Origin: Escherichia phage vB_EcoM_WFbE185
Sequence record: MK373778.1
Reading direction: 5' to 3' (one strand)
Length of the DNA stretch: 64,000 nucleotides
The position numbers and the translations under genes are program-made. The notes beneath the pieces are model-generated. The model was not told where the DNA came from. It worked only from the letters and a program-made list of their open reading frames with translations, and ran no database searches. This document shows positions 1 to 64,000 of the stretch, piece after piece; positions within the stretch are counted from its first letter, which is position 1, and the number at the start of each line of letters is the position of its first letter.

Positions 1-741
1 GATGACGAAGAAAAATACCGTCACGGCGTATTTGATATGCGTGGTTCTAACGTATTTGCCGTAACAAGAATTATAAGAACAAATGTTGGCTCTATTACTT
101 CAATGGATGGTAATGCAACTTATCCATGGTTCACTGATTTCCTTTTAGGAATGGCTGGTGTTTCAGGTGGTATGGGTAGTAATTGTGGTAAATTCTACGG
201 TCCGAACGCTTTTGGCGCTGACCTCGGGTATTATTCTCAATTAGTATCTTATATGGGTATGCTTCAAGATATGATTGCTCCTCTTCCAGATTTTTGGTTT
301 AACTCTGCAAACGAGCAATTAAAAGTAATGGGTAACTTTAGACAGAAAGATGTCATTATCGTTGAATCGTATGTTCGCTCTTATATCGAGACCCATAAGA
401 TGGTAGGAAATACAGTAGGGTACGGTCAGGTCGGTCCTCGTGATTCATGGTCTATTTCTGAACGTTATGATAATCCAGACCATAATTTGGTCGGACGTCG
501 AGTTGGTGAAGATCCTGCAACTAAACAAGGCGCATATAACAACCGATGGGTTAAAGATTATGCAACTGCATTAGCTAAAGAGCTTAATGGACAAATTCTT
601 GCTAAACATCAAGGTATGATGTTACCGGGTGGCGTCACTGTTGATGGTGTTCGATTAATTGAAGAAGCTCGTTTAGAGAAAGAAGCTTTACGAGAAGAGT
701 TATATTTACTGGACCCTCCTGCAGGTATTTTGGTAGGTTAA
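1..741 (+). CDS. 13: neck protein gp13, C-terminal part (5' end lies upstream of the window)
   Basis: Open frame runs from base 1 to stop at 739-741 and sits immediately upstream of gp14; assignment by synteny, not by recalled sequence. Confidence 0.65.
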
Positions 742-742
742 T

Positions 743-1507
743 ATGGCAACTTATGATAAAAATCTTTTCGCCAAGCTAGAAAATCGTGGTGGGTATTCTC
801 AGACAAATGAGACTGAAATCCTCAATCCATTTGTCAATTTTAATAATTATGAGAATAGTCAGACATTAGCCGACGTTCTAGTGGCAGAAAGCATACAGAT
901 GCGCGGTATTGAATGTTTTTATGTTCCACGTGAATATGTTGCCGTGGACCTTATCTTTGGTGAGGACCTTAAAAATAAATTTACTAAAGCATGGAAATTT
1001 GCTGCATATCTGAACTCTTTTGAAGGTTATGAAGGAGCGAAATCGTTCTTCAGCAACTTCGGAATGCAAGTTCAAGACGAAGTTACATTATCTATTAACC
1101 CGGGTCTTTTCAAACACCAGGTCAACAATCAGGAGCCTAAGGAAGGTGATTTAATATACTTCCCAATGGACAACAGTTTGTTTGAGATTAACTGGGTTGA
1201 ACCATATGACCCATTCTATCAAGTAGGTAAAAATGCGATTCGTAAAATTACCGCAGGCAAGTTTATTTACTCTGGCGAAGAAATCAATCCGGTGCTTCAG
1301 AAAAATGAAGGTATCAATATACCTGAATTTAGTGACTTGGAACTTAACCCTGTTAGAAATCTTGACGGTATCCATGACATTAATATCGATGAGTATTCTG
1401 AAGTTGAGCAAATCAATTCAGAGGCAAGTGAATACGTTGAGCCGTATGTAGTAGTTAACAACCGTGGTAGACAAAATTCACCATTTGACGATGGGTTTAT
1501 GAATTAA
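743..1507 (+). CDS. 14: neck protein gp14
   Basis: 254 aa (T4 gp14 recalled as ~256 aa); position between 13 and 15. Confidence 0.8.
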
Positions 1508-1556
1508 TAAATAGATAAGATAAAGCAAACACCGGTCGAAAGGCCGGTTAGGAGAA

Positions 1557-2381
1557 ATGATGTTTGGTTATTTTTACAACTCGTCGTTCAGGCGATATAT
1601 CACAATGATGGGCGATTTGTTTTCAAATATCCAAGTTAACCGTCAATTGTCTACAGGCAATAAATTAATTAGAGTTCCTATTACGTATGCATCTAAAGAG
1701 CACTTTATGATGAAACTTAATAAATGGACCTCTATAAACTCACAAGAAGATGTGGCTAAAGTCGAAACTATTCTACCACGTATAAATCTCCAAATGGTAG
1801 ATTTCGTTTATAACCCAACGTTTAAAACGAATATATTGAATAACTCTCTTTTGAGTAAATCGACTAAGGATATTGTAGACCAATACAACCCATCACCAAT
1901 TAAAATGATTTTTGAACTGAGCATCTTTACTCGTTATGAAGATGATATGTTCCAAATCGTTGAGCAAATTATTCCATATTTTCAGCCGCATTTTAATACG
2001 ACTATGATTGAGCAATATGGGCAGGATATTCCATTTGAAAGGGATATTAAAGTCGTATGGATGGCAGCAGCAATGGATGAACAAATAGACGGTGATAATT
2101 TATCTCGTCGACGTTTAGAGTGGTCATTAACATTTGAAGTAAATGGATGGATGTATCCTCCGGTAGGCGCAGCTGAAGGCCTTATTAAAACGACTTATCT
2201 TGATTTTCATGCTAATGAACGAGACCTTCAAACAGCCGCCAGTGTTTTTGAATCAGTTGATACAGAAATTAAACCGAGAGACGTTGAAGCACAAGATTGG
2301 AATGGCGAAGTTGAACAAACTTATACTCATGATATTCCAATCCCGACTCCACCAACCCCTCCTGGTCCTAGAAAACAATAA
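1557..2381 (+). CDS. 15: tail sheath stabilizer / tail completion protein gp15
   Basis: N-terminus MMFGYFYNSSFRRY... matches recalled T4 gp15; 274 aa; synteny. Confidence 0.85.
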   Translation: MMFGYFYNSSFRRYITMMGDLFSNIQVNRQLSTGNKLIRVPITYASKEHFMMKLNKWTSINSQEDVAKVETILPRINLQMVDFVYNPTFKTNILNNSLLSKSTKDIVDQYNPSPIKMIFELSIFTRYEDDMFQIVEQIIPYFQPHFNTTMIEQYGQDIPFERDIKVVWMAAAMDEQIDGDNLSRRRLEWSLTFEVNGWMYPPVGAAEGLIKTTYLDFHANERDLQTAASVFESVDTEIKPRDVEAQDWNGEVEQTYTHDIPIPTPPTPPGPRKQ

Positions 2382-4707
<2,326 letters not shown>

Positions 4708-4734
4708 AAATAAAGCAAATTAAGAGGAATTAAA

Positions 4735-6717
4735 ATGTCACTTCTCTCTCCGGGCGTTGAGCTCAAAGAAACTACCGTACAGAGTACTGTAGTTAATAAC
4801 TCCACTGGTACTGCTGCCCTGGCTGGAAAATTCCAATGGGGACCTGCATTCCAGATTAAACAAATCACTGATGAAGTTGCATTAGTTGATATGTTTGGTA
4901 CTCCTAATACGGATACAGCAGATTATTTCATGTCTGCTATGAACTTCCTTCAATATGGTAATGACCTTCGTGTTGTACGCGCAGTTGACCGTGATACTGC
5001 TAAGAACTCATCTCCTGTAGCAGGCAATATTGAATTCACAATCTCTGCTGCTGGTAGTAACTATGCAGTTGGTGATAAAATTATCGTTAAGTATTTGACC
5101 GAAACTGTTGAAGCAGATGGTTATGTCACTTCGGTTGATGTCGATGGTAAAATTCTTAACATTTATATCCCAACCGGTAAAATTATTGCTCGTGCAAAAG
5201 AAATTAATGAATATCCGGCATTGGGTTCTAACTGGACCGCCGAAGTTGCCAGTTCTTCTTCTGGTCTCTCTGGCGTTATTACAATTGGTTCTATCGTAAC
5301 CGATTCGGGTATTCTGTTAACTGAAGTTGAAACTTCTGAAGAAGCTATTACTTCTCTAACTTTCCAAGAATCTATTAAAAAATATGGTGTCCCAGGTGTA
5401 GTTGCTCTTTATCCTGGTGAACTTGGCGACCAGCTCGAAATTGAAATCGTATCTAAAGCGGACTATGACAAAGGTGCTTCAGCCCAGTTAAAAATTTATC
5501 CTGATGGTGGTACTCGTGCATCTACTGCTAAAGCAATCTTTGGGTATGGCCCACAAACTGATGACCAATATGCAATTATCGTTCGTCGTAACGATGCTGT
5601 AGTTCAGAGCGTAATTCTTTCTACTAAACGCGGTGAACGCGATATTTATGGTAGTAATATCTTTATTGATGATTTCTTTGCTAAAGGCGCAAGCAATTAT
5701 ATTTTCGCTACTGCACAAGGTTGGCCAAAAGGTTTCTCTGGCGTAATCAAACTGGGTGGTGGCTTATCATCCAATGAAACGGTTGACGCTGGTGATTTAA
5801 TGGAAGCTTGGGATTTGTTTGCCGACCGCGAATCTGTTAATGCGCAGTTGTTTATTGCCGGTTCTTGTGCAGGTGAATCTTTAGAAGTTGCTTCTACAGT
5901 TCAGAAACATGTTGTAGCAATTGGTGATTCTCGCCAAGATTGCTTGGTTCTTTGCTCACCGCCACGTGCAACTATAGTTGGTATTCCTGTTAATCGTGCA
6001 GTTGATAATCTGGTTGATTGGCGTACTGCGTCAGGAACTTACACTGATAATAACTTTAATGTAAGTTCTACTTACGCGGCTATTGACGGTAACTATAAAT
6101 ATCAATATGACAAATATAATGATGTGAATCGTTGGGTTCCATTAGCTGCTGATATTGCTGGTCTTTGTGCTCGCACAGACAATATTTCTCAGCCTTGGAT
6201 GTCTCCTGCTGGTTATAACCGTGGACAAATTCTTAACGTTATTAAGCTTGCAATTGAAACTCGTCAACCACAGCGTGATCGTTTGTATCAGGAAGCTATT
6301 AACCCTGTTACTGGTACCGGTGGTGATGGGTATGTTCTGTACGGTGATAAAACTGCCACTTCTGTTCCTTCACCATTTGACCGTATTAACGTTCGTCGTT
6401 TGTTCAATATGGTTAAAACGAACATTGGTTCAGCATCCAAATATCGCCTGTTTGAATTGAACAACGCATTCACCCGTTCTTCTTTCCGTACAGAGACTTC
6501 TCAATATCTACAGGGTATTAAAGCTCTCGGTGGTGTATATAACTTTAAAGTTGTTTGTGATACTACCAATAACACCCCAGCAGTTATCGACCGTAATGAA
6601 TTTGTAGCTACTTTCTACTTACAACCTGCCCGCTCGATAAATTATATTACGTTGAACTTTGTAGCAACAGCAACTGGTGCCGATTTCGACGAACTAATTG
6701 GTGCTGTAGGTGGCTAA
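4735..6717 (+). CDS. 18: tail sheath protein gp18
   Basis: 660 aa; N-terminus MSLLSPGVELKETTVQSTVVNNSTGTAALAGKFQWGPAFQIKQ near-identical to recalled T4 gp18; SD AAGAGGA. Confidence 0.95.
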   Translation: MSLLSPGVELKETTVQSTVVNNSTGTAALAGKFQWGPAFQIKQITDEVALVDMFGTPNTDTADYFMSAMNFLQYGNDLRVVRAVDRDTAKNSSPVAGNIEFTISAAGSNYAVGDKIIVKYLTETVEADGYVTSVDVDGKILNIYIPTGKIIARAKEINEYPALGSNWTAEVASSSSGLSGVITIGSIVTDSGILLTEVETSEEAITSLTFQESIKKYGVPGVVALYPGELGDQLEIEIVSKADYDKGASAQLKIYPDGGTRASTAKAIFGYGPQTDDQYAIIVRRNDAVVQSVILSTKRGERDIYGSNIFIDDFFAKGASNYIFATAQGWPKGFSGVIKLGGGLSSNETVDAGDLMEAWDLFADRESVNAQLFIAGSCAGESLEVASTVQKHVVAIGDSRQDCLVLCSPPRATIVGIPVNRAVDNLVDWRTASGTYTDNNFNVSSTYAAIDGNYKYQYDKYNDVNRWVPLAADIAGLCARTDNISQPWMSPAGYNRGQILNVIKLAIETRQPQRDRLYQEAINPVTGTGGDGYVLYGDKTATSVPSPFDRINVRRLFNMVKTNIGSASKYRLFELNNAFTRSSFRTETSQYLQGIKALGGVYNFKVVCDTTNNTPAVIDRNEFVATFYLQPARSINYITLNFVATATGADFDELIGAVGG

Positions 6718-6728
6718 TAAGACGCCTG

Positions 6729-6750
6729 ATGGGCTATTTCGGTAGCCCAT
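6729..6750 (+). terminator. hairpin after gene 18
   Basis: 8-bp stem ATGGGCTA / TAGCCCAT with loop TTTCGG, followed by an A/T-rich tract. Confidence 0.5.
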
Positions 6751-6757
6751 ATAAATA
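6750..6757 (+). promoter_or_regulatory. late promoter (TATAAATA) for gene 19
   Basis: Exact TATAAATA after the gp18 terminator hairpin. Confidence 0.5.
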
Positions 6758-6829
6758 TATTATATCGTTTAAAAATTAATTCTATGGGCATCAGGTTAAT
6801 CCTAAGCCCATATTACTACAGAGGCTAAT

Positions 6830-7321
6830 ATGTTTGTAGATGACGTAACTCGTGCCTTCGAATCAGGTGATTTCGCTCGCCCTAACCTGTTCGAAGTAGA
6901 AATCTCTTATCTTGGGCAAAACTTTAGCTTCCAGTGTCGTGCTACGGCTCTTCCTGCTGCGATCGTTGAAAAGGTTCCTGTTTCTTATATGAACCGTAAA
7001 ATTAACGTGGCCGGTGATCGTACATTCGATGATTGGACTATTACAGTAATGAACGATGATGCTCATAGCATTCGTCAGAAATTTGTTGATTGGCAAGGTA
7101 TTGCAGCAGGACAAGGTAATGAAATTACCGGTGGTAAACCTGCTGAATATAAAAAGTCTGCTATCGTTCGTCAATTTGCTCGTGATGCTAAAACGGTCAC
7201 TAAAGAAGTTGAAATTGTCGGCTTGTGGCCTACTAACGTTGGTGAAGTATCTCTTGATTGGGATTCGAATAACGAGATTGAAACGTTCGAAGTAACTCTT
7301 GCTCTTGATTGGTGGGAATAA
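6830..7321 (+). CDS. 19: tail tube protein gp19
   Basis: 163 aa; MFVDDVTRAFESGDFARPNLF matches recalled T4 gp19. Confidence 0.95.
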   Translation: MFVDDVTRAFESGDFARPNLFEVEISYLGQNFSFQCRATALPAAIVEKVPVSYMNRKINVAGDRTFDDWTITVMNDDAHSIRQKFVDWQGIAAGQGNEITGGKPAEYKKSAIVRQFARDAKTVTKEVEIVGLWPTNVGEVSLDWDSNNEIETFEVTLALDWWE

Positions 7322-7326
7322 TCTGG

Positions 7327-7344
7327 TTGGGGAGAAATCCCCAG
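7327..7344 (+). terminator. hairpin after gene 19
   Basis: Stem GGGGA / TCCCC with GAAA tetraloop. Confidence 0.5.
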
Positions 7345-7369
7345 CTTCCCGTGATGACGGAGAAGTCCA

Positions 7370-7377
7370 TATAAATA
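7370..7377 (+). promoter_or_regulatory. late promoter (TATAAATA) for gene 20
   Basis: Exact TATAAATA 28 nt upstream of the ATG. Confidence 0.6.
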
Positions 7378-7405
7378 TAACTATAATTCCCATTCGGAGA
7401 ATACA

Positions 7406-8977
7406 ATGAAATTTAATATCTTAAGTTTGTTTGCTCCATGGGCAAAAATGGACGAACGTGATTACAAAGACCAAGAAAAAGAAAATTTAGAATCGATCAC
7501 CACACCAAAATTAGACGACGGCGCTAAAGAATACGAAGTATCTGAAAATGAAGCACAGCAAACATATAATGCTATGTTTCAGAGAATGTTCGGTAGCCAA
7601 GAACCAGGGCTCAAATCAACGCGTGAATTAATCGATACGTATCGAAATTTGATGACGAACTATGAAGTGGATAATGCAGTCTCTGAAATAGTTTCGGATG
7701 CTATCGTATATGAAGATGATACAGAAGTCGTTTCTATAAATTTAGACAACACAAAATTTAGTCCAAATATCAAATCAATGATGTTGGATGAATTTAACGA
7801 AGTGTTAAATCATTTATCTTTCCAACGTAAAGGTTCAGATCATTTTAGACGTTGGTATGTGGATTCTCGAATTTTCTTCCATAAAATTATTGACCCTAAA
7901 CGCCCTAAAGAAGGTATTAAAGAGCTTCGTCGTTTAGACCCACGTCAAGTTCAATATGTCCGTGAAGTTATTACAACCACTGAAGCTGGTGTTAAAATAG
8001 TCAAGGGTTATAAAGAATATTTCATTTATGACACATCACACGAATCTTATGCTTGTGATGGTCGCATATATGAAGCGGGCACAAAAATAAAAATCCCTAA
8101 AGCCGCGATTGTTTACGCCCATTCTGGTTTAGTTGATTGTTGTGGTAAAAATATCATTGGTTATTTGCATCGGGCTATTAAGCCAGCGAACCAATTAAAA
8201 CTTCTTGAAGATGCCGTCGTAATTTATCGTATTACTCGTGCTCCCGATCGTCGTGTATGGTACGTTGATACAGGTAATATGCCTTCAAGAAAAGCAGCAG
8301 AACATATGCAACATGTTATGAATACGATGAAAAACCGTATTGCATATGATGCTACTACAGGCAAGATTAAAAACCAACAGCATATTATGTCGATGACCGA
8401 AGATTATTGGTTACAACGACGTGATGGTAAAGCAGTAACAGAAGTTGATACATTACCAGGTGCAGATAATACCGGAAATATGGAAGATGTACGTTGGTTC
8501 CGTAATGCGCTTTATATGGCTTTACGTATTCCTATTACCCGTATTCCAAGTGACCAAGGTGGTATACAGTTTGATGCTGGTACTTCTATTACACGAGATG
8601 AATTATCATTTGGTAAATTTATTCGTGAGCTGCAACATAAATTTGAAGAGATATTCCTAGACCCGCTTAAAACTAATTTAATTCTTAAAGGAATTATTAC
8701 AGAAGATGAGTGGAATGATGAAATAAATAATATTAAGATAAAATTTCATCGGGATAGTTATTTCTCGGAATTAAAGGATGCTGAGATTCTGGAGCGTCGC
8801 ATTAATATGCTTCAGATGGCCGAACCATTTATTGGTAAATATATTTCTCACAGAACAGCTATGAAAGATATTCTTCAGATGTCTGATGAGGAAATTGAAC
8901 AAGAGGCTAAGCAAATTGAAGAAGAGTCGAAAGAGGCTCGTTTCCAAGACCCCGACCAAGAACAAGAGGATTTTTAA
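7406..8977 (+). CDS. 20: portal vertex protein gp20
   Basis: 523 aa; [18 protein letters not shown]... matches recalled T4 gp20. Confidence 0.95.
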
Positions 8978-9207
8978 TGGACGATTTAATTCAAGCTATT
9001 AAATCAAACGACCTCGTTGCTACTCGAAAGTTTTTTGAAAGTGCAATGGCAGAAAAAACGGTTCGTTTGATTGAAGCACGCAAAGCAGAAATCGCTTCTC
9101 AATTTTTGATTGAAGGCGAAGAACCTGAAGAAGAAAAGAAAGCTTCGGAAGACGACGCTGATGAAGGCGATGACGACGAAGACGAAGATGATGAGGACGA
9201 TGAATAA
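8977..9207 (+). CDS. 67: prohead core protein gp67 (acidic C-terminal tail)
   Basis: 76 aa with poly-D/E tail; position between 20 and 68. Confidence 0.75.
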
Positions 9208-9632
9208 TGTATCTTATCCCTGAATCTTATGAATTGGTACTCGAAAATGTCGAAGCACTTATTCCTGAAGCACAGGGCCGAATCGATGCATTGTCTTCTG
9301 CTCTCGATATTGACGATATAAATACTATTATCGAGAACATGCTTGAAACTGAAACGGATTTAGCTGTTGCAATGGCTTCCATTATTAATGAAGAACAGTT
9401 AAATGAGTTTATCGTTAAACATGTTTCTTCTCGTGGTGAAGTCACCCGCACTAAAGACCGTAAAACTCGTGAACGTAACGCGTTCCAAACAACCGGTCTT
9501 TCTAAAGCAAAACGTAGACAAATCGCTCGTAAGGTCGTTAAAGCTAAAAAAGCTAACCCTTCAGGCCAAGTTAAAGGCCTGCGTAAGCGTAAAAAGGCTC
9601 TTAAACGTCGTAAAGCATTAGGATTAAGCTAA
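9207..9632 (+). CDS. 68: prohead core protein gp68
   Basis: 141 aa, basic C-terminus; synteny. Confidence 0.75.
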
Positions 9633-10273
9633 TGAATAAACCCGAGTTACTTATTGAAACTTGGGGTCAACCCGGTGAGATTATTGATGGCGTTCCAATG
9701 TTGGAATCTCATGATGGAAAAGATTCTGGCTTAAAACCAGGGCTTTATATAGAAGGTATTTTTCTTCAGGCAGAGGTTGTTAACCGAAATAAACGTTTAT
9801 ATCCTAAACGCGTTTTGGAAAAAGCAGTAAGTGACTATATTAAAGAACAAGTCGCAACCAAACAAGCCCTTGGAGAATTAAACCATCCACCTCGTGCAAA
9901 TGTTGACCCTATGCAAGCCGCTATCATTATTGAAGATATGTGGTGGAAAGGAAACGATGTATATGGACGTGCTAGAATTATTGAAGGCGACCATGGTCCC
10001 GGTGATAAATTAGCTGCTAATATACGAGCTGGTTGGATTCCAGGTGTTTCCTCTCGTGGTCTTGGTTCTTTAACCGACACCAATAAAGGGTACCGTATCG
10101 TGAACGAAGGATTTAAATTAACCGTCGGTGTAGATGCCGTATGGGGACCTTCTGCTCCAGATGCTTGGGTTACTCCTAAACAAATATCAGAATCAGAAAA
10201 TTCGGTGGAAACCACCAAAAACAGTGCTGATGAAGCATTTAAAGCTCTCGCAGAGAGTTTAAAAGCATTATAA
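9632..10273 (+). CDS. 21: prohead core scaffold protein and protease gp21
   Basis: 213 aa; synteny and length. Confidence 0.9.
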   Translation: MNKPELLIETWGQPGEIIDGVPMLESHDGKDSGLKPGLYIEGIFLQAEVVNRNKRLYPKRVLEKAVSDYIKEQVATKQALGELNHPPRANVDPMQAAIIIEDMWWKGNDVYGRARIIEGDHGPGDKLAANIRAGWIPGVSSRGLGSLTDTNKGYRIVNEGFKLTVGVDAVWGPSAPDAWVTPKQISESENSVETTKNSADEAFKALAESLKAL

Positions 10274-10276
10274 ATA
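10269..10276 (+). promoter_or_regulatory. late promoter (TATAAATA) for gene 22
   Basis: Exact TATAAATA 30 nt upstream of the ATG. Confidence 0.55.
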
Positions 10277-10306
10277 ATAATGTAATCTAAACCACAGGAC
10301 ACTAAA

Positions 10307-11119
10307 ATGATCAAAGAACAACTTTTGAAAGAAGCTCAGAACATCGAGACTTCAGTTGCTCTTAATAGTGTTTTCGAATCAGTAGAACTGTCTCCGGACG
10401 TTAAAGCTAATTTCAGCACTGTATTCGAAGCCACCGTTAAGCAGGAAGCAGTCAAACTGGCTGAATCTCATATCAAAGCCATCGCCGAAAAAGCCGAAGA
10501 AGAAGTTGAAAAGGCTAAAGAAGATGCTGAAGAGAAAGCTGATAAAAAATTGGCTGAACAAGCTTCTAAATTCCTAGACCATCTTGCAAAAGAATGGCTC
10601 GCAGAAAACCAAATCGCAGTTGATAAAGGCATTAAAGCTGATTTGTTCGAATCCATGCTTGGTGGTCTGAAAGAACTGTTTGTTGAACATAACGTTGTTG
10701 TTCCAGAAGAATCTGTAGATGTTGTAGCAGAAATGGAAGAAGAGCTGGCCGAACATAAAGAAGAAACCGCTCGTTTGTTCGAAGAAGTTACCAAACGTGA
10801 TGCATATATCAATTACGTTCAGCGTGAAACCGCTATTAATGAAAGCGTAAAAGACCTGACTGAATCTCAGAAAGAAAAAGTTATTGGCCTGGTTGAAGGT
10901 ATGGATTATTCTGACGCATTTGGTACTAAGTTAACTGCTATTGTAGAAATGGTTAAAGGTTCTACTAAAGAAGAAGCCGCTATTACCGAAAGTATAAATA
11001 CAGTTGACAATGACGCTGCCGGTCTTAATTTTGTTGCCGAAGCAGTTGACACTACCACAACTCAGGTAGAACAGAATTCTAATGTAAGTTTATATGCGAA
11101 AGTCGCATCTCGTTTCTAA
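10307..11119 (+). CDS. 22: prohead core scaffold protein gp22
   Basis: 270 aa, acidic helical protein; synteny. Confidence 0.9.
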   Translation: MIKEQLLKEAQNIETSVALNSVFESVELSPDVKANFSTVFEATVKQEAVKLAESHIKAIAEKAEEEVEKAKEDAEEKADKKLAEQASKFLDHLAKEWLAENQIAVDKGIKADLFESMLGGLKELFVEHNVVVPEESVDVVAEMEEELAEHKEETARLFEEVTKRDAYINYVQRETAINESVKDLTESQKEKVIGLVEGMDYSDAFGTKLTAIVEMVKGSTKEEAAITESINTVDNDAAGLNFVAEAVDTTTTQVEQNSNVSLYAKVASRF

Positions 11120-11136
11120 TTTAAAGGTTAACACAA

Positions 11137-12705
11137 ATGACTACTATCAAAACTAAAGCTCAGCTCGTAGACAAATGGAAAGAACTGCTGGAAGGTGAAG
11201 GCCTGCCGGAAATCGCTAATAGCAAGCAGGCTATTATCGCTAAAATCTTCGAAAACCAGGAAAAAGATTTCGAAGTATCCCCTGAATATAAAGACGAGAA
11301 AATCGCTCAGGCATTTGGTTCTTTCTTGACCGAAGCTGAAATTGGTGGTGACCATGGTTATAATGCTCAGAACATCGCAGCAGGTCAAACCTCTGGTGCA
11401 GTAACCCAAATTGGGCCGGCAGTTATGGGTATGGTTCGTCGTGCTATTCCTAATCTGATCGCTTTTGATATTTGTGGTGTTCAGCCTATGAACAGCCCTA
11501 CCGGTCAGGTATTTGCTCTCCGTGCAGTATATGGTAAAGACCCTATCGCTGCTGGCGCTAAAGAAGCTTTCCATCCGATGTATGCCCCAGACGCGATGTT
11601 CTCTGGTCAGGGTGCTGCTAAGAAATTCCCAGCTCTGGCTGCTGACACTACTACTGTTGTAGGTGATATCTATACTCACTTCTTCCAAGAAACTGGTACT
11701 GTATATCTGCAAGCTTCTGCTGTCGTAACACTTGATTCTGGTGCAACTGATGCAGCTAAATTAGATGCAGAAGTTAAGAAACAAATGGAAGCTGGTGCAC
11801 TGGTAGAAATCGCTGAAGGTATGGCTACTTCTATCGCTGAACTTCAGGAAGGTTTCAACGGTTCTACCGATAACCCATGGAATGAAATGGGCTTCCGTAT
11901 CGATAAACAAGTTATCGAAGCTAAATCTCGCCAGCTGAAAGCTGCTTACTCTATCGAATTAGCACAAGACCTCCGTGCAGTACACGGTATGGATGCTGAT
12001 GCTGAACTGAGCGGTATTCTGGCTACAGAAATTATGCTAGAAATCAACCGTGAAGTTGTTGATTGGATTAACTACTCAGCACAGGTTGGTAAATCTGGTA
12101 TGACCCTGACTCCTGGTTCTAAAGCTGGTGTATTTGACTTCCAGGACCCGATTGATATCCGTGGTGCTCGTTGGGCCGGTGAAAGCTTTAAATCTCTGTT
12201 GTTCCAGATTGATAAAGAAGCAGTTGAAATTGCTCGTCAAACCGGACGTGGTGAAGGTAACTTCATTATCGCTTCCCGTAACGTAGTTAACGTACTGGCT
12301 TCAGTTGATACTGGTATTTCTTACGCTGCACAGGGTCTGGCTTCTGGTTTTAATACCGACACTACTAAGTCTGTATTTGCCGGTGTACTTGGTGGTAAAT
12401 ACCGCGTATACATCGACCAGTATGCTAAACAGGATTACTTCACCGTTGGTTACAAAGGTGCTAACGAAATGGATGCAGGTATTTACTATGCTCCTTACGT
12501 TGCACTTACCCCACTGCGTGGTTCCGATCCTAAGAACTTCCAGCCGGTAATGGGCTTTAAAACTCGTTACGGTATCGGTGTTAACCCGTTTGCTGAAAGT
12601 TCCCTGCAGGCTCCAGGTGCTCGCATCCAGTCCGGTATGCCGTCTATCCTGAACAGCCTTGGTAAGAACGCTTACTTCCGCCGTGTATATGTAAAAGGCA
12701 TCTAA
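11137..12705 (+). CDS. 23: major capsid protein gp23
   Basis: 522 aa, near-identical to recalled T4 gp23 over most of its length. Confidence 0.97.
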   Translation: MTTIKTKAQLVDKWKELLEGEGLPEIANSKQAIIAKIFENQEKDFEVSPEYKDEKIAQAFGSFLTEAEIGGDHGYNAQNIAAGQTSGAVTQIGPAVMGMVRRAIPNLIAFDICGVQPMNSPTGQVFALRAVYGKDPIAAGAKEAFHPMYAPDAMFSGQGAAKKFPALAADTTTVVGDIYTHFFQETGTVYLQASAVVTLDSGATDAAKLDAEVKKQMEAGALVEIAEGMATSIAELQEGFNGSTDNPWNEMGFRIDKQVIEAKSRQLKAAYSIELAQDLRAVHGMDADAELSGILATEIMLEINREVVDWINYSAQVGKSGMTLTPGSKAGVFDFQDPIDIRGARWAGESFKSLLFQIDKEAVEIARQTGRGEGNFIIASRNVVNVLASVDTGISYAAQGLASGFNTDTTKSVFAGVLGGKYRVYIDQYAKQDYFTVGYKGANEMDAGIYYAPYVALTPLRGSDPKNFQPVMGFKTRYGIGVNPFAESSLQAPGARIQSGMPSILNSLGKNAYFRRVYVKGI

Positions 12706-12729
12706 TCTTAATTGATTAAATCTTATTTT

Positions 12730-12747
12730 GGGAGACTTCGGTCTCCC
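12730..12747 (+). terminator. intrinsic terminator after gene 23
   Basis: GGGAGAC-TTCG-GTCTCCC followed by ATTTTTGG. Confidence 0.75.
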
Positions 12748-12757
12748 ATTTTTGGTT

Positions 12758-13027
12758 TTATTTCTGTGCAATTTTGATGTAAGTTTTCAAAATATTTTGC
12801 CAATTAGGCATACCTTCTTGGACATATGCCGGAGAACCATCTTTGTTTTTGAATGATGCAAGTTTATCAGTGGCCCAATAACCTTTAGCTCGAGCTTCAG
12901 AATCAACTTTCATCCATACTTTGTTGAAGGCATTACCATTAACTTTTGCACCATATTTTTCTACTAACTTAACTGCTTCAGCTTCCAGAACTTTTAAAGT
13001 ATCTCGTAAGAAACGTGCTTTAGTCAT
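12758..13027 (-). CDS. hypothetical protein, antisense to the capsid cluster
   Basis: 89-aa ORF with SD AGGAG 7 nt upstream and its own early promoter; no recognised domain. Confidence 0.5.
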   Translation of the reverse strand: MTKARFLRDTLKVLEAEAVKLVEKYGAKVNGNAFNKVWMKVDSEARAKGYWATDKLASFKNKDGSPAYVQEGMPNWQNILKTYIKIAQK

Positions 13028-13057
13028 TTTGTTTACTCCTCTGTAGTTGATAAGTCT

Positions 13058-13087
13058 ATAGTATCACATATCAAATACGTTGTAAAC
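13058..13087 (-). promoter_or_regulatory. T4-type early promoter (GTTTAC-N18-TACTAT)
   Basis: Minus strand GTTTAC ... TGTGATACTATAGAC; drives the ORF at 12758-13027. Confidence 0.55.
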
Positions 13088-13093
13088 AATCTT

Positions 13094-13101
13094 TATAAAT
13101 A
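13094..13101 (+). promoter_or_regulatory. late promoter (TATAAATA) for gene 24
   Basis: Exact TATAAATA 27 nt upstream of the ATG. Confidence 0.6.
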
Positions 13102-13128
13102 ATCTATATCACATAAGGAAAAAATGCA

Positions 13129-14412
13129 ATGAGTAAAATCCAAAAATTATTGCGTGAATCTACAACGTCTACTAGCAACTCAATTGGTCGCCCAAATCTC
13201 GTTGCTTTGACTCGCGCTACGACTAAATTAATATATTCTGACATTGTAGCAACACAAAGAACTAATCAACCTGTTGCTGCTTTTTATGGTATCAAATATC
13301 TTAACCCAGATAACGAATTCACATTTAAAACCGGTGCTACTTATGCTGGCGAAGTTGGATATGTAGACCGAGAAAAAATTACCGAGCTCACAGAAGAATC
13401 AAAAGTCACACTAAATAAAGGCGATTTTTTCAAATATAATAATATCGTTTATAAAGTATTAGAAGATACACCGTTTGCAGATATTCAGGAAAGTGATCTA
13501 GAATTAGCTCTTCAGATTGCGGTCGTTCATTTAAAGGTACGGTTGTTTTCAGATGCAGCGGTAACAAGCAAATTTGAAAGCTCTGGTAGCGAAATTTCTG
13601 ATGCAAGATTCCAGATTAATAAATGGCAAACCGCTGTTAAATCTCGTAAACTTAAAACTGGCCTAACGGTTGAATTAGCGCAAGATTTGGAAGCGAATGG
13701 ATTTGATGCCCCTAACTTCTTAGAAGATTTACTTGCTACTGAAATGGCTGATGAAATTAATAAAGATATTCTTCAGTCTTTAATTACTGTATCGAAACGT
13801 TATAAAGTTACTGGAATTACTGACACCGGATTTATTGACTTGAGCTATGCGTCTGCTCCAGAAGCAGGTCGTTCATTATATCGAATGGTGTGTGAAATGG
13901 TATCACACATTCAAAAAGAGTCAACTTATACCGCAACGTTTTGCGTAGCTTCAGCTCGTGCAGCCGCTATTCTTGCTGCTTCAGGTTGGTTAAAACATAA
14001 GCCGGAAGATGATAAGTATCTTTCACAAAATGCTTATGGATTCTTGGCAAATGGATTACCTCTTTACTGCGATACTAACAGCCCGTTAGATTATGTTATT
14101 GTGGGTGTTGTAGAAAATATCGGCGAAAAAGAAATTGTAGGGTCCATCTTTTATGCTCCATACACTGAAGGAGTAGATTTAGATGACCCGGAACATGTTG
14201 GTGCATTTAAAGTTGTAGTTGATCCAGAAAGCTTGCAACCGTCTATCGGATTATTGGTTAGATATGCTTTATCAGCAAATCCTTACACAGTAGCAAAAGA
14301 CGAAAAAGAAGCGAGAATAATTGATGGTGGGGACATGGATAAAATGGCAGGACGTTCAGACTTGTCTGTTTTACTCGGTGTTAAATTGCCTAAAATTATT
14401 ATAGATGAATAA
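13129..14412 (+). CDS. 24: capsid vertex protein gp24
   Basis: 427 aa, gp23 paralog; late promoter upstream. Confidence 0.95.
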   Translation: MSKIQKLLRESTTSTSNSIGRPNLVALTRATTKLIYSDIVATQRTNQPVAAFYGIKYLNPDNEFTFKTGATYAGEVGYVDREKITELTEESKVTLNKGDFFKYNNIVYKVLEDTPFADIQESDLELALQIAVVHLKVRLFSDAAVTSKFESSGSEISDARFQINKWQTAVKSRKLKTGLTVELAQDLEANGFDAPNFLEDLLATEMADEINKDILQSLITVSKRYKVTGITDTGFIDLSYASAPEAGRSLYRMVCEMVSHIQKESTYTATFCVASARAAAILAASGWLKHKPEDDKYLSQNAYGFLANGLPLYCDTNSPLDYVIVGVVENIGEKEIVGSIFYAPYTEGVDLDDPEHVGAFKVVVDPESLQPSIGLLVRYALSANPYTVAKDEKEARIIDGGDMDKMAGRSDLSVLLGVKLPKIIIDE

Positions 14413-14420
14413 ACGAAAAA

Positions 14421-14436
14421 GGGACCGTACGGTCCC
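14421..14436. terminator. bidirectional terminator between gene 24 and rnlB
   Basis: Perfect palindrome GGGACC-GTAC-GGTCCC flanked by A5 and T5, between convergent genes. Confidence 0.75.
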
Positions 14437-14443
14437 TTTTTCG

Positions 14444-15442
14444 TTATGATACTAATTCAATCCATGCAGGACGCAGAACATCTTGCACCATTCGGACTAA
14501 TTCTTTCTTAACAAGATTCGGATTATCGGATGATGTTAATACAATACCTTCACGAGAAGTTTCTTCCAGAATATCTTGAACAGTCAATCCCATCACTTTG
14601 CCAAAATCTTTTGGCGTTACAGTCCCAATCTTAGAAATCACATTATTAACACGGTTTAATGTAACATAACAAGCTAGGACATCAAGCAAGTTTTTGTCAA
14701 TTTCGGTTAATGGAACCTGAGTTTTAATAGGCTTATCAGACTTTTTCTTTTCACTGAATTTAGAGTTCTTGCACTTAATAGCTACACGAGTACCGTTTGG
14801 CAGCCATTTAGGGAAACAAGGCTTCAGAACATAACCTTCTGCTGTATTATCGCCAATAACATTAGCATCAAATACACAATTATTTGCTTCTACAAGGTCT
14901 TCTGACGCAGTAGCATTATAAGCGGCTAAGACGGAATCAAGGTCATTTGGAATCGCGATAAGAGCATCGAATGTTCCACGACCGAGCATTGGTGCCATTT
15001 TAAAACCGAATTCATTACAGAAATCTTGCATTTCGTAATCGGTCAAATACGTATTATCACCACTTTCTGTATTGATAAGGATATCGAACACATAAAAATC
15101 TTTTTCACCGTAGTCAACACCTTTCTGGATTCCACCACCAGCGAATTCACCAAAGACCTGATATGATACAGCTCGAGAACTACCCATTACTTCTTGAACG
15201 TTTTTAATAGCCTTATCATACTTCTTGAGTACAATTTCATAACCATAAAAATCTTCTGCTGGAAGAATAGGGCCTGTGCGCTTGGCGCATGTGACGTTGT
15301 CACGTTCAATTATTAACGAGAAGTTAGTCCCATGGATTTTCTCACGTGCTACCCAAACACCAGTAGTCAAACCATTAGTGTAGAGTTTTTCAATAAACTT
15401 AGAGTTGTAGTGGTTTTCAAGACTGCTGTATTTCTTAAACAT
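14444..15442 (-). CDS. rnlB: RNA ligase 2
   Basis: 332 aa; [21 protein letters not shown]... with motif I KIHGTN matches recalled T4 Rnl2. Confidence 0.9.
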
Positions 15443-15533
15443 AAATCACCATTATAAATAATAATATCAAAATAATTAGCAGAGACTCTATCTCTGACCG
15501 GATGTTTAATTTGAATGGATAGAACCTAGATTC

Positions 15534-15559
15534 ATTATACCATCAAAAATTGTAAAGCA
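15534..15559 (-). promoter_or_regulatory. middle promoter (MotA box + -10) for rnlB
   Basis: Minus strand reads TGCTTTA, 13 nt, TATAAT. Confidence 0.5.
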
Positions 15560-15561
15560 TA

Positions 15562-15813
15562 TTAGAACTTGATTTCTATCCAATGACCATCACGCTGGTC
15601 GTGATTAATTTTGTACTGAAAGCCGTTATCACGAAGCCATTGACCGACTTGTTCAGTTATAGTTAAATCATTCTTTGACGGATAGTATGTAAATTGTGTC
15701 TGGCCTTTGTCAGCGGCTTTCTCTGCCATCGCAGAGAAGTTAGTAATAAAATCACTCAACAAATTAGCTTTAGTGGCCAGAGCCCTTTCTCTTAATTCCT
15801 GTGCAAAACTCAT
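15562..15813 (-). CDS. hypothetical protein (T4 24.2 position)
   Basis: 83-aa ORF; synteny only. Confidence 0.45.
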   Translation of the reverse strand: MSFAQELRERALATKANLLSDFITNFSAMAEKAADKGQTQFTYYPSKNDLTITEQVGQWLRDNGFQYKINHDQRDGHWIEIKF

Positions 15814-16010
15814 TTCTTCACCTTTTTGTTAATCAAACGTTTACGGTATACAACTTTTTCTTTTGCTTTAAACTTTGACCGAGCTGTCTCGGCTTTAGTC
15901 CATAGTAATCCAACTTCTTTAGGTTGTAAACCGATTTTTTGAGCAATTTCTACGAATGAAAATCCCGCCTCATGTAATGTATAAACTTCAACTTCAGCTC
16001 TCATAATCAA
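15810..16010 (-). CDS. hypothetical protein with possible helix-turn-helix (T4 24.3 position)
   Basis: 66-aa ORF; GFSFVEIAQKIGLQPKEV resembles an HTH; basic tail. Confidence 0.45.
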   Translation of the reverse strand: MIMRAEVEVYTLHEAGFSFVEIAQKIGLQPKEVGLLWTKAETARSKFKAKEKVVYRKRLINKKVKK

Positions 16011-16084
16011 TCCCGTATTATTTGGTTTGTGCCATTATATACATCAATCTCAAGTTGTGTTTTGTATGCTTTAAAAACGAAGAA

Positions 16085-16098
16085 AGGGGCCGAAGCCC
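16085..16098 (-). terminator. terminator after hoc
   Basis: GGGGC-CGAA-GCCCC; U-run on the minus transcript. Confidence 0.6.
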
Positions 16099-16105
16099 CT
16101 TACGA

Positions 16106-17524
16106 TTATGGATATGTATAGATGATACCAGTTTCCAAAGCAGTTTTATGGATGACGTATCCATTACGTGATTCTTGAACATCAACTTCTGGATAGTCTT
16201 TCATCATCTTCTGAAGAGTGTAACGATGCAGGTAGTATTTACTATCTGCATCTTCAGTTTTCCAATCTTTACCTTCTTCAGTCATTTTTTGTATTTCATC
16301 CATAACCCACCAACCGCACCAGATGTAAGCTGAAGTACGATGTGGAAGAGGATGAACATAAGGTAATTCACCTTCTGGTTCTGGAGCAACTTTATCGGTT
16401 ACCTGAACTTGTCCTTCTGCTGTAATAGTTTTGCTATCATAATCAGTAGCAGTAACGACGGCAGTCACTTCAATAGTTTGACTTCCAATAGATGAGGTAT
16501 CAACGGTATATACATTAGTTGACCCTTCTACAGGAGAAGAATCTTTCTTCCATGAATAAGCAATTTGTGCTTCTTCTGGTGCACCAGTAACATTAGCTGT
16601 AAATGTAGCCGAAGCATCTTGTTGAACATTAATAGAAGGAGGAGTCAATGTAACCTGTGGATTCATTGTCTTCTTATTAACCGTTAATGATACTTCATTC
16701 GAAGTAACTTCCTTTGCATCATAATCTGTCGCAGTTACTTGGGCTACACATTTAATTCTTTTTACTCCACTTGTAGTTGGAGTATAGCTAAATGTAGAGT
16801 TAGTTTCTCCACCAATCTGTGAATCATCTACATACCACTGATACGTAGCAGACGCTCCAACCGGTTGAGAAGCTAAGGCGGCAGTAAATTGAACTGGGGT
16901 TCCAATTACTCCGGCTGAAGGACTATTGGGAGTTACTGCCAACGTAGTTGTCTGCGTCTTTTTATTAACAGTCAGTGACACTTCATTAGAAGTAACGCTT
17001 AGTGCGTCATAATCTGTTGCGGTTACTTGAGCCACACACTTAATTCTTTTTACCCCGCTTTCGGCAGGAGTGTAATTGAATGTAGCGTTAGTTGCTTCGC
17101 CAACAGGAGAATCATCTACATACCATTGATAAGTAGCGTTTGCGCCTGATGGCTGCGAAGCTAAAGCGGCAGTAAATTCAATAGCTGTTCCGATTACTCC
17201 AGCGTCAGGGCTATTAGGAGTTACAGCTAAGGTAGTCGTTTGTGTCTTATTTTGAACTGTGATAGTTGTAGAAGCTTCTGCTGTTTCAGCTTCAGCTTCT
17301 GGAACTGTATTTGTTGCAACTACTTTAATAGACTTTTGACCTGCAGGTCCTTTTAACACATAATCAAAAGTTGCTTCAGCTCCATCTTGCGAAACATCAT
17401 CTACAGTCCAAGCATATGTAATAGTTCCACCTCCAGTTTCACCACTGGGAGTAGCAGTAAACTGCTGAGTCTGATCTATAACTCCAGTAGGTGTTTTAGG
17501 AGTTATATCAACTGTAAAAGCCAT
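16106..17524 (-). CDS. hoc: highly immunogenic outer capsid protein Hoc, four Ig-like domains
   Basis: 472 aa; repeated Ig-like modules plus C-terminal capsid-binding domain; position between 24.x and inh. Confidence 0.85.
   Translation of the reverse strand: MAFTVDITPKTPTGVIDQTQQFTATPSGETGGGTITYAWTVDDVSQDGAEATFDYVLKGPAGQKSIKVVATNTVPEAEAETAEASTTITVQNKTQTTTLAVTPNSPDAGVIGTAIEFTAALASQPSGANATYQWYVDDSPVGEATNATFNYTPAESGVKRIKCVAQVTATDYDALSVTSNEVSLTVNKKTQTTTLAVTPNSPSAGVIGTPVQFTAALASQPVGASATYQWYVDDSQIGGETNSTFSYTPTTSGVKRIKCVAQVTATDYDAKEVTSNEVSLTVNKKTMNPQVTLTPPSINVQQDASATFTANVTGAPEEAQIAYSWKKDSSPVEGSTNVYTVDTSSIGSQTIEVTAVVTATDYDSKTITAEGQVQVTDKVAPEPEGELPYVHPLPHRTSAYIWCGWWVMDEIQKMTEEGKDWKTEDADSKYYLHRYTLQKMMKDYPEVDVQESRNGYVIHKTALETGIIYTYP
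16670..17245 (-). repeat. tandem direct repeat (2 x ~288 bp) inside hoc, encoding two near-identical Ig-like domains
   Basis: Protein segments TTTLAVTPNSP...VSLTVNKKT occur twice in tandem; the underlying DNA copies (about 16670-16957 and 16958-17245) are clearly alignable. Confidence 0.8.
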
Positions 17525-17533
17525 AAGTTATCC

Positions 17534-18202
17534 TTATTTTAATGTTACGAAAGAAGAATTACGAGTTTCACGAATTAGAACTGATCCATCGCGATTAATA
17601 TAATAAATTAAGCTAAATAATGTTTGGTGAGCAGAAGCGTGCACAAAACTGGTTGGGCGAGATTTCCAATCTGGGGTTTCGTCTATCCATTGATAAATCC
17701 ACCAAGGAACAGTAACATATCCTGGGCCTTTGCCTAATTTAATGAGTGTAGGACTAAAATTTTCAGGCAGAACAAATTTTACTTCTTTATTTACCTCTGG
17801 CTCAGGCTCTTTTTCAGATTCAACAACCTGAGTAATTGCTTCTTCGAATTTATCATGGTCGAATTCTTTTTCTTGTTCGACAACTTCTAATACTTCAACT
17901 TGTTCTGTTGGAGAATCAAACAACAGAATAGCTTCTTCTTTAACTTCTTCGTTGGTGAAATTAACACCGTCCACATCATCTGCGGCAGTAATTAAATCGG
18001 TGATAGATAATCCATCAGTTTCAGGTAATGGTTCATCAGCCAGTGCGTTAAGAGCTTCTTCGATATCAATAACAATATTATCGAATGATTTTGTTTTCTT
18101 AACACTAATGCCAAATTGTTCCGCATATTCAAACAGTTTAGCTTTGGCTTCCTTTTTATCAGAAAGAGCACGTAACTCTTCAATATAGTCTTTATCGATC
18201 AT
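17534..18202 (-). CDS. inh: Inh, inhibitor of prohead protease
   Basis: 222 aa; synteny between hoc and uvsW; acidic central region. Confidence 0.6.
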   Translation of the reverse strand: MIDKDYIEELRALSDKKEAKAKLFEYAEQFGISVKKTKSFDNIVIDIEEALNALADEPLPETDGLSITDLITAADDVDGVNFTNEEVKEEAILLFDSPTEQVEVLEVVEQEKEFDHDKFEEAITQVVESEKEPEPEVNKEVKFVLPENFSPTLIKLGKGPGYVTVPWWIYQWIDETPDWKSRPTSFVHASAHQTLFSLIYYINRDGSVLIRETRNSSFVTLK

Positions 18203-18215
18203 GATATTTCCTCAT

Positions 18216-18223
18216 TATAAATA
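18216..18223 (+). promoter_or_regulatory. late promoter (TATAAATA) for uvsW
   Basis: Exact TATAAATA 29 nt upstream of the ATG. Confidence 0.6.
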
Positions 18224-18252
18224 TAACTATATTTATTACATGGTAATTTGAC

Positions 18253-19767
18253 ATGACTGACATTAAAGTACATTTTCATGATTTTAGTCACGTGCGCATT
18301 GAATGCGACGAAAGTACGTTTTACGAACTTCGTGACTTTTTTAGCTTTGAAGCTGACGGGTATAAATTTAACCCAAAATATCGCTATGGGCAATGGGATG
18401 GTAGAATTCGACTTTTAGATTACAATCGTTTGTTACCATATGGACTTGTAGGACAAATAAAAAAGTTCTGTAACAATATGAGTTATTCTGTATGGATTGA
18501 CCATAAAATCTTTGAGACCGAAGACCTTACCAGGGAAGATTTTGACGCATGGCTTTCTAAACAAGAAATTTATTCAGGCAACGCCAAAATCGAACCGCAT
18601 TGGTATCAAAAAGATGCAGTATATGAAGGACTAGTTAATCGTCGTCGAATTTTAAACCTTCCGACATCAGCAGGTAAATCACTAATCCAAGCACTTTTAG
18701 CTCGGTATTATCTAGAGAACTATGAAGGTAAAATTCTCATTATCGTCCCTACAACAGCATTGACAACCCAGATGGCTAATGATTTTGTTGATTATCGCTT
18801 GTTTAGTCATTCGATGATTAAGAAAATTGGCGGTGGCGCTGATAAAGCGGACAAATCTAAAAATGACGCTCCAATTATTGTTGGCACATGGCAAACTGTA
18901 GTTAAGCAGCCTAAAGAATGGTTCTCTCAGTTCGGTATGATGATGAATGATGAATGCCACTTAGCAACAGGCAAAAGTATTTCTTCAATCATCTCAGGAT
19001 TAAATAATTGCATGTTTAAATTCGGTTTATCTGGCTCATTAAGAGACGGAAAAGCCAATGTAATGCAGTACGTAGGTATGTTCGGTGAAATCTTCCGTCC
19101 TGTTAGCACGTCTAAATTAATGGAAGATGGACAGGTAACTGAGCTTAAGATTAATAGTATTTTCCTTCGTTATCCGGACGAATTCACCACCAAATTAAAA
19201 GGTAAAACATACCAAGAAGAAGTTAAAATTATTACCGGACTAAAACGTCGTACAAAGTGGATTGCTCAACTTTCAGTAAAATTGGCTAAGAAAGACGAGA
19301 ACGCCTTTGTAATGTTTAAACACGTTACACACGGTAAAGAAATATTTGAAGCTATTAAAGAGCTTGGATACGAAAAAGTTTATTACGTATCAGGTGAAGT
19401 TGATACTGAAACACGTAACGCGCTTAAAGTCATGGCAGAAAATGGTAAAGGCATTATTATTGTTGCATCATATGGAGTATTCTCTACTGGTATTTCAGTC
19501 AAGAATCTTCATCATGTTATTTTTGCCCATGGTGTTAAATCAAAAATTATCGTACTTCAAACCGTAGGTCGCGTGCTTCGTAAGCATGGTTCTAAAGCTG
19601 TTGCTACAGTTTGGGATCTCATCGACGATGCAGGTGTAAAACCTAAATCATTAAATACTAAAAAGAAGTATACTCATCTTAATTACTTGTTAAAACACGG
19701 TATTGATCGTATCCAACGTTACGCTGATGAGAAATTTAACTATGTAATGAAAACAATTAATTTATAA
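18253..19767 (+). CDS. uvsW: UvsW RNA-DNA and DNA-DNA helicase
   Basis: 504 aa; helicase motif I LPTSAGKS and motif II MMNDECH; near-identical to recalled T4 UvsW. Confidence 0.95.
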   Translation: MTDIKVHFHDFSHVRIECDESTFYELRDFFSFEADGYKFNPKYRYGQWDGRIRLLDYNRLLPYGLVGQIKKFCNNMSYSVWIDHKIFETEDLTREDFDAWLSKQEIYSGNAKIEPHWYQKDAVYEGLVNRRRILNLPTSAGKSLIQALLARYYLENYEGKILIIVPTTALTTQMANDFVDYRLFSHSMIKKIGGGADKADKSKNDAPIIVGTWQTVVKQPKEWFSQFGMMMNDECHLATGKSISSIISGLNNCMFKFGLSGSLRDGKANVMQYVGMFGEIFRPVSTSKLMEDGQVTELKINSIFLRYPDEFTTKLKGKTYQEEVKIITGLKRRTKWIAQLSVKLAKKDENAFVMFKHVTHGKEIFEAIKELGYEKVYYVSGEVDTETRNALKVMAENGKGIIIVASYGVFSTGISVKNLHHVIFAHGVKSKIIVLQTVGRVLRKHGSKAVATVWDLIDDAGVKPKSLNTKKKYTHLNYLLKHGIDRIQRYADEKFNYVMKTINL

Positions 19768-19792
19768 GGGCTTCGGCCCTTAGGAGATAAAA

Positions 19793-20026
19793 ATGGTACT
19801 TGAATTTAAACAATTTTTATACGAAGCATCTATTGACGAATTCATGGGTAAAATTGCTAGTTGTCATACCTTAGAAGGGCTTGAAGAATTGGAAGCTTAT
19901 TATAAGAAACGTATAAAAGAAACGGAATTAAAAGATACAGATGATATTTCTGTCAGGGATGCCTTAGCAGGTAAGCGTGCCGAACTTGAAGGCGACGATG
20001 ATGAGGATGTGGAAGAAGACTTCTAA
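19793..20026 (+). CDS. uvsW.1: UvsW.1 small acidic protein
   Basis: 77 aa immediately downstream of uvsW; synteny. Confidence 0.7.
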   Translation: MVLEFKQFLYEASIDEFMGKIASCHTLEGLEELEAYYKKRIKETELKDTDDISVRDALAGKRAELEGDDDEDVEEDF

Positions 20027-20074
20027 TTAAAAAAAGGCCCGACCTTTTTGGAAGGGCCAAAAACCATAGGCAAA

Positions 20075-20242
20075 AAAGGTAACACTATAGTAAAAGTTGG
20101 GTTTCATTCAATTGCTCTTCTGAACTTTCTGAAACCGGCAATTGTTGGACATAGTTATAACAAGGACCAGGGTGTGCTGGGCCTTTGTCTGTTTCAACAA
20201 CCAATGCAGAATCGATTGGAGTTTTACAGACAACACAAATCT
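20075..20242 (-). CDS. small putative zinc-binding protein (T4 uvsY.-2 position)
   Basis: 55-aa ORF, below the cutoff of the supplied ORF track, found by hand: MSDKICVVCKTP...HPGPCYNY with C-x2-C...H-x3-C spacing; strong SD AGGAGG 5 nt upstream; late promoter upstream. Confidence 0.5.
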
Positions 20243-20281
20243 TATCTGACATGATTGCCTCCTAAGTTGAAATTACATATC

Positions 20282-20289
20282 TATTTATA
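20282..20289 (-). promoter_or_regulatory. late promoter (TATAAATA) for the small zinc-binding ORF
   Basis: Reverse-complement TATAAATA upstream of the ORF at 20075-20242. Confidence 0.45.
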
Positions 20290-20509
20290 CAACTCTCATA
20301 TGCATATCAATGCCCATATCTTTAGAATAAAAATATTCATCAAGATATCCGGCAAACTTCCCTTTAATATAAAGGACGTCTTCGCCACAAGGATGGTCTG
20401 CCAGGATACGAATATCCTGACGACGTAGACGATACTTTTCCATTAAGAATTTAATTTCAGTTTCAAATTCTTCATCATTATTAAAGGCATCTTCAATTGA
20501 ATAACGCAT
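20285..20509 (-). CDS. hypothetical protein (T4 uvsY.-1 position)
   Basis: 74-aa ORF; synteny. Confidence 0.5.
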   Translation of the reverse strand: MRYSIEDAFNNDEEFETEIKFLMEKYRLRRQDIRILADHPCGEDVLYIKGKFAGYLDEYFYSKDMGIDMHMRVV

Positions 20510-20922
20510 TATTGCCCCGCTTCAAATTCTCGCATATCCTGGATATGTTTAAGTGCAAAACTACGAGATTTAACTGCGTCAAGTGCACCACTACAGAACT
20601 CAAGTAAAATTCCCCAGTATTGTAAAGTAGTCTCTATTTTAAGCACATCTTTATCTGCAGCCAGGACAGTTTTCATTTCAGATTTCTCGTATCGGTCCAT
20701 ACTGAATTCATCACCGTCACCTCGTCCTGAGTAGTAGTCTAATCTTGCTTTTAGAGCAGTTTTCTTCTGAGTCTCTATACGCAACATTTCTTTACGAATA
20801 AATGAGTGCTTACGTAGCCATTTGCTGTATAACTTAACATTATTCGCTGTCTCATATTGCAACTTTGTCGTATCAATAGCTAAGTCTGCGTCTAACTCTT
20901 CCTGTAAATCTTCCAGCTTCAT
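20509..20922 (-). CDS. uvsY: UvsY recombination mediator
   Basis: 137 aa from the internal Met at 20922 (MKLEDLQEEL...), matching recalled T4 UvsY; the longer track ORF to 21003 overlaps the promoter and gene 25 end. Confidence 0.9.
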   Translation of the reverse strand: MKLEDLQEELDADLAIDTTKLQYETANNVKLYSKWLRKHSFIRKEMLRIETQKKTALKARLDYYSGRGDGDEFSMDRYEKSEMKTVLAADKDVLKIETTLQYWGILLEFCSGALDAVKSRSFALKHIQDMREFEAGQ

Positions 20923-20977
20923 AATATTCTCTCTTTTAACTAATAATCTCCCGGCTGTATCGGAAGGACCTAAAACC

Positions 20978-21002
20978 ATTATACATAGGTTGTCTTGAAG
21001 CA
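20978..21002 (-). promoter_or_regulatory. middle promoter for uvsY (candidate oriF-type origin promoter)
   Basis: Minus strand reads TGCTTCA, 12 nt, TATAAT in the 25-uvsY intergenic region. Confidence 0.55.
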
Positions 21003-21401
21003 TTACACTCTATTGCTTGATGCTAACTGAAGTTTGATTTGTTCGATATCATCAGGGTTATCTACGACCGAAAATCTAATCTCTACTATAACTGTATAGT
21101 CATCATATACTGGCGTTACACTTACAGAAAGTTTGTCGATGCGCGGCTCATAGTTACGGACGGCTGCCTGGATATTACGCTCAATCGTATCGGCTGTAAG
21201 TGGTGTCATGTTCTCGAAAAGTTCATCAACCAAATCGCATCCAAATTCAGGGTCGAAGGGGCGTGAGCCTTTTCTAGTTGTCACTATGCCAAGAAGACTA
21301 TTTTTAATAGAACGAAGTCCTACAGAACGAGCAACGTCCTTGTTCCAATCCATACGCATTTCTGGATCGATATCTGAATAAAGTTTATTGATATTAGACA
21401 T
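21003..21401 (-). CDS. 25: baseplate wedge protein gp25
   Basis: 132 aa; MSNINKLYSDIDPEMRMDW... matches recalled T4 gp25. Confidence 0.95.
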   Translation of the reverse strand: MSNINKLYSDIDPEMRMDWNKDVARSVGLRSIKNSLLGIVTTRKGSRPFDPEFGCDLVDELFENMTPLTADTIERNIQAAVRNYEPRIDKLSVSVTPVYDDYTVIVEIRFSVVDNPDDIEQIKLQLASSNRV

Positions 21402-22027
21402 TATAGTAACTCAAAGAATTCTTTGAGGCCTCGTATTGTGTGAACGTGTGATGCCCCACATTTGGGACATTTAATAGGGGTTGCCAGATAAATTGATGGC
21501 GATACCAAAAGATTTTTAATATTGATCATGTCATCTTCTGTTATAAGGCCGTAAAGGTCGTTTATTTCTGCTTCAGTTAAATCTTCAACAGGGATGGACT
21601 CTCCATTGACAAAAACGGCCTCAATACATGAAGCAATCATTAATGCGATATTTTTATCGTCAAATAATTTAGGTTGACGGAACTTAATTTTAATACCACT
21701 GAACGAATACCAGGGATCGGCCTGTTCATCTAATTGAGTGTGCAATAAATTCATATAGACTTGAAATGAATGCCCACAGGAACAATTCCAGGTGTGTTCT
21801 TGATTCACTTCACCTAATGAATGTGCCCACAGATTTACCAACAATAACTCGGCTTCTTGTTTAGTCAAGTTTTTAGCATTAGAGCAATTAGTGATAATAT
21901 TGTTCACTGCGGATTCAATAGTATCGGTAGCCCGCGCACCTATGAGTCCTAAATATTCTTTTAAAGTAAAGGCTCTACAATTCACTTCTTTATCGCCTAA
22001 ACGTACGGTAAACGTATATTTGTACAT
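21401..22027 (-). CDS. 26: baseplate hub protein gp26
   Basis: 208 aa; synteny, divergent from gene 51. Confidence 0.9.
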   Translation of the reverse strand: MYKYTFTVRLGDKEVNCRAFTLKEYLGLIGARATDTIESAVNNIITNCSNAKNLTKQEAELLLVNLWAHSLGEVNQEHTWNCSCGHSFQVYMNLLHTQLDEQADPWYSFSGIKIKFRQPKLFDDKNIALMIASCIEAVFVNGESIPVEDLTEAEINDLYGLITEDDMINIKNLLVSPSIYLATPIKCPKCGASHVHTIRGLKEFFELL

Positions 22028-22045
22028 GTTAACTCCTTTATTGTG

Positions 22046-22057
22046 TATTTATAAATA
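22046..22057. promoter_or_regulatory. divergent overlapping late promoters for genes 26 (minus) and 51 (plus)
   Basis: Sequence TATTTATAAATA contains TATAAATA on both strands, 18 and 17 nt from the respective ATGs. Confidence 0.6.
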
Positions 22058-22074
22058 ATAGAAAAGGAGTAATT

Positions 22075-22827
22075 ATGGCTAATATAATTCGTTGTAAATT
22101 ACCGGATGGTGTTCATCGTTTTAAGCCGTTCACTGTGGCGGATTATAGAGACTTTTTACTAGTTAGAAATGATATCGAACATCGTTCGCCGCAAGAACAA
22201 AAAGAAATAATTGCCGATCTGATTGATGATTATTTTGGCGAGTACCCTAAAACATGGCAACCATTTATATTCCTGCAAGTTTTTGCAGGCTCTATAGGCA
22301 AAACAAAAGTTCCCGTTATTTTCACTTGCCCTAAATGCTCTAAAGAAAAAACTGCACCATTTGAGATATATCAAAAAGAACTAGTCGAACCTGAACTTGA
22401 TGTTGCTGGTATAAAAATACGTTTTTCTTTCCCTGAAAAGTTTTATGACAACAAGGCATTAATGATAAGTGAAAACATAAAAGAAATATATTATAATGAC
22501 AAATGGTACCCATGGAATGATTTGACTGAAGAGAACCAAATCCAAGTAATAGAAGCAATAGACATTGACTCGCTCGAGAAGGTTATTGCTTCTATGAACC
22601 CTATTAATTTGACCCTTAGATTAGGCTGTTGTGAACGACATGTTAAAACATATACTGATATCTTAGAGGTTTTTAAATTGTTAGTTAACCCTGATGAGAT
22701 TTTTACATTCTATCAGATAAACCATTCACTGGTAAAGAGTCAATACACATTGGATTCTATTATGCAAATGATTCCTGTTGAACGTGGTATTGCTTTAACA
22801 TTAGTAGAAAAGGACCATAAAAAATGA
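22075..22827 (+). CDS. 51: baseplate hub assembly catalyst gp51
   Basis: 250 aa; late promoter and SD AAGGAG; synteny. Confidence 0.9.
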
Positions 22828-23996
22828 AAGTATTCCAACGTCCAGGATATCCTAACTTAAGCGTTAAATTATACCAAGATTATTCGGCTTGGCAAGAAAA
22901 TAGATACGTTGAACTCGCGGCAACAATAACAACTTTAACCATGCGAGATTCGCTATATGGAAGAAATGAAGGGATTCTTCAATTTTATGACACTAAAAAC
23001 ATCCACACTAAAATGGACGGTAGACAGATAGTTCAAATCTCTGTTTCAAATTCAAACACACCTCTCCAAGTTAGAACTCGAATTTATGGATGCAAACATT
23101 ATTCTGTGTCTGTGGACTCAAAAGGTGACAATATTATTGCAATTGAGCTTGGAACAATACATTCTATAGAGAACCTTAAATTTGGGCGACCATTCTTCCC
23201 AGACGCAGGCGAATCTATACGTGAAATGTTAGGTGTCATATACAAAGACCGTGCGTTAATTACTCCGCCAATAAACACTATTAATGCTTATGTTCCTGAT
23301 ATCCCTTGGACAAGCACATTTGATGATTATTTGGCATATGTCAGAGAATTAGGACTTGCTACAGCGAGTGATAAGTTCGTATTCGTATGGCAAGATATTT
23401 TAGGCGTAAACATGATTGACTACGATACTCTTATTGGTCAGGAAGGCATTAAGATGATTGTAGGCGAGCCAAATACTGTAGGTCAGTATATTCAAGAGCT
23501 TGAGTATCCATTAGTATGGGATTTTACCTGGATGACTAAAGCTAACCAGTTTACAAGAGACCCTATTAAAAACGCCACGATATTCGCCCATTCATTTTTA
23601 GATACATCTATTCCGGTTATTGTTACAGGCGATGGTGATAATGCTATTGTTGTGTCAAGATCCGGTGGATATTCCGAAATGACCTATCGTAATGGATTTG
23701 AAGAAGCAAGTCGTCTTCAGACAATGGCTCAATATGACGGATATGCTAAATGCACTACTACAGGCAATTTTAACATAACTCCTGCTACTAAAATTATATT
23801 TGTTGACCAAAAGAACCAATTCAAATCCGAATTTTACGTCGATGAAGTTATTCATGAGTTATCAAATAACAACTCACAAACTCATCTGTACATGTTTACC
23901 AACTCAATGGTGTTAGAACCTGTTAACCCAGTTAAGGTTAAAAATGAACTTAAATCTGATTCTACCTCTAAAGAAAATAATTCTACCACAGTCTAA
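22824..23996 (+). CDS. 27: baseplate hub protein gp27
   Basis: 390 aa; synteny and length. Confidence 0.9.
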
Positions 23997-24477
23997 TAAA
24001 AAGGTAATGATTCCTAAATTAGGGCTCAAACATTATAATCTTTTAAAGGACGTTAAAGGTCCTGATGAAAACATGAAAATCTTAGCTGATTCTATTTGTA
24101 AAAATATGAGCCCAGCAGATTTTGATTTTGCATGTCTACACATATTGGAATTTAATAACAAACTTAAGTCTGAAGTTGAAAAAGACGGATTCACATATAA
24201 ACTAGATGACGTCTATGTATGCCAACGAACAGAATTCCAATTCCAAGGCAATACCTTTTATTTTAGACCTCCAGGCAAATTTGAACAATTCGCTACAATC
24301 AGTGAAATGCTATCAAATTGCTTAATAAAAGTTAATGACGAAGAGAAAGAAATTTCTTTCCTTGAGATGCCTGCTTTTGTAATCAAATGGGCAGAAGACC
24401 TTTCGACAACTATTGCTATTCCAGGCCCTAATGGCCCTATTAAGGGTATAGCAGAAATTATTGGATTGCTTGAATGA
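23944..24477 (+). CDS. 28: baseplate hub distal subunit gp28
   Basis: 177 aa; overlaps 27 and 29 as in T4. Confidence 0.8.
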
Positions 24478-26246
24478 AACCTGAAGAAATGAAATCCATG
24501 CGTAGAAATAAGGTCATTGCCGATAATAAACCACAAAAAGTAGCTGCAACAGCAGCTACCGATTCATTAGAAGCATTGAATGACATTTCATCAAAACTAG
24601 ACGATGTCCAAGCCGCGTCTGAACTCACATCACAAAGTGTAGAAGATAAAGGCAATGGAATTATTGAATCAATTGGAGACTTAAAGAATTCGACAGATAA
24701 TACTGCTGAAGGCACAGAGCTTATCGCAGAAGTTATTGAAAAACAAACTGAAGTCACTAAAAGTATAAACGAAGTTTCTAGTGCAATAAGCTCTAAGTTA
24801 GACCGATTAGCTACATTATTAGAGCAAAAATTACAAACATCTACCGCTATTCAAAATACAGGAGGCACCTCTCTTGAAGTAATTGAGAACGCAATACCTG
24901 TTAAAGTGGTTGAGAATGAAACTTCTGACGAGTTGTTTAAAGCATTACCTACACCTGAAAAGATTGATAATAAGCCAGACGAAGATTTCTTCCCGGCCCC
25001 GGTTCAAGAAAGTGCTAATTCTACTTCCGATTCTAAAGGCGGAATTAGCTTTAAATTGAGTGATAAAATTGCAATGCTCACCAAAACAGTTCAAACCGGG
25101 TTTAATAAATCAATATCAATTTCAGACAGAATTGCTGGAATGCTTTTCAAATACACTATAACGGCTGCTATTGAAGCAGCAAAAATGGCCGCACTTATTC
25201 TTGGTATTGTTATCGGTATTGATTTATTGATAGTCCATTTCAAATATTGGACAGACAAGTTCACTTCTGCCTGGGATTTATTTGATGAAAACTTTACTAA
25301 ATTCTCCGATGAAGCTAAAGAGTGGGGTAAATTCTTAAGTGATATATTCACTTCTATTGACTCGATAAAACAAATGTGGGAAGCTGGAGACTGGGGTGGT
25401 TTAACCGTTGCTATTGTCAAAGGTGTAGGAACAGCATTAATGAACTTAGGTGAACTAATTCAATTAGGAATGGCTAAACTCTCCGCGTCTATATTGCGTG
25501 CTATAGGTTTTGGCGATACCGCGGACGAAATAGAAGGACGTGCTTTAGAAGGATTCCAAGAAACTACTGGGAACAAATTAAAGAAAGAAGACCAAGAGAA
25601 AGTCGCTAAATATCAAATGAAACGTGACGATGGGGAATTAGGAACCGTTTCTAAAGGTCTTGATATGTTACAACGCGGCAAAACATTCGTTACTAACTGG
25701 GTTCGTGGTAATGACAATAAAGAAGAGTTTAGTACAAGTGATGAGCGCGCTGCGGAATCAGCAAAATTAAAAGAGTTACCTGAAGAGGAACGTAAAGAGG
25801 CGTACATAAAAGCGAATGAAACTCGTGCCGCACTGGTTAGATTTGAGGATTATATCGATAAAATCGATATGACTAATCCAGAAAATGCTAAAAACGTCGA
25901 GAAGTCTTATGCTGATTTAAGTAAACTTATTAAAGACCCTGAACTTAATAAAACTCCTGTTGTTAAAAAGGAAATAGATGCTAGATTTGAAAAGCTAAAT
26001 AATAAAATGGCTGAAGCCAAAAAGGCTCAGACTACAGTTAAGCCTGAATCTTCGTCTAAATCTCCGGAAGCAAAACAAGTTCAGTCAATAGAGAAAGGAC
26101 GTGCTTCTGAATCTAAACAACAGCAACCGGTAGCGGCGATTAGTAACACAAATAATGTCGTCAAAAAGAATACCGTAGTCCAGAATATGACCCCTGTAAC
26201 AAGTACAACGGCTCCTGGAATTTTCCATGCCACCGGTGTTAATTAA
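24474..26246 (+). CDS. 29: baseplate hub / tail length determinator gp29
   Basis: 590 aa; synteny and length. Confidence 0.9.
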   Translation: MKPEEMKSMRRNKVIADNKPQKVAATAATDSLEALNDISSKLDDVQAASELTSQSVEDKGNGIIESIGDLKNSTDNTAEGTELIAEVIEKQTEVTKSINEVSSAISSKLDRLATLLEQKLQTSTAIQNTGGTSLEVIENAIPVKVVENETSDELFKALPTPEKIDNKPDEDFFPAPVQESANSTSDSKGGISFKLSDKIAMLTKTVQTGFNKSISISDRIAGMLFKYTITAAIEAAKMAALILGIVIGIDLLIVHFKYWTDKFTSAWDLFDENFTKFSDEAKEWGKFLSDIFTSIDSIKQMWEAGDWGGLTVAIVKGVGTALMNLGELIQLGMAKLSASILRAIGFGDTADEIEGRALEGFQETTGNKLKKEDQEKVAKYQMKRDDGELGTVSKGLDMLQRGKTFVTNWVRGNDNKEEFSTSDERAAESAKLKELPEEERKEAYIKANETRAALVRFEDYIDKIDMTNPENAKNVEKSYADLSKLIKDPELNKTPVVKKEIDARFEKLNNKMAEAKKAQTTVKPESSSKSPEAKQVQSIEKGRASESKQQQPVAAISNTNNVVKKNTVVQNMTPVTSTTAPGIFHATGVN

Positions 26247-26254
26247 GGATTATT

Positions 26255-27364
26255 ATGATTAGTGTAAAAGAAATAGTAGTAGATGCAAAGGATTTAAATA
26301 AAGCAATCCCAGTCTCAGAAAGTGCTGGGCAAAGCACTAAAACCGAAACAACTACTAAAACTTATGTTGCTCAATTTCCTACAGGAAGAGCAGCCGGAAA
26401 TGACTCCACAGGAGACTTCCAGGTAACAGACCTTTATAAGAATGGATTATTATTTACCGCGTACAATATGTCTGCACGCGATTCAGGATCCCTCAGGAAT
26501 TTACGTCCGGCATATGCCGGTACTTCATCTAATGGTATCATATCAGATTTAACCGATAATGTGAAAGATGCAGTGACTAAATTCTCTAATGGATTGCTTC
26601 CTGCCGGGGCTAATAAATCTACTATAAATAAAACTCCTGTTGCTAATATACTTTTGCCACGTTCCAAATCTGATGTCGATACAACTTCGCATCGTTTTAA
26701 TGATATCGGTGATAGCCTTATTACTAAAGGTGGAGGTACTGCTACGGGTGTTTTAAGTAACATTGCTTCTACTGCAGTCTTTGGTGCATTAGATTCTATT
26801 ACTCAAGGGCTTATGGCTGATAATAACGAACAGATTTATACGACTTCTCGTAGTATGTACGGTGGTGCTGAGAACCGTACCAAAGTCTTTACATGGGATT
26901 TAACTCCGCGTTCAACTGAAGACCTTATGGCTATTATAAACATTTACCAGTATTTTAACTATTTCTCATATGGTGAGACCGGTAAATCACAGTACGCCCA
27001 AGAGATTAAAAGTTATTTAGACGAATGGTACCGTTCAACGTTTATTGAGCCTATGACGCCAGATGATGCAGTAAAAAATAAGACATTGTTTGAAAAGATT
27101 ACTGCGTCATTAACAAATGTATTAGTTGTAAGCAACCCTACAATTTGGATGGTTAAAAACTTTGGTTATACGTCTAAATTTGATGGATTAACTGACGTAT
27201 TTGGTCCATGCCAAATTCAAAGCGTACGTTTTGATAAAACTCCAAATGGACAATTTAATGGTCTTGCTGTTGCTCCTAACTTACCATCAACATTTACGTT
27301 AGAGATAACAATGCGAGAAATTATTACATTAAACCGTTCTTCACTTTATGCGGGGACTTTCTAA
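26255..27364 (+). CDS. 48: baseplate tail tube cap gp48
   Basis: 369 aa; synteny. Confidence 0.9.
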   Translation: MISVKEIVVDAKDLNKAIPVSESAGQSTKTETTTKTYVAQFPTGRAAGNDSTGDFQVTDLYKNGLLFTAYNMSARDSGSLRNLRPAYAGTSSNGIISDLTDNVKDAVTKFSNGLLPAGANKSTINKTPVANILLPRSKSDVDTTSHRFNDIGDSLITKGGGTATGVLSNIASTAVFGALDSITQGLMADNNEQIYTTSRSMYGGAENRTKVFTWDLTPRSTEDLMAIINIYQYFNYFSYGETGKSQYAQEIKSYLDEWYRSTFIEPMTPDDAVKNKTLFEKITASLTNVLVVSNPTIWMVKNFGYTSKFDGLTDVFGPCQIQSVRFDKTPNGQFNGLAVAPNLPSTFTLEITMREIITLNRSSLYAGTF

Positions 27365-28326
27365 TGTACTCTTTAGAAGAATTTAATAACCAAGCTATAA
27401 ATGCAGATTTCCAACGAAACAATATGTTTAGTTGTGTATTTGCTACTACACCATCAACCAAATCGTCTTCACTAATTTCGTCAATTGGTAGTTTTGCTTA
27501 TAATAACTTAGGGTTGGATTCAGATTGGCTAGGATTGTCTCAAGGTGATATCAATCAGGGCGTAACAACCCTGATTACAGCAGGAACACAGAAATTAATT
27601 CGAAAATCAGGTATAAGTAAATATCTGATTGGAGCAATGAGTCAACGTACGGTACAAAGCTTGTTAGGTGAGTTCACAGTAGGAACTTATCTGATAGACT
27701 TCTTCAATATGGCATATAATAATACAGGTTTAATGATTTATTCTGTAAAAATGCCTGAGAACCGATTATCTTATGAAACGGACTTCAACTATAACTCCCC
27801 GAACATCCGAATTACCGGTCGTGAAATGGACCCGTTAGTAATAAGCTTTAGAATGGATTCCGAAGCATCTAACTTTAGAGCAATGCAAGACTGGGTAAAC
27901 TCAGTCCAAGACCCTGTAACAGGTCTTCGTGCTTTACCACAAGACGTCGAAGCAGATATTCAGGTTAATTTACACGCACGAAATGGTTTACCACATACCG
28001 CTGTCATGTTCACAGGATGTATTCCTGTTAGTGTCTCTTCTCCTGAGTTAACGTATGATGGTGATAATCAGATAACAGTTTTTGATGTAACATTTGCTTA
28101 TCGCGTTATGCAATCAGGTGCTGTAAATAGACAGGCTGCTTTAGAATGGCTGGAATCAGGACTTATTAGTAGTGTTTCAGGAATGTTTGGAAATAATCAG
28201 AATGATTCTGGGCTAGGAAGTGCAGTATCAAGACTTTCTAGATTAGGTGGGACTGCTGGTGGCGTGTCTAATATAAACACACTGACAGGTGTGGTGAATT
28301 CTGCGTCAAGAGTTTTAGGACTATAA
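27364..28326 (+). CDS. 54: baseplate tail tube initiator gp54
   Basis: 320 aa; synteny and length. Confidence 0.9.
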   Translation: MYSLEEFNNQAINADFQRNNMFSCVFATTPSTKSSSLISSIGSFAYNNLGLDSDWLGLSQGDINQGVTTLITAGTQKLIRKSGISKYLIGAMSQRTVQSLLGEFTVGTYLIDFFNMAYNNTGLMIYSVKMPENRLSYETDFNYNSPNIRITGREMDPLVISFRMDSEASNFRAMQDWVNSVQDPVTGLRALPQDVEADIQVNLHARNGLPHTAVMFTGCIPVSVSSPELTYDGDNQITVFDVTFAYRVMQSGAVNRQAALEWLESGLISSVSGMFGNNQNDSGLGSAVSRLSRLGGTAGGVSNINTLTGVVNSASRVLGL

Positions 28327-28332
28327 GAAAAA

Positions 28333-28349
28333 GGGAGACAACGTCTCCC
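28333..28349. terminator. bidirectional terminator between gene 54 and the alt-downstream ORF
   Basis: GGGAGAC-AAC-GTCTCCC flanked by A-run and T-run, between convergent genes. Confidence 0.65.
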
Positions 28350-28358
28350 TTTAGGGGT

Positions 28359-28652
28359 TTATTTACGGAATGAAAGGAATGCTGGTGCTCGGAATGGAGT
28401 ATCATCTTTAGAGTATTTAACTAATACGACCATTGGTACCTCTGTTTCTAAATGACCTGTCACTACACCGATAAAAATTTGATCAGTGTGCTCAGGGTCA
28501 CGAAAGTTTTTAAGAGGTTCCATAGCAATATGGAATGCACCTGGGAATACTCGATTCAATTCGTCAATCACAGCTTCGTTAAAAACATCATCCGCTGGGA
28601 TAGCATCTTCAACTACTAGTTCTTGACCATTAAAGCGAAGCATAGATTTCAT
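28359..28652 (-). CDS. hypothetical protein downstream of alt
   Basis: 97 aa from the internal ATG at 28652, which has SD GAGGAA and lies downstream of an early promoter; the longer track ORF would start inside that promoter. Confidence 0.5.
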   Translation of the reverse strand: MKSMLRFNGQELVVEDAIPADDVFNEAVIDELNRVFPGAFHIAMEPLKNFRDPEHTDQIFIGVVTGHLETEVPMVVLVKYSKDDTPFRAPAFLSFRK

Positions 28653-28681
28653 AACGTTTTCCTCATGTTGTTGATGGGATG

Positions 28682-28711
28682 ATAGTATCACACATCCATG
28701 TGTTTGTAAAC
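28682..28711 (-). promoter_or_regulatory. T4-type early promoter
   Basis: Minus strand GTTTAC-N18-TACTAT; the -35 overlaps the alt stop codon. Confidence 0.55.
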
Positions 28712-30798
28712 TATCCTTGGATAAATTTAAACGGAACTGATTCTAAATCCATTAAAGATGCTAACAATTTCAAACCTTTAGGTGCACTAGTTTTTTCTAC
28801 AAATGAGGCAAAAGATACCGGCTCATCTGATTCGATTTCACCCGTCATAGCAACTACCTCGCCTGTTTCCATGAGAACATCACCATCGTAAATGACAGCT
28901 TCGTCCAACTGGTCCGAGGACATGACTTCAGCTTGAATAAATTTAAGGTTGGATTCTAAACCTGCACCAGTGTCAGATGACGCATCTGTAATTTTATTTA
29001 TCTGCAAGAGAATGCCTCTAGGCAAAATAATTTCTTGCTCATTAGGGTGATTACTCAACTGACCCGGATAAATCACGTTAACTTTATGGGCGCCATCAAT
29101 AGCCCATCCAACGTTAACACGGATTTGTTCTGGTGCATGCATAGCTGTTCTTACTTGACTAGGAGAAATAGTAACACCTTCGTCGTTATTGTCAATGTTA
29201 AGCTCTTTGCGAACTTCTTCAGGAGCAAGTCCAAGGGCAACGTTCTCTTTAAACCCACCGAAAATAATAGGAGCTAGTGAAGTGGAAACATAGTTTCTGA
29301 AATAGAATACCTTATTTTTAACCATTGCTTCGTAAATAGGCATTCTGATAGACTGAGCTCTATATAACGTTAGTCCTTCAGGTAAACGGTCTCCATTTAA
29401 AAACGCCGAATCAAGACCATCAATAGCGCGTTTAACTTCATCTTCATCCGCAACATCGTAAAAATCTGGTTTATAACGACCTAACAACATATTATTGATA
29501 TCTGTATATGCAGAAGAGGCATATTCACGAATAGCTCGTTTTTCAGAAACAGAGTATTGTTTAGGGTCCCGATTCATTGTTATATTAAAGGTGCCTCTAG
29601 CCGATTCTCGGGCATAAGTATACATCACATTAGACAAGAACGCTGATTTACGTTGTTTCCAAGTTCTTTCAGATACTTCAGCTAAAACGTCGTCAGGCAG
29701 TTGGAAATTATCACGTCTAAAATCTTCAAACCATTCGTCTTTAATAGAGTCTGCAATTTCATTTGCAGCTTCAACAAAAGCAGCTAATGCTTTAACAGAT
29801 GTTGTTTTTTCGGTTTTAATTTTCTTAGCAAACTTTTCTAAAGTCGGCTTAATAACACCACCATAAGAAACTTCATCAGCAAATTTAAAGGATTCATCAA
29901 TACGATTATAAATCTTATTTTCGATATCAGCAACTAAAGTGCCTTTTGCTGTGGACGACGCTTGGGCTAGTACTATTTCATATGCTTCAGGAAGTAATTC
30001 GGCTGTAGCTGGGCCACTAACTTCTTTAGCAGAATTTTCATATTTCTGGAATAACTCACCTTCTTGTCGGTCCGCTTCTAAAGATTGACTTGCTGCAATA
30101 GCACGACGAGAAATTTTAGTACGAGCAATAACAGGCTTATCTTTACGTTTTTCTTCTACAGCAGCAATAGAACCAGCGATAGCCGTTTCTTTGGTGACCT
30201 TTTCGCCGGTCTTTTTACTAACATAAACTTCGCCAACATCAGAATCTACTTTCGTGTACAACTCTGTGTTAATGTTAGGGATGCCTTTAATATCTTCAAT
30301 GTTGGCATTTTTACGAACCATCATCACATAGGTGTGTTTACCTGTGAATTGATACATTGCCGACAATACTTTAAAACGACCACCGGTTTTAGTAGAAACT
30401 AAACGAGCAAGAAGAGTTTGAAGCTGTTGTCCACGTCCTTTCAATTTCTTGGTAGGGAATCGGAACAGAACTGCATCCATACGAAGAGCTTTAACTTGTT
30501 CATATACTGTATTGAAAATGGTGTTGATTGCATCAATAGGAGCAGGACCAAGGCCATTTTTCAATTCAGCGAGATTACCCTTTTCAGACAGACTCATAAT
30601 AACAACATGAGCGTATTTATCGCCGAGTTTAACTTGTTTTACAGCATCGCCTTCGGAAAGGTAAGAGAATAAACGAACTACAATATTTGTATCGATATCA
30701 CCAATTTTCCAGACTTGTGGAACTTTAGCTTTAGGGTTCAAATTGACGACAGGAAGACTGCCTTCAGATTCAAACACTTCATTTAATTGTTCAGACAT
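28711..30798 (-). CDS. alt: Alt ADP-ribosyltransferase (virion-packaged)
   Basis: 695 aa; ART R-S-E signature (LYRAQS, YVSTSL, EQEII); position upstream of gene 30. Confidence 0.85.
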   Translation of the reverse strand: MSEQLNEVFESEGSLPVVNLNPKAKVPQVWKIGDIDTNIVVRLFSYLSEGDAVKQVKLGDKYAHVVIMSLSEKGNLAELKNGLGPAPIDAINTIFNTVYEQVKALRMDAVLFRFPTKKLKGRGQQLQTLLARLVSTKTGGRFKVLSAMYQFTGKHTYVMMVRKNANIEDIKGIPNINTELYTKVDSDVGEVYVSKKTGEKVTKETAIAGSIAAVEEKRKDKPVIARTKISRRAIAASQSLEADRQEGELFQKYENSAKEVSGPATAELLPEAYEIVLAQASSTAKGTLVADIENKIYNRIDESFKFADEVSYGGVIKPTLEKFAKKIKTEKTTSVKALAAFVEAANEIADSIKDEWFEDFRRDNFQLPDDVLAEVSERTWKQRKSAFLSNVMYTYARESARGTFNITMNRDPKQYSVSEKRAIREYASSAYTDINNMLLGRYKPDFYDVADEDEVKRAIDGLDSAFLNGDRLPEGLTLYRAQSIRMPIYEAMVKNKVFYFRNYVSTSLAPIIFGGFKENVALGLAPEEVRKELNIDNNDEGVTISPSQVRTAMHAPEQIRVNVGWAIDGAHKVNVIYPGQLSNHPNEQEIILPRGILLQINKITDASSDTGAGLESNLKFIQAEVMSSDQLDEAVIYDGDVLMETGEVVAMTGEIESDEPVSFASFVEKTSAPKGLKLLASLMDLESVPFKFIQG

Positions 30799-30839
30799 AG
30801 TGTTTTCCTTTTAGTAATAATTTATATTTATGCCAAAAA

Positions 30840-30853
30840 GAGCCCGAAGGCTC
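30840..30853 (-). terminator. terminator upstream of alt
   Basis: GAGCC-CGAA-GGCTC, then UUUUGG on the minus transcript. Confidence 0.55.
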
Positions 30854-31042
30854 TTAATCCACAATCGGAAGCAAAGTACGATAAACTTCAAAATTAGAGC
30901 CTTTTTCGTACTTATCGAAATTGTCCATAAAAATATGATAGGAATCGTTATTAGGAAAATCTAATATAATCTGAGAGCAAGAGGTGGAAACATCTCCACC
31001 ATCCTTCTTAGCTACAATAACTGTTTCTAAATAAGCTTTCAT
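30854..31042 (-). CDS. hypothetical protein
   Basis: 62 aa from ATG at 31042, overlapping the gene 30 stop (TAATG); terminator hairpin directly after its stop. Confidence 0.4.
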   Translation of the reverse strand: MKAYLETVIVAKKDGGDVSTSCSQIILDFPNNDSYHIFMDNFDKYEKGSNFEVYRTLLPIVD

Positions 31043-32535
31043 TATAAACCTGTCTGGGACCACGGTCCAAATACGTCTTCAAACGAATCCGCTTCTGTTT
31101 TATCAAAACGGAACCCTTTAATAATTGGAAGGAAAATACCTACAGTACCTTCACGGCCTTTAGAATGAACCCAACCATTACATTCACAATCAGCGATACG
31201 TCCAATTAATTTACCTTCACGAGCTTCGGTCATTAATCGTTCACGGTCTAAATCATGACGCTCGTCTAAAGGAATAAGAACCTTTACACCGTCAACTGTT
31301 TTATGAGTTGTATCTTTAAAACCTGAACCACAATCGGTTGTAATACGACGACAACGTGATACGAGTTCGACACCACCTAATTTGTTAGGGTCTTTAGAGT
31401 GTTCATAGTATCCTACAACTTCTAAAGCGATATCAATAACTTCTTTAAATTTAATTAGGTTCTTAGAGCGTTTGTTTTCCCAATATGAATCACGGTTTTT
31501 AAGAATAATACCTTCAAGACCTTGGTCAACATATTTTTTATAAACCACTTTAGCTTCGTCAAGATTACGAACTAACTGATTTTCAATTGGCTCAATTCGC
31601 TTAAAGCCTTCAGCCATATTTTCAAGAGCAGCAAAACGAACATCGTATTTCTGACCTTTAATTTTGCCATCAGAATAGACTTCATCTAAAGGAACATAGT
31701 CCCAGGCTTGAAGAACAATACCTTCAGCTTCTTTAGGAGAAATAGTCCCTTGAAGAGATTTATTTGCTAAACCGTTTGAAGTGCTACGGTCCGCAACTTG
31801 TACTTCTTCGGATTCTTCATTATCACCAAATAAGAACGACAGGTCATTTCCTGAGCTCACAGCCTTTTTAATATCAAATGAATGGTAAACTAATTCACCG
31901 TCGATTAAAACCCCATTAGGGTGTCTTTCACGAGCTTCTTTAGTCATTTCCATTAGTTCATCCGCTAATAGAGTAAGACCATGATATTCGTTGCCGGCAC
32001 GAGAAAAGAATTGAACACCATCATCGCGAACTTCAGCGAAACAACGAGCACCATCGGCTTTTAATTGAGCAAATGCAGGCCATTTAATATTTTTAGTAAT
32101 CAATTTCTCATCATATGCAGATGCTAACATCTGTGGTTGCAATTGAATAAGTCCAGGCCACACCTTATTCGCGATAGACACTGAAGCACCTACTTCAAGG
32201 TCGCGCATCATTACACGACGAAGGACTTCTACATCATCAGGTTTACCGTCAGCGATATAACCCATGAGCTCTTTAATTGCAGCATTACCAGTGAGTTTAC
32301 GAGTGGCTAATGTGAACTCAATAAAATCCAACATGTCATCTAATTCAAGAAGACCATACGCTTGAGACCTTTCACCTGGTCCTGGCCATTTCTTAATATA
32401 ATACTGGATACCACGTGCATATGTTAAACGATACACACGTTCAAGTAATTTGTTGTCCTTATTTTTCTTAAGGATTTCCTGTTTTGTTTTAGTAGAACCG
32501 ATCGCAGCTATTTGGTTTAAAATATCTAAAATCAT
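31042..32535 (-). CDS. 30: ATP-dependent DNA ligase gp30
   Basis: 497 aa; adenylation motif KADGAR; MILDILNQIAAIGSTK... matches recalled T4 ligase. Confidence 0.95.
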   Translation of the reverse strand: MILDILNQIAAIGSTKTKQEILKKNKDNKLLERVYRLTYARGIQYYIKKWPGPGERSQAYGLLELDDMLDFIEFTLATRKLTGNAAIKELMGYIADGKPDDVEVLRRVMMRDLEVGASVSIANKVWPGLIQLQPQMLASAYDEKLITKNIKWPAFAQLKADGARCFAEVRDDGVQFFSRAGNEYHGLTLLADELMEMTKEARERHPNGVLIDGELVYHSFDIKKAVSSGNDLSFLFGDNEESEEVQVADRSTSNGLANKSLQGTISPKEAEGIVLQAWDYVPLDEVYSDGKIKGQKYDVRFAALENMAEGFKRIEPIENQLVRNLDEAKVVYKKYVDQGLEGIILKNRDSYWENKRSKNLIKFKEVIDIALEVVGYYEHSKDPNKLGGVELVSRCRRITTDCGSGFKDTTHKTVDGVKVLIPLDERHDLDRERLMTEAREGKLIGRIADCECNGWVHSKGREGTVGIFLPIIKGFRFDKTEADSFEDVFGPWSQTGL

Positions 32536-32801
32536 TTGATGTCCTCGATTTTGGTTACGGTTCTATTATAAGCCACTTCATCTAGAAGCGATTTCAGCGT
32601 TTTCTGATAAGTTGTAATCCATTTACCGAGTCCTTCAACATAGTATTCTGAAATGTAGATGAACCCTTGTTCAACACACTCTTTAAATATTTCTGTGTCT
32701 TTTACTGAACGAAACAATGGCCAGTCTCGAAAGAACATGTTAACGTGACCGTAGTCACGTGTGGTATTTTTGCCATCTGTAATATCATGAACTACAAACA
32801 T
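32532..32801 (-). CDS. hypothetical protein (T4 30.1 position)
   Basis: 89-aa ORF; synteny. Confidence 0.45.
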   Translation of the reverse strand: MFVVHDITDGKNTTRDYGHVNMFFRDWPLFRSVKDTEIFKECVEQGFIYISEYYVEGLGKWITTYQKTLKSLLDEVAYNRTVTKIEDIK

Positions 32802-32810
32802 AATTAACCC

Positions 32811-33635
32811 TTAACAATTTATAGACCAAGTCCATTTAGACGAATCTAAAGGAAAGTTTTGAATCGTCCACCACGGCTGCATATCAGTTGGTCCTGGGGT
32901 TCGCCAGGTATATGGAGTACGTGTTGTCGAGGGGCCACCAATTTGATTAGGCCATGCACCTGGACTTGTTGCACCAGATTCTTTAAGCAAATCCGCCAAT
33001 CGTTTTAAAAGGTCTTCACGATCTGAATCTGAATTATTCTTAGGCAGAACCAAACGAGATTCAATATCATCCCACGTGTGTACACGTTGTGCAGTACGAG
33101 GAATGGCATCACGTTCACCACGAGCCAACCAATAAATCGGTACATTAAGAATTTCTGCCGCATGGTCACAGTGATGAGCTAAATCGTCAACGTAACAAAT
33201 CACGTTATATTTTGTTTTAGCTAGTTCGAATAATTGTTCCTTTGAAGAATCATGACCACACATCATTACTTCAGAGAAAGCGCCTGGGAACAAAGCATTC
33301 AAATTAAATTGTCTATTCAATCGAGCATCAATTGAATCACCTAGCGCCGTCACGGCTACAAAATTATAGTCTTCTTTTAGTTTATTGATAACTCGAAGAG
33401 CATCAGAATAAGGCGCTAAGTAACGAATAAAATCAGAGCTATTATATTTTTCTATTAATTGTTTACCAAGGTTATCGTCGGTATTGAACAGTTTACCAGG
33501 AGAAATAAATTTTTCGTCCTGAATCATTTTTAAAATATGTTCTAATGGAAGGTTATATTTTTGGGCAAAATAAGGAAGTCCAGATTGCCAGCTTAAACAT
33601 ACACCATCAATATCAGTCAAAATAGTAGGCTTCAT
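32811..33635 (-). CDS. HAD-superfamily-like hydrolase (T4 30.2 position)
   Basis: 274 aa; N-terminal DIDGV (HAD motif I DxDG[T/V]) and later YVDD (motif IV-like). Confidence 0.5.
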   Translation of the reverse strand: MKPTILTDIDGVCLSWQSGLPYFAQKYNLPLEHILKMIQDEKFISPGKLFNTDDNLGKQLIEKYNSSDFIRYLAPYSDALRVINKLKEDYNFVAVTALGDSIDARLNRQFNLNALFPGAFSEVMMCGHDSSKEQLFELAKTKYNVICYVDDLAHHCDHAAEILNVPIYWLARGERDAIPRTAQRVHTWDDIESRLVLPKNNSDSDREDLLKRLADLLKESGATSPGAWPNQIGGPSTTRTPYTWRTPGPTDMQPWWTIQNFPLDSSKWTWSINC

Positions 33636-34099
33636 AAAGAGTCTCTTAGTAGGTTTAACACGTCAATAAATTCATCTTCAGTTAGTATTGTATCATCTTT
33701 TGTTAGGTGGCTGGCCATGCTGTGCTTCAAAATTTTTCCTTTAGAGGCTTGTAAGGCATCACGAAACCCCTTGTTTTGGATCGCGGCTTCAAAATATGCA
33801 TTTGTGTATAATTCTTTCCACGCTTCGGAGTATCTTGAAAATGGAACTCCTAACCAGAAGAGAGTCCCACGGTCCTGAGCTCTTGCGTAAGACCTTCCAG
33901 CTTGCTGTGCAGCCAATCCAGACAACCCAAATATACGTCTTTGTTGTTCAACATTTTTCACCTTACATCCTTGGAGAAATCCTTCAAGACCTCCGAATTG
34001 AATACCATCCATAACAAAAGGCCATTGAGCAAAGTTACTTAATGCACATGACGGCCATTTGAAATTACTTCTTATTTCTAATTCAGACATCTTTAACAC
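33632..34099 (-). CDS. YbiA/DUF1768-like protein (T4 30.3 position)
   Basis: 155 aa; SNF-x-WPF and FRDAL-type motifs typical of the YbiA family, as recalled. Confidence 0.5.
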   Translation of the reverse strand: MLKMSELEIRSNFKWPSCALSNFAQWPFVMDGIQFGGLEGFLQGCKVKNVEQQRRIFGLSGLAAQQAGRSYARAQDRGTLFWLGVPFSRYSEAWKELYTNAYFEAAIQNKGFRDALQASKGKILKHSMASHLTKDDTILTEDEFIDVLNLLRDSL

Positions 34100-34301
34100 T
34101 TATAATTTCAACATCGGCCCAATGTCCGTATCCAGGTATACGGTCTTCGATAGATAAATTTCTGTCATTTTTAGGCATTTTAATTGACGTAACGTATGGT
34201 TCTAAACGGTTTTCCGCGTAATATGGAAAAACGTCGGTTACACGATAAGTAACTTCAATCATTTCCATACCAAACAATTTCTGGATTAATTTATTCAACA
34301 T
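34083..34301 (-). CDS. hypothetical protein
   Basis: 72-aa ORF in an operon-like array. Confidence 0.4.
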   Translation of the reverse strand: MLNKLIQKLFGMEMIEVTYRVTDVFPYYAENRLEPYVTSIKMPKNDRNLSIEDRIPGYGHWADVEIISVKDV

Positions 34302-34488
34302 GTTTCAACCCTTTAATAGGAGATAACTCTTTACCCATACGTATGTCAGAAGTCCCATCAACCCATTGAACAGCATACGCTTCATTGATAATTCCAGCGG
34401 CAGTTTTAAATTCGTTGAGAACTTTAAAAATCATCCCAGGGATTCCAACACCTTTTAATTGGACTGTTTGTGCTATTAAAAATTTCAT
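34291..34488 (-). CDS. hypothetical protein
   Basis: 65-aa ORF overlapping its neighbours. Confidence 0.4.
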   Translation of the reverse strand: MKFLIAQTVQLKGVGIPGMIFKVLNEFKTAAGIINEAYAVQWVDGTSDIRMGKELSPIKGLKHVE

Positions 34489-34542
34489 ATTTTTCCACTT
34501 ACTAAAGAAATCATTATACTCTAATCCGTCCTTGGATGTACA

Positions 34543-35157
34543 CTACTTAATGAAATTAATTTCTACCGGATGAACAACAGGTTGAGCAGTGATATATTGA
34601 GTAATTGCTTTCATGACTAGAGCTTCAGAACCAGGATTTTTCTCAACGAATTCACGTGCTAGGTTATGAGCTTCGAGTTCACTCAATAAACCGGAACGCT
34701 GGCATCCACGGTCTTGAGTACCCTGTTCAGATAAAAGGACTACTACATATTTTTCATCGTCGTAGGGCTTAGCCAGTTGAGCAAATGTTCCTTTACTTCC
34801 AAAAGGAGAGTTATGTCGCCACATCACGCCGTGTGGAGTTTCAACCTTCGTATATTCGTGCGGTCCATTTTTCTTAGTTTCTTGATGTGGAACTTCATAG
34901 ACCTTAGGGTTAGGACATTCAATAAAATGCTCATCTAAATCGGTCGAGAATATTAAAGTAAAACAATTACTGAATTTACCAACACCGGCCTGATAAATTT
35001 TACCTTCAGAAGTTCTAATTTCACAAACTGAGCCGGCATCAGTAACTTCTAAAACTTCAAAAGGCTCAATAAGGTCATATGAGAACATGTTTTTAAGGCG
35101 TGGAGTAATATCCCCATTTTTAAAATTCATTTTATAAAAAGTATTAACTTTAAACAT
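34543..35157 (-). CDS. hypothetical protein
   Basis: 204 aa from ATG at 35157 with SD GAGG upstream; the longer track ORF begins with TTG inside a hairpin. Confidence 0.5.
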   Translation of the reverse strand: MFKVNTFYKMNFKNGDITPRLKNMFSYDLIEPFEVLEVTDAGSVCEIRTSEGKIYQAGVGKFSNCFTLIFSTDLDEHFIECPNPKVYEVPHQETKKNGPHEYTKVETPHGVMWRHNSPFGSKGTFAQLAKPYDDEKYVVVLLSEQGTQDRGCQRSGLLSELEAHNLAREFVEKNPGSEALVMKAITQYITAQPVVHPVEINFIK

Positions 35158-35169
35158 AATTTCCTCAGT

Positions 35170-35185
35170 GGGAGCCGAAGCTCCC
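35170..35185 (-). terminator. hairpin between the 30.7-like and 30.6-like ORFs
   Basis: GGGAGC-CGAA-GCTCCC; no clear U-run, so it may be a stabilising or processing hairpin rather than a terminator. Confidence 0.35.
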
Positions 35186-35192
35186 AATTAAT

Positions 35193-35558
35193 TTAGATAT
35201 CAAATTCGTTAAGAACTACATCAAAGATTGCTTCGAGATGTTCAGGTTTAGCTCGGTTACTCAGGATATGACGAATCCAAGTTTTAACCAGAAGTTTACG
35301 ATTAACACCATTCCAGCAAGGATGAGTACCTAAATCACGTTGACGGAAGTCATCATCTAAAGCGATTTTGAAATTAGAACCTTCCATCGTGATTGAAACC
35401 GTGATGCCATTTTCAAATCGCATATAAACGTAATTAGGAGTCATGCACTGTTCGATTTCACAAACTGTACCGTTTTCGTGTTTCCATAAGCAAATAACTT
35501 CAGAAGAACCAGCAATACCGTTAGAAACATATTTACGTTCGAAGTTGATGTAGTTCAT
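35193..35558 (-). CDS. hypothetical protein (T4 30.7-like position)
   Basis: 121 aa; SD GGAGA; early promoter upstream. Confidence 0.5.
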   Translation of the reverse strand: MNYINFERKYVSNGIAGSSEVICLWKHENGTVCEIEQCMTPNYVYMRFENGITVSITMEGSNFKIALDDDFRQRDLGTHPCWNGVNRKLLVKTWIRHILSNRAKPEHLEAIFDVVLNEFDI

Positions 35559-35599
35559 TTTATTCTCCAGATGTTTAAGTTGTTTGTTGGTACAGGTCT

Positions 35600-35628
35600 A
35601 TAATAACATAACCTGTACCAAAGTAAAC
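35600..35628 (-). promoter_or_regulatory. T4-type early promoter with flanking inverted repeat
   Basis: Minus strand GTTTAC-N17-TATTAT; 9-bp inverted repeat (35589-35597 / 35611-35619) brackets the -10. Confidence 0.55.
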
Positions 35629-35632
35629 TGTT

Positions 35633-36001
35633 TTATGCAACTTTAATCCAATTGTCTAAATTTAAAACACCTTTGGCTTTCATTTTTTCGATCAGGTTAT
35701 CTGCTGTAATGCGTCCATTTTGATACCATGTAACATCTTCAGAGTAACCAGTTTCTTCGTCAACATATGTTTCTGAACGAATTTTACCGGTAATAATAGT
35801 TTTTAATTCGTATGTGTCACCTGTGAAAAAGTTTGCTAACACAATTTTCCAAGAGAAATCATCAGAAGGACCTTCAGGGGTCATACAACCTACGAACTCA
35901 AATTGCTCTTTGTATAACATCCACTGGAATTCTTTAATTTCGATAGCTTTATAACCGTCGTGGTCTTTACATTTGATGTATGAGTTCAGATTGATTTTCA
36001 T
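35633..36001 (-). CDS. hypothetical protein (T4 30.8-like position)
   Basis: 122 aa; early promoter upstream. Confidence 0.5.
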   Translation of the reverse strand: MKINLNSYIKCKDHDGYKAIEIKEFQWMLYKEQFEFVGCMTPEGPSDDFSWKIVLANFFTGDTYELKTIITGKIRSETYVDEETGYSEDVTWYQNGRITADNLIEKMKAKGVLNLDNWIKVA

Positions 36002-36043
36002 TTTGTTCTCCGGTTTGTTTTATTGATTAGGTGGTACAAGTCT

Positions 36044-36072
36044 ATAGTAACACATCCTACAGGAGAGTAAAC
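36044..36072 (-). promoter_or_regulatory. T4-type early promoter
   Basis: Minus strand GTTTAC-N17-TGTGTTACTATAGAC upstream of the ORF at 35633-36001. Confidence 0.55.
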
Positions 36073-36108
36073 ATCTTTTTAAACTTTTTCTGCCCTAAAC
36101 GCACAAAA

Positions 36109-36126
36109 GGGAGACCGAAGTCTCCC
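36109..36126 (-). terminator. intrinsic terminator after the small basic ORF
   Basis: Minus strand GGGAGAC-UUCG-GUCUCCC followed by UUUUG. Confidence 0.65.
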
Positions 36127-36131
36127 TAAAA

Positions 36132-36311
36132 TTATGCAACAACCTTTCCAAAACGAGAAGCATCATCTCGAAGAACTGCACGTGCTCTGCGCATGATCTT
36201 CTCAACTGTTTGATTAATACGAGAGTTCGACCCACGCTTGTATCCAGCGCGTTTAGAGGTACCATCAACTTTCTTTTCAACTGCTTTCTTTGCTTTAGCT
36301 TGTTTTGCCAT
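36132..36311 (-). CDS. small highly basic protein
   Basis: 59-aa ORF, below the track cutoff, found by hand: MAKQAKAKKAVEKKVDGTSKRAGYKRGSNSRINQ...; SD AAGAG; terminator hairpin 6 nt after its stop. Confidence 0.5.
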   Translation of the reverse strand: MAKQAKAKKAVEKKVDGTSKRAGYKRGSNSRINQTVEKIMRRARAVLRDDASRFGKVVA

Positions 36312-36523
36312 TATAAATTCTCTTTAAATGAAAATGCAGGACTTATTGACATTGCCTGCGCAAGCCCTCAAGGGGAACATAGGTTTTGGATATTTAACGA
36401 CAGGATAACCATAAACCCGTCATCATACCAACCACGACTTAGACAGATAACCTTTTTCTGACGCGTGATAGTACAAAATACATTCAAGAGGTACACCGTA
36501 AAACTGCCGTGGTCTTAAAACTA

Positions 36524-36543
36524 TAATGATTCGCAAATCATTA
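36524..36543. repeat. perfect 20-bp palindrome TAATGATT-CGCA-AATCATTA in a non-coding region
   Basis: 8-bp perfect inverted arms with a 4-nt centre, read directly from the sequence; function unknown. Confidence 0.6.
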
Positions 36544-36606
36544 ATCAGACAGTTCGACGGCTCCTCGATTTTCTAGCCGCACTTAAGGTAGCGAATCACC
36601 TAAAAC

Positions 36607-36855
36607 TTATTTAAGGGTAATAACAAAATGACGTACTGCTTTACGAGCTGCAGAAGCCAAAGGCTTAGCATATTTCAGTTCATCTTTTGCTTCCAGTTCA
36701 GAGGCCAAAGCCGCCTGTACCGGGTTCAGACGTTTGAAATAATGCAGGATTTCCAGTGCTTCGGCTTCAACATCAATCGACGCGCCGTAGTTTTCGTGAC
36801 CGTTATTCCATGCGTTTCGTTGCAGTTCAAGAGCGTGTTGTAATTGTTTAATCAT
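36607..36855 (-). CDS. rIII: RIII lysis-inhibition accessory protein
   Basis: 82 aa; position next to gene 31. Confidence 0.85.
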   Translation of the reverse strand: MIKQLQHALELQRNAWNNGHENYGASIDVEAEALEILHYFKRLNPVQAALASELEAKDELKYAKPLASAARKAVRHFVITLK

Positions 36856-36971
36856 TTTAAATTCTCAATTCGAGATAATATTTAGTAGCCACGTTCGTCT
36901 GAATTTCACCTTCTTTCGACAAGTCTCTCAGTTGTAGGCTACCGCTTAGAAGAGTGTTCTCTTCATATAGT

Positions 36972-36979
36972 TATTTATA
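36972..36979 (-). promoter_or_regulatory. late promoter (TATAAATA) upstream of rIII
   Basis: Reverse-complement TATAAATA in the 31-rIII intergenic region, followed by hairpin GAAGAG-AACA-CUCUUC. Confidence 0.4.
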
Positions 36980-37312
36980 TCACTTATAAAGACACGGAAT
37001 AGCTTTATAGTGGCATGTTACGAATTTCTGTTTAATTTCTTTAGGTTGTTTAAGTCCCAAAGCCACAAATGGATGTGGAACATTTCGAATTTGTCCAACT
37101 GGTAGTGGAGTCAAATCACCGACTTCAACAAAACCTTCAGGAACATCAGGACCTACAGAATGAACTACACATAGTTCAGGAACTTCACCTTGAACACGTT
37201 TACCAATCACAAGTCCTGATTCGGTAACTTCTTCATCACCTGCTTGAGCGGGTTCAGAAACCAGAATGACATATTCACCAACAGCACGAATTGGGAGTTG
37301 TACTTCAGACAT
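36980..37312 (-). CDS. 31: gp31 GroES-like co-chaperonin for capsid folding
   Basis: 110 aa; [29 protein letters not shown]... matches recalled T4 gp31. Confidence 0.95.
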
Positions 37313-37342
37313 CTTATTTCCTTGTTGTTTGACGATAGATTA

Positions 37343-37367
37343 ATAATACCATACTATTCGTAAAGCA
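37343..37367 (-). promoter_or_regulatory. middle promoter (MotA box + -10) for gene 31
   Basis: Minus strand reads TGCTTTA, 12 nt, TATTAT, then SD AGGAA. Confidence 0.5.
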
Positions 37368-37369
37368 TA

Positions 37370-37678
37370 TTACATAAGAAGCAAACGTTCTACCGGAGTA
37401 CCATCAACCGAAATTACTTTATCAAGGCGGAAAGAACGCCACTGACCTAACTTGGTATCGAATGCTCGAACTGATTCACGAGGTTCAGAACGAACTTCTG
37501 TTGCCGGATTGTTATTTTCATATTTGACTTCAAGTTCATCGCGCGAAGCAAACATAGTGCGTACCTCACCGTTAGCCTTTTCAAATACAACACAATGAAC
37601 GCCTACAGACAGAATAGTTTTAATACGTTCACGAAGAACCATAGTCTCTTGTTCAGTTAAAATCATATTATTCACCAC
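37370..37678 (-). CDS. hypothetical protein (T4 31.1 position)
   Basis: 102 aa; synteny. Confidence 0.5.
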   Translation of the reverse strand: MVNNMILTEQETMVLRERIKTILSVGVHCVVFEKANGEVRTMFASRDELEVKYENNNPATEVRSEPRESVRAFDTKLGQWRSFRLDKVISVDGTPVERLLLM

Positions 37679-38249
37679 AAAAGTTTCGGATTTGTTCCCA
37701 ATTCAGAGAACGAAGATTATTACGAGAGTACTGAATTACTTCAATACCGGCTTGTTTTAGAATGTCTGCCCAATTTTCAGGAGATCTGTCATATAATTCT
37801 GCGTATACAACCTTTTTAATACCTGACTGTGTAATAGCTTTAGTGCAATCAGGACACGGAGAAAGCGTCGTATATAACGTAGCACCTTCAATAGAATTAC
37901 CTTTACGAGCTGCAAACAAAATTGCATTCAATTCAGCATGGATTTCATTATTAGCAGACCATGCACTATGAGCCGCTCGATGTTCTTTAGCCAAAACAAA
38001 ATTATCCACCCGTCCAAATGCTGTAGTGCCTTCTTTATGCCCAGCAACGATGACCGGGCTTGGTTTATTCTTCAACCAACCGTTTTCGGATGCATGTTCG
38101 CAACAGTTTGTACCACCTGAAGGAGAGCCATTATAACCTGTAGAAATAATGCGTCCATCTTTTTCAATGACGGCACCAACTTTCCATGAACAACATTTTG
38201 ATTCTTGAGAAATCAAATAAGCAATTTGAAGATATGTGCTAGCTTTCAT
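37668..38249 (-). CDS. cd: dCMP deaminase
   Basis: 193 aa; zinc motifs HAELNA and PCPDC. Confidence 0.95.
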   Translation of the reverse strand: MKASTYLQIAYLISQESKCCSWKVGAVIEKDGRIISTGYNGSPSGGTNCCEHASENGWLKNKPSPVIVAGHKEGTTAFGRVDNFVLAKEHRAAHSAWSANNEIHAELNAILFAARKGNSIEGATLYTTLSPCPDCTKAITQSGIKKVVYAELYDRSPENWADILKQAGIEVIQYSRNNLRSLNWEQIRNFCGE

Positions 38250-39241
38250 TATTGAACCTTATTAATATAAGTTAACAGCTCTTTAGTTTGTTCCCAACTG
38301 ATGCACGCATCGGTAACGGAAACGCCATAGGACATATTATCAGAAATTTTTTGATTTCCTTCATGTAGGAATGATTCTATCATAATTCCTTTGACCAAAT
38401 CATTAGCTGCTAAATTTTTACCAATACCAATTTGATTGCTATAATGCCCAGCAGCGTTTGCATGGCTACAGTCAACCATTACATAATGATTCAGACCTAC
38501 TGCACTTGCTTTGTTAGAAGCTTCTTGAATATCAGAAGAATGATAGTTCGGGCCGTTGGTCCCGCCACGCAATACGATATGCGTATTCTGATTACCTTCA
38601 GCTTCAACAATGCCTACAGTACCATCGACGTCCATACCCATATACCGATGAGGCCAGGCGGCACTATACATCGCGTCTGTAGCTACTTTAATAGAACCAT
38701 TGGTTGCGTTCTTGAAGCCTACGCACATCGGTAGACCTGAAGCAATTTCACGATGTGTCTGACTTTCAGTCGTACGGGCGCCAATAGCAACCCATGAGAA
38801 AATACCAGAAAGATACTTAATCGTGAATGGGTCTAATACTTCAGTTGCTAATGGAAGTCCCATACGTAGAAGTTTACGACACAATGTTCGTGCAACTATA
38901 AGACCGTGGTTCATATCAAAACTTCCGTCAAGATATGGATCATTTACAAGACCTTTCCAACCTACGGTAGTTCGAGGCTTTTCAAAATAAACGCGCATCA
39001 CTAACAGAACATTAGGAAGACGAGTTTGAAGTTCAGCCAGACGTTTGCCGTATTCAACAGCAGCAATAGGGTCATGAATTGAACAAGGACCTACAACAAT
39101 AAGTTTGCGTGGGTCTTCACCGTTCATAATCGAATTAACTTGTTCGCGATGAGAAGCCACTTGTGATGCGTAAGCTTCCGACAAAGGAATAATCTCAGCC
39201 AGTTCTTTTGGAGAAATAAGTTTTCCGACGACAGGTAACAT
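38249..39241 (-). CDS. class I DAHP synthase (phospho-2-dehydro-3-deoxyheptonate aldolase, AroG/AroF/AroH-type)
   Basis: 330 aa; motifs GPCSIHD, KPRTTVGWKG, GARTTESQ, DCSHAN, ESFLHEGNQ, TDACI align with recalled E. coli AroG active-site regions; SD AAGGA; stop overlaps the cd start. Confidence 0.9.
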   Translation of the reverse strand: MLPVVGKLISPKELAEIIPLSEAYASQVASHREQVNSIMNGEDPRKLIVVGPCSIHDPIAAVEYGKRLAELQTRLPNVLLVMRVYFEKPRTTVGWKGLVNDPYLDGSFDMNHGLIVARTLCRKLLRMGLPLATEVLDPFTIKYLSGIFSWVAIGARTTESQTHREIASGLPMCVGFKNATNGSIKVATDAMYSAAWPHRYMGMDVDGTVGIVEAEGNQNTHIVLRGGTNGPNYHSSDIQEASNKASAVGLNHYVMVDCSHANAAGHYSNQIGIGKNLAANDLVKGIMIESFLHEGNQKISDNMSYGVSVTDACISWEQTKELLTYINKVQ

Positions 39242-39361
39242 AACAATCCTTAGGAGATATAAACAGATTCTGATTCAACAATACCTTTAACCGGATTAGA
39301 CAGGCTAAGTTGGTAGTGCTCAGATTTATGACCATTCTCGATAGTAATGAGATAGCTCTCA

Positions 39362-39598
39362 TTATAGTGTTCCATATACTCGAGTTGCTTCAACAAGACC
39401 ATCACTGCCTAATTTAAGATTAGTAATTTGGTCACCATCTTTAGGATTAACGATTATGAGAAAAGAACGTGGAGATTCTTGAATAACTCGTAATGTTGCA
39501 TCTTGGAAACGTTCAGACACTTTATTGATGAGTGCTTGAGCAAATTCTTTTACTTTAATCTGAAATTCGTGTACTGTAATTGGGTTTTCACTTAGCAT
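39362..39598 (-). CDS. hypothetical protein (cd.x region)
   Basis: 78 aa; SD GAGGAA; early promoter upstream. Confidence 0.45.
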   Translation of the reverse strand: MLSENPITVHEFQIKVKEFAQALINKVSERFQDATLRVIQESPRSFLIIVNPKDGDQITNLKLGSDGLVEATRVYGTL

Positions 39599-39626
39599 TT
39601 CTATTTCCTCATTTGTTGGTAGAGTT

Positions 39627-39656
39627 ATAGTATCACAACTCTACCATGTTGTAAAC
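39627..39656 (-). promoter_or_regulatory. T4-type early promoter with flanking inverted repeat
   Basis: Minus strand GTTTAC-N18-TACTAT; 9-bp arms at 39618-39626 and 39638-39646. Confidence 0.55.
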
Positions 39657-39658
39657 CA

Positions 39659-39934
39659 TTAAATTGCTTTGCATTCAATTTTTTGTGTACCGAAATTGAT
39701 ATCACATTGGATAACTAAATCGCCGTCAAGATCAAATACCACGATGACGTGTGCAGACCCAGGGAGAAGAGTAATAGCAATAGAATCTACTTGGTCTGGG
39801 AGCAAAGCATTGAGTACATGAGTTACTTGAGCATGAACTCTGAGTTCGGCTGCATTATTAAGCACTTCAAACATATTATTAGCAATAATCTGACTGAAGA
39901 CTACCTTTACAATTTCAGAATAAGTTGGGAACAT
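39659..39934 (-). CDS. hypothetical protein (cd.x region)
   Basis: 91-aa ORF. Confidence 0.45.
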   Translation of the reverse strand: MFPTYSEIVKVVFSQIIANNMFEVLNNAAELRVHAQVTHVLNALLPDQVDSIAITLLPGSAHVIVVFDLDGDLVIQCDINFGTQKIECKAI

Positions 39935-39941
39935 AATTACC

Positions 39942-40166
39942 TCAGTGCACAGTATTTACTTTAACTCGAACAACAAATCGCTCGGTTGGTTCACCTACAG
40001 GAACAAACTCTACATGATATTCACCTTTGTAACGAGTATTCAGATCATTACGAATTCCTGCGAGTTTGTTGATTAATGTAGGACTCATATTAAGTCCCAC
40101 TAGTTTACGAAGCATTTTGTATGCTTCATCTTCGATTTCATGATGTTTATCGTACATAGTTTTCAT
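39942..40166 (-). CDS. hypothetical protein (cd.x region)
   Basis: 74-aa ORF. Confidence 0.45.
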   Translation of the reverse strand: MKTMYDKHHEIEDEAYKMLRKLVGLNMSPTLINKLAGIRNDLNTRYKGEYHVEFVPVGEPTERFVVRVKVNTVH

Positions 40167-40338
40167 TTAACCATTCAATTGCCTGGTCGACGTTATCAAA
40201 TATACCACCGTCCAAACGTTCTTCATGCTCATAGTCCAGCACATCAATACCGAACTGTCCATTTACTAAAGGCCAGGCTACAAACAAATATTCTTTATGC
40301 TGTTCGATTGTACGAAAAATCTTTTCGATGTTATTCAT
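40147..40338 (-). CDS. hypothetical protein (cd.x region)
   Basis: 63-aa ORF. Confidence 0.45.
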   Translation of the reverse strand: MNNIEKIFRTIEQHKEYLFVAWPLVNGQFGIDVLDYEHEERLDGGIFDNVDQAIEWLNENYVR

Positions 40339-41053
40339 AAGTTTTCCATTTTCTACCTAGTTGCCAGTCCGGGCTGTTTAATCTAGGATCGTTTATATCG
40401 GTGGTAGAAGACTTTTTACCTGAAATATGGATTAACCATTTTCTAGATTTAGCTGCTTTAGAATAATTTTCTTTAGCCTTATCACTTCTAACCTTGCCTT
40501 TATTGGATTTGGATATTTTATTACCCCATTCAATAATAGACTCTTCACTCATAAAATCTTTAACATTCTTACCATACATAGGATTATTTTCGCCTTTAAA
40601 CGTATTACCATTTTTAAGACGGGTTTCTTTAGATTTAATCCCATGACCTGGCAATTTCTTACCTTTAATCCAAGGAACCACACCATTATTAAATCGTTCT
40701 TTTTGCGATTTAGAAATTTTTGCAGATGTTTCTGGGCTTGAATTAACATTAATACGATTTTCATTAATATAATCCCAGCCTCCTTCTCCGCCAGGTTTCA
40801 AATTGTAATTAGTATCCAGTTTTATAAATTCTTTAGTTACTAATTTGGCTTCTAAATCATATGCTTCTTGTTTAGTTTCAAATATTTTTATGATTTCTTT
40901 ATTAAAAGAATCTTTACCATATTTTGATTCAGCATTTTTAAAAGCTGTACCGGAACCTAAATAAGAATCATTTTCTTTTAAGGTCTTATGAACCCCTATA
41001 TAAATTTTGTTGTTAACCAAACATGTGGTTTTATACACAGTGTATTTTTCCAT
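40331..41053 (-). CDS. GIY-YIG homing endonuclease (Seg-like, freestanding)
   Basis: 240 aa from ATG at 41053 (SD GAGGTGA 5 nt upstream); N-terminal GIY-YIG module VYKTTCLVNNKIYIGVHKT...YLGSG and C-terminal NUMOD-like basic repeats. Confidence 0.8.
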   Translation of the reverse strand: MEKYTVYKTTCLVNNKIYIGVHKTLKENDSYLGSGTAFKNAESKYGKDSFNKEIIKIFETKQEAYDLEAKLVTKEFIKLDTNYNLKPGGEGGWDYINENRINVNSSPETSAKISKSQKERFNNGVVPWIKGKKLPGHGIKSKETRLKNGNTFKGENNPMYGKNVKDFMSEESIIEWGNKISKSNKGKVRSDKAKENYSKAAKSRKWLIHISGKKSSTTDINDPRLNSPDWQLGRKWKTYE

Positions 41054-41071
41054 TAGAATCACCTCTATAGA

Positions 41072-41079
41072 TATTTATA
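41072..41079 (-). promoter_or_regulatory. late promoter (TATAAATA) for the homing endonuclease gene
   Basis: Reverse-complement TATAAATA 18 nt upstream of the ATG at 41053. Confidence 0.5.
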
Positions 41080-41100
41080 TTCATCTATGGAGATTTCTAA

Positions 41101-42187
<1,087 letters not shown>

Positions 42188-42188
<1 letters not shown>

Positions 42189-42487
42189 TATTTTATTCCT
42201 AAGAAAGTTTCAAGAATACGAATGTTATGCTCGCGCCGGTCTTTATTAATTTCAGCAACGTTTTTATTAATTGACGTACTTCTAACGTTTGAAGAAATAA
42301 ATTTAATCATATGACTTTTGAGTTGTTGCAAATCCAACCCTTTTTCTTTAGCAGCTTTACGAAGAGCTTTACCTGCTTCATCTAGTGCCTTTGCTGCATC
42401 TTTGTCATAATTGACAAGTGACATTCCACGGCAGATATCAATATACTCGTCAGACCGTTTGATGTAATTCTCTAGTAATGTTTTCAT
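42188..42487 (-). CDS. hypothetical protein
   Basis: 99 aa; SD GAGGAA; early promoter upstream. Confidence 0.5.
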
Positions 42488-42515
42488 TTAGATTTCCTCA
42501 ATTATCCATAGGAGC

Positions 42516-42545
42516 ATTATACTCTGCTCCCGAGAGTTTGTAAAC
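42516..42545 (-). promoter_or_regulatory. T4-type early promoter
   Basis: Minus strand GTTTAC-N18-TATAAT; short inverted repeat GGAGCA / TGCTCC around the -10. Confidence 0.55.
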
Positions 42546-42769
42546 TATTTTACTAAAGATTCAATATACTCATGAAGAGCTTTAGTCGCTACTGCCCACT
42601 TATTCTGATATTCATTTTTCAGATTAGCACGAGACTGAACTAACAAGCGGTCATTAGTCGGAGGCAAAGATTCTAATCGTTGAATCTGGCGTCCATAAAT
42701 CATAGCCGCCATTTCAGATTCATAGATAAGCCCTTTAATGTATTCATGCTGTTCTTTAGTCATTGGCAT
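42545..42769 (-). CDS. hypothetical protein (pseT.1 position)
   Basis: 74-aa ORF. Confidence 0.45.
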   Translation of the reverse strand: MPMTKEQHEYIKGLIYESEMAAMIYGRQIQRLESLPPTNDRLLVQSRANLKNEYQNKWAVATKALHEYIESLVK

Positions 42770-43050
42770 TTTTCCTCTTTTAAACCACTACGATAATAAC
42801 ATAACATAGTCTTCTGGTCATGTATATATCTTTTTACGTCGTTTAACCAGATACGAAATTCTTGAGAGTCTTCAAATGGCATTCCAACCCACGGATTACC
42901 ATCAATAACCTTTACTTGCCATTTCTGGTTGTATTCGGAAATAGGCGTAGGCCATGAAGGATGTAAAGTTTCTTTAGGGCTTACTGGCACATCCTGAGTA
43001 CATCCAACTAGGAGACCAATAGATAATACAGCCACAGTTAATTTAATCAT
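42760..43050 (-). CDS. o-spanin lipoprotein (T4 pseT.2 equivalent)
   Basis: 96 aa; signal peptide with lipobox LLVGC. Confidence 0.7.
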   Translation of the reverse strand: MIKLTVAVLSIGLLVGCTQDVPVSPKETLHPSWPTPISEYNQKWQVKVIDGNPWVGMPFEDSQEFRIWLNDVKRYIHDQKTMLCYYRSGLKEEKCQ

Positions 43051-43403
43051 TCTGAGAGCTTCCTGAGGTCTTCTGCAAAGGAATCGAAGGACCTGTTGAT
43101 TTGTTTTTCGACCAATCCTGGTTTACTTGCCACCACGTTCTTCTTCTTCGAATCCTTACGGAGCTTTTCATTTTCGGCCTTAAGTTGGTCAACTAAAACA
43201 CGGTTCTTATAAGTCATTTCTTCGATTGACTGATATTGAACCTTGAAGTCGTCTAATACTTTAGCATTGTTTTTAGCAGTCTCTTTAACAGAAGCCAATT
43301 CAGTATTCAGCGAATCGACTTTATGGTTCAGAAATGCTATTGTTACAGTAGCAACAACTGCAAAAGCTGCCACTACAATATATGATGCATTTACTTTAAG
43401 CAT
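43047..43403 (-). CDS. i-spanin (T4 pseT.3 equivalent)
   Basis: 118 aa; N-terminal transmembrane helix IVVAAFAVVATVTIAFL followed by a coiled-coil-like charged region. Confidence 0.7.
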   Translation of the reverse strand: MLKVNASYIVVAAFAVVATVTIAFLNHKVDSLNTELASVKETAKNNAKVLDDFKVQYQSIEEMTYKNRVLVDQLKAENEKLRKDSKKKNVVASKPGLVEKQINRSFDSFAEDLRKLSE

Positions 43404-43891
43404 GTTTGAATAATCTCAATGATTTCGTCTCGGGATAATCCATTGATAAGAACTGTTTTAGGCCCGTCAGTTTGGATTTTGTATGATTCAAACAATACAC
43501 ACAACTCTTCTGCTGTATGATATGGGCTTGAGATTCCGAGACGGTTGAATTTGTCGGTAAGAGGGTCGCAAATAATATAGAATTTGATACCTGCGATATG
43601 TACGTTTGGTTGACTAATATTAATGAACACATTAGCGTCATATTTAGTCAAATTGTTTTGAAGAAATTCTACCATAGCATTAACTGCTTCTGGCATCGCT
43701 TCGCGTTTCTCTTCAGCGTATCGGGTTGAATACTCTTTTTGTTTTACTTTCTTTTTAAGATTTTTGGCCAGTGTAACACGTAGGTCAGTAAGATAACCAA
43801 CTGGACGTCCTTTCTTAAAGACCCGGATTCCGTCAGTTGTGTCTCCAAAAGCGTTTACGACCATATCGTTAGTAATCAATTGCATATTCAT
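43391..43891 (-). CDS. alc: Alc, inhibitor of host transcription
   Basis: 166 aa from ATG at 43891 (SD GAGGAG 6 nt upstream, downstream of an early promoter); position between spanins and rnlA. Confidence 0.65.
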   Translation of the reverse strand: MNMQLITNDMVVNAFGDTTDGIRVFKKGRPVGYLTDLRVTLAKNLKKKVKQKEYSTRYAEEKREAMPEAVNAMVEFLQNNLTKYDANVFINISQPNVHIAGIKFYIICDPLTDKFNRLGISSPYHTAEELCVLFESYKIQTDGPKTVLINGLSRDEIIEIIQTCLK

Positions 43892-43920
43892 AATTTTCTC
43901 CTCGTGTTGTTGATAAACCC

Positions 43921-43950
43921 ATAGTATCACCATCCTTGGTGTTTGTAAAC
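43921..43950 (-). promoter_or_regulatory. T4-type early promoter for alc
   Basis: Minus strand GTTTAC-N18-GGTGATACTAT, then SD GAGGAG. Confidence 0.55.
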
Positions 43951-43952
43951 CG

Positions 43953-45086
<1,134 letters not shown>

Positions 45087-45104
45087 TCAGTTAGTTTTTT
45101 TAAA

Positions 45105-45134
45105 TTGTACCACAATCCTTGTGGTATGTAAACT
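45105..45134 (-). promoter_or_regulatory. T4-type early promoter for rnlA
   Basis: Minus strand GTTTAC-N18-TACAAT; the -35 overlaps the denA stop. Confidence 0.5.
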
Positions 45135-45543
45135 ACTTTTTCTTATGTTGGATATTCCAAGGCGGGTTGAACTTTTTGATAAAAAGTGGTTCTTCAAGGT
45201 CCATTGTTGCGATGGTCATTGAACCAAGTTCGTTGGTGACTGAAAGGTCAAAACATTGGCGGGCCCAGAATTCAACCTTTTTGCCTTGCATTAAGGCATC
45301 CAAAATCATAAGTGATTTTCTTGAATCTGAAGTCTGGTCTTTTCGATTTATGGCTGTTCGATAATAGTTAATGCGTTTCTTTAAATTCTTGGTTTTACCA
45401 ATATACACAAGTTCGTCATCTATAGCAATAGCATATATGACATTTTTCTTATTAGGGACATCAACTGTTTTAATTGTTGCATCTTCTAATAGCTCCAATT
45501 CTGTATATTTAATAAAGGAATATTCGGCGGCGATATCTTTCAT
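45133..45543 (-). CDS. denA: endonuclease II (GIY-YIG fold)
   Basis: 136 aa; VIYAIAIDDELVYIGKTKNLKKRINYYR; position between rnlA and nrdB. Confidence 0.8.
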   Translation of the reverse strand: MKDIAAEYSFIKYTELELLEDATIKTVDVPNKKNVIYAIAIDDELVYIGKTKNLKKRINYYRTAINRKDQTSDSRKSLMILDALMQGKKVEFWARQCFDLSVTNELGSMTIATMDLEEPLFIKKFNPPWNIQHKKK

Positions 45544-45551
45544 AATAAAGT

Positions 45552-45565
45552 GGGACCGAAGTCCC
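45552..45565 (-). terminator. hairpin after nrdB, just upstream of denA
   Basis: GGGAC-CGAA-GTCCC followed by ACUUUAUU and the denA ATG. Confidence 0.5.
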
Positions 45566-45569
45566 GTCC

Positions 45570-46748
45570 TTAGAAATATTTTTTGTATGAATTGATTACA
45601 TTTTGGTCTACATCATTATCAATTTGTGCGACAAGATAAGAACTGATTTCAACTTCCTGAGGAGCTGCTTGAACTAAATCAGAGTTCAGATATTCACGAA
45701 TCCAAGGATACGGATGCTTGGTCGGAGCATCAGTAATTGGACATGGCAAACCACACTGTTTCATACGAGACACAGTCAAGTAATCAACAAAAGCACACAT
45801 ACCCTGCGTATTGATACCTGGACATGTACCATCTTTAAAGAGGTGTGCAGCCCATTCCTTCTCTTGACTATTTACTTCCATAAAAATGTCAACTGCTTCT
45901 TGTTCACATTCTTTAGCAGTTTGAACCCACTCATCACCGTCAGTACCAGATTGAAGTTGACGGATAATGTACTGAGTACCCTTGAGATGGAGTTGTTCGT
46001 CACGAGCAATGAACTTCATAATCTTTGCATTGCCTTCCATAATTTCCATATTTTTATGGAAGTTAAAGGTACATGCAAATGATACGTAAAAACGAATAGC
46101 TTCCAAGGCGTTAATTACATGAAGGCAAAGATAAAGAGATTTCATTAGCTCACGCTTCCAATATGTCTCATGCTCAATAGCATCTTCAATAACGTCTTCG
46201 TCTGCATTAATTTCTTTTTGGTATTCGATATCGGCTTTAGCGTTTTCCCAATAACGAGTTTTAACCAGAACATCATCGTAATATTTACCTATTGATTCAG
46301 CTCGTTTCATGATTGCTTCGTCTAATACAATCTCATCAAATACTTTGGATGGATCGGTATAAAGATTTCGCATAATATGAGTGTACGAACGAGAGTGAAT
46401 AGTTTCACTGAATGTCCATGTTGCAACCCACGTATCTAATGAAGGGTCGGAAATCAGTGCCATAAGTACCGCAGATGGGGCCCTGCCTTGGATAGAATCT
46501 AATAATGATTGATACTTAAGATTGTTTGTAAAGATGTCCTGTTGGAACTGAGGAAGCTTATTGAACTGCGCAGAGTCCAACATCAAGTTTACCTCTTCTG
46601 GGCGCCAGAAAAACGACAATTGCTTTTCAATAAGTTCTTCAAAAACTTTATGTCGCTGAATATCATAACGTGCTAGGCCAAGACCAGAACCAAAGAACAT
46701 TGGTTCATTCAAAACATCGACTTGTTGTGTGTTAAAAACTGTACTCAT
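45570..46748 (-). CDS. nrdB: ribonucleotide reductase small subunit
   Basis: 392 aa, uninterrupted; class Ia R2-type di-iron protein. Confidence 0.95.
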   Translation of the reverse strand: MSTVFNTQQVDVLNEPMFFGSGLGLARYDIQRHKVFEELIEKQLSFFWRPEEVNLMLDSAQFNKLPQFQQDIFTNNLKYQSLLDSIQGRAPSAVLMALISDPSLDTWVATWTFSETIHSRSYTHIMRNLYTDPSKVFDEIVLDEAIMKRAESIGKYYDDVLVKTRYWENAKADIEYQKEINADEDVIEDAIEHETYWKRELMKSLYLCLHVINALEAIRFYVSFACTFNFHKNMEIMEGNAKIMKFIARDEQLHLKGTQYIIRQLQSGTDGDEWVQTAKECEQEAVDIFMEVNSQEKEWAAHLFKDGTCPGINTQGMCAFVDYLTVSRMKQCGLPCPITDAPTKHPYPWIREYLNSDLVQAAPQEVEISSYLVAQIDNDVDQNVINSYKKYF

Positions 46749-46803
46749 TATATTTTCTCACTTAGTTATTAACTCATCCATGAGTAAATTATAATCAAAA
46801 GTC

Positions 46804-49059
46804 TTAAAGCTTACAAGCAGAACAATCTTCAGCTTTAGGTGTTTCTAATTCATAGTCATCTGTGCCTGACCCATCACGAGTGTTATGATAGTAGAGGTTT
46901 TTTCCGCCAAAGTACCAGAAGTAAAGCAGATCGTCAAGCATTACTGACATTGGCACTTTACCTTTCTCAAATACTGCAGGGTCATAGTAAGTATTAGCAG
47001 AAGCAGATTGGCACACCCATTTCAACATGATAGCAACTTGGGTCAAATAAGGTTTATTACCTTTCTTAGCAAGTTTCCACGCGTAGTCGTAAAGACCCAT
47101 GTTATGTTCTATATTAGGAACAACCTGACGGAAGTTGCCTTCTTTAGATTCTTTAATACTCACTGGACCACGCGGCGGTTCAATCCCGTTTGTAGAGTTT
47201 GATACTTGACTGCTTGACTCACAAGGCATGAGTGCAGACAACGTTGAGTTACGAATTCCATGTTCTTTGAGTTCAGCTCGAAGTTCTTCCCAATCACATA
47301 CGTAGTTCGGGGCTGCGATTTGGTCAATCTTTTTATTGTACCAGTCGATAGGTAATTCGCCTCTAGACCATTTAGTGTCTGAATAATACTCGCAACATCC
47401 TTTTTCTTTGGCGAGTTTGATTGAAGCTTTGATAAGGCCATATTGCAATCTCTCAAACAATTCATGAGTCAAATCGTTAGCGTCTTCATATGAAGCGAAG
47501 TTAGAAGCTAACCATGCAGCATAGTTCGTAACACCAACACCAAGATTACGACGCTTTTTGGCTTTTAAAGCTTCTGGAACCGGATAATCTTGATAGTCTA
47601 ACAGGTTATCAAGTGCACGTACTTGTACTTCAGCAAGTTCATTAATTTTATCTTGGTCTTGCCAATCAAATTTATCTAACACGAATGCAGATAATGTGCA
47701 TAAACCAATTTCAGCATCAGGACCATTCACATCATTAGTTGGAATAGCGATTTCACAACATAAGTTACTCTGACGAATTGGAGCTTTTTCACGAATAAAT
47801 GGAGTGTAGTTGTTCGTGTTATCAACGAATTGCGGATAAATTCGAGCGGTGCCAGAACGTTCAGTCATGAACAATTCAAAGAGTTCTAGTGCTTTGATTC
47901 TTTTCTTTCTGATTGTTGGGTCTTTTTCAGCTTTCTCATAAAGCTCACGGAATTTATCTTGATCTTCAAAGAACGAGTAGTATAGTTCGCCTGACATTTC
48001 GTGAGGGCTAAATAAAGTAATATAATCATTTTTACCAAGGCGTTCCATCATAAGGTCATTAATCTGAATTCCGTAGTCCATATGTCGAATACGGTTTTCA
48101 TCCACGCCTTTGTTATTTTTCAGAACTAATAGGTTCTCTACTTCTAAGTGCCACATCGGATAATACGCTGTAGCAGCACCACCACGAATACCACCTTGAG
48201 AACAAGATTTTACTGCAGTTTGGAAATGTTTCCAGAATGGAATAACACCCGTATGTCGAACTTCACCCATACCGATCTTAGAACCTTCTGCACGAAGCAT
48301 ACCAACGTTGATACCAATACCAGCTCGTTTAGAAATATATTCAATAATTGATGCTGAAGTTTTGTTAATAGATTTTAACGAATCACCGGCTTCAATAACT
48401 ACACAACTAGAGAACTGGCGAGTTGGAGTACGAGCACCTGCCATAATTGGGGTTGGCAATGAAACTTGATGAGTAGAAACGGCATCATAAAAACGAATAA
48501 TATGTTTCAAACGGTCATGAGTTTCGTCTTGGTGTAAGGCCATGCCAATAGCCATGATAGCAAACTGTGGAGTTTCATAAATCTTCCCAGTTGTTTTATC
48601 TTTAACTAGATATTTTTCTTTAAGCTGCATAGCACCAGCATAAGTCAGGTCAAAATCTCGCTCATGTTTAATCTGAGAATCAAGATAAATGATTTCTTCT
48701 GCTGAATATTGAGACAACAGCTCAGGATCATATTTGCCTTCATTAACACAATAAGAAATATGGTCGATAAAAGCAGGAGGTTCAAACTGGCCATACACAT
48801 CTTTACGAAGTGCAAACATTAATCCTTTAGCGGCAACATACTGATAATCAGGTTCTTCGACAGAAATCGAGTTAGCTGCAACTTTAATACAAATCTTCTG
48901 AATATCTTTGGTGCTCATCCCGTCAACAAGATGGGTCTTAATTTCTTCGTACAATTCATATGGGTCAATTTGTGTTCCTTCACACTGCCAAGTTAAGACT
49001 TGAATAATTTTCTGTGCATCAAAATTTTGGGATACCCCACTGCTCTTAGTTACTTGCAT
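46804..49059 (-). CDS. nrdA: ribonucleotide reductase large subunit
   Basis: 751 aa; class Ia R1. Confidence 0.95.
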   Translation of the reverse strand: MQVTKSSGVSQNFDAQKIIQVLTWQCEGTQIDPYELYEEIKTHLVDGMSTKDIQKICIKVAANSISVEEPDYQYVAAKGLMFALRKDVYGQFEPPAFIDHISYCVNEGKYDPELLSQYSAEEIIYLDSQIKHERDFDLTYAGAMQLKEKYLVKDKTTGKIYETPQFAIMAIGMALHQDETHDRLKHIIRFYDAVSTHQVSLPTPIMAGARTPTRQFSSCVVIEAGDSLKSINKTSASIIEYISKRAGIGINVGMLRAEGSKIGMGEVRHTGVIPFWKHFQTAVKSCSQGGIRGGAATAYYPMWHLEVENLLVLKNNKGVDENRIRHMDYGIQINDLMMERLGKNDYITLFSPHEMSGELYYSFFEDQDKFRELYEKAEKDPTIRKKRIKALELFELFMTERSGTARIYPQFVDNTNNYTPFIREKAPIRQSNLCCEIAIPTNDVNGPDAEIGLCTLSAFVLDKFDWQDQDKINELAEVQVRALDNLLDYQDYPVPEALKAKKRRNLGVGVTNYAAWLASNFASYEDANDLTHELFERLQYGLIKASIKLAKEKGCCEYYSDTKWSRGELPIDWYNKKIDQIAAPNYVCDWEELRAELKEHGIRNSTLSALMPCESSSQVSNSTNGIEPPRGPVSIKESKEGNFRQVVPNIEHNMGLYDYAWKLAKKGNKPYLTQVAIMLKWVCQSASANTYYDPAVFEKGKVPMSVMLDDLLYFWYFGGKNLYYHNTRDGSGTDDYELETPKAEDCSACKL

Positions 49060-49355
49060 ATGTCCTCTATATTAAATTCATCTTTAAAAAGTTTATTAAC
49101 CACTAGAGCTATTATATCACCATGACAGGCTTTTGGTTTACATGTGCATCCTAATCGCATCCCACGTAAAGGTTCAAGATGAGCTTTTGTGATTTCTCCA
49201 CTTCTAATTCTTTTAATAAAATCCTTTTTGAAAAGCTCAATAGCTTCTTCTCGAGAAGAGGCATCCTTGCCTACATAATTTCCCCAGAATGTGCCACGGT
49301 GAATATTAACATCAAAATCTGATTTGTATTTATTCACTACGCGGCATATTTTCAT
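49050..49355 (-). CDS. conserved hypothetical protein
   Basis: 101 aa; FWGN...CTCKP..CHGD motif; recalled as DUF4326-like but unverified. Confidence 0.5.
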   Translation of the reverse strand: MKICRVVNKYKSDFDVNIHRGTFWGNYVGKDASSREEAIELFKKDFIKRIRSGEITKAHLEPLRGMRLGCTCKPKACHGDIIALVVNKLFKDEFNIEDICK

Positions 49356-49573
49356 GTTACGTCAACCTCAAACCAACAGTCATAAACATTATCCAAAGGA
49401 TTATGCTTATTATATTCATACACCTTTGTAACAGAGAGAACTCTCTCTTCAAAGCCGTCAACATTAATTGTCTCAGTTTTAATAGGGAGCTCAAGAGGAT
49501 TAGCATTATAAAGTTCAGCTAACATCTTTTTACTACCATGTCCTTTACGAACAATACGAATATTGATACCCAT
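49352..49573 (-). CDS. hypothetical protein
   Basis: 73-aa ORF. Confidence 0.4.
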   Translation of the reverse strand: MGINIRIVRKGHGSKKMLAELYNANPLELPIKTETINVDGFEERVLSVTKVYEYNKHNPLDNVYDCWFEVDVT

Positions 49574-49821
49574 TAGTTACGTTCCAATTCTTCATATTCT
49601 TTAGGTGTCAAGACTGTGATATTGAAATAAACCAACGGTTCTTTTTCTATACCGAATCCACCACAGAATTCACGATATTCATAAATTCGTTCATGTGAAT
49701 AACAAATGAATCGTTCACCTTTAACTGTGATTTCACTATTCGGTGAAGGGATATCCAGTTCACTTGGATTTTTCATTTCAAAAATTGTGGTGCCATATGA
49801 ATTAATAAAACGTAAAATCAT
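49573..49821 (-). CDS. hypothetical protein
   Basis: 82-aa ORF. Confidence 0.4.
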   Translation of the reverse strand: MILRFINSYGTTIFEMKNPSELDIPSPNSEITVKGERFICYSHERIYEYREFCGGFGIEKEPLVYFNITVLTPKEYEELERN

Positions 49822-49822
49822 T

Positions 49823-50683
49823 TTATACCGCCATTTTAGCTTTGATAACTGGATGTGATTCGTAATTTTTAAGAACGAAATCAGAATGTGTCATCGTTCC
49901 GGTAACCCAGTCCATTTGGATTTTTGTAGGCCAATTCTCAAAATTACTAGGCCAATCAATTTTAAGTTCACACAGTTCTTTAGGCTCACGACGTAAAACT
50001 TCTTTGCATTGCTCTATGTGGTTGCTGTAGATATGCGTATTGCCGCCTGAGAACACTAAATCACCAGGGATAAGATTACACATCTTAGCCACAATATGCG
50101 TCAAGGCAGCGTACGAGGCAATGTTGAACGGCAAACCCAAGAAAACATCTACACTGCGTTGATACCATTGCAAATCAAGATGACCATTACGCACATTGAA
50201 CTGATAGAACATGTGGCAAGGAGGAAGAGCCATTTGATTTATTTCGGCCGGATTCCAGGCAGAAACAATTTGACGGCGATCAGTTGGTAATTTTTTAATA
50301 CGGTCGATTGTTTCAACTAATTGGTCCACACCACCGAAATCACGCCATTGTTTACCATATATAGGACCAAGTTCACCGCTATGATAACCAAGGTCTTTTG
50401 CCTGATTTTCGTAATTATCGTCCCAAATAGTTTTACCTTGAATAAGACTACCATGAGTACGAATACGTAAATCATTAACATTGGTAGAACCAGACATGAA
50501 CCACAGTAACTCGGCAATACAAGCTTTCCATGCTAATTTCTTAGTTGTTACCGCAGGGAATCCTTTAGTTAGATCCCAACGTAATTTAGTTCCGAACAGG
50601 GCAATAGTGCCGGTACCTGTACGGTCGTCTGTTTCGTAGCCATTTTCTAGGATATCATTAATCAGGTATTGGTATTGTTTCAT
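49823..50683 (-). CDS. td: thymidylate synthase
   Basis: 286 aa, uninterrupted; active-site PPCH; matches recalled T4 Td. Confidence 0.95.
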   Translation of the reverse strand: MKQYQYLINDILENGYETDDRTGTGTIALFGTKLRWDLTKGFPAVTTKKLAWKACIAELLWFMSGSTNVNDLRIRTHGSLIQGKTIWDDNYENQAKDLGYHSGELGPIYGKQWRDFGGVDQLVETIDRIKKLPTDRRQIVSAWNPAEINQMALPPCHMFYQFNVRNGHLDLQWYQRSVDVFLGLPFNIASYAALTHIVAKMCNLIPGDLVFSGGNTHIYSNHIEQCKEVLRREPKELCELKIDWPSNFENWPTKIQMDWVTGTMTHSDFVLKNYESHPVIKAKMAV

Positions 50684-51267
50684 TTATATACACTCTCAGT
50701 AATTTCGGTGAGTTCATCGATTCTGTAGTAATGAGATTCTACCATAGAACGTTGAAGCATAATATCCTGGACGAAATCTTTATCAAGTTGAACATCTGAA
50801 TTAACACGACATTTCTTAATGATTTTAGTCATCACGATTTCATCGGCATAAGGCAATGCTTGTTTAAGTAGAGCAGGACCGCCGATAACAGATACATCAA
50901 CATGTTCAGTAGAAAGTTTAAACGGTACATCAGTTGCAGGGCTAAACAGGTTAATTTCACCACCTGTTACCAAGGTAATAAATTCAGATTGGGTGATATA
51001 GAACCGTGCAAGTTCATCAGTTTTAGTCCTAGGCAGTGTTCTGGCCATATCAGTGACAACCACATGAGTACGATCTGGGAGTAGACGAGGTAATGATGCA
51101 AAAGTCTTAGCACCCATAACCATTACAGTGTTTTTAGTGCGAGCAACAAAGTTACTCATATCTTGTTTGATATGCTTCCATGGAAGTCCGTCACCTAATC
51201 CAAAAGCATATTCCAGTTTATCATCAACTGTTTTAGACGAGGCACATGCGAATACTAATTTAAGCAT
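50680..51267 (-). CDS. frd: dihydrofolate reductase
   Basis: 195 aa from the internal ATG at 51267 (MLKLVFACASSKTVDD...), matching recalled T4 Frd. Confidence 0.9.
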   Translation of the reverse strand: MLKLVFACASSKTVDDKLEYAFGLGDGLPWKHIKQDMSNFVARTKNTVMVMGAKTFASLPRLLPDRTHVVVTDMARTLPRTKTDELARFYITQSEFITLVTGGEINLFSPATDVPFKLSTEHVDVSVIGGPALLKQALPYADEIVMTKIIKKCRVNSDVQLDKDFVQDIMLQRSMVESHYYRIDELTEITESVYK

Positions 51268-51508
51268 TTTTAAGTCCTTTAATAACTTTTTGGATTTGTG
51301 ATTTAGAAGAAACCAAATCAGTCTGGATTTGACAGCCATCGGTCGGGTCAAATGTTATAACACAAACGCGAGGTTTTGTTGTGTATCGCCCAGACAAATC
51401 AAATGCGTCGCCAATGAATTCGGCCAAATCCGGATGGTCTAAATTAACTGAAGTATAAACTTCATATCCGACATCAGCGCCTTGAGAGTATTCAACAACA
51501 ACATTCAT
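51260..51508 (-). CDS. hypothetical protein (frd.1 position)
   Basis: 82-aa ORF overlapping the frd start. Confidence 0.45.
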   Translation of the reverse strand: MNVVVEYSQGADVGYEVYTSVNLDHPDLAEFIGDAFDLSGRYTTKPRVCVITFDPTDGCQIQTDLVSSKSQIQKVIKGLKNA

Positions 51509-51510
51509 AA

Positions 51511-51759
51511 TTATTTCCTCAGATTTTTCTTAACAACTTTCCAATCAACTTTAAACGATTCAACATCAGAGTGGTGAATCCAGAATCCTGCACTTTCACC
51601 ATCTTCGTAGAGTGGACATCCATCGCATTCTTCGTTCCAACCCATTTCACGTAAAGCTTCTTCAGCTTGTTCAAGGAGTTCAGCGTCTTTACCGACGATG
51701 TTGAAGTACCATTTACCTCTAACTTCCGAATCTTTGATGCTCTGGCGTTGCAATCTCAT
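51511..51759 (-). CDS. hypothetical protein (frd.2 position)
   Basis: 82-aa ORF. Confidence 0.45.
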   Translation of the reverse strand: MRLQRQSIKDSEVRGKWYFNIVGKDAELLEQAEEALREMGWNEECDGCPLYEDGESAGFWIHHSDVESFKVDWKVVKKNLRK

Positions 51760-51822
51760 TTTATTCTCCTCTTCACTTTTATTTTATAGGGCTACTATAA
51801 CATAGCCCTATCTTGTTATAAA

Positions 51823-52215
51823 CTACTTTTTAAAAGTTTTTTGCAAAAGTTTGATGATTTCGTCGACGTTAGTTTCATCCACGATACAATGGATTTTTGT
51901 TACACCTAAAGTTATACCTTCGTTAGTAGGTTGAGGCTTTACTAAATCTACCTCAGTAAAGTATTTGAACTCGTCAGGATAAATCTCAAAATAAGTTTCA
52001 ATTTCACCACCGGCAGAACATACAGTACCATCTTCCATAGTTACACTTACTACGTTTGACGTATCGCTATCATAATCAGGTTCCATTCCGTTTACAACAA
52101 AACTAGGCCCGTGGAGTTCAATCAATTTTAACATCTTAGCGTTATTATGTGGTGCTTCTTGAACAAAGTCGTCTTTAAATAAAGGGTTAATGATATAAGA
52201 TTTTCCGATTTCCAT
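51823..52215 (-). CDS. hypothetical protein (frd.3 position)
   Basis: 130 aa; SD GAGGAA; early promoter upstream. Confidence 0.5.
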   Translation of the reverse strand: MEIGKSYIINPLFKDDFVQEAPHNNAKMLKLIELHGPSFVVNGMEPDYDSDTSNVVSVTMEDGTVCSAGGEIETYFEIYPDEFKYFTEVDLVKPQPTNEGITLGVTKIHCIVDETNVDEIIKLLQKTFKK

Positions 52216-52244
52216 TTTGATTTCCTCATGTTGTTGATAGGTCT

Positions 52245-52273
52245 ATACTAACACATCCAGGGAAGAAGTAAAC
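52245..52273 (-). promoter_or_regulatory. T4-type early promoter
   Basis: Minus strand GTTTAC-N17-TGTGTTAGTATAGAC upstream of the ORF at 51823-52215. Confidence 0.55.
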
Positions 52274-52304
52274 AACTTTTTCGGCAATTTACAGATACTC
52301 AAAA

Positions 52305-52322
52305 GGGAGACCGAAGTCTCCC
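52305..52322 (-). terminator. intrinsic terminator after gene 32
   Basis: Minus strand GGGAGAC-UUCG-GUCUCCC followed by UUUUGAG. Confidence 0.7.
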
Positions 52323-52328
52323 AATTTA

Positions 52329-53228
52329 TTATAGACCAGCTAACAGGTCATCGAGGTCGCCATCGTCAGAAGACGAGGAACTCATGAAGTCATCTTCAGT
52401 TTTTGCAGAACTAAAGGCTTCCATGTCTTTATCAAAATCGTCGAGGTCAGAAGCAACTTTATCTGCAACAGAAGCTGCGGCAGCTGCTGCACCACCAAGA
52501 GCGGCAGTACCAAGAACTTGATTAAATTTAGTATTCAATTCTTCAAACGATTTGAACTTATCTTTAGAAGTCATTTCAGAAAGGTCAACCATTTGTTCGA
52601 ACAATTCTTTCTGGAAAGATTCATCATCAATGTTTGGAATCGCAGATTGATTCAGGAATTTAGATTCGTCGTAGTTACTGAAACCAGAAACCTGTTTAAC
52701 TTTCAGCACAAAGTTAGCACCTTCCCACGGGCAAGTTACATCAACAGGAGTTTCACCCATTTCAGTATCGACTGCAATCATTGCATTGATTTTGTCCCAA
52801 ATCTTTTTACCGAAACGATATTTGAATACTTTACCTTCATTATCTGGAGCTTGTGGGTCTTTAACAACCAGAATATTAGCCCAATAAGAAGTTTTACGTT
52901 TCAGTTGAGAATATTCAGTTTTGTTGGTATTGTACAGGTCATTTTTACTAATGTACTGACATACAGGACAAGAGTCATAATCGCCGTGTGTAGATGAACA
53001 GGTTTCAATATACCATTTACCATTTTTCTTGAACCCATGGTTAACAAGAATTGTAAACGGAAGTGCGTCATCTGTTTTTGCCGGCAGGAAACGAATTACC
53101 GCTTGACCATTACCGGATGCATCGAGTTTCAGCTTCCATTCACCTTTATCTTCTGAAGAGAAACCTTTGTTACCATTCAGTTTAGCCATCTGAGCTGCGA
53201 GGTCTGCGGTACTTTTACGTTTAAACAT
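52329..53228 (-). CDS. 32: single-stranded DNA-binding protein gp32
   Basis: 299 aa; zinc site [15 protein letters not shown] and acidic C-terminus; near-identical to recalled T4 gp32. Confidence 0.95.
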
Positions 53229-53300
53229 TTTATTTGCCTTTATTTAGATTATTAATTAAATTTTACAGTTGGTTGCTACGACACTTATACCTCGTAGCTG
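53229..53300 (-). promoter_or_regulatory. gene 32 mRNA leader: hairpin plus A/U-rich region (autoregulatory translational operator)
   Basis: 7-bp stem GCUACGA / UCGUAGC at 53275-53298, then an unstructured A/U-rich stretch up to the AAAGG SD; architecture matches the known T4 gene 32 operator. Confidence 0.5.
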
Positions 53301-53308
53301 GTATGATT

Positions 53309-53316
53309 TATTTATA
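53309..53316 (-). promoter_or_regulatory. late promoter (TATAAATA) for gene 32
   Basis: Reverse-complement TATAAATA upstream of the gene 32 leader. Confidence 0.5.
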
Positions 53317-53345
53317 AAGTAATTTTAACACACAAGAAATAAAGC

Positions 53346-53999
53346 TTAATACTTACATGATTTGATTGTTTCTATGAACAATTTCTTAGCAGCATTTCTA
53401 TCGATTTGAAGTATTTTTCGATATGCCTTTAATTTGGTAGAATAATTTTGCCAGACTAAATTGTCAGTGAGTTCGTCGTGCTTATCTATAATATTCAAAA
53501 ACGAGTCTAACAATAAGAAAGTCTCAAATGAAATTATATTGCTTTGTAGCAATTTGAATATGTAGCTCGACTGAACGTTGTTATTATAATCAAATATCTC
53601 TTGAAGCGCACTAACTTCAACTTTCTTACTGAAATAGTAGATGTTACGTACGTCTTCAGCAAACGTCTCTTTAGCTTGTTTGAGACGTCCAATATATTCC
53701 CTATAGAAAACTAATGCATCAGCGTCTGATATCTCACCAATCCATGCGTCTTGGTTAGCAACTAAGTTGCTTATGAATATCAAGGTGAGTTCCTTCAATT
53801 TATATTTCTCTGCTAGTTTTTCAAAGAAATATTTATCTCGGCGTTTTTGATACGCATTATCCGAAACACGCATGCACCAGTTATATTTGATTACGTCATA
53901 CCGACCACCAAAGTGGTTTTTGCACATCAAGTATAGTTTATATACTGATTTACCGTTAATATAACGTTCTCCGTCAGGAGGCATGCGTATTTTAATCAT
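53346..53999 (-). CDS. 59: helicase loader gp59
   Basis: 217 aa; MIKIRMPPDGERYINGKSVYKLYLM... matches recalled T4 gp59. Confidence 0.95.
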   Translation of the reverse strand: MIKIRMPPDGERYINGKSVYKLYLMCKNHFGGRYDVIKYNWCMRVSDNAYQKRRDKYFFEKLAEKYKLKELTLIFISNLVANQDAWIGEISDADALVFYREYIGRLKQAKETFAEDVRNIYYFSKKVEVSALQEIFDYNNNVQSSYIFKLLQSNIISFETFLLLDSFLNIIDKHDELTDNLVWQNYSTKLKAYRKILQIDRNAAKKLFIETIKSCKY

Positions 54000-54675
54000 A
54001 GTTCCATCCAGGCCATTTTGAAGATTTAAGTCTATACGTAACTAGAGATGCAGAAATATTAAAAACATCTGAAACTTCTGTGCATGATGAGTATTTTATA
54101 CCATCAATAATTATAGGTTTTTGTTTTTTAATAGTTCTTTCTTTAGAATGCGGCTTTGAATTTGCTATTCTAAGAGCTTCTTTGGTTGAATCAGGCATCG
54201 GCTTATTCGTTTTTCGCCCTTTTCGGACTTTACTCAAAGCTAATTTATGAGCTTCAGATAGTTTCCTACCCTTATTAGGGGATGGTATTTTTCTTTCTAA
54301 TCTGGTTTTAGATACTTTAGCCTTAGTCTCTTCAGATCTAGGTTTCCCTATTTTAGAAAGTGAAATAGCCCTTTTAGCTTCATCACTTTGTTTTTTACCA
54401 GGGCCACCTTTACCACCTGGAACCAGGTTATAAGTATCAGTTCGCAAAACAAAATCTTCATTAACCAATTCTGCTTCTTTTTTATAGGCGTCCTTGGCAT
54501 TATCATATTCATAAAGAACTTCAGTATAAAAATTTTTTAGCCCGTATTTAGCTTTGGCCGCTAATATAGCGCGACCAGACCCAATATACCAATCTTTCTC
54601 TTTATGTTTTTTGTGTACACCTATATAAATTTTACCATTTATTTTATTGGTAGTTTTATACACAACGTATTTCAT
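53992..54675 (-). CDS. GIY-YIG homing endonuclease (Seg-like, freestanding)
   Basis: 227 aa; VYKTTNKINGKIYIGVHKK...WYIGSG GIY-YIG module plus NUMOD-like basic repeats; start overlaps gp33 stop (ATGA), stop overlaps gp59 start. Confidence 0.8.
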   Translation of the reverse strand: MKYVVYKTTNKINGKIYIGVHKKHKEKDWYIGSGRAILAAKAKYGLKNFYTEVLYEYDNAKDAYKKEAELVNEDFVLRTDTYNLVPGGKGGPGKKQSDEAKRAISLSKIGKPRSEETKAKVSKTRLERKIPSPNKGRKLSEAHKLALSKVRKGRKTNKPMPDSTKEALRIANSKPHSKERTIKKQKPIIIDGIKYSSCTEVSDVFNISASLVTYRLKSSKWPGWNYD

Positions 54676-55010
54676 AATAAGAAATCTAACGTATTAGTTT
54701 TTTCACCACGAGCAACTGACGGGCGAAGCATGTTTTCGTCAATTGCTTCGCTTGTAATTTTTTCAACAATTCCTGTAGGAATAAATTTAGCAAATTGTGT
54801 TTCTGGAATAGAATTTTCTTCCAAGAAAGCAGTTGTTGCTTCTAAATAAGACATACCAAATTGTTCAACCATGGATTCGATAATGAATCCGTTTTCTTGT
54901 CGGTCAAGCAATTTAGCGATATCATCTTTATCGTGTTTTACTGCTAATTCTTGTTCAGATAAACCGGCCTCATCAACCGGTTTAATATCACTTAGTGAAA
55001 ACTGTGTCAT
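54672..55010 (-). CDS. 33: late transcription accessory protein gp33
   Basis: 112 aa; matches recalled T4 gp33. Confidence 0.9.
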   Translation of the reverse strand: MTQFSLSDIKPVDEAGLSEQELAVKHDKDDIAKLLDRQENGFIIESMVEQFGMSYLEATTAFLEENSIPETQFAKFIPTGIVEKITSEAIDENMLRPSVARGEKTNTLDFLL

Positions 55011-55257
55011 AAAGCTCGACTACCTCTTCGTTTTCAGCTTCAAATTGATCACGAGCGTCTTTATGATAAAGAGCTAACAAACGATTAAACATTTTTCCAT
55101 CGACACCAAGCTCTTCTTTAGCACGAGTACGAATGTCTTTAATCAGTTCATTATATCCAGAAATTTTAAGTTTGTTATCGGAAGCTTCCTTGACTAGTTT
55201 AGCCAGTTCTTCACCGTGCACATCTTGATTAAATTCAACCGCTTCTTTCTTAGCCAT
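54988..55257 (-). CDS. dsbA: double-stranded DNA-binding protein DsbA
   Basis: 89 aa from ATG at 55257 (SD GAGGT 4 nt upstream); the longer track ORF lacks an SD. Confidence 0.7.
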   Translation of the reverse strand: MAKKEAVEFNQDVHGEELAKLVKEASDNKLKISGYNELIKDIRTRAKEELGVDGKMFNRLLALYHKDARDQFEAENEEVVELYDTVFTK

Positions 55258-55264
55258 GTTTACC

Positions 55265-56182
55265 TCAGAATTCATTAATTACACTTGTTAATTTAGAAAG
55301 ACCAGATTTTACAAAATATGAATAAATCTTGCCTTTAGGTTGTTGTTTATATGAGTTATAATACTCTATAATGGTTGAAGCAATATTATCAGGGATATAA
55401 TCAAAATCAATGAGAACCAAATTTTCTTGATACCGTTTATATTCTTCTGCACTTAATAATACTTCAGCTTGAGAACGGTCATTGGCAATTGCTTCAATAA
55501 TCGATGTTTTCATGCTCGGAGTTCGTTCACCATCAACTCTGGTAAACCAGAAGTCGCCACGAACTCGAACAGATGCAACACCATCCTTACGGTCACCTTT
55601 AAGAATTTTAGTCATGCAATCAATTTCAGCAGAACCATTCTTAATTTTAACCCATTTTTTCTGTGGTGGCGACCACTGTTTAACGTTAGGATATTTGTGT
55701 AATTGTGTAAAGTCACCATCTGATGCAACAATACATACTTTATGTCCAGCTAATGACAAATATTTAGTTAATACACCGATATGGTCATCCGCTTCATACT
55801 TGTCAATATCCATTACAACGTATGGCATGTATTTCTTAATCTCATCAACAACTTGATGGAGTGCAGTAAAATATCCTTCCCAATCCCACTTTGAAGCTTC
55901 ACGATCGGTTTTACGATTTTTCTTGTAATAGTAAGCAAAGTCACGACGCCAATAACCCGAAGTAGCATTATCCATACACAATACAAATTTTGTATAGCCT
56001 TGCTTACGGAACATCACTACGTTTTTACGAATTGAATTCAAGATTACATGGCGAACCATCGGAACGGTAATTTTATCGCCGTCTTCAAAGTTGTTTAATG
56101 CGGCTGCCAATGCAATGTTACTAAAGTCAGCAAGTGCAATACCTTCTTTGTAATCTTCATCCAACATCATTTCTAGATCCAT
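55265..56182 (-). CDS. rnh: RNase H (5'-3' exonuclease, FEN family)
   Basis: 305 aa; synteny before gene 34; early promoter upstream. Confidence 0.9.
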   Translation of the reverse strand: MDLEMMLDEDYKEGIALADFSNIALAAALNNFEDGDKITVPMVRHVILNSIRKNVVMFRKQGYTKFVLCMDNATSGYWRRDFAYYYKKNRKTDREASKWDWEGYFTALHQVVDEIKKYMPYVVMDIDKYEADDHIGVLTKYLSLAGHKVCIVASDGDFTQLHKYPNVKQWSPPQKKWVKIKNGSAEIDCMTKILKGDRKDGVASVRVRGDFWFTRVDGERTPSMKTSIIEAIANDRSQAEVLLSAEEYKRYQENLVLIDFDYIPDNIASTIIEYYNSYKQQPKGKIYSYFVKSGLSKLTSVINEF

Positions 56183-56214
56183 ATGAACCTCTTGTTCAGT
56201 TAGTCAACTTGTCT

Positions 56215-56244
56215 ATAGTAACACACTCATTTGAAAGCGTAAAC
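56215..56244 (-). promoter_or_regulatory. T4-type early promoter for rnh
   Basis: Minus strand GTTTAC-N18-TGTGTTACTATAGAC; back-to-back with the gene 34 late promoter. Confidence 0.55.
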
Positions 56245-56247
56245 TGG

Positions 56248-56255
56248 TATAAATA
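56248..56255 (+). promoter_or_regulatory. late promoter (TATAAATA) for gene 34
   Basis: Exact TATAAATA 30 nt upstream of the ATG. Confidence 0.6.
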
Positions 56256-56285
56256 AGTATTATTGAAACAATAAAGGAAAAACGA

Positions 56286-59200
56286 ATGGCCGACATCAAA
56301 CGTAAGTTCAGAGCCGAAGACGGTCTGGACGCCGGTGGCGACAAGATTGTTAACGTAGCATTAGCCGACCGTACAGTAGGTACTGATGGCGTAAACGTTG
56401 ACTTCCTGGTACAAGAAAACACCGTTCAAGTATATGATTCTACGCGTGGATATAACAAAGGATTTGTTGTTCTTTATGACAACCGTTTATATCAAGCAAT
56501 AAATGATATCGTGTCTCCTTCCGGGGCATTTAACCTTTTACAATGGCGTGCAGTTCGTACTGATGCACAATGGATAACTGTCGCTTCTGGGACTTATCAA
56601 CTTTCTTCAGGTGAATCTATTTCGGTTAACACTGGTGCCGGTAATGATATGGTTTTCACGTTGCCAAATACGCCGGTTGATGGTGATACTGTTGTTTTGG
56701 CTGATATTGGTGGAAGAACCGGGACAGTTAAAGTACAGATTAACGCGTCTGTTCAGAGTATTTTAAACTTTAGAGGTGAACAAGTTCGTACAGTTTTAAT
56801 GACGCGCCCACGTTCACAACTATTGTTTGTGTTTAGTAATCGTTTGTGGCAGATGTATATTACCGATTATGGTAAAGAATCAATCACTGTTACACCTGCG
56901 TCACCATATCAAGCACAAGCAAATGATTTTATCGTTAGTCGTTTTACTAGTGCAGCACCAATCAACATTACACTTCCACGTAATGCTAACAATGGTGATA
57001 TAATCAGCCTAGTCGATTTAGATAGATTAAACCCACTGTATCATACAATTGTTAAAACATTTGATGATACAACGTCTATTGGTGAAGTCGGGACTCATAT
57101 TGCCGAAGGCAGAAATGACTCTGACGCGTTTTTTGTTTTTGATGCTGCAAATAGTTTATGGCGTATATGGGAAGGCGACCAGAAATCGCGTCTTCGTATT
57201 ATCCGTGCGGATTCAAATATTCGTCCAAATGAAGAAGTTCTTATTTTTGGCACAAATAACGCTACAGCCGGAACTATTAATCTTACGCTGCCTTCCGGAA
57301 TTTTGAGTGGTGACACTGTTAAAATTTCAATGAACTACATGCGTAAAGGCCAAACAGTAAAAATTAAAGCTGCCGAAGGTGATACAATTGCTTCTTCTGT
57401 TGCATTGCTTCAGTTCCCTAAACGTTCTGAATATCCACCTGATGCTCAATGGGTCTCTGTTACTGAACTAGAATTCAATGGCACTACTTCATATGTTCCT
57501 GTATTAGAATTAGCGTATATCGAAGACACCGTTGCTGGTACACGTTATTGGGTCGTTCAACAAAACGTCCCTACGGTAGAACGTGTTGATGCTGGAACTG
57601 ATGCTACACGAGCTCGTTTAGGTGTTATTGCTCTTGCTACTCAAGCGCAAGCAAATGTTGATTTAGAGAATACTCCGGCTAAAGAAGTGGCTATTACTCC
57701 TGAAACGTTGGCAAATCGTACAGCAACTGAAGCTCGACGTGGTATCGCTAAAATTGCTACAACAGCACAAGTTAACCAGAATTCCACAGCAACATTTGTG
57801 GACGATACTATTGTTACGCCTAAAAAACTAAATGAGCGTACAGCAACTGAAACTCGTCGCGGTCTTGCTGAAATTGCTACTCAGGCTGAAACCGATGCTG
57901 GTCTTGATGACACAACGATTATTACGCCTAAGAAATTACAGGCCCGTCAGGGTTCTGAAACACTATCTGGTATAGTTAAATATGTATCAACTACTTCTGC
58001 TACTCCTGCTGAAACTCGTGGTACCGCAGGCACTAACGTTTATAATAAAACTGTAAATAATTTAACTATTTCTCCTAAAGCCCTTGACCAATATAAAGCA
58101 ACTTATGCTCAACAAGGTGCAGTAATTTTAGCTGTCGATAGTGAAGTAATTGCTGGTCAATCCCAAGCAGGTTATTCTCATGCTGTAGTAACTCCTGAAA
58201 CACTACATAAGAAAACTTCTACTGATGGACGTATTGGTTTAATTGAAATTGCTACGCAAGCAGAAACTAATGCTGGGACTGATTATACACGTGCAGTAAC
58301 ACCTAAGACGTTAAATGATAGGAAAGCTACGGAAGGATTATCCGGCATAGCCGAACTTGCTACGCAAGTCGAATTTGATACTGGAACTGATGATACTCGT
58401 ATCTCGACTCCACTGAAAATTAAAACTCATTTTGATTCTTCTGACCGTACCAGTGTTAATTCTGATTCCGGACTTATTGAAGAAGGAACCTTGTGGAACC
58501 ATTATACTCTTGATATTTCTAAAGCAAATGAAACACAACGTGGTACACTTCGCGTAGCGACTCAGGCAGAATCTAATGCAGGAACTTTAGATGATGTTCT
58601 TATTACTCCTAAAAAGCTTTTAGGGACTAAGTCCACTGAAACGTCTGAAGGCGTAATTAAGGTTGCTACTCAGGCTGAAACTGTAACAGGAACTTCTGCT
58701 AATACCGCTGTATCGCCTAAGAATTTAAAATGGATTGTCCAGTCTGAACCAACATGGGCTGCTACTACAGCAATTCGTGGATTCGTTAAAACTTCATCCG
58801 GTTCTATTACATTCGTTGGTAATGATACAGTTGGTTCAACACAACCTTTAGAATCATATGAAAAAAATAGCTATGCTATATCTCCATATGAATTAAACCG
58901 TGTACTTGCTAACTATTTGCCATTAAAAGCAAAAGCTGCTGACGCAAATTTATTAGATGGTCTAGATTCATCTCAGTTCATTCGTAGGGACATTGCACAG
59001 ACGGTTAATGGTTCACTAACCTTAACCCAACAAACGAATCTGAGTGCCCCTCTTGTATCAACTAGTACTGCTACGTTTGGTGGTTCAGTTTCGGCAAATA
59101 GTACATTAACTATTTCTAACTCTGGAACAGCTACTCGTCTGATTTTTGAAAAAGGACCTCAAACTGGAACTAACCCAGCACAGACGATGACTATCAGAGT

Positions 59201-60161
59201 TTGGGGAAATGAATTTGGTGGTGGTTCAGATACAACACGTTCTACTGTATTTGAAGTTGGTGATGAAACATCTAATCACTTTTATTCTCAACGTAATAAA
59301 GCCGGGAATATAACGTTTAGTATCAATGGTACTGTGATGCCAATAAATGTTAACGCTTCAGGCACGTTAAATGCGAATGGCATTGCAACATTTGGACGTT
59401 CAGTTACAGCCAATGGCGAATTCATTAGCAAGTCTGCAAATGCTTTCAGAGCAATTGGTGGTGATTACGGATTCTTTATTCGCAATGATGGCGGCAGCAC
59501 ATATTTTATGCTTACTGCATCTGGTGATCAGACAGGTGGATTTAATGGATTACGTCCATTATCAATTAATAATCAATCCGGACAAGTTACGATTGGTGAA
59601 AGCTTAATCATTGCCAAAGGTGCTACTATAAATTCTGGCGGTTTGACTGTTAACTCAAGAATTCGTTCTCAGGGTACTAAAACATCCGATTTATATACCC
59701 GTGCGCCAACATCTGATAATGTAGGATTCTGGTCAATTGATATTAACGATTCAGCCACTTATAACCAGTTCCCAGGTTATTTTAAAATGGTTGAAAAAAC
59801 TAATGAAGTGACTGGGCTTCCATACTTAGAACGTGGCGAAGAAGTTAAATCTCCTGGTACACTGACTCAGTTTGGTAACACACTTGATTCACTTTACCAA
59901 GATTGGATTACTTATCCAACAACCCCAGAAGCACGTACAACCCGTTGGACTCGTACATGGCAGAAAACTAAAAATTCTTGGTCAAGTTTTGTTCAAGTAT
60001 TTGATGGGGGTAACCCTCCTCAGCCATCTGATATTGGTGCTTTACCTTCTGATAATGCAACAATCGGAAACTTGACAATAAGGGATTTCTTAAGGATTGG
60101 TAATGTCCGCATTATTCCAGACCCTGTGAATAAATCTGTTAAATTCGAGTGGATTGAATAA
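56286..60161 (+). CDS. 34: long tail fiber proximal subunit gp34
   Basis: 1291 aa with the characteristic repeated ATPxxL / IATQAE motifs; late promoter upstream. Confidence 0.95.
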   Translation: MADIKRKFRAEDGLDAGGDKIVNVALADRTVGTDGVNVDFLVQENTVQVYDSTRGYNKGFVVLYDNRLYQAINDIVSPSGAFNLLQWRAVRTDAQWITVASGTYQLSSGESISVNTGAGNDMVFTLPNTPVDGDTVVLADIGGRTGTVKVQINASVQSILNFRGEQVRTVLMTRPRSQLLFVFSNRLWQMYITDYGKESITVTPASPYQAQANDFIVSRFTSAAPINITLPRNANNGDIISLVDLDRLNPLYHTIVKTFDDTTSIGEVGTHIAEGRNDSDAFFVFDAANSLWRIWEGDQKSRLRIIRADSNIRPNEEVLIFGTNNATAGTINLTLPSGILSGDTVKISMNYMRKGQTVKIKAAEGDTIASSVALLQFPKRSEYPPDAQWVSVTELEFNGTTSYVPVLELAYIEDTVAGTRYWVVQQNVPTVERVDAGTDATRARLGVIALATQAQANVDLENTPAKEVAITPETLANRTATEARRGIAKIATTAQVNQNSTATFVDDTIVTPKKLNERTATETRRGLAEIATQAETDAGLDDTTIITPKKLQARQGSETLSGIVKYVSTTSATPAETRGTAGTNVYNKTVNNLTISPKALDQYKATYAQQGAVILAVDSEVIAGQSQAGYSHAVVTPETLHKKTSTDGRIGLIEIATQAETNAGTDYTRAVTPKTLNDRKATEGLSGIAELATQVEFDTGTDDTRISTPLKIKTHFDSSDRTSVNSDSGLIEEGTLWNHYTLDISKANETQRGTLRVATQAESNAGTLDDVLITPKKLLGTKSTETSEGVIKVATQAETVTGTSANTAVSPKNLKWIVQSEPTWAATTAIRGFVKTSSGSITFVGNDTVGSTQPLESYEKNSYAISPYELNRVLANYLPLKAKAADANLLDGLDSSQFIRRDIAQTVNGSLTLTQQTNLSAPLVSTSTATFGGSVSANSTLTISNSGTATRLIFEKGPQTGTNPAQTMTIRVWGNEFGGGSDTTRSTVFEVGDETSNHFYSQRNKAGNITFSINGTVMPINVNASGTLNANGIATFGRSVTANGEFISKSANAFRAIGGDYGFFIRNDGGSTYFMLTASGDQTGGFNGLRPLSINNQSGQVTIGESLIIAKGATINSGGLTVNSRIRSQGTKTSDLYTRAPTSDNVGFWSIDINDSATYNQFPGYFKMVEKTNEVTGLPYLERGEEVKSPGTLTQFGNTLDSLYQDWITYPTTPEARTTRWTRTWQKTKNSWSSFVQVFDGGNPPQPSDIGALPSDNATIGNLTIRDFLRIGNVRIIPDPVNKSVKFEWIE

Positions 60162-60169
60162 GAGGTATT

Positions 60170-61297
60170 ATGGAAAAATTTATGGCTAAGTTTGGACAAG
60201 GATACGTCCAAACGCCATTTTTATCGGAAAGCAATTCAGTACGATTTAAATTAAGCATAGCGGGCTCTTGCCCGCTATCAACATCTCCTGCTTATATTAA
60301 GTTCCAGGATAATCCACTTGGGTCCCAGGTTTTTTCCGTTGGATTAAACGTTCGTGTAATAAATCCTACAACGGGTGCAGTAGTTGAATCTAAGACATAT
60401 AATTTCTCTACTGAAAACGACGCCACGTCAAGTGCATTTGTTACTTTCATGGACACATATGCTTCAAATTTTATATTTGCTCTTGTTACTAACGCTAAAA
60501 CAAACTTTCCGCCAGAAGTTCTTGCATGGTTTAATAAAGCCGGAAGTTCTGCTATTCCATTAGCTCAACAAGTTTTAAATATAGTGGACATTTCTTATTC
60601 GGCATTTTATATTTCTGGTAAGAATGCTATAGCACTAGAACATATTAAGTATAGTAATAAGAAAACTTCAACCGACTATAGTACACCACTTGATGTTGTG
60701 TACGACACGATCGATGATATTGGTGCTACCGGCTTCCCTAGTCGTACGTACGAATCGACAGACACATTTTTATCTGCTGTTGGAGGTACTAATAATGAAA
60801 TTAAAAGGATGCCTACAACGTCCATTATTACACCTCTCGCTGGGTATAAATTGAAGCCTGGAGATTTCCTTTATATGAAATTCCAACTAATGGCCGATGC
60901 TGATTTGTTAGCACAAGGGACGACACGACTTTCTATTCGTTTCTTTAAATCTCCTTCTACTTCACCTATTTCATTTAAGGATATAAACTTTGATGGGGCT
61001 GCAGGTGAATGGAAGATATATGAAGACTACATAGAAATTCCTGCTGGTGCTGACGGGTTCACGATTTATTGTTATCGTACAGCTCCAGTCGGGCAAGGTG
61101 GATTAAGAAACGTTATATTCACTGAAGTATCATGTAATGGAAGCGTTTCAAAACCTGCTGAGTTTGGTATAAATGGTATTCGTGTAAATTATGTTTCAGA
61201 ATCTTTAAGTGCTCCAGACATAATGACATTACCTACTCAATCTTCAACTGATACTGGTAAGGTATTTGGACAAGAATTTAAAGAAGCATCAGAATAA
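60170..61297 (+). CDS. 35: long tail fiber hinge protein gp35
   Basis: 375 aa; synteny. Confidence 0.9.
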   Translation: MEKFMAKFGQGYVQTPFLSESNSVRFKLSIAGSCPLSTSPAYIKFQDNPLGSQVFSVGLNVRVINPTTGAVVESKTYNFSTENDATSSAFVTFMDTYASNFIFALVTNAKTNFPPEVLAWFNKAGSSAIPLAQQVLNIVDISYSAFYISGKNAIALEHIKYSNKKTSTDYSTPLDVVYDTIDDIGATGFPSRTYESTDTFLSAVGGTNNEIKRMPTTSIITPLAGYKLKPGDFLYMKFQLMADADLLAQGTTRLSIRFFKSPSTSPISFKDINFDGAAGEWKIYEDYIEIPAGADGFTIYCYRTAPVGQGGLRNVIFTEVSCNGSVSKPAEFGINGIRVNYVSESLSAPDIMTLPTQSSTDTGKVFGQEFKEASE

Positions 61298-61302
61298 ATT
61301 TA

Positions 61303-61320
61303 GGGAGACTTCGGTCTCCC
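61303..61320 (+). terminator. intrinsic terminator after gene 35
   Basis: GGGAGAC-TTCG-GTCTCCC followed by ATTTTTG. Confidence 0.7.
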
Positions 61321-61327
61321 ATTTTTG

Positions 61328-61335
61328 TATAAATA
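61328..61335 (+). promoter_or_regulatory. late promoter (TATAAATA) for gene 36
   Basis: Exact TATAAATA 25 nt upstream of the ATG at 61361. Confidence 0.6.
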
Positions 61336-61360
61336 TGGGTATACATATAAGGAGACAACT

Positions 61361-62026
61361 ATGGCCGATTTAAAAGCTGGTAGTACAACTGGCGGTGCCG
61401 TTATATGGCATCAAGGTAATTTCCCTTTAATGCCAGCAGGTGATGACGTCCTGTATAAAACGTTTAAACTCTATTCGGAATATAATAAGCCACAAGCTGC
61501 TGATAACGATTTCGTTTCTAAAGCAAACGGTGGTACTTACGCTTCAAAGGTAACATTTAACAGTGGTGTGCAAATACCATATGCTATAAACAATACAAAC
61601 CCATGTGGTGTTTATCCAGGTAACGGTGATGCAGCTACTTTTGTTACAGCAAATATTGATATTGTTTCATGGTACGGTATTGGTTTTAAATCATCACAAG
61701 GAACAGTTGGTAGAACTGTAGTAATCAATACACGTAATGGTGATATTAATACAAAAGGCGTTGTGTCGGCAGCTGGTCAAGTAAGAAGCGATATGACTGC
61801 TCCGGTTGCAGCAAATGATCTCACAAGAAAAGATTATGTTGATGGAAGAATAAATATTGTTACGGATAACGCAAATTCCCGTGTATTGCGTAAAGGCGAT
61901 ACCATGACTGGTACTTTAACAGCACCAAACTTTTTCTCACAGAATCCGGCGTCTGAGGCTAATCATGTTCCTCGTTTCGACCAGATTGTAATTAAAGATT
62001 CTGTTCAAGATTTCGGCTATTATTAA
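61361..62026 (+). CDS. 36: long tail fiber distal connector gp36
   Basis: 221 aa from ATG at 61361 (SD AAGGAG, late promoter); the track ORF from 61325 starts at TTG inside the promoter. Confidence 0.85.
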   Translation: MADLKAGSTTGGAVIWHQGNFPLMPAGDDVLYKTFKLYSEYNKPQAADNDFVSKANGGTYASKVTFNSGVQIPYAINNTNPCGVYPGNGDAATFVTANIDIVSWYGIGFKSSQGTVGRTVVINTRNGDINTKGVVSAAGQVRSDMTAPVAANDLTRKDYVDGRINIVTDNANSRVLRKGDTMTGTLTAPNFFSQNPASEANHVPRFDQIVIKDSVQDFGYY

Positions 62027-62034
62027 GAGGACTT

Positions 62035-64000
62035 ATGGCTACATTAAAACAGATACAATTTAAAAGAAGCAAAGTAGCAGGAGTTAATCCTACTGCAGCA
62101 CAATTAGCCGAAGGCGAATTAGCGATAAACTTAAAAGATCGAACTCTTTTTACCAAAGATGACCTCGGTAATATTATTAGCCTAGGCTTTGCTAAGGGCG
62201 GGGATATTAACGGTAATGTAACTCAAACTGGTGATTATTTACAAAACGGCACGTATAATCTCAATGGAAATCAGTTTGTTTATGCAGGAAAATACATTGA
62301 ATTTTTACCTAAAACCACTGGAAATGGCGCTTGGGCTAACCAACATTCGAATAAAGCCCCTATCTTTACAGATTTAAGTTCAACTACTTCTGTTTCAGAA
62401 TACCATCCACTGATTAAACAACGCTATAAAGATGGAACTTTTTCTGCTGGTACATTAGTAAACGAAGGTAGTTTTAAATTCCATTATATTGATGAAACCG
62501 GGACTTCAAAATACTGGACTTTTAATCGAAACGGTAATTTTCAAGTTGATTCCGGAAGTTTATTAGTATCTAATGGATATTTAGTTACTCAAAGTAATAT
62601 TGAAACTAAAGCTGGTTCTTTAATTGGTCCTAAAGTTATTACCAAAAATATCAATGTGAGCACTAAATCTTGGGACACTAATATTGATACTGCATATGAT
62701 TTAGTTTCATTACCGACTTGGCAGTATACTCCAACCGAAACGGATTTGGATACTAATGGTATAAACTACCTTCGTAAATTCCGCGGACATGTTTCTTCTG
62801 CTATTTTCCATGAAGTTGCTGATGCTCGTTCAGGTAAACCACAGAATATTTCGTATTGGACGGGACGTAATGCCGAAGTTTATCAATGGTCTTATACCAC
62901 AGATGGGCGTATGTCTGTTGCTAATTCGATAGGTATAGGTCTTGCTGATGTTGGTGACCAAGGACGTTATCCATTGGTTTCGTTTGGTAAAGGTATTGCC
63001 ATTGGTGATAACGATACAGGTATTAAATGGGTTCGCGACGGCGTTATCGATTTAATGGCCAACGGTATTTCTTCGGCTACCATTTTGAACAATGGTATTA
63101 ACAGCACCAAGAAATTGATGGTTGGTTATAGCCGAGATTCAGGTTCTACTTGGGATTTCCCAAATAATAACCAAGCAATGTTTACTGCGCGTACCGATGT
63201 TGATGGTAATAATAACGGCGATGGACAGACTCATATCGGATATAGCAGCAATGCTAAGATGTATCACTATTTCCGTGGTACAGGTCGTATGTCCGTTAGT
63301 ATGGGCGATGGACTTCTTGTTGAGCCCGGCATTTTAGATATTAAAACCGGTTCAAATTCGCTAAATTTGCGTGCTGATGGTACCATCGCTTCTGTTCAAA
63401 CGTTAAAACTTAATAACGGATTATATTTTAATGGTGATGGAACTAATGCTTCTCTAGTTTTTAAAGCAGCTTCAGGTATTGATGGCACTAAGCAAATAAT
63501 GTGGGAAGGCGGTACTCGTGCAGGTCAGAACAAAAGTTATGTGACCGTGAAAGCATGGGGTAACTCATTTAATGCTACTGGTGATAAAGCTCGAGAAACC
63601 GTATTTGAGGTTTCTGATGGCCAAGGTTATTATTTCTATTCTCAACGCGTAGCTCCGACCGGTTCTGAAACTACAGGCCCTGTTGTAACTCAGTTCAATG
63701 GACAGGTTAATGCTAGAGGAAGCTTAATAACCGACGGAAGTCTTAGAGTTAACGGATTAAGCACTCTAGTTGGCAACGTTACAATGAATAATGGATTGTT
63801 TGTTCAAGGTGGTGCCTCAATTACCGGACAGGTTAAAATTGGCGGGACTGCTGATGCTTTCCGTATTTACGATGCTGAATATGGTGCTATTTTCCGTCGT
63901 TCTGAAGATAAGTTTTATATTATTCCAACTCCGCAGAATGCTGGTGAATCAGGTGGTATTTCTAATTTACGTCCATTCTATATTACATTAAGTAATGGTA
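62035..64000 (+). CDS. 37: long tail fiber distal subunit gp37, N-terminal ~655 aa (3' end beyond the window)
   Basis: MATLKQIQFKRSKVAGVNPTAAQLAEGELAINLKDRT... matches recalled T4 gp37 N-terminus; no stop within the window. Confidence 0.85.
   Translation, partial: MATLKQIQFKRSKVAGVNPTAAQLAEGELAINLKDRTLFTKDDLGNIISLGFAKGGDINGNVTQTGDYLQNGTYNLNGNQFVYAGKYIEFLPKTTGNGAWANQHSNKAPIFTDLSSTTSVSEYHPLIKQRYKDGTFSAGTLVNEGSFKFHYIDETGTSKYWTFNRNGNFQVDSGSLLVSNGYLVTQSNIETKAGSLIGPKVITKNINVSTKSWDTNIDTAYDLVSLPTWQYTPTETDLDTNGINYLRKFRGHVSSAIFHEVADARSGKPQNISYWTGRNAEVYQWSYTTDGRMSVANSIGIGLADVGDQGRYPLVSFGKGIAIGDNDTGIKWVRDGVIDLMANGISSATILNNGINSTKKLMVGYSRDSGSTWDFPNNNQAMFTARTDVDGNNNGDGQTHIGYSSNAKMYHYFRGTGRMSVSMGDGLLVEPGILDIKTGSNSLNLRADGTIASVQTLKLNNGLYFNGDGTNASLVFKAASGIDGTKQIMWEGGTRAGQNKSYVTVKAWGNSFNATGDKARETVFEVSDGQGYYFYSQRVAPTGSETTGPVVTQFNGQVNARGSLITDGSLRVNGLSTLVGNVTMNNGLFVQGGASITGQVKIGGTADAFRIYDAEYGAIFRRSEDKFYIIPTPQNAGESGGISNLRPFYITLSNG

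Follow-up and report, generated by a model that had tools for sequence, protein, structure and literature searches.

What do the two adjacent genes lying close to the DNA ligase gene of this phage encode, and how far does their position bear on what they do? The window -- the whole stretch of 64,000 nucleotides of Escherichia phage vB_EcoM_WFbE185 (MK373778.1) that was analysed -- had originally been predicted to carry here two uncharacterised enzymes, a HAD-type phosphatase or nucleotidase and a protein resembling the YbiA/DUF1768 N-glycosidases, both next to DNA ligase and both consistent with roles in nucleotide pool editing or DNA modification. The best overall explanation, which we consider quite probable, is that one of them is gene 30.3, encoding the DNA ADP-ribosylglycohydrolase AdfN, and that the other is gene 30.2, encoding a capped, NT5C-like HAD phosphomonoesterase whose likely substrate is a (deoxy)nucleoside monophosphate or a sugar phosphate.

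Over positions 32500-34400 the window DNA is 99.7% identical to RB69-like T4-type phages (Mosigvirus), with the Mosigvirus member APCEc01 among the best matches; judged from this sequence, the source phage is itself an RB69-like T4-type phage of Mosigvirus. All of the genes of the stretch -- alt, alt.1, 30, 30.1, 30.2, 30.3, 30.4 and 30.5 -- are encoded by the minus strand, and T4 and RB69 show the same gene order (Table 1). The locus is an ordinary one for a T4-type genome and is annotated in reference phages. Both ORFs, 32811-33635 and 33632-34099, were found on the minus strand and are real rather than chance ORFs, since a single-sequence search with gp30.2 gave 99 homologues at E <= 1e-36 and gp30.3 matches PF08010 (Phage_30_3) at 232 bits against a cutoff of 36, over profile positions 1-138 of 138. 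The span 33632-34099 is indeed that of the longest 30.3 ORF, which opens with GTG at 34099, but translation almost certainly begins at the ATG at 34090, giving a protein of 152 aa (MSELEI...), since the annotated T4 start matches it, with an identical 8-nt overlap onto the 30.4 stop. The stop codon of 30.3 is in turn overlapped by the start codon of 30.2, as ATGA. The ligase gene is near, as had been predicted, but not directly adjacent, the small gene 30.1 separating it from 30.2. According to the literature, the block 30.4-30.3-30.2-30.1-30 is early. Scanning 30500-37500 for promoters and terminators gave 25 promoter-like sites, with 19.9 expected, and 4 terminator-like ones, with 3.8 expected; no operon structure is claimed from the scan.

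Table 1. Positions of the genes and gene parts discussed, in window coordinates
Feature	Position	Strand	Evidence
Gene 30.3 = adfN, NADAR-fold DNA (guanine) ADP-ribosylglycohydrolase, 152 aa	33632-34090	-	PF08010 E 2e-69; T4 orthologue
Gene 30.2, whole ORF, 274 aa	32811-33635	-	ORF; homologues
Gene 30.2 catalytic part, residues 1-195, HAD Rossmannoid core and helical C1 cap	33051-33635	-	Motifs, AF2, Foldseek
Gene 30.2 C-terminal tail, residues 196-274 and stop	32811-33050	-	AF2 pLDDT, homologue comparison
Gene 30.1, DUF3045, 89 aa, between 30.2 and the ligase gene	32532-32801	-	Pfam PF11243 E 1.4e-26; same position in T4/RB69
Gene 30, ATP-dependent DNA ligase, 497 aa	31042-32535	-	Pfam DNA_ligase_A_M E 3e-26
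Gene alt, packaged ADP-ribosyltransferase, 695 aa (context)	28711-30798	-	Pfam ADPrib_exo_Tox E 5.5e-28; same position in T4/RB69
Gene 30.4, 72 aa (context)	34083-34301	-	ORF; T4 annotation

The case of gp30.3 is already known from T4. The name AdfN was given to the T4 protein by Johannesman et al. (2025, Nat Commun; PMC11825919), who found it to be needed for resistance to DarTG1: deletion of the gene sensitises T4, and AdfN-T4 supplied in trans is sufficient to rescue RB69. In vitro, AdfN takes ADP-ribose off DarT1-modified DNA; the substitutions E36A and K43A impair it, and its full activity requires a C-terminal helix which has been lost in RB69 (PMC11825919). T4 gp30.3 hydrolyses guanosine-ADP-ribose and not thymidine-ADP-ribose (Toxins 2024, PMC11125620), and in the same paper the residue in the last strand is given as His in phage NADARs, Glu in YbiA and Asp in DarG1-type proteins. 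The description of both enzymes as uncharacterised thus holds for gp30.2, for which literature searches under gp30.2 and 30.2 turned up no functional study and only coincidences of number, but not for gp30.3, whose T4 orthologue is AdfN (PMC11825919, PMC11125620).

The window gp30.3 is identical to that of T4 at 146 of 152 residues (96%, same length), and 97% identical to that of RB69 over the latter's 137 residues. It shares with T4 AdfN the catalytic E36 and K43, the clade-specific His123, the place between 30.4 and 30.2 and the overlapping start and stop; it differs from it by six substitutions, being an RB69-type but intact allele that is known here from its sequence. Unlike the RB69 gene, it does not carry the inactivating extra T that shortens the RB69 protein, and that would fall between positions 33681 and 33680. 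The C-terminal helix, at residues 141-154 of the model (counted along the 155-aa ORF that begins at the GTG), is intact in the full 152 aa protein. Searched with a profile, 1.84 billion representatives yielded 1364 relatives of gp30.3; in a set of 90 diverse relatives, made up of the window protein and 89 from that search, E36 (codon 33983-33985) is invariant, while K43 (33962-33964) and H123 (33722-33724) are at least 90% conserved. From the 96% identity and orthology to the T4 protein, we infer that the window gp30.3 has AdfN activity. It would cleave the N-glycosidic bond joining ADP-ribose to guanine in DNA, and would thereby reverse the modification of replicating phage DNA by DarT1, the DarTG1 toxin -- counter-defence by the undoing of a DNA modification, and not the nucleotide pool editing that had been suggested. 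With a full-length allele in which E36, K43 and H123 are retained, the source phage should be resistant to DarTG1, unlike RB69.

By fold and family, gp30.3 is a member of the NADAR superfamily, in the phage gp30.3/AdfN clade, with the YbiA/NADAR fold. Searching the PDB with gp30.3, by sequence or by profile, gave no match, so that a comparison of folds was needed. The AF2 model (pLDDT 88.4) has as its best Foldseek match in the PDB E. coli YbiA (2b3w; E 1.2e-4, TM 0.68/0.63), and the only other meaningful fold matches there are the NADAR proteins of Geobacter lovleyi (8bat) and Phytophthora (8bau). In the Pfam scan gp30.3 had no PF08719 (NADAR/DUF1768) match at E <= 1; among the 90 proteins of the clade, all match PF08010 and 12 also match PF08719. 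Neither PADLOC nor NCBIfam scans were informative for gp30.3 or gp30.2. One NADAR-clade protein, distinct from the fusions discussed below, is fused to KptA/Tpt1. With E. coli YbiA and the DarG1-type NADARs (2b3w, 8bat, 8bau), gp30.3 has in common the alpha+beta YbiA fold, at TM values of up to 0.68, and, according to the published work, an in vitro activity on guanine-ADP-ribose (PMC11125620, PMC11825919), though its sequence identity to them is only about 15%. A further difference is that no DarT toxin is linked to it, which makes it an orphan, and in uninfected cells T4 AdfN cannot serve as an antitoxin. The predicted resemblance to YbiA/DUF1768 was therefore right as to fold and superfamily. 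Membership in the YbiA subfamily, or in PF08719, was considered and rejected, there being no PF08719 match and a His in place of YbiA's Glu in the last strand; the Pfam support for gp30.3 comes through PF08010 instead.

Another reading would have gp30.3 work as an N-glycosidase on small molecules in the manner of YbiA, with riboflavin intermediates or modified nucleotides as possible substrates in place of DNA. This seems highly improbable, even with E. coli YbiA as its best structural match and with the argument of Iyer et al. (2022) that soluble ADP-ribose derivatives may be the preferred substrates of phage NADARs. Direct assays have T4 gp30.3 freeing guanine in DNA of its ADP-ribose, T4 without gene 30.3 becomes sensitive to DarTG1, and the clade has a His where the YbiA proteins have their defining Glu; the published T4 experiments largely refute the small-molecule reading.

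The 274 aa product of gene 30.2 begins with MKPTILTDIDGVCLSW and contains the two sequences that had originally suggested a HAD enzyme, the motif I DIDGV (residues 8-12) and the motif IV-like YVDD (residues 148-151). Both are borne out by the invariant catalytic residues, the geometry of the AF2 model and the fold matches. In 96 homologues D8, D10, K132, D150 and D151 are invariant and T96 is at least 90% conserved (codons at 33612-33614 for D8, 33606-33608 for D10, 33348-33350 for T96, 33240-33242 for K132 and 33183-33188 for D150/D151); with all of the catalytic residues conserved, a pseudoenzyme is ruled out. The model has a pLDDT above 90 across residues 1-195. In it, motif I (D8-I-D10-G-V12) directly follows the strand at 4-7, the motif II T96 ends the strand at 91-96, the motif III K132 lies just before the helix at 133-142, and the motif IV D150/D151 end the strand at 145-150, while six helices (residues 16-86) inserted between motifs I and II make up a C1 cap. 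Foldseek found 123 PDB matches at E <= 1e-3, of which the 50 listed are HAD-fold proteins. The best is the cdN 5'(3')-deoxyribonucleotidase 2jao (E 1.2e-8), followed by a Staphylococcus deoxyribonucleotidase-like protein, and several further cdN and mdN entries are among the leaders; close behind come HADs that are not nucleotidases -- cis-epoxysuccinate hydrolase, YfnB, NANP and haloacid dehalogenases. In a library of viral structures the first matches are uncharacterised T4-like proteins, and after them phage HADs often labelled 5'-nucleotidase. Comparison of the AF2 models by Foldseek thus supports the fold that was predicted for each of the two proteins, and gp30.2 can be called a HAD phosphatase with high confidence.

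Pfam was less forthcoming here than for gp30.3. No HAD model passes its gathering score with gp30.2 (HAD_2 reaches 16 bits against a cutoff of 23.8), and over the 96 family members the best HAD E-values are 9.6e-5 for Hydrolase and 0.0076 for HAD_2; the best NCBIfam match of gp30.2 has an E-value of 0.09. These sub-threshold scores are attributed to divergence and do not exclude the HAD superfamily. A profile built from a trimmed alignment of gp30.2 and run against 5.8 billion proteins found 152 proteins, all of the same phage family, and none of the 120 listed carries a precomputed HAD-type Pfam domain that might have served as a bridge to cellular HADs. The family, PHROG 420 ("unknown function"), is thus large and confined to phage-like sequences. 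Beyond the catalytic part, gp30.2 has a tail with one predicted helix (203-219) and then a disordered stretch rich in Pro and Trp, with pLDDT below 50 from residue 222. The tail is 96% identical to that of RB69, while from T4 it has diverged in both protein and DNA. A frameshifted form of the T4 tail is ruled out, since the divergence is present in the DNA itself, starting near codon 175. Tails are variable and optional in the family: 33 of the 96 homologues have one of 15 aa or less, and the long ones contain 11.4% Pro and 3.6% Trp, as against 4.2% and 1.3% in the core.

Since other HAD enzymes score nearly as well, the fold does not fix the substrate of gp30.2, and the nearest named family has to be approached through several weak lines of evidence. 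The best PDB match by sequence is mouse cdN (2jao, E 0.11), in which NMDGVLADFESGL aligns with the DIDGVCLSWQSGL that follows motif I in gp30.2; in the sequence and profile searches cdN appears at E 0.1-0.8, amid noise from an amidase, Med22 and clathrin-assembly proteins. NT5C (PF06941) is the most frequent weak Pfam match in the gp30.2 family, found in 23 of 96 members with a best E of 0.002, though not in the window protein. A distant full-length homologue (L079; hhalign probability 99.6% to gp30.2) reaches 24.0 bits to NT5C against a cutoff of 24.8 and has mdN as its only PDB matches. Set against two genuine NT5C domains, however, the gp30.2 profile gives an hhalign probability of only 53%, and in the fold matches other HAD subfamilies come within about tenfold of the cdN and mdN scores. 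NT5C is probably the nearest named family, and gp30.2 is best described as NT5C-like, not demonstrably as an NT5C member. It shares with the NT5C enzymes cdN and mdN (2jao, 2i7d, 1mh9) the HAD core, the helical C1 cap, the four catalytic motifs and the motif D-x-D-G-V-x-x-x-[F/W]-x-S-G-L; it is only 16-18% identical to them, and their chains of 190-200 residues leave no room for its optional Pro/Trp-rich C-terminal tail.

From its fold and invariant catalytic residues, gp30.2 would be a catalytically competent, Mg2+-dependent phosphomonoesterase of the HAD superfamily, and its helical C1 cap is of a kind that normally holds these enzymes to small substrates and keeps macromolecules out. The NT5C 5'(3')-deoxyribonucleotidases being probably its nearest relatives, the most likely reaction of gp30.2 is the dephosphorylation of (deoxy)nucleoside monophosphates or of a related sugar phosphate. 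Since host dNMPs are recycled by T4-type phages, a phosphatase acting on dNMPs in general would seem to work against the phage, unless its specificity were narrow. The original description as a phosphatase or nucleotidase of unknown substrate is still a fair one.

The neighbours of gp30.2, surveyed in 73 T4-like viral contigs with a homologue, offer two further readings, one through the ligase and one through AdfN. The ligase gene lies downstream on the same strand in 71 of the 73: within 100 nt in 26, beyond an insert of 100-700 nt in 41 (with gene 30.1 detected in 24 of these) and farther away in 4. Gene 30.2 is thus a near-core T4-like gene, positionally tied to the ligase just downstream, and the tie extends to the distant Shewanella phage Thanatos-1 (HAD -> ligase, without a NADAR) and to Acinetobacter phages, one of which has the order NADAR -> HAD -> ligase. 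From this one could suppose that gp30.2 clears 3'-phosphates or similar blocking groups from nicks, leaving them fit for sealing by gp30. The cdN and mdN enzymes also hydrolyse nucleotide 3'-phosphates, which fits, as does the occurrence of PNKP-type phosphatase domains among the lower viral Foldseek matches (ranks 23-45). Such an end-healing role is nonetheless improbable. PNKP-type HAD domains, which act on polynucleotide ends, have no cap, while the gp30.2 model has a full helical one; as caps exclude macromolecules, this counts against action on nicks. These phages, moreover, already encode PseT, the polynucleotide kinase/3'-phosphatase, in the same early region, near cd. PseT has its HAD chemistry in common with gp30.2, but it is a PNKP-type HAD fused to a kinase (PF25109 HAD_PNKP plus AAA_33), whereas gp30.2 is capped and stands alone, and no PNKP Pfam match was found for gp30.2 or for the family members scanned. 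The order of the block is also conserved by descent, which makes adjacency alone weak evidence.

In the other reading AdfN depends in vivo on a T-even-specific accessory factor, and gp30.2 is that factor, the two forming a module: gp30.2 might, for example, dephosphorylate AMP or ribose-5-phosphate (after Nudix cleavage), or ADP-ribose-1''-phosphate, so that de-ADP-ribosylation keeps turning over or the released ADP-ribose is made harmless. T4 AdfN is active in vitro but unable to detoxify DarT1 in uninfected cells, and both papers raise a possible accessory factor (PMC11825919, PMC11125620); non-T-even phages are incompletely rescued by AdfN (PMC11825919), and gp30.2 is present in RB69, where AdfN-T4 does function in trans. 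Besides the ATGA overlap of the two genes, a gp30.3-type NADAR gene lies upstream of gp30.2 in 36 of the 73 loci, abutting it in 19. Among the 90 gp30.3-type NADAR proteins, two, from other organisms, are NADAR-NT5C fusions with their domains in the N-to-C order of 30.3-30.2, and a third is fused to a small HAD domain. In one of the two fusions (P0211) the NT5C domain scores 61 bits and has the motif DMDNVLVDFQSGL, and its contig also encodes an ADP-ribosylglycohydrolase, a second NADAR and RtcB; a coupling of ADP-ribosylglycohydrolases to a HAD 5'-nucleotidase has been described as well (Iyer et al. 2022). Against this, gp30.2 is much more widespread than an adjoining NADAR: the other 37 loci have none within 4 kb, in several T4-like genomes without one at the gp30.2 site it is found about 55-60 kb away, and a gp30.2-like HAD occurs within 3 kb in only 13 of 80 additional phage NADAR loci, ruling out a general NADAR-HAD linkage among phages. 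NADAR is thus a mobile accessory neighbour, upstream of 30.2 in about half of the lineages. The fusion partner, too, is a true NT5C that matches the gp30.2 profile weakly (the hhalign value above), and in the second fusion (P0221) motif I is degenerate and the nucleophile Asp lost. Reversal of guanine ADP-ribosylation chemically requires no phosphatase, and more than 100 other T-even genes are alternative candidates for the missing factor. Given the distribution, the weak similarity of gp30.2 to the fused NT5C domains and the chemistry, a helper role is a long shot, unlikely as things stand.

The preferred reading remains that of AdfN beside a capped, NT5C-like phosphomonoesterase. For gene 30.3, an intact adfN, predicting resistance to DarTG1 where the laboratory strain RB69 is sensitive, helps in the prediction of host range and brings no new biology. 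Gene 30.2 belongs to the small group of near-universal early genes of T4-like phages that show a clear enzymatic fold but have no assigned function, and knowledge of its substrate would close a gap in the well-mapped nucleotide and NAD/ADP-ribose metabolism of T4. Should gp30.2 turn out to be a helper of AdfN after all, a near-core gene would gain a role in the biochemistry of ADP-ribose and NAD conflicts, one enzyme stripping ADP-ribose from DNA and the other disposing of the phosphorylated products.

The adfN gene (30.3) of this phage is of the RB69 type, as is its neighbor 30.2, the encoded proteins being 97% identical for gp30.3 and 96% for gp30.2. RB69 itself carries an extra T, at the spot corresponding to 33,680-33,681 of the window within gene 30.3 (minus strand), which shifts the frame and truncates its AdfN; this insertion is absent here, so the window adfN is intact. 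In T4, an internal ORF in an alternative frame of 30.3 is annotated as 30.3'; its equivalent here is interrupted by an in-frame stop at codon 35, and 30.3' is thus not conserved as a coding sequence in this phage. The positions of this frame and of the other features discussed are collected in the table.

Features in the gene 30.2-30.7 region
Feature	Position	Strand	Remarks
gp30.2 C-terminal tail	32814-33050	minus	
30.3' equivalent	33727-33954	minus	alternative frame inside 30.3; annotated in T4
214-aa ORF	34543-35187	minus	listed from TTG; PHROG 17531, E 3e-146
Terminator-like hairpin	35163-35186		within the coordinates of the 214-aa ORF

The C-terminal tail of gp30.2 is an optional and hypervariable element of its family, with 15 or fewer amino acids in 33 of the 96 homologs and at least 50 in 51 of them, and in the window phage and T4 the sequences diverge already at the DNA level. 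It is enriched in proline (11.4%) and tryptophan (3.6%), PW dipeptides are common in it, and the structural model gives it a single helix followed by disorder; it may serve as an interaction motif. One 302 AA homolog of gp30.2, P0017, also includes the DUF3045 domain of gp30.1. It is the product of a 30.2-30.1 fusion or else of read-through, and possibly a sign that the two neighboring genes are linked in function.

Between the equivalents of 30.5 and 30.7 lies the 214-aa ORF, for which no Pfam match was found. T4 has the 95-aa gene 30.6 in this position instead, so the slot holds a variable insert.

The gp30.3 clade reaches far past stand-alone phage proteins, as seen from clade representatives (P0286, P0160 and others) in which a gp30.3-type NADAR is fused to a KptA/Tpt1 RNA 2'-phosphotransferase, BspA-type LRR repeats, ASCH or HD_4. 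The metagenomic contig ERR9710099_15244 (L084) carries, within positions 1-8851, genes for DUF1810, an ADP-ribosylglycohydrolase, a 344-aa NADAR, a gp30.3-like fragment and RtcB, along with a NADAR-NT5C fusion protein and a low-molecular-weight phosphatase; this neighborhood looks like a gene cluster for ADP-ribose processing and RNA repair. Among the T4-like IMG/VR contigs, several genomes with no NADAR adjoining 30.2 have a gp30.3-type NADAR about 55-60 kb away (example contigs compared: L121, L124, L130 and L131 versus L027, L077, L020 and L039). The NADAR gene has therefore been relocated or independently gained within the Straboviridae.

Follow-up and report, generated by a model that had tools for sequence, protein, structure and literature searches.

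Why does a T4-like phage keep 295 bp between two of its genes, and what might such a segment do? The question arises in a window of 64,000 nucleotides from Escherichia phage vB_EcoM_WFbE185 (record MK373778.1), the whole stretch of DNA analysed here, in which a sequence-only reading had pointed out a long non-coding gap between rIII and a small basic ORF. The phage is a T4-like member of the genus Mosigvirus, and over an 801-nt query around the locus it is 99.8% identical to vB_Eco_mar005P1. The small basic ORF is gene 30.9, and all genes around the spacer lie on the minus strand. The features of the locus, in descending coordinates, are:

37343-37367, minus strand: MotA-type middle-promoter match upstream of rIII
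36980-37312, minus strand: gp31
36979, minus strand: late-promoter TATAAATA upstream of rIII
36903-36875, minus strand: sigma-70-like site upstream of rIII, from a promoter scan
36607-36855, minus strand: rIII (phrog_1457)
36312-36606, transcribed from the minus strand: rIII–30.9 spacer, 295 bp
36132-36311, minus strand: gene 30.9, encoding a 59-aa basic protein (phrog_1427)
35633-36001, minus strand: gene 30.8

T4 has the same gene arrangement, with a rIII–30.9 spacer of 244 nt. The gap is indeed non-coding: only mechanical ORFs of 26-42 aa lie wholly within it. We considered a hidden coding gene and rejected it, as the ORFs are short, three separate 1-nt insertions distinguish T4 from the window, and no frame is kept on either strand. 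Neither the frame nor the start codon is conserved for the antisense 26-aa ORF or for a uORF before 30.9, and a 37-aa TTG ORF annotated in the spacer by one GenBank record was considered spurious. Gene 30.9 itself has no Pfam or PDB relative; its product is small, basic and mostly helical, the predicted model being one long helix of low confidence (pLDDT 68).

Early, middle and late promoters have been reported for rIII (PMC9409239), and a terminator hairpin lies 3' of gene 30.9, around 36109-36130. With promoters of all three classes upstream and a terminator downstream, the spacer is expected to be transcribed as the middle of a rIII–30.9 mRNA. The promoter scan found no sigma-70 site within the spacer, and our literature searches returned no T4 small RNA or transcription start site in the rIII–30.9 spacer.

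The spacer is widespread and conserved. It was matched by blastn in 775 phage records, and we assembled 42 distinct rIII–30.9 spacers from GenBank phages and IMG/VR contigs as a comparison set. Conservation was assessed by comparing the identity of a 98-nt segment of the spacer, spanning the elements E2 to E4 described below, with that of the third codon positions of rIII and 30.9, each against the window:

T4: E2–E4 98%, rIII third positions 66%, 30.9 third positions 87%
IME08: E2–E4 95%, rIII third positions 80%, 30.9 third positions 55%
VR26: E2–E4 92%, rIII third positions 69%, 30.9 third positions 43%
STML-198: E2–E4 84%, rIII third positions 47%, 30.9 third positions 60%

By this measure, the non-coding E2–E4 sequence is under purifying selection. 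The sequence-only reading had also raised the possibility that the spacer is the remnant of a deleted gene; its conservation above the synonymous sites of its neighbors, and the fact that indels between phage spacers are single bases, speak against such decay. The relatives thus show a conserved spacer in which no reading frame is kept.

The spacers are mosaics of a few shared blocks that are present, absent or re-ordered by genus, and these blocks are confined to Tevenvirinae. Block B is missing from T4, VR26-type phages carry a domain of about 140 nt, E5, where the window has B, the W143 spacer consists of E2–E4 only, and E3 precedes E2 in TG1, L028, L030 and L041. Beyond this range, rIII and the next ORF overlap in Acinetobacter phage AM101, rIII and an ORF labeled gp30.9 lie 11 nt apart in the record of Aeromonas phage ZPAH1, and the E2 model described below finds no match in AM101, ZPAH1 or Proteus phage phiP4-3. 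If the ZPAH1 annotation is right, the rIII–30.9 pairing would predate the RNA, which would have been inserted between the two genes.

Alignment of the blocks indicates that the minus strand of the spacer is a string of predicted, independently folded RNA domains. In the order of transcription these are:

36563-36606 (core 36569-36601), minus strand: E1, one complete ToxI-type (type III antitoxin) repeat, UUUUAGGUGAUUCGCUACCUUAAGUGCGGCUAGAAAAUC
36485-36567, minus strand: module A, a long irregular hairpin of three stacked helices and an apical hairpin
36524-36543, minus strand: palindrome TAATGATT-CGCA-AATCATTA, the apical 8-bp hairpin of module A
36433-36467, minus strand: module B, hairpin CACG-CGUCAGAAAAAGGUUAUCUGUCUAAGU-CGUG
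36382-36421, minus strand: E2, an H-type pseudoknot
36361-36378, minus strand: E3, a small bulged hairpin, GUUCCCCUUGAGGGCUUG, with consensus GUACCC-loop-GGGRCUUG
36336-36359, minus strand: E4, hairpin GCAGG-CAAUGUCAAUAAGU-CCUGC with a conserved loop
36318-36334, minus strand: putative weak hairpin UUUUC-AUUUAAA-GAGAA, read from the sequences, covering the 30.9 Shine-Dalgarno

The fold energy of the spacer as a whole is unexceptional (z = -0.34), a value that is uninformative here because the domains are small and one of them is a pseudoknot. The helices themselves are more telling. All of them covary, and their G·U pairs exist on the transcribed strand only; the combination of compensatory changes and invariant G·U pairs argues that selection acts on the RNA and not on a DNA operator. 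Of the options put forward by the sequence-only reading, a small RNA or a long structured 5' UTR therefore gains support, and the structure prediction and covariance analysis that it had proposed as a check yield conserved, covarying helices on the minus strand. Neither the ToxI-like repeat (36569-36601) nor the pseudoknot (36382-36421) figured in that reading.

The helices of module A are GAGG/CCUC, GCCGU/ACGGU and GAACUGUC/GGCAGUUU. RNAalifold assigns 25 pairs to the module, of which 5 show compensatory change. At three positions, 10-14 of the 14 sequences have G·U or U·G, pairings that would turn into mismatches were the structure on the other strand. Across the alignment, 99.1% of cells are paired, compared with 25-63% when the partners are slid, and none of 500 shuffles matches the observed covariation. 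The perfect palindrome that the sequence-only reading had reported is present exactly where it was placed. Its proposed role as a protein-binding operator fares less well: it forms the tip of an RNA domain, and in the relative L026 UAAUGAUU/AAUCAUUA is replaced by UAUCGAUU/AAUCGGUA, a change from U-A to C-G and from A-U to U·G. By chance, 295 nt would contain about 0.03 perfect 8+4+8 hairpins; the window as a whole holds 16 perfect hairpins, against 6.3 in Markov-1 random sequences, and given this excess the palindrome alone is only modestly unusual. Pairing of the palindrome (CAUUAUA) with the 30.9 start region (UAUAAUG) was considered and set aside, since the complementarity is lost in Dhakavirus. 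In module B, the inner stem changes from CAGA/UCUG to CAGC/GCUG in LF82-8 and L028.

The most widely conserved element is E2, which was found in 40 of 40 syntenic rIII–30.9 spacers. Its first helix, P1, pairs GACGGG (36416-36421) with CCUGUC (36399-36404), and the pseudoknot helix pairs the loop GGUU (36407-36410) with AACC (36382-36385); a conserved 13-nt linker, GUUAAAUAUCCAA, occupies 36386-36398, and a conserved GUAUGAUG (36421-36428) precedes the element. Both helices covary, and none of 500 shuffles reaches the observed score. P1 occurs as GAC/GUC, GGC/GCC, GUC/GAC, GUGGA/UCCAC and GUU..AAC, and the second helix as GGUU/AACC, GUUGGUU/AACCAAC, GUGAG/CUCAC, GUAGU/ACUAC and CAAGGUU/AAUCUUG. 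A covariance model of E2 gives 60.7 bits at 36376-36422, its sole strong match in the window, and finds one copy per T4-like contig.

E3 occurs in every spacer, and another hairpin always follows it. In the window this is E4, whose loop GYCAAUAAG persists in STML-198 and L025 although the stem there reads AACUGG/CCAGUU. Other genera carry UCUCC-AAAAU-GGAAGA at the position of the hairpin over the ribosome-binding site.

Bacterial counterparts were sought for each domain. In a blastn search of the window spacer and the L031 spacer, which includes E5, against plasmids and E. coli genomes, E1 alone matched. A pattern scan of genome contigs for a counterpart of E2 returned 35 single matches, close to the random estimate and all with low covariance-model scores, and a tandem-pattern scan of metagenomes gave no covariance-model match. 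Overall, for E2, A, B, E3, E4 and E5 these searches turned up nothing similar among bacterial tandem arrays, plasmids or E. coli sequences.

E1 begins 4 nt past the rIII stop codon. When the window spacer was searched by blastn against 72,556 plasmids and 5,426 E. coli genomes, the matches covered only spacer nt 1-44, with 87-90% identity and at multiple sites per record. The matched sites are tandem arrays of 36-37-nt units in 4 to 13 copies. Directly downstream of each array, in the same orientation, is a gene whose annotation reads type III ToxN/AbiQ toxin, and the adjoining toxins match Pfam ToxN_toxin (PF13958) with E = 1e-37 to 1e-43. The arrays include:

E. coli pTA141-2: toxI array, 5.6 x 36 nt
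P. atrosepticum pPA21A: toxI array, 13.1 x 37 nt
E. coli pU90-1: toxI array, 4 x 36 nt

Against the 36-nt E. coli ToxI repeat, AGGTGATTTGCTACCTT(T)AAGTGCAGCTAGAAAT, whose start agrees with a published primer (PMC5772629), E1 is identical at 30 of 33 positions, with 3 mismatches and a chance expectation of 0; against the repeat core the figure is 31 of 34. The sense strand of ToxI is the transcribed strand of the phage. A 44-nt E1 query also matches the annotated 'pseudo-ToxI' of Pectobacterium phage PhiTE (89.7% over 39 nt, blastn).

The pairings of the ToxI pseudoknot, G2G3U4 with A13C14C15 and U8-C11 with G23-G26, were tested across 18 bacterial and phage variants. In these, 92.1% of cells are paired, 3 pairs show compensatory change and none of 500 shuffles does as well; the window E1 forms all 7 of the 7 pairs. 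E1 departs from ToxI by U9C together with A25G, by UU in place of UUU, and by an extra 3' A, all of which belong to classes of change that Blower et al. found to leave antitoxicity intact (PMC3475682). The same study reports C27 and U28 to be each essential for antitoxicity, and E1 retains both (GCGG-CU-AGAAAA). The 3' flank of E1, AGAAAAUC, carries a candidate ToxN-type cut site (AA^AU), as in PhiTE pseudo-ToxI; the 5' flank, UAAGUUUUAGG, has none. On this sequence and pairing evidence, E1 is a ToxI homolog.

E1 is a single copy in the window and in all spacers, and bona fide toxI loci comprise 1.9-5.6 units in tandem. No toxN gene adjoins it, its neighbors being rIII and gene 30.9, and we therefore file E1 as a phage mimic and not as a toxin–antitoxin system. 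Near-full matches to E1, a ToxI look-alike whose key nucleotides are intact, occur in about 88 T4-like genomes in GenBank, mostly of Mosigvirus and Gaprivervirus. E1 is absent from RB69, IME08-like and LF82-8 phages, and the T4 copy is degenerate, with 24 of 34 positions matching and the U4-A13 pair broken. Orphan ToxI-like repeats are also found, unannotated, in unrelated phages such as Salmonella 7-11, Klebsiella T5-like phages and Vibrio JSF12; by eye, some of these have an apparent promoter or terminator-like hairpin alongside.

ToxIN acts by abortive infection, in which the unstable ToxI RNA keeps the ToxN RNase inactive (PMC5772629); phage shut-off of host transcription depletes ToxI, and the freed ToxN destroys phage mRNA. 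PhiTE escapes through expression of its pseudo-ToxI, and escape required expansion to several repeats (PMC3475682). Given these precedents, we propose that the phage probably carries an RNA decoy against ToxIN. The explanation that we favor, with reasonable though far from full confidence, is that the spacer combines an RNA counter-defense with a leader region, E1 serving as a ToxI look-alike and the other domains acting in cis. Both the neutralization of ToxN by E1 in vivo and the roles of the other domains are what we infer from sequence.

In this proposal, the rIII–30.9 mRNA made from early, middle and late promoters would carry the spacer as beads on a string. As host shut-off depletes the unstable ToxI and frees ToxN, the phage transcript would supply E1 in its place, and E1 would bind ToxN and blunt abortive infection, as PhiTE pseudo-ToxI does. 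ToxN may cut the E1 RNA at the AAAAU just 3' of the repeat. A, B, E2, E3 and E4 would act in cis, presenting or stabilizing the untranslated segment and gating translation of 30.9, with the ribosome-binding site, held in the weak hairpin right after E4, as the candidate gate. A cis role for these blocks is the more economical assumption, since E2 and E3 are universal and near-invariant and the hairpin over the ribosome-binding site is constant.

Several observations run against a decoy. E1 is a single repeat lacking a 5' ToxN cut site, whereas PhiTE needed repeat expansion, and the five other domains have no detectable bacterial counterpart. T4, T2 and T6 are strongly restricted by toxIN, and the E1 of T4 is degenerate. 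RB69 is the T-even phage least affected by toxIN, and we asked whether its resistance tracks with E1. It does not, as RB69 has no E1. Substitutions that let ToxN escape TifA make RB69 restricted, so the resistance of RB69 depends on the protein TifA. The homology of E1 to ToxI is solid; its proposed biology is partly contradicted for RB69 and T4.

The main competitor to the proposed decoy is a purely cis-regulatory UTR, in which all domains, E1 included, would be elements of mRNA stability and translation control. They would give 3' protection to rIII and serve 30.9 as a 5' leader or operator, perhaps with the basic gp30.9 itself as the bound protein, on the model of the T4 gene 32 pseudoknot operator, and E1 would be a relic of past recombination with a toxIN plasmid, with no anti-defense role today. 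We regard this as possible, and clearly less probable than the combined reading. It would account for the constant position of E2, E3 and the ribosome-binding-site hairpin upstream of 30.9, for the dispensability of E1 in the phages that lack it, and for the small, basic, mostly helical character of gp30.9, and T4 has RNA operators for autogenous control, one of them a pseudoknot (PMC3014915). A decaying relic, however, would not be expected to retain all nucleotides known to matter for ToxN binding together with the compensatory pairs. Similar orphan repeats recur across unrelated phages, and the annotated 11-nt junction in ZPAH1 suggests that 30.9 may not need a leader. At the opposite extreme, each of the beads A, B, E2, E3, E4 and E5 could mimic a different host immunity RNA, for instance a further type III antitoxin (of the TenpI-like kind, whose repeats measure about 50 nt) or some other RNA used in defense, the domains being swapped between phages as cassettes as hosts change, possibly with gp30.9. 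One bead, E1, is demonstrably an antitoxin mimic in its repeat and pairings; each bead has a closing stem of its own and is predicted to fold independently, and gains, losses and reorderings of beads distinguish the genera; type III antitoxins are themselves pseudoknots strung on one transcript (PMC5772629); and TenpIN systems with repeats of 39-57 nt occur in enteric bacteria (PMC3401426). We nevertheless think such an island of decoys unlikely, because nothing in the bacterial searches resembles any bead besides E1, and because the near-invariance of E2 and E3 across genera with different hosts better fits a function internal to the phage.

Two narrower explanations seem to us improbable. 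In the first, drawn from the sequence-only reading, the conserved features are DNA signals: a 30.9 promoter of early-like type, a MotA-type promoter on the antisense strand and an operator at the palindrome. The hexamers and the palindrome do lie where that reading placed them. On the minus strand, GTGTAC (36491-36496), a 17-nt spacer and TACTAT (36468-36473) are all present; their identity as a promoter is what finds no support, as GTGTAC shares just 2 of 6 positions with TTGACA, the site is missing from the output of the sigma-70 scan, and neither spacing nor halves are conserved, the spacing being 11 in T6, the -10 absent in T4 and the -35 absent in LF82-8. On the plus strand, TGCTTTA (36291-36297), a 13-nt spacer and TTATAA can likewise be read, but the -10 fails TAnnnT, the TGCTTTA box falls in Lys/Ala codons of gene 30.9, and a strict MotA-type search of the window, which yields 14 matches (12 on the gene strand), does not include the candidate. 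A DNA cruciform, or the same fold on the other strand, would moreover have A·C mismatches in place of the invariant G·U pairs. This interpretation is accordingly very improbable, and we give even less credence to E2 as a pistol-like self-cleaving ribozyme that cuts the rIII–30.9 mRNA. The resemblance behind the latter idea is that E2 and the env25 pistol share a P1 hairpin whose loop pairs downstream and a linker of the form ...CG-UUAAAUA... directly after P1, so that CCACGUUAAAUAG compares with CUGUCGUUAAAUAU (pistol sequence from PMC6101554). A 106-nt slice has no match to Rfam Pistol at E up to 10, P2 and P3 are not conserved, there is no fixed-length junction with a G-U cleavage site, and the sequence after the E2 pseudoknot is wholly different between genera.

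The favored reading, an RNA counter-defense joined to a leader region, bears on a current model for defense and counter-defense, namely T4-like phages and toxIN. In the literature that we searched, the sole T-even counter-measure to toxIN described is the protein TifA. A phage-encoded ToxI mimic is already known, from PhiTE. The searched literature, including the work on T4 and toxIN, does not describe any T4-like coliphage that carries a single orphan ToxI unit in intact form, nor a ToxI unit embedded in a mosaic of other conserved RNA domains, nor the Tevenvirinae-wide pseudoknot E2. The occurrence of orphan ToxI-like repeats in many phages suggests that RNA antitoxin mimicry is a common standing strategy, extending beyond one Pectobacterium phage. 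T4 itself carries a multi-domain RNA segment that is 98% conserved and in no RNA family database, which raises a question about the biology of rIII and 30.9.

We compared the domains with known RNA families and systems. The Rfam scan proposed by the sequence-only reading matched no family: Rfam 15 at gathering score gave 0 matches over the whole window, and searches of the spacer and the 106-nt slice at E up to 10 gave nothing relevant besides the terminator after 30.9. Rfam searches of ten relatives found only tRNAs (L042), ARAGORN found no tRNA or tmRNA, and the T4 stable RNAs rnaC and rnaD showed no similarity by nhmmer or blastn-short. Like the T4 gene 32 mRNA operator, E2 is a pseudoknot of the H type in the leader of a T-even mRNA, with UUAAA in the A/U-rich sequence after it (PMC3014915). 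The two differ in that E2 shares no sequence similarity with the operator and lies 70-250 nt from the start codon. With the Pistol ribozyme, E2 shares the P1 hairpin, the pseudoknot from loop to downstream sequence and the UUAAAUA linker; unlike Pistol, it lacks P2, P3 and a cleavage junction, and the covariance model does not match it. A similarity to hatchet was dismissed, as it amounted to suggestive words only. PeSL cassettes are, like the spacer domains, short conserved intergenic modules at modular-exchange points of T4-like genomes (PMC4122927). They are multi-copy, with an early promoter and a terminator stem-loop, whereas the spacer domains are single-copy and have no conserved promoter, and identity with PeSLs was rejected on copy number and content.

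The closest relatives are those of E1. ToxI, from the ToxIN systems of P. atrosepticum and E. coli plasmids, has the same 36-nt unit and the same pseudoknot pairs, but genuine toxI loci string 2 to 13 units in tandem ahead of a terminator and toxN, whereas E1 is one unit with no toxin gene. PhiTE pseudo-ToxI (PMC3475682) is, like E1, an orphan non-coding copy of ToxI borne by a phage in sense orientation and lacking toxN, and the two share the U9C/A25G compensatory pair, the 2T loop and the extra 3' A. Wild-type PhiTE carries 1.5 DNA repeats, which fall short of encoding a full RNA unit, with C27G and U28A; E1, in contrast, makes up one full unit and retains C27 and U28. The host genomes also differ, PhiTE being rv5-like and the phage of this window a T4-like Mosigvirus, in which E1, unlike PhiTE pseudo-ToxI, lies among other RNA domains in a mosaic flanked by two genes.

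The pseudoknot domain E2, formed by the RNA transcribed from the minus strand of the rIII–30.9 spacer, appears able to adopt a second fold. A conserved GAUGAC located 5' of E2 can pair over 6 bp with GUUAUC in the E2 loop (window 36404-36426, minus strand). Formation of this helix excludes both the P1 stem of E2 (GACGGG/CCUGUC) and the pseudoknot helix, in which loop GGUU pairs with AACC, and the alternative helix is therefore a possible conformational switch at E2. The type II arrangement lacks GAUGAC. Within module B, one of the spacer's hairpins, GGUUAUCUGUC (window 36447-36457, minus strand) is almost identical to the E2 core GGUUAUCCUGUC (36399-36410, minus strand), and module B may be an E2 duplicate that has degenerated.

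The spacer of several relatives contains an additional domain of approximately 140 nt, GCGGCAAGUGCAUGC...GCUAACGGUGUGCAACAGAUAAGAGC, which we refer to as E5. It occurs in L005 (VR26), L017, L021, L027, L029, L031-L036 and L038-L040, once per genome and always near E2. RNAalifold predicts 44 base pairs in E5, 17 of them with compensatory changes, and E5 is closed by a stem of its own. E5 had no match in Rfam and no counterpart in plasmids or E. coli.

A T4-type copy of the entire spacer was also observed within a tRNA gene cluster, at positions 1290-1640 of L042 (IMG/VR contig 3300045988_074297) and likewise in L043. This copy comprises E1, A, E2, a mutated E3 and E4, together with the 30.9 ATG fused to the final 28 codons of rIII. 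At each boundary lies a copy of the 13-nt direct repeat TTTATTGGAGATT, and the downstream copy continues into the 5'-terminal part of a tRNA. The whole insert has the appearance of a cassette moved by transposition or recombination.

Three reading frames are considered here, with their positions in window coordinates:

36312-36354, minus strand: upstream ORF (uORF) of 13 codons, AUGUCAAUAAGUCCUGCAUUUUCAUUUAAAGAGAAUUUAUAA
36423-36536, minus strand (equivalent positions): 37-aa "hypothetical protein" with a TTG start, annotated within the spacer in one GenBank record (MK327943, L002, locus 1324-1437)
38249-39241, minus strand: 330-aa ORF adjoining the dCMP deaminase gene

The uORF terminates in UAAUG, overlapping the start codon of the basic ORF 30.9. 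An insertion of 1 nt in T4 and T6 places the uORF in frame with 30.9; this shift accounts for annotations of 72 aa and for older ones of "11.1 kDa". The AUG of the uORF is missing in Dhakavirus and Gelderlandvirus, and the uORF is therefore probably not a real ORF. In other records, the name 1,4-alpha-glucan branching enzyme is given to the spacer region or to gene 30.9; this label and the 37-aa TTG ORF are probably annotation artefacts. The 330-aa ORF has a homologue in phage ATK47 annotated as 2-keto-3-deoxy-D-arabino-heptulosonate-7-phosphate (DAHP) synthase of the AroG superfamily, an aromatic amino-acid pathway enzyme that is an unusual auxiliary gene in a T4-like phage.

Lone ToxI-like repeats, AGGTGATTTGCTACCTTAAGTGCAGCTAGAAAT, are present in unrelated phages (L126, L128, L130, L132-L136; GenBank matches H318-H329), including Salmonella 7-11, Klebsiella T5-like phages, Vibrio JSF12, Erwinia IT22 and a 341-kb contig. 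On visual inspection, some of these repeats lie directly 3' of a promoter-like TTGACA-N17-TATAAT sequence or 5' of a terminator-like hairpin. Only the PhiTE copy is annotated.

The type I-F CRISPR repeat presumably has the sequence GUUCACUGCCGUAUAGGCAGCUAAGAAA. The T4-type E1 (L003, transcribed strand; UUCACUGCCUUAGUGUGAGCUAAAUC) has UUCACUGCC and GCUAA..A in common with that sequence, and the 3' half of ToxI (GCAGCUAGAAAU) is similar to the 3' half of the CRISPR repeat. The likeness of T4-type E1 and ToxI to this CRISPR repeat may be a coincidence.

Follow-up and report, generated by a model that had tools for sequence, protein, structure and literature searches.

DAHP synthase controls, like a valve, how much carbon enters the shikimate pathway, and single-enzyme phage AMGs are known at other pathway control points, for instance talC and zwf in cyanophages and NAMPT in T4-like phages. 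The Phe site of DAHP synthase is made up of the N-terminal extension and a hairpin (PMC4735112), and the main chain of the inhibitor is contacted by Q151/Q152 and S180/S181 (PMC9529685). AroG is rendered feedback-resistant by P150L, S180F or D146N (PMC9529685), and AroF turns Tyr-insensitive upon replacement of P148 or Q152 or deletion of Ile11 (PMC5791370), the engineered AroF set comprising P148L, Q152I, delta-Ile11 and N-terminal variants.

A phage family of these enzymes has been listed in the literature among AMGs whose function is not known, and the papers searched on phage DAHP synthase mention it at annotation level only; enzyme assays, expression data and phenotypes were not found in them. 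The copy considered here is encoded in a 64,000-nt stretch of DNA (the window; record MK373778.1) from Escherichia phage vB_EcoM_WFbE185, a T4-like phage of the RB69 group. The gene is already known and is not a discovery, as its family, PHROG 5045 (HMM match 9.4e-182 over residues 1-330), already has annotated members in over 200 phage genomes, under the name 'phospho-2-dehydro-3-deoxyheptonate aldolase' in Mosigvirus, Kanagawavirus, Marfavirus, Bragavirus and related genera, and the window copy is a typical member with no distinguishing feature. What is new is that the phage enzymes form an old monophyletic clade, that they have diverged in step with Cd under purifying selection, and that their inhibitor pocket has been remodelled.

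The gene, its product and its neighbours

The 330-aa open reading frame pointed out in the earlier note was confirmed on the minus strand (Table 1), and the six motifs from which an AroF/G/H-type enzyme had been recognized (GPCSIHD, KPRTTVGWKG, GARTTESQ, DCSHAN, ESFLHEGNQ and TDACI) are all present in the translation. This identity is borne out by the agreement of PF00793 (7e-75, 251.8 bits against a Pfam cut-off of 25.5), the NCBIfam aroFGH equivalog model TIGR00034 (427 bits against 173.2), the PDB search, in which E. coli AroF ranks first among solved relatives (6agm, 1.5e-104) with AroG also matched (1kfl, 2e-91), and an AF2 model reaching TM 0.96. The NCBIfam model NF009395 was passed as well (454.8 bits against 343), and the isozyme-specific NCBIfam cut-offs were missed for both AroG (364 vs 568) and AroH (385 vs 463). 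No KdsA model was among the NCBIfam matches, the strong ones all being of the aroFGH type. KDO8P synthase, the other branch of PF00793, was considered and rejected, as the PDB sequence and fold matches listed are all DAHP synthases without any KdsA match.

The AF2 model of the protein (pLDDT 93.5, pTM 0.92) superimposes on 4hso, 1gg1, 1kfl and 8e0s with TM 0.96 and an rmsd of 1.4-1.6 Å, at 1.4 Å for the first three, solved AroG and Neisseria (NmeDAH7PS) structures being the matches at this TM. It contains the (beta/alpha)8 barrel together with an N-terminal extension (helices 11-17 and 22-39) and the beta6a/6b hairpin (strands 198-203 and 209-214). The type I-alpha fold is the same as in AroF (PDB 6AGM, ~50% identity) and AroG (PDB 1KFL/1QR7, ~46% identity), with which the phage protein shares the N-terminal helices, the hairpin, the metal ligands and the PEP/E4P residues including the KPRTTVGWKG loop.

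As had been claimed, the metal- and PEP-binding residues are intact. The metal ligands C53, H260, E289 and D311 (AroG C61, H268, E302 and D326) are invariant in 13/13 aligned phage sequences and across alignment A1, and the PEP/E4P residues R83, K88, P89-R90-T91, A155-R156, K177 and R225 (AroG R92, K97, P98-R99-T100, A164-R165, K186 and R234) do not vary either, with 18 of 18 catalytic and substrate positions checked being invariant in the 13 phage sequences. Neither a lack of similarity to DAHP synthases nor a substituted metal ligand, either of which the earlier note had held to speak against the assignment, was encountered. The protein is thus a member of the type I-alpha DAHP synthase family with catalytic residues and fold kept, and it is almost certainly a functional DAHP synthase.

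The gene is located between pseT/cd.x and cd/31, the operon setting that had been proposed for it, and is directly preceded by a cd.2-like gene whose product shares 96% identity with RB69 Cd.2. Its own Shine-Dalgarno AAGGA and the overlap of its stop codon with the cd start (TAATG), both named in the earlier note, can be read directly from the sequence. The overlap suggests translational coupling to cd, and overlap or direct abutment of the two genes also occurs in a metagenomic T4-like contig (L011, 4-nt overlap) and in Kanagawavirus. Coupling, which the earlier note stated outright, is no more than suggested by this overlap; cd also has its own upstream AAGG in the window, and one or two small ORFs separate the two genes in other genera.

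In the 120-nt spacer upstream, whose first bases resemble the region around the cd start codon in degenerate form (ATGAGAGCTATCTCA vs ATGAAAGCTAGCACA), no sigma-70-like, MotA-box or late TATAAATA motif of a dedicated promoter was found. Promoter-like sites in the region are not in excess, with 9 found against 9.8 expected from shuffled sequence. The DAHPS gene would belong to an early/middle transcription unit, pseT-cd.x-DAHPS-cd-31, in which it is probably co-transcribed with the dCMP deaminase gene and translated just ahead of cd.

Table 1. Coordinates of the DAHP synthase (DAHPS) gene and associated features in the window
Feature	Position	Strand	Basis
cd, dCMP deaminase, 193 aa, adjoining the DAHPS gene downstream	37668..38249	-	PF00383 1.7e-26, PHROG 174
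13-nt repeat, downstream copy at cd start	38240..38252	-	sequence
TAATG: DAHPS TAA (38251..38249) and cd ATG (38249..38247), one base common	38247..38251	-	sequence
DAHP synthase CDS, 330 aa, type I-alpha, AroF/G/H family, PHROG 5045	38249..39241	-	ORF, Pfam, NCBIfam, PHROG, PDB, AF2
Segment absent from RB69 (DAHPS gene and spacer), 1094 bp	38253..39346	.	blastn window vs RB69
Spacer cd.2 to DAHPS gene, 120 nt	39242..39361	-	
Shine-Dalgarno AAGGA, 5 nt before ATG (39241..39239)	39247..39251	-	sequence
13-nt imperfect direct repeat ATAATGA(G/A)AGCTA, upstream copy bounding the 1094-bp segment	39353..39365	-	sequence
cd.2-like gene, 78 aa, DUF7320, directly upstream of DAHPS gene	39362..39598	-	Pfam PF24005
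Promoter-like site closest to the gene on its strand, located upstream of cd.2 (TTTACA-17-TACTAT with TG)	39627..39655	-	consensus match only

The inhibitor pocket of the phage clade

The earlier note placed a deficit of about 20 residues relative to AroG at the N-terminus, which proved incorrect. Over its whole length the protein falls 20 aa short of AroG, but just 8 of these are missing from the N-terminus (9 in the comparison with AroF). The remaining deficit is spread over minor deletions inside the protein and its C-terminal end, which is shorter than in AroF and AroG, as are the 'QIKDG' and 'EQPRS' loops. Between the DAHPS ATG and the nearest in-frame stop upstream there is no in-frame ATG, GTG or TTG, and a miscalled start can therefore not account for the short N-terminus. 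In the phage sequences 6-10 residues precede the AroG-L17 column, against at least 14 in all others, and the residues lost from the phage clade include AroG D6/D7 and AroF N7/N8.

Scoring of the allosteric-site residues in the alignment, as the earlier note had proposed, revealed a pocket that is rewritten across the phage clade. The clade can be told from bacterial homologues at just nine columns, six of which are in the inhibitor pocket, an enrichment of P=4e-6 for a self-compiled 23-residue pocket list whose members were chosen once the first alignment had been inspected. For the published nine-residue inhibitor-site list (AroG M147, Q151, D155, L179, S180, F209, S211, V212 and K214; PMC9529685), which contains four of the nine columns, the direction is the same and the P value weaker (3e-5). 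The pocket changes, Q151K, S180P, P150I, D155G, F209Y and L175I in AroG numbering, set the phage enzymes apart from AroF and AroG alike (Q151/152, S180/181, P150/151, D155/156, F209/210 and L/M175).

At AroG positions 150, 151, 155, 180, 202, 209 and 211, the signature I-K-G-P-S-Y-G is carried by 23 of the 25 clade sequences, a count including the window protein, with I-R-N-P-S-Y-G (P0020) and P-K-G-P-S-Y-G (P0022, Pro kept at P150) as the two exceptions; P-Q-D-S-(S/A)-F-G occupies these positions in 84/98 non-clade sequences. Both anchors of the inhibitor main chain are replaced in every clade member, Q151/Q152 by Lys or Arg and S180/S181 by Pro, and the phage clade does not keep the conserved inhibitor-site residues of feedback-regulated isozymes. 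Within the clade the pocket columns vary less than the remainder of the protein (entropy 0.41 vs 1.09, P=1e-4), and 13/23 of them are invariant. The regulatory elements, namely the beta6a/6b hairpin and the larger part of the N-terminal extension, are still in place, and the remodelled pocket itself shows strong conservation, a combination that would also fit a pocket still able to bind a ligand.

Since the pocket is rewritten and N-terminal residues are lost, the enzyme is probably insensitive to Phe, Tyr and Trp. While the catalytic machinery is unchanged, the allosteric pocket of every clade member is rewritten by the loss of the residues closing the inhibitor site (AroG D6/D7, AroF N7/N8) and by the exchange of both main-chain anchors (AroG Q151 to Lys, S180 to Pro), and most likely none of the three amino acids would then shut off the phage enzyme. 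The idea of feedback insensitivity put forward in the earlier note is strengthened, mainly by pocket substitutions which it had missed, and escape from canonical aromatic-amino-acid feedback is slightly favoured on these alignments. The phage clade is like the engineered feedback-resistant variants in being naturally substituted or deleted at several of the same positions. Different from them, the phage enzyme combines many changes that are fixed and conserved over deep divergence, and its Lys, Pro, Ile, Gly and Tyr residues are not the engineered ones, their effect being a predicted one.

An ordinary feedback-regulated isozyme, that is, a phage copy of Tyr-sensitive AroF whose sole benefit would be a higher enzyme dosage after host shut-off, would be in keeping with AroF as the best solved relative and with the retention of the hairpin together with the bulk of the N-terminal extension. 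It would also explain the Tyr-sensitive AroF states found at three positions, Gly at AroG-S211, Pro at AroF-P148 and Asp at AroG-D146, the phage enzyme being like AroF in its Gly at the Tyr/Phe specificity position, and some Tyr binding may follow from these states. Such a copy is nevertheless unlikely, as both main-chain anchors are replaced throughout the clade, P150/P151 is Ile in all members except P0022, AroF N7/N8 and AroG D6/D7 are missing, and changes at these positions give feedback-resistant AroF and AroG.

Re-specification of the pocket for some other small molecule, e.g., a ligand lacking an alpha-amino group (chorismate, prephenate or an arylpyruvate) or a phage-relevant metabolite, is quite unlikely too. 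It would accord with the higher conservation of the pocket columns, with the retained regulatory hairpin, and with the loss of acidic N-terminal residues near the amino group of the inhibitor alongside the gain of a Lys and a Tyr hydroxyl. However, the segment is also part of the tight-dimer interface (PMC4735112), which could explain its conservation without a ligand, and the bulky side chains of Phe139, Ile141 and Tyr200 may simply fill the cavity. Put as a conserved DAHP synthase whose re-specified pocket is either self-filled, leaving the enzyme constitutively 'on', or tuned to a non-amino-acid effector, the idea would not be a likely one either.

Proposed role in infection

The preferred reading, given a probability of about 0.65 as a whole, is a resident, feedback-deregulated phage DAHP synthase that would feed aromatic amino acids to the phage. 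The enzyme would sustain carbon flow to chorismate after the host transcription block, and this flow would persist even with host AroF/G/H feedback-inhibited or repressed, with aromatic amino acids thereby supplied for phage protein synthesis.

An active enzyme could alternatively serve another purpose, either as an E4P drain that would draw the non-oxidative pentose-phosphate pathway toward pentose phosphates for nucleotides or as a source of chorismate for pABA/folate, folate being needed by phage thymidylate synthase and dCMP hydroxymethylase. The argument is one of context, as the DAHPS gene is found beside cd in all T4-like genera examined and shares its contig with frd and td in L011. 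The pseT-cd interval, however, is generally hyperplastic, with many homing endonucleases and short ORFs that have nothing to do with one another, so the adjacency to cd may be historical, and the neighbourhoods examined contain no other shikimate or folate-branch gene, which leaves this alternative very unlikely.

Age, distribution and meaning of the gene

The gene was found in 212 phage records; the window protein matches its counterpart in phage p000y at 100% identity and those in some 139 Mosigvirus records at 98% or more. All 30/30 NJ bootstraps recover the phage clade as monophyletic, and its best cellular relatives show only 50-55% identity, with none above 55%. The slot between pseT and cd is constant in Mosig-, Kanagawa-, Kagamiyama-, Marfa- and Bragavirus as well as in the metagenomic contig, and the amino-acid identities of DAHPS and Cd across comparisons run in parallel (77/79, 77/78, 68/69, 68/76 and 58/62%). 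The dN/dS values lie at 0.15-0.25, with 0.17 for the single unsaturated pair; within Mosigvirus, the window and L001 differ too little (dN 0.005, dS 0.004) to inform on selection. With a GC content of 41% and a GC3 of 29%, the gene resembles neighbouring phage genes, and it is an old resident of enterobacterial T4-like phages.

The gene falls outside the canonical T4 set, as the earlier note had stated, and is not universal among close T4 relatives, being missing from T4, RB69, moha, JK36, JK42, mar005P1 and all Tequatro- and Dhakaviruses. The existence of these DAHPS-minus relatives means that it is dispensable in nature. In the RB69 annotation cd.2 abuts cd, and RB69 keeps a single copy of the 13-nt repeat that bounds the missing segment in the window (Table 1), the pattern expected of a deletion between repeats. 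A link to arabinosyl-hmC was considered and rejected, as RB69 has that modification but lacks the gene; neither DAHP synthase nor the shikimate pathway comes up in a paper on RB69 DNA glycosylation.

That the gene is a recent host capture, a contaminant or a moron decaying like a pseudogene, with no infection role, is hardly credible: RB69 and several other Mosigviruses do without it, but the 212 phage records, the monophyletic clade, the low dN/dS, the invariant catalytic residues and the constant syntenic position all speak against decay or contamination, and recent capture was rejected on identity (<=55% to any cellular protein), phage-like composition and phylogeny.

By analogy, the feedback-deregulated enzyme proposed here would be like talC, zwf and NAMPT in that one phage gene, which would be expressed during infection, supplies a host pathway with the enzyme that controls its flux or forms its bottleneck, and it is unlike them in that the pathway is the shikimate pathway. 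The practical value is modest: metabolic engineers might find use for a type I-alpha scaffold that is feedback-resistant by nature, and the pocket changes are specific candidate mutations. The system is experimentally tractable, with E. coli hosts, aroFGH mutants, standard assays, and natural phages that are close relatives but differ in whether they carry the gene. A lytic phage bringing its own, apparently unregulated valve would be a clean single-gene metabolic takeover in a well-studied phage group, and if the pocket has indeed been re-specified, T4-like phages would hold a one-gene override of the entry to aromatic biosynthesis. The presence/absence polymorphism within Mosigvirus (mogra and mobillu vs RB69 and moha) offers a ready-made test of what such an override would be worth to the phage.

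A DAHP synthase gene next to cd

The window protein is very probably a functional DAHP synthase, as the earlier note had proposed. It matches Pfam DAHP_synth_1 (7e-75) and, end to end, PHROG 5045 'phospho-2-dehydro-3-deoxyheptonate aldolase' (9e-182), and among the NCBIfam models its 427 bits clear the cut-off of 173 for the equivalog TIGR00034 aroFGH and its 455 bits that of 343 for the subfamily NF009395. Its scores stay under the cut-offs of the models specific to the AroG and AroH isozymes. Of the solved structures, E. coli AroF 6agm came closest (1.5e-104), along with Neisseria meningitidis DAH7PS and E. coli AroG 1kfl/1gg1 (2e-91). In agreement with these assignments, an AlphaFold2 model built from a 52-sequence alignment (pLDDT 93.5) superimposed on type I-alpha DAHP synthase structures with a TM of 0.96 and an rmsd of ~1.4 A, and includes the beta-hairpin insertion typical of the subclass. 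All motifs quoted previously were found in the ORF translation, and alignment to AroG (reference verified as 100% identical to 1gg1/1kfl) bore out the claim of intact metal- and PEP-binding residues: the metal ligands are all there, as is every PEP/E4P-binding residue checked, and none varies among 13 phage homologues (window C53, H260, E289, D311, R83, K88, P89-R90-T91, A155-R156, K177 and R225).

Every gene from pseT through rIII lies on the minus strand, and plus-strand ORFs within the DAHPS interval found no support as genes. The Shine-Dalgarno sequence (SD) and the TAATG overlap are as reported earlier (coordinates in the table). The overlap is compatible with the translational coupling to cd that had been proposed, but is not proof of it, since an AAGG belonging to cd itself stands ~8 nt ahead of the cd ATG, within the DAHPS 3' end; small ORFs separate the two genes in three genera. 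No promoter motif was found in the 120-nt spacer upstream of DAHPS. Because promoter-like matches were no commoner than in shuffled sequence, we infer co-transcription with cd.2 and cd from the gene layout.

Features of the DAHPS region and of related loci
Feature	Position	Strand	Basis or remark
DAHPS ORF, 330 aa	38249..39241	-	ORF listing of the window
DAHPS SD, AAGGA	39251..39247	-	5 bases ahead of ATG
DAHPS stop, TAA	38251..38249	-	last base overlaps the ATG of the next ORF
cd, dCMP deaminase, 193 aa	37668-38249	-	ORF after DAHPS; PF00383, PHROG 174
gp31.1 homologue	37370-37678	-	WYL_2 / Sm-like SH3 barrel, PF10902
Segment differing from RB69	38253..39346		1094 bp
55-aa ORF	39195-39362	-	ATG overlaps cd.2 stop; runs into DAHPS start in another frame
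Nearest promoter-like site	39655..39627	-	motif match
Nearest promoter-like site	41408..41384	-	motif match, MotA-box-like
Nearest promoter-like site	42545..42516	-	motif match
Homing-endonuclease-like ORF, 243 aa	40331-41062	-	GIY-YIG + NUMOD3; between cd.4-like gene and pseT
TATAAATA	41079-41072		T4 late-promoter consensus, just upstream of the 243-aa ORF
RB69 cd	NC_004928 7743-8252		annotated 169 aa
Gene of P0022	metagenome contig (ENA) 2517-3515		phage-clade DAHPS
DAHPS-family gene, Aeromonas phage HJ05 (79 kb)	4899-6062		annotated hypothetical protein

Distribution, inheritance and loss

The gene was found by tblastn in 212 phage records, compared with 1216 that carry Cd homologues. At least 95% identity is shared by 139 of them, Mosigvirus phages of E. 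coli and Shigella; a further 47 (60-80%) are Kanagawa-, Kagamiyama- and Marfavirus and related Klebsiella, Serratia and Erwinia phages, and 26 (<60%) are Bragavirus of Proteus and a few unrelated phages. The window comes from a Mosigvirus and shares 99.7% identity with p000y across 3.4 kb, the DAHPS proteins of the two being 100% identical. The slot pseT ... cd.x - DAHPS - (0-2 small ORFs) - cd - 31 is common to Kanagawavirus, Kagamiyamavirus, Marfavirus, Bragavirus and a metagenomic T4-like contig.

Identities to the window of DAHPS and Cd from the same genomes run in parallel (77/79, 77/78, 68/69, 68/76 and 58/62%), and the GC of 41% and GC3 of 29% are similar to those of neighbouring genes. 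The closest cellular proteins, from unrelated phyla together with enterobacterial AroF, are only 50-55% identical; the 25 phage-type sequences form one clade in 30/30 NJ bootstraps, and dN/dS is 0.15-0.25 between genera (0.17 for the sole pair with unsaturated dS). The combined picture is of an old phage gene, vertically inherited, kept by selection and lost repeatedly, and not of a recent capture from a host.

The gene lies outside the T4 set, as the earlier note had it (cd.1 adjoins cd in T4), and is not universal among close relatives, for RB69, the type Mosigvirus, is without it. There the cd.2 stop overlaps the cd start directly, and a 1094-bp segment is the sole difference from the window in this region. 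It is flanked by an imperfect 13-nt direct repeat, ATAATGA(G/A)AGCTA, a duplicated cd start of which RB69 has one copy, the footprint expected from deletion between short repeats. This junction recurs in ~11 records (RB69, ECO111 5-P, mar005P1, JK36, JK42 and moha among them) and, at lower identity, in Dhakaviruses.

Several neighbouring features were also recorded. The 55-aa ORF starts MRAIS..., resembling the MKAST... of cd, and looks less like a gene than like a non-coding remnant of a duplicated cd 5' end. In RB69 and phage 348Ecol098PP, cd.4 and pseT abut and the homing-endonuclease-like ORF is missing; Proteus phage PM2, too, has a homing endonuclease adjoining pseT. The window Cd aligned with RB69 over its full length by tblastn (90% identity), and the RB69 annotation may be truncated C-terminally, or there may be an indel. 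Many phage records call the gp31.1 homologue a 'tail fiber protein', a label probably propagated from weak similarity to PHROG 10657.

P0022, a metagenomic protein, is the only phage-clade member with Pro at AroG P150 (signature PKGPSYG); it has 10 residues ahead of the AroG-L17 column, a slightly longer N-terminus, and its gene has other neighbours, cd not being adjacent. It is possibly an early-branching form of the phage enzyme. DAHPS-family genes 35-38% identical, annotated only as hypothetical proteins, occur in the non-T4-like Aeromonas phage HJ05 and human faecal phage contigs MT837410 and MT838377, and look like independent acquisitions. Two aroF-like genes (45-48% identical) on the short contigs CAKLQH020000056 and CAKLQH020000043 ('Acinetobacter phage MD-2021a') may belong to mis-binned bacterial contigs.

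The inhibitor pocket and possible escape from feedback

The N-terminus had been described as about 20 residues short, but the actual loss is 8-9 (phage residue 8 corresponds to AroF 17, and residue 5 to AroG 13), the rest of the length gap in the alignment coming from two small deletions within the protein and a C-terminus that ends earlier. The short form is genuine, as no alternative in-frame start was found upstream of the ATG, and the loss still matters because it includes AroG D6/D7 and AroF N7/N8. Ahead of the AroG-L17 column stand 6-10 residues in 25/25 phage-clade sequences and at least 14 in the other 98/98.

Across these 123 sequences, only nine columns separate the groups, with a single residue shared by at least 90% of the phage sequences and another by at least 80% of the bacterial ones. 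The inhibitor pocket holds six of them (AroG P150 to I, Q151 to K, D155 to G, L175 to I, S180 to P and F209 to Y), and of the remaining three, L156 to I and T223 to A are one or two sequence positions from pocket residues. The enrichment gave P=4e-6 with our own 23-residue pocket list, compiled after a first alignment had been inspected, and P=3e-5 with an independent 9-residue inhibitor-site list (PMC9529685). Q151/Q152 and S180/S181 contact the inhibitor's main chain, D155 forms a stabilising salt bridge, and P150L, S180F and D146N render AroG feedback-resistant (PMC9529685); AroF becomes Tyr-insensitive upon replacement of P148 or Q152 or deletion of Ile11 (PMC5791370). Several positions at which one mutation is enough to abolish feedback are thus altered, in fixed form, in the phage clade.

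From these sequence comparisons, the phage enzyme may well escape canonical feedback (probability roughly 0.55). An ordinary Tyr-regulated copy, to which the similarity to AroF might point, is unlikely beside the fixed pocket changes. Slightly less likely still is a pocket re-specified for another effector. The remodelled pocket is not decaying, with 13 of its 23 columns invariant within the phage clade and a mean entropy of 0.41, against 1.09 in the remainder of the protein (P=1e-4); such conservation would fit another ligand, or a structural need, as the pocket lies in the tight-dimer interface. A different metabolic purpose, either to drain E4P in favour of pentose phosphates or to supply chorismate for folate, is improbable, and a functionless remnant can practically be dismissed given the invariant active site and low dN/dS.

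DAHP synthase controls flux at the entry to the shikimate pathway, and the host isozymes are restrained by feedback and by TyrR/TrpR repression. Once a T4-like phage has shut off host transcription, the host cannot raise its DAHP synthases; a feedback-blind phage enzyme made early in infection would by itself increase the flow to chorismate and so to the Phe, Tyr and Trp that go into phage proteins.

The gene is already catalogued: DAHP synthase, AroF or AroG is the label in many phage records, and the gene comes up in three papers, among them the phiC120 genome paper, which remarks on the domain (PMC8022965), and a Klebsiella phage study, which treated the gene, in a Kanagawavirus, as an amino-acid AMG (PMC11845039); no biochemical or genetic study of it was found in the literature searched. 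The earlier note observed correctly and interpreted the gene essentially rightly, to which the present analysis adds the N-terminal correction, evidence that RB69 lost the gene by deletion, and the concentration of clade-defining changes in the allosteric pocket.

Follow-up and report, generated by a model that had tools for sequence, protein, structure and literature searches.

The stretch of DNA analyzed here (the window) comprises 64,000 nucleotides of Escherichia phage vB_EcoM_WFbE185 (MK373778.1) and carries a gene for a Seg-like GIY-YIG homing endonuclease directly after pseT. A preliminary description had placed this ORF at 40331 to 41091. The gene is real, but it lies on the minus strand and likely starts at the ATG at 41053. 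In the order of transcription, the features of the locus are as follows.

41101 to 42000, minus strand: pseT, polynucleotide 5'-kinase/3'-phosphatase (Pfam HAD_PNKP, 1e-58; AAA_33, 2e-23)
41089 to 41100, minus strand: conserved box TTAGAAATCTCC, right after the pseT stop codon, predicted anti-Shine-Dalgarno 5' arm of the stem-loop and left end of the mobile block
41052 to 41101, minus strand: predicted RNA stem-loop, in which the stretch right behind the pseT stop codon pairs with the Shine-Dalgarno sequence, the spacer, and the first two bases (A and U) of the start codon
41072 to 41079, minus strand: T4-type late promoter motif TATAAATA, exact match
41059 to 41065, minus strand: Shine-Dalgarno sequence GAGGTGA, read from the sequence, with GAGG 8 nt before the ATG, paired in the hairpin
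40331 to 41053, minus strand: Seg-like GIY-YIG homing endonuclease gene, 240 codons plus a TAA stop codon
40147 to 40338, minus strand: cd.4 homologue of 63 aa, the downstream flank (59% identity to T4 Cd.4, E 2e-27; PHROG 2360)

The product of pseT is 75% identical to T4 PseT. The 63-aa downstream ORF was considered as a candidate cd.5, which BLASTP ruled out in favor of cd.4, and it is followed by a 74-aa ORF and then by cd.3, cd.2, a DAHP synthase gene, and cd. The location between pseT and the cd-proximal ORFs is thereby as first described, with pseT upstream and the cd.4 homologue downstream. The TAA stop codon of the seg gene overlaps the start of the following gene (ATGAATAA). Flanked as it is by an intact pseT and an intact cd.4, the gene is free-standing, as had been proposed; no Rfam family was matched at an E value of ≤1 within 39500 to 42500, and hence no Rfam intron.

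ORF calling extends the seg reading frame to an in-frame GTG at 41062. The ATG at 41053 is the likely start, preferred because five of the seven annotated orthologues begin with MEKxTVYK and because of the GAGG upstream of it; the orthologues of MP1 and PM2 start with MSDVYTVYK instead. In the protein, Pfam places a GIY-YIG domain (PF01541) at aa 3 to 73 (E 5e-7; 30.3 bits versus a cutoff of 22.6). Of the C-terminal NUMOD-like basic repeats described earlier, one NUMOD3 motif stands (aa 141 to 162, or about aa 140 to 162, with Pfam E values of 2.9e-6 to 5e-7), while a second copy at aa 109 to 136 is weak in a piecewise scan (E 0.1, under the Pfam cutoff). The last 50 aa matched no Pfam family in the same kind of scan and are conserved throughout the lineage. 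The protein was assigned to phrog_314, "homing endonuclease" (1e-43). Membership in TIGR01453, "group I intron endonuclease," was dropped as evidence, as the match of 34 bits falls below the 56-bit NCBIfam cutoff. In Logan, one 4-kb contig encodes an identical Seg protein with the same neighbors.

The N-terminal GIY-YIG module of the preliminary description is borne out by comparison with known enzymes of this class. In a MAFFT alignment of the window Seg with six orthologues, all seven T4 Seg proteins, and I-TevI, Tyr18, Gly20, Ser34, Asn84, and Gly91 are invariant and Tyr7 and Glu68 nearly so, and the GIY-YIG motif itself reads TVY(7)-x10-YIG(18-20). A 38-member family alignment has Y7, Y18, G20, H22, Y31, G33-S34-G35, E68, N84, and a GG..GG turn as invariant positions, all of which the window Seg carries. 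Aligning its profile with the I-TevI sequence by hhalign gave a probability of 94% (E 1e-7, 167 columns). The four residues Y7, Y18, G20, and N84 correspond exactly to Y6, Y17, G19, and N90 of I-TevI, the last pairing being found by both MAFFT and hhalign, and E68 lies one to two positions off the catalytic E75. For the NUMOD3 segment, the aligned counterpart in I-TevI is the GENNSFF segment. A phmmer search of the PDB for an I-TevI match returned only a spurious hit to an eIF5 W2 domain (E 0.075), and an 11-sequence profile had no match in the PDB, so that the I-TevI link needed hhalign and fold comparison. The predicted structure has the alpha/beta fold of GIY-YIG domains, its best match being I-TevI's catalytic domain.

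The window Seg differs from I-TevI in several respects. I-TevI is encoded in the td intron of T4, whereas the window gene is free-standing; the zinc finger of I-TevI is missing from the window Seg, which has a single Cys; and the segment holding Arg27 and His31 of I-TevI is deleted. The conserved arginine (R27 in I-TevI) thus has no counterpart: a nine-residue gap lies over I-TevI F24 to F32, and there is no Arg within aa 21 to 40 of the window Seg. The same deletion is common to T4 SegA through SegE, which have the invariant His22, Tyr31, and Ser34 instead. Since the T4 Seg proteins share the gap and SegB, SegE, SegF, and SegG have been reported as active endonucleases (PMC2988022, PMC2330249), we read it as a trait of the Seg subfamily and not as a sign of inactivity. 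From these motifs we infer that the window Seg is a GIY-YIG nuclease, with predicted endonuclease activity. That it might be a nuclease of this class outside homing, serving for instance in degradation of host or competitor DNA as T4 EndoII does and standing at this locus by chance, appears very improbable.

The T4 record places the seven seg genes at the sites listed below, given together with the similarity of their products to the window Seg (BLASTP, except where stated).

T4 segA: between uvsX and beta-gt; 38% over 178 residues
T4 segB: in the tRNA cluster; 44% over 131 residues (aa 4 to 134; E 4.5e-32)
T4 segC: after 5.1; 51% over 90 residues
T4 segD: between 23 and 24 (106561 to 107232); 47% over 89 residues (aa 3 to 91)
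T4 segE: between inh and uvsW; 43% over 118 residues
T4 segF: between 56 and soc; 33% over 113 residues
T4 segG: between 32 and 59; no BLASTP match, 16% in the MAFFT alignment

The statement in the preliminary description that the T4 seg genes occupy other positions was correct: the T4 order is pseT, cd.5, cd.4, with no seg gene at pseT. The BLASTP likeness to the T4 Seg proteins is limited to the nuclease domain, and by these comparisons the window seg is an orthologue of none of the T4 seg genes. This includes segD. T4 SegD has the GIY-YIG domain in common with the window Seg, but the match ends at aa 91 with no likeness past it, T4 segD is located elsewhere, and it runs opposite to its neighbors 23 and 24. 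The label "SegD" carried by the orthologues of PNJ-9 and P896 in GenBank is therefore similarity based and inaccurate as a statement of orthology. The best T4 paralogue by BLASTP is SegB: like the window Seg, it combines GIY-YIG with NUMOD3, and the C-terminal motif W...DP...W.GRK.K is similar in the two proteins. The two genes differ in address, the window seg lying 3' of pseT and T4 segB in the tRNA cluster.

The exact late promoter and the Shine-Dalgarno sequence noted in the preliminary description are both present upstream of the ATG. The motif TATAAATA occurs 19 times in the window, versus 7.3 copies expected from shuffling, and the copy at 41072 to 41079 is the sole one on the minus strand between 37 and 53 kb, a block of early genes. 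Most of the orthologous loci examined hold TATAAATA or a near-variant at the same position. The T4 late promoter motif occupies positions -13 to -6, and the late transcript is therefore predicted to start at about 41066. An imperfect inverted repeat, CTATAGAT and ATCTATGG, had been described as bracketing the promoter. The repeat is real (seven of eight positions complementary), but it does more than bracket the promoter, being the inner part of the hairpin at 41052 to 41101 that would sequester the ribosome-binding site. A repeat search with a 7-nt seed missed it, as its exact runs reach 6 nt at most; RNA folding reveals it.

The stem-loop has a predicted free energy of -14.7 kcal/mol (z -2.8) for the intergenic stretch alone and of -23.3 kcal/mol (z -3.3) in a context of 96 nt. 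Most of TATAAATA lies in the hairpin loop, with its last base, 41072, paired. Since the predicted transcript start lies past the 5' arm, late transcripts would miss this arm and the Shine-Dalgarno sequence would be free. The single C-A mismatch of the stem becomes a C-G pair in P896. A hairpin covering the Shine-Dalgarno sequence, the AUG, or both was found at all 11 family loci folded (z -2.3 to -7.6), with a TATAAATA-like motif in its loop or 5' arm at most of them, and the arm sequences are entirely different between lineages. The 5' arm in the window is the box TTAGAAATCTCC, which has no second exact copy in the window; AAATCnCC lies ≤8 nt from the stop codon of the gene for polynucleotide kinase/phosphatase (PNKP) at 12 of 15 seg-positive loci, down to 39 to 41% protein identity.

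Translational control by a late promoter and a hairpin over the ribosome-binding site has been described for I-TevI, I-TevII, I-TevIII, segB, and Aeh1 mobE (Edgell, Gibb, and Belfort 2010, PMC2988022). In structure and geometry the 11 loci conform to this scheme, and by analogy we place the window seg under the same control, the one used by T4 segB (PMC2988022), with expression timing predicted from it. The layout of the hairpin has been kept despite full turnover of the stem, which provides comparative support for a scheme known in a handful of genes. T4 segF and segG are without a promoter of their own (PMC2988022), whereas the window seg has one. Upstream of the pseT operon, a match to the early-type promoter consensus at 42544 to 42516 (11 of 12 positions) could supply read-through. 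A scan for sigma-70 promoters and terminators beside seg gave nothing above background.

Presence and absence of the gene were assessed with a 1.6-kb query over the locus. Matches came from 158 phage records, and in about 139 of these, of the Mosigvirus type, identity was 95 to 99%; the source phage itself is outside this set. All but two of the 158 are without seg, the match being split in two and spanning 838 bp instead of 1,601 bp. The two carriers, both with the gene at the same position, are PNJ-9 (Mosigvirus; 88% nucleotide and 92% amino acid identity) and P896 (Gaprivervirus; 83% and 88%). In Karamvirus, seg is found in three records and is missing from at least 20. The distinct insertion postulated in the preliminary description therefore holds with respect to T4 and the approximately 139 near-identical relatives, from which the gene is missing, but not more widely, as a dozen GenBank phages of several genera have orthologues in the identical slot, annotated as "SegD" or "Seg-like." The slot 3' of pseT thus has three states, being empty or occupied by cd.5 or seg, and is a handy marker of recombination between coinfecting T-even phages.

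Comparison with phages lacking the gene, as suggested in the preliminary description, defined both junctions. In blastn alignment with phage 55, which has the empty site, homology stops at 41102, the A of the pseT stop codon, and restarts at 40308. This delimits the following features.

40309 to 41101: foreign block of 793 bp relative to seg-less relatives, replacing 30 bp (ATGAAACGATTATATGAAGTGATTGAGGAC) of the empty site
40309 to 40338, minus strand: codons 1 to 10 of the cd.4 homologue, encoding the seg-linked MNNIEKIFRT in place of the local MKRLYEVIED

Mosigvirus and Karamvirus agree in the left junction, which falls at the A of the PNKP stop codon. At the right junction, only about 6 bp (ATCGAA) are in common with known donors. 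By its sequence, the segment from 40309 to 40338 is a co-converted flank, a footprint as expected of co-conversion. The foreign tract is longer in PNJ-9, where 200 bp of pseT contain 57 differences and cd.4 contains 20. Nucleotide identity in the 5' third of seg is 95% or higher across three phages (the window, PNJ-9, and P896) from two genera, between which the pseT genes are only 61 to 80% identical, which argues that seg moved horizontally. We conclude from these comparisons that a Mosigvirus-like phage gained seg recently, at its pseT/cd.4 junction. T4 segE, segF, and segG are similar in this respect, as intergenic cassettes missing in close relatives and with co-converted flanking markers; for these, intronless homing with co-conversion has been shown, the enzymes cutting in or beside a neighboring conserved gene (PMC2330249). 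SegE and SegF differ from the window Seg in being 24 to 43% identical to it, in the N-terminal domain only.

The gene might still be a homing endonuclease by descent alone, now inactive or a fixed passenger. Once fixed, homing endonuclease genes decay, and the orthologue in Klebsiella phage EI (Marfavirus) is fragmented, a state to be expected toward the end of such a gene's life cycle; I-TevIII and segD are inactive or poorly expressed examples in T4 (PMC2988022). Such an intact-looking relic is improbable for the window seg, however. Its ORF is full length with every family-invariant residue present, and purifying selection is evident from dN/dS values of 0.06 to 0.21 in 14 pairs, or about 0.1, over dS values of up to >1. 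Its regulatory hairpin and promoter are conserved, and its rarity in the genus (2 to 3 of about 140 genomes) fits recent spread over old fixation. The comparisons thus support an intact gene with maintained function.

The orthologues point to a lineage tied to PNKP genes, much as the SegB lineage is tied to tRNA genes. By tblastn, orthologues with 61 to 75% identity were found in Karamvirus Ent31, EnC07, and KMB20, in the Marfavirus Klebsiella phage EI, in Gualtarvirus MP1 and Bragavirus PM2, and in Providencia phages, and in all five of these orthologue records that were examined the gene lies directly after pseT. Every locus checked of the orthologues and more distant relatives (39 to 92% amino acid identity) has the gene directly 3' of a PNKP gene, with a gap of 47 to 58 bp for the relatives at 41 to 75% identity. 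Among them are a full-length relative of 41% identity after the PNKP gene of Aeromonas phage ZPAH1 and a full-length relative of 65% identity after the PNKP gene of a 169-kb metagenomic T4-like contig. A relative of 50% identity follows a stand-alone HAD_PNKP phosphatase of 152 aa in an otherwise unlike genomic setting, with genes for a Fapy glycosylase, an epimerase, and a guanylate kinase nearby. From a scan of IMG/VR, 80 Seg-like loci were kept and searched by tblastn with seven PNKP queries. A PNKP gene ends 50 to 100 bp upstream on the same strand in all six full-length relatives and neighbors none of the 74 loci with N-terminal similarity only, the upstream sequence being 800 bp or longer for 69 of these.

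What stays constant beside the gene is thus the 3' end of the phosphatase domain, while the downstream genes vary, and from this pattern we infer that the recognition site either lies within the 3' end of the PNKP gene or straddles the stop codon, the pseT 3' end being its most likely carrier. The best-conserved PNKP 3' DNA across 12 seg-carrying loci comprises ATGTGGCG, GAATGYTGGCARGT, and the terminal GGNRAYTTTTAG. The pseT 3' end of the window is nearly identical to that of seg-less relatives, with one unique change at 41107, and a target wholly inside pseT would expose the phage to cleavage by its own Seg. It is therefore probable that the site extends across the insertion point, or else that the phage tolerates self-cleavage, as in the case of SegB, which has been reported to cut T4 DNA itself (PMC2330249). 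For mapping of the break by co-conversion tracts, markers are missing from the last approximately 80 nt of pseT, where conservation is too high; with the junction at the PNKP stop codon, this places the cut site no finer than the pseT 3' end or the junction.

In T4, pseT belongs to the countermeasure against the PrrC anticodon nuclease. This role counts in favor of another explanation, by which the protein has been co-opted as a DNA-binding regulator or as a break-maker favoring inheritance or amplification of the adjacent pseT-rnlA. I-TevI likewise also acts as a repressor at an operator resembling its own homing site (PMC2988022), SegB was recently shown to amplify anti-defense loci (PMC13096335), and the region of the seg ribosome-binding site (GGTGATTCTAATG) resembles the empty-site junction (GGTGATTTTTAATG). 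This resemblance is barely above background, however, with p values of 0.007 to 0.05 at 6 of 13 loci and no signal at others, and it is explained by the pairing of both sequences with the same anti-Shine-Dalgarno box. Furthermore, the window contains no repeat expansion or pseT duplication, and sporadic distribution is the prediction of pure selfish homing. We accordingly consider co-option distinctly improbable. A three-way relation of the PNKP terminus, the box, and the seg ribosome-binding site, as operator, homing-site mimic, or RNA switch, was rejected, since the most distant loci are without the signal; the box and the PNKP terminus show modest complementarity (p 0.001 to 0.02 at 8 of 13 loci). 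On its sequence, the box TTAGAAATCTCC is treated simply as the anti-Shine-Dalgarno arm of the hairpin.

Taken at a probability of roughly 0.8, our reading is that the ORF encodes a functional free-standing GIY-YIG homing endonuclease of the Seg type. Catalytic residues are present, and the gene is missing at the same site in most relatives and in T4. During mixed infection with a seg-less relative, the enzyme would bind DNA via NUMOD3 and a lineage-specific C-terminal module and cut both strands at or close to the 3' end of pseT or the junction of pseT with the next gene. Repair would then copy the seg-carrying genome, moving the gene together with short flanking tracts. Expression would be restricted to late infection: early and middle read-through from pseT would fold the hairpin, hiding the ribosome-binding site and start codon, and transcripts from TATAAATA would start downstream of the 5' arm and hence be translatable. 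Nuclease activity, target position, homing, and expression timing are all predictions.

Close orthologues of the gene have already been deposited and annotated, and alone it would be one more Seg gene in a T4-like phage. A specific description of the pseT-linked seg gene or of a PNKP-linked lineage was not found in the literature, nor was a report of cleavage, homing, or expression for this Seg protein or its orthologues. That a lineage keeps one address down to about 40% protein identity, in unrelated gene contexts, is a mildly new point. The PNKP linkage predicts the location of the target, and the PNKP-linked series offers natural enzyme/target pairs for studying how Seg C-terminal domains read DNA. 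A broader proposal, which we regard as unlikely, is that these genes form an undescribed, deeply conserved Seg lineage with a C-terminal domain specific for PNKP 3' ends, from Tevenvirinae to Emmerichvirinae and including the stand-alone HAD phosphatase in uncultured phages, and that its breaks might drive inheritance, exchange, or amplification of the pseT-rnlA module between coinfecting phages. If this were true, Seg breaks would do more than spread the endonuclease, as with SegB and the tRNA genes, here to the benefit of pseT-rnlA, an RNA repair (anti-anticodon-nuclease) module.

Three alternatives occupy the position 3' of pseT, the polynucleotide kinase/phosphatase gene: it is empty in Mosigvirus, holds cd.5 in T4 and in the Karamvirus KMB17, whose Cd.5 is 47% identical to that of T4, or holds seg, the gene for a putative free-standing GIY-YIG homing endonuclease. 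The C-terminal ends of the two proteins are alike, T4 Cd.5 finishing in ...PWKTYE* and the Seg protein in ...KWKTYE*, and the cd.5/cd.4 junction of T4 (AF158101; region 3306-3533 of locus L008) is identical at 35 of 38 nt to the junction of the seg 3' end with cd.4 in the window (40320-40357). We therefore regard this position as a three-state slot. Recombination in the past between alleles bearing cd.5 and alleles bearing seg is likely from these sequences.

Downstream of cd.4, the window carries a further gene between cd and the cd.2 homologue:

38249-39241, minus strand, class I DAHP synthase, 330 aa (Pfam DAHP_synth_1, 7e-75)

This auxiliary aromatic-biosynthesis gene is absent from T4 at the corresponding place; Mosigvirus relatives carry it too, as do Klebsiella phage EI and Proteus phage PM2. 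At the EI locus (L005, 2501-3220 and 5067-5605), the DAHP synthase gene is adjoined by MobE-like HNH fragments. The seg orthologue at this locus is split, with two or more short ORFs annotated in its place, and so is a decaying copy; a tblastn match to it requires four pieces.

Members of the Seg lineage also occur on metagenomic contigs (L019/L020 and L021/L022), where a protein with 49 to 50% amino acid identity follows a stand-alone HAD_PNKP phosphatase of 152 aa that has no kinase domain. Nearby genes on these contigs encode a Fapy DNA glycosylase, an epimerase, a guanylate kinase, an SNase-like protein, and a dTDP-sugar isomerase.

Twelve of the 19 exact copies of the T4-type late promoter motif TATAAATA, one copy of which precedes seg, are grouped on the plus strand at 4700-26630 of the window. 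This cluster, at 4.7 to 26.6 kb, is presumably the late structural-gene block of the phage.

Synonymous divergence between the seg genes of the window (40334-41053) and the seg-carrying Mosigvirus PNJ-9 is 0.16 in codons 1 to 100 and 0.89 in the remainder. The gene is a mosaic, and this unequal divergence suggests within-gene recombination between its nuclease module and its DNA-binding module.

The penultimate pseT codon of the window, 5 nt from the insertion junction, has a synonymous T-to-C change at 41107 (GAT to GAC); this C is unique to the window in comparison with the seg-less phage 55 and PNJ-9, and the seg-carrying loci of Ent31, EI, and MP1 have the same C.

The flanks of seg in PNJ-9 contain strongly divergent patches, one in the 3' half of pseT (equivalent to window 41182-41490), with 68 to 87% identity to the window and 65 to 79% to the seg-carrying Gaprivervirus P896, and another in the 5' part of cd.4 (equivalent to window 40207-40306). 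Judged by sequence comparison, these patches derive from a third lineage, and together they look like the long co-conversion tract of a cross-genus homing event.

Follow-up and report, generated by a model that had tools for sequence, protein, structure and literature searches.

The endonuclease gene and its neighbours

The window analysed here is a 64,000-nt stretch of DNA from Escherichia phage vB_EcoM_WFbE185 (MK373778.1), in which an open reading frame (ORF) of 227 aa with an ATG start occupies positions 53992..54675 on the minus strand, between the genes for gp33 and gp59. TIGR01453, PHROG 314 and BLASTP comparison with T4 SegD and I-TevI assign its product to the free-standing GIY-YIG (Seg-like) endonucleases, and the gene is referred to below as the 33/59 HEG (homing endonuclease gene). 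The upstream neighbour, the late-transcription co-activator gp33 (54672..55010, minus strand), was recognised by Pfam Trans_coact, and the downstream neighbour, the helicase loader gp59 (53346..53999, minus strand), by Pfam T4_Gp59_N and T4_Gp59_C. The order of genes in the direction of transcription, established with Pfam profiles including RNaseH, Phage_DsbA and gp32, is rnh, dsbA, gp33, HEG, gp59 and gp32, with a spacer of 117 nt between 59 and 32 that contains no ORF.

The HEG overlaps the genes on both sides. The gp33 gene ends in ...TTC TTA TTA TGA, and the ATG of the HEG lies within the resulting ATGA, giving an overlap of 4 nt (54672..54675, minus strand) that is evident from the sequence in 9/9 lineages. 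At the other end, the HEG terminates with ...AAC TAT GAT TAA and gp59 begins with ATGATTAAA, so that the two genes share the 8 nt ATGATTAA (53992..53999, minus strand), which form the right-hand copy of a duplicated gp59 start. An earlier first-pass annotation of this DNA had described the same ORF and the same two overlaps, and both overlaps are exact in the sequence. It had also counted the gene as the second GIY-YIG endonuclease, and another GIY-YIG ORF is indeed present in the window at 40331..41062 on the minus strand.

Protein family, domains and fold

The NCBIfam profile TIGR01453 ("group I intron endonuclease", GIY-YIG subfamily) matched residues 4–224 of the HEG protein with 74 bits (cut-off 56.05), PHROG 314 ("homing endonuclease") matched it with E = 6.9e-55, and Pfam I-TevI_DNA-bd (PF20987) matched residues 183–226 with 42.6 bits. 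Pfam NUMOD3 scored 22.5 bits with a cut-off of 20.4, and SegE_GIY-YIG remained sub-threshold at 20.1 bits with a cut-off of 25. The GIY-YIG and NUMOD-like motifs that had been noted in the first-pass annotation are thus backed by TIGR01453 and NUMOD3 matches above their cut-offs.

The predicted nuclease domain comprises aa 1–90 (54406..54675, minus strand), as delimited by an alignment of 54 sequences, an AlphaFold model and Foldseek. It is followed by a linker of three to four NUMOD3-like repeats at aa 93–176 (54148..54399, minus strand), which are matched by Pfam NUMOD3 and appear as helical repeats in the model, and by a helix-turn-helix DNA-binding domain of the I-TevI type at aa 183–226 (53998..54129, minus strand), which is matched by PF20987 and, in both sequence and fold, by PDB 1i3j. 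Residues Y6, Y17, G19, E67 and N83 were invariant in the alignment of 54 homologues. The GIY and YIG motifs take the form of VVY (Y6) and YIG (Y17, G19), with model strands at residues 2–10 and 16–23. N83 was aligned by BLAST with N90 of I-TevI, and the ungapped block of that alignment puts E67 one position away from I-TevI E75; the two glutamates are presumably equivalent. With family profiles matched and key residues invariant, the nuclease motifs are not missing from this protein. The conserved arginine of I-TevI, R27 at the start of helix 1, falls opposite an alignment gap; R35 of the HEG protein is located at the start of a predicted helix (35–44), in a column where relatives, T4 SegA, SegC and SegD among them, have K, V or T.

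The AlphaFold model, built on the 54 homologues, had a mean pLDDT of 87. The top PDB matches found for it by Foldseek were the two halves of I-TevI (1i3j and 1mk0/1ln0), followed by the modular HNH enzyme I-HmuI; for the catalytic domain, the matches to 1mk0/1ln0 had a probability of 0.99–1.0 and a TM-score of 0.60–0.65 normalised to the target. The recognition helix, SASLVTYRLKSSKW in the HEG protein and SSGLVTYRVKSDKW in I-TevI, is nearly identical in the two. No zinc finger was found in the linker, the sole cysteine of the protein being C198 in the C-terminal domain, with no Cys cluster. As judged from profiles, alignment and model, the protein is a GIY-YIG homing endonuclease in which NUMOD3 repeats lead to a C-terminal helix-turn-helix of the I-TevI type.

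The name of the TIGR01453 family, together with one database record annotated as "intron endonuclease, group I", could suggest an intron-encoded enzyme. An Rfam scan of positions 52000–56500 returned no family at E ≤ 1, group I introns included, so the gene is regarded as free-standing; moreover, the ORF occupies the entire insert and overlaps the adjoining ORFs at both ends. On the strength of the empty Rfam scan this reading was rejected, its probability being negligible.

Relation to T4 seg genes and I-TevI

In T4, the genes are arranged in the order 32-segG-59-33-dsbA-rnh, in agreement with the first-pass annotation, which placed T4 segG between 32 and 59. Since T4 genes 33 and 59 overlap directly by ATGA, the 33/59 site of T4 is empty, and the synteny comparison at this junction sets an empty T4 site beside nine lineages in which the position between gp33 and gp59 is occupied.

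The closest T4 paralogue in BLASTP searches was SegD, with 35% identity over the full length and E of about 6e-39. SegC, SegB, SegE and SegA showed 40–44% identity, restricted to the nuclease domain, and I-TevI showed 28% identity in a full-length, collinear alignment. T4 SegG gave no BLASTP match to the HEG protein, even at E = 10. The nuclease domains of the HEG protein and SegD are about 50% identical, and in both proteins they precede NUMOD3-like repeats and a C-terminal helix-turn-helix. At the same time, T4 segD lies antisense between genes 23 and 24 and does not overlap them, and the C-terminal domain of the HEG protein is nearer to that of I-TevI than to that of SegD. The 33/59 HEG and T4 segD are best regarded, from these comparisons, as paralogues and not orthologues. 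Some database records name the 33/59 gene "segD".

The likeness to I-TevI extends to both of its domains, which are matched by fold, and to the recognition helix described above. I-TevI differs in being encoded within the td intron and in having a zinc finger, whereas the present gene is free-standing and its product has NUMOD3 repeats instead.

The fact that both flanks of gp59 host GIY-YIG genes in T4-like phages raises the alternative of a T4 segG, or another T4 seg orthologue, displaced by one gene. The failure of SegG to match at E = 10 argues against this, as does the finding that Dhakavirus IME540 and contig L052 each carry both the 33/59 HEG and a SegG-like ORF at 59/32, which excludes orthology with segG. 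The nearest Seg protein, SegD, is only 35% identical and is encoded on the opposite strand, between 23 and 24, and no T4 seg orthologue at its usual locus was found. Displacement of a seg gene is accordingly given hardly any weight, orthology with segG having been rejected on T4 gene order and BLASTP. The suggestion in the first-pass annotation of a separate homing event holds up, in that the gene is not segG and its position corresponds to no T4 seg locus.

With regard to mode of action, the 33/59 HEG resembles segG and segF, which are free-standing, promoter-less GIY-YIG cassettes whose products cut within the adjoining essential gene (PMC2988022), the cut in the present case being a predicted one. 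In T4, segG cuts gene 32 and segF cuts gene 56 (PMC2988022, table). In sequence, the HEG protein resembles SegF only weakly and SegG not at all, and its gene differs from theirs in its insertion site and in a putative cut-to-insert distance of less than 100 bp, compared with hundreds for SegG and SegF. Liu et al. reportedly observed in 2003 that homing by SegG and SegF led to co-inheritance of markers located between the cut and the insertion, and a pattern of this kind is proposed here for gp59 nt ~15–92.

Distribution and site fidelity

The window belongs to the genus Mosigvirus and is 98.5% identical to phage PHB12 over the HEG region. Among the 154 Mosigvirus records that matched the junction, GenBank/RefSeq duplicates and related phages included, the HEG was present in 28 and the site was empty in 126. 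Four Dhakavirus records carried the gene and dozens lacked it, and in Winklervirus five records had it and five did not; the empty sisters in these two genera were 96–98% identical to the HEG carriers. The empty site reads ...TTCTTATTATGATTAAAATACGC..., and the window is identical to the HEG-free phage mobillu for 100 nt on each side.

Relatives of the gene were found at the same place in other phages. Nine lineages, 46–97% identical to the window protein and representing all those examined with at least 46% protein identity, had the gene at the gp33|gp59 junction, each with the ATGA overlap (9/9). Homologues at 46–58% identity came from Dhakavirus IME540, AnYang and LQ5, from several metagenomic T4-like contigs, and from Winklervirus and its relatives (Serratia phages LC53, CHI14 and CBH8, and Kosakonia phage Kc304). 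The next homologue, at 38% identity, was from an unrelated phage, in which it adjoined a Mu-type portal gene. An IMG/VR scan with gp59, which yielded 22 loci and almost no Mosigviruses, was used for the other clades and not for counts. Judged from their positions in these genomes, the 33/59 HEGs form a lineage that is specific to the junction between gp33 and gp59 in T4-like phages (Tevenvirinae).

The kind of gene is already known, many GenBank records carrying the name "Seg-like homing endonuclease". The literature searched for an endonuclease at 33/59 contained no description of the lineage or of its target. What the present comparison adds to the catalogue of T4 mobile endonucleases is a site-faithful Seg-like lineage present in at least five Tevenvirinae clades; the current understanding of homing is left unchanged by it.

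Junction anatomy and expression

Relative to the empty 33/59 junction, the insert corresponds to 676 bp (53996..54671, minus strand), as obtained from the alignment with mobillu and from an alignment of 18 genomes, its borders being ambiguous within a TATGA repeat. In every lineage except Mosigvirus the HEG starts with ATGATTAA(A/G), which is the start sequence of gp59. In Mosigvirus, ATT is missing from the left repeat, and the protein begins with MKY... in place of MIKY.... At locus L050 both the HEG and gp59 begin with ATGATTCGTC, which indicates that the repeat varies together with the gp59 next to it. The TAA stop of the HEG is situated in the right-hand repeat, at codons 2–3 of gp59. The insert is thus flanked by a duplicated gp59 start, taking over the coupled start of gp59 and supplying another in its place. 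The gene in this way would show how insertion between two translationally coupled essential genes can be achieved without breaking their coupling.

Overlaps of this type are a usual feature of the free-standing endonuclease genes of T4. There, mobC shares 4 nt with nrdD and 11 nt with nrdG, and segF shares 11 nt with gene 56. Seven free-standing endonuclease genes of T4 are promoter-less cassettes, five of which overlap the upstream ORF (PMC2988022), and translational coupling has been proposed as their means of control, as it has for the UAAUGA arrangement of mobE and nrdA (PMC2988022). The mobC and mobE genes share with the 33/59 HEG the overlap of start or stop codons with essential neighbours, differing from it in family (HNH) and in locus. 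We know of no description of a duplicated start of the downstream gene for either mobC or mobE.

Consensus scans for late promoters and for MotA-type (middle) promoters revealed neither TATAAATA nor a MotA-type pattern within the ORF or just upstream of it; the scan for the middle-promoter pattern performs near chance (76 matches against 61 expected), which makes this absence weak evidence. No Shine-Dalgarno sequence was visible upstream of the HEG start. The lack of a recognisable promoter or ribosome-binding site of its own is explained by the gene beginning on a copy of the gp59 start and regenerating ATGATTAA. A hairpin that sequesters the start has been described for I-TevI; RNA folding at the HEG start and at the gp59 start gave z = -0.8 and +0.7, respectively, with no significant structure. 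The HEG would share the transcript of rnh-dsbA-33-59, and its translation would depend on termination-reinitiation from gp33, which would keep its expression low, and gp59 would be re-coupled to the HEG stop. The translational coupling proposed in the first-pass annotation is compatible with this overlap anatomy, from which the coupling itself is deduced.

A gp59 patch linked to the presence of the gene

Comparison of HEG-carrying and HEG-free relatives drew attention to a patch at nt 15–92 of gp59 (53908..53985, minus strand), which is a candidate co-conversion tract and a candidate cleavage or immunity site. Winklervirus LC53/CHI14, which carry the gene, and Gravdalen, which does not, differed at 23 positions over 1,228 nt, of which 22 fell at gp59 nt 28–78. 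In the L008/L048 clade, L053 (with the HEG) and L008 (without it) showed 18 of their 22 gp59 differences at nt 15–84, nearly all of them at third-codon positions, and no differences over 560 nt upstream. In Dhakavirus, all 11 fixed differences between IME540/AnYang (with the HEG) and MX01/IME08 (without it) lay at gp59 nt 15–78. This stretch of gp59 encodes the conserved peptide NGKSVYxLYLM.

For Mosigvirus, the association was derived from a chimeric-query search of all records. The "B" patch, defined by gp59 nt 60, 82, 84, 91 and 92, was present in 0/28 records with the HEG and in 88/126 without it (Fisher p = 8e-13, a value that overstates independence, the records being non-independent). 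The other 38 HEG-free records share the patch of the HEG carriers, so the patch is not diagnostic in this genus. A first SNP-association test with 18 genomes revealed no site perfectly tied to the HEG, the best p being 0.023. Nor did any shared nucleotide motif, such as CNNNG, separate all HEG-free patches from all HEG-carrying ones; position nt 69 of gp59 (C or T) by itself tracks HEG status in most clades, Mosigvirus excepted.

Even without homing, tight linkage is expected between any insertion and markers that lie within 100 nt of it. On the gp33 side, no comparable patch was found in the four clades compared. L048 and L053 combine a patch and an endonuclease that are closest to the HEG-carrying clade L045 with a gp59 backbone only 0.7% from the HEG-free L008. 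The one-sided gp59 patch fits homing with apparently one-sided co-conversion, the fit being weakest in Mosigvirus, the genus of the window itself. The patch may equally be a variant that makes HEG-carrying genomes immune. Both readings, co-conversion and immunity, would place the target at about nt 15–92 of gp59.

Selection, transfer and residence

Nine of the ten Mosigvirus copies of the HEG were intact, and the copy of AV116 was frameshifted by +1 within a run of G. Between clades separated by up to 40 substitutions, dN/dS was 0.09–0.12 for the HEG, compared with 0.01–0.04 for gp59 and rnh. Two substitutions, D60A and K137R, are private to the window copy. The Mosigvirus endonuclease clades are up to 5.9% apart and form a tree that is incongruent with the flanks, and HEG carriers include both allele classes of gp32, which are about 10.5% apart and located 770 nt away.

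The window copy could in principle be a decaying relic, whose ORF happens to be intact although the enzyme no longer works, with continuing loss as the only source of the polymorphism. The AV116 frameshift, the two substitutions private to the window copy and the arginine without a clear counterpart would all agree with decay. Nevertheless, a dN/dS of 0.09–0.12 over up to 40 substitutions argues against decay, all family-invariant residues are kept, and 9/10 copies have their full length. The indel of AV116 lies in a homopolymer, where a sequencing error is possible. Decay is therefore considered quite unlikely.

Slightly better placed, although still improbable, is a domesticated resident that no longer homes and is kept for some benefit, for example the exclusion of competitors' markers or the tuning of gp59 translation. 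Purifying selection (dN/dS of about 0.1) and the embedding of the gene in an essential operon with overlaps at both ends would suit such a resident, and the amino acid identity of the HEG between genera (56%) is about that of gp33 and rnh (55–56%), which would fit vertical inheritance at this site over a long time. On the other hand, the gene is confined to 28/154 Mosigvirus records and to a minority in Dhakavirus, with polymorphism also in Winklervirus, and the empty-site sisters are near-identical in their flanks. The mosaic gp59 flank that accompanies the HEG, together with the foreign affinity of the patch and endonuclease of L048/L053, indicates transfer, and in AV116 the gene is frameshifted.

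It was on the tight overlaps that the first-pass annotation had based its view of a long-resident, domesticated element. The same overlaps recur in every lineage and follow from the duplicated gp59 start that flanks the insert, so domestication is not needed to account for them, and the minority occurrence and signs of transfer given above speak against a domesticated element. The long-resident part of that view can be kept only for the lineage, whose association with this site is old, as its copies with 46–58% identity indicate; the gene itself is not fixed there.

Proposed homing model

The reading that we favour over a relic or a domesticated resident, with a probability of roughly 80%, is that the 33/59 HEG is a free-standing GIY-YIG/Seg-type homing endonuclease gene, specific for the 33/59 junction and co-converting the 5' end of gp59. 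During mixed infection, the HEG protein would cut genomes that lack the gene, making a double-strand break in gp59 about 80–95 bp from the insertion point. Repair from the HEG-carrying genome would then copy the HEG together with the first 80–90 nt or so of gp59, the stretch between the break and the insert being co-converted. The cut site or the immunity determinants would be located at about nt 15–92 of gp59 (53908–53985) and not in gp33.

A more specific version of the model, put forward tentatively and judged somewhat less probable than its being wrong, is that the enzyme cuts the essential gp59 gene at the stretch encoding NGKSVYxLYLM (nt ~25–92) and that every recipient of the HEG also obtains a largely synonymously recoded copy immune to cleavage. 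If true, this would represent a natural drive of the "cut essential gene, bring recoded rescue" kind, which in addition captures the coupling signal of its target by means of the gp59-start duplication. For phage engineering and therapy cocktails, markers near 59 and 33 may show inheritance bias in mixed infections. The predicted target or immunity patch is 78 nt long, and candidate sensitive, immune and occupied alleles of it exist among sequenced phages.

Nucleotide diversity around the 33/59 locus

Two allele classes of gp32 (52329..53228 in the window) were distinguished in Mosigvirus, with a nucleotide difference of approximately 10.5% that peaks at 52479..52778, where it reaches up to 13% per 150-nt window. 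Genomes that carry the 33/59 endonuclease gene and genomes that lack it were found in either class, and the gp32 region is thus a mosaic that is independent of this gene. At the same time, the stretch comprising gp33 and dsbA (54672..55275) displayed unusually low nucleotide diversity, not exceeding 2.2% among 18 Mosigviruses, and this low diversity was common to the genomes carrying the homing endonuclease gene and those lacking it. The corresponding dS values in Mosigviruses were only 0.03–0.04, compared to 0.09–0.26 for gp59, rnh and the endonuclease gene.

The endonuclease copy of the Mosigvirus AV116 (L030) carries a frameshift at codon ~103 due to one added G in a GGG run, at the position equivalent to ~54367 of the window. 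Since this copy and that of SA79RD do not differ at any other position, either the gene was inactivated very recently or the added G is a sequencing error in a homopolymer.

Other endonuclease genes and late-promoter consensus sites

In IME540 (L003, a Dhakavirus) and in the contig L052, a SegG-like ORF is located between gp59 and gp32 (3845..4462 and 3846..4511, respectively) in addition to the 33/59 gene, so that gp59 is flanked by two different GIY-YIG endonuclease genes, an arrangement similar to the “HEG islands” treated in PMC10055350. The T4 segG gene contains embedded promoters for gene 32 (PMC2988022), and the late-promoter consensus TATAAATA occupies the same position in the window, at 53309..53316 (minus strand) inside the 117-nt gp59-gp32 spacer.

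The T4 late-promoter consensus TATAAATA is also present at 41072..41079 (minus strand), directly upstream of another Seg-like GIY-YIG ORF of 243 aa (40331..41062, minus strand), which lies directly downstream of pseT (41101..42000) and shares 41% identity with the 33/59 protein across the N-terminal 127 residues. The consensus adjoins the 5′ side of this ORF, whereas the 33/59 gene has no such element.

No td-intron-type endonuclease ORF was detected in the window by tblastn with I-TevI as the query. The thymidylate synthase gene is split by a td intron with an internal endonuclease ORF in some Mosigviruses, among them AV116 (L030 308..1045), JM10 (L035 308..1045) and G2469 (L039 66..803), and is uninterrupted in others.
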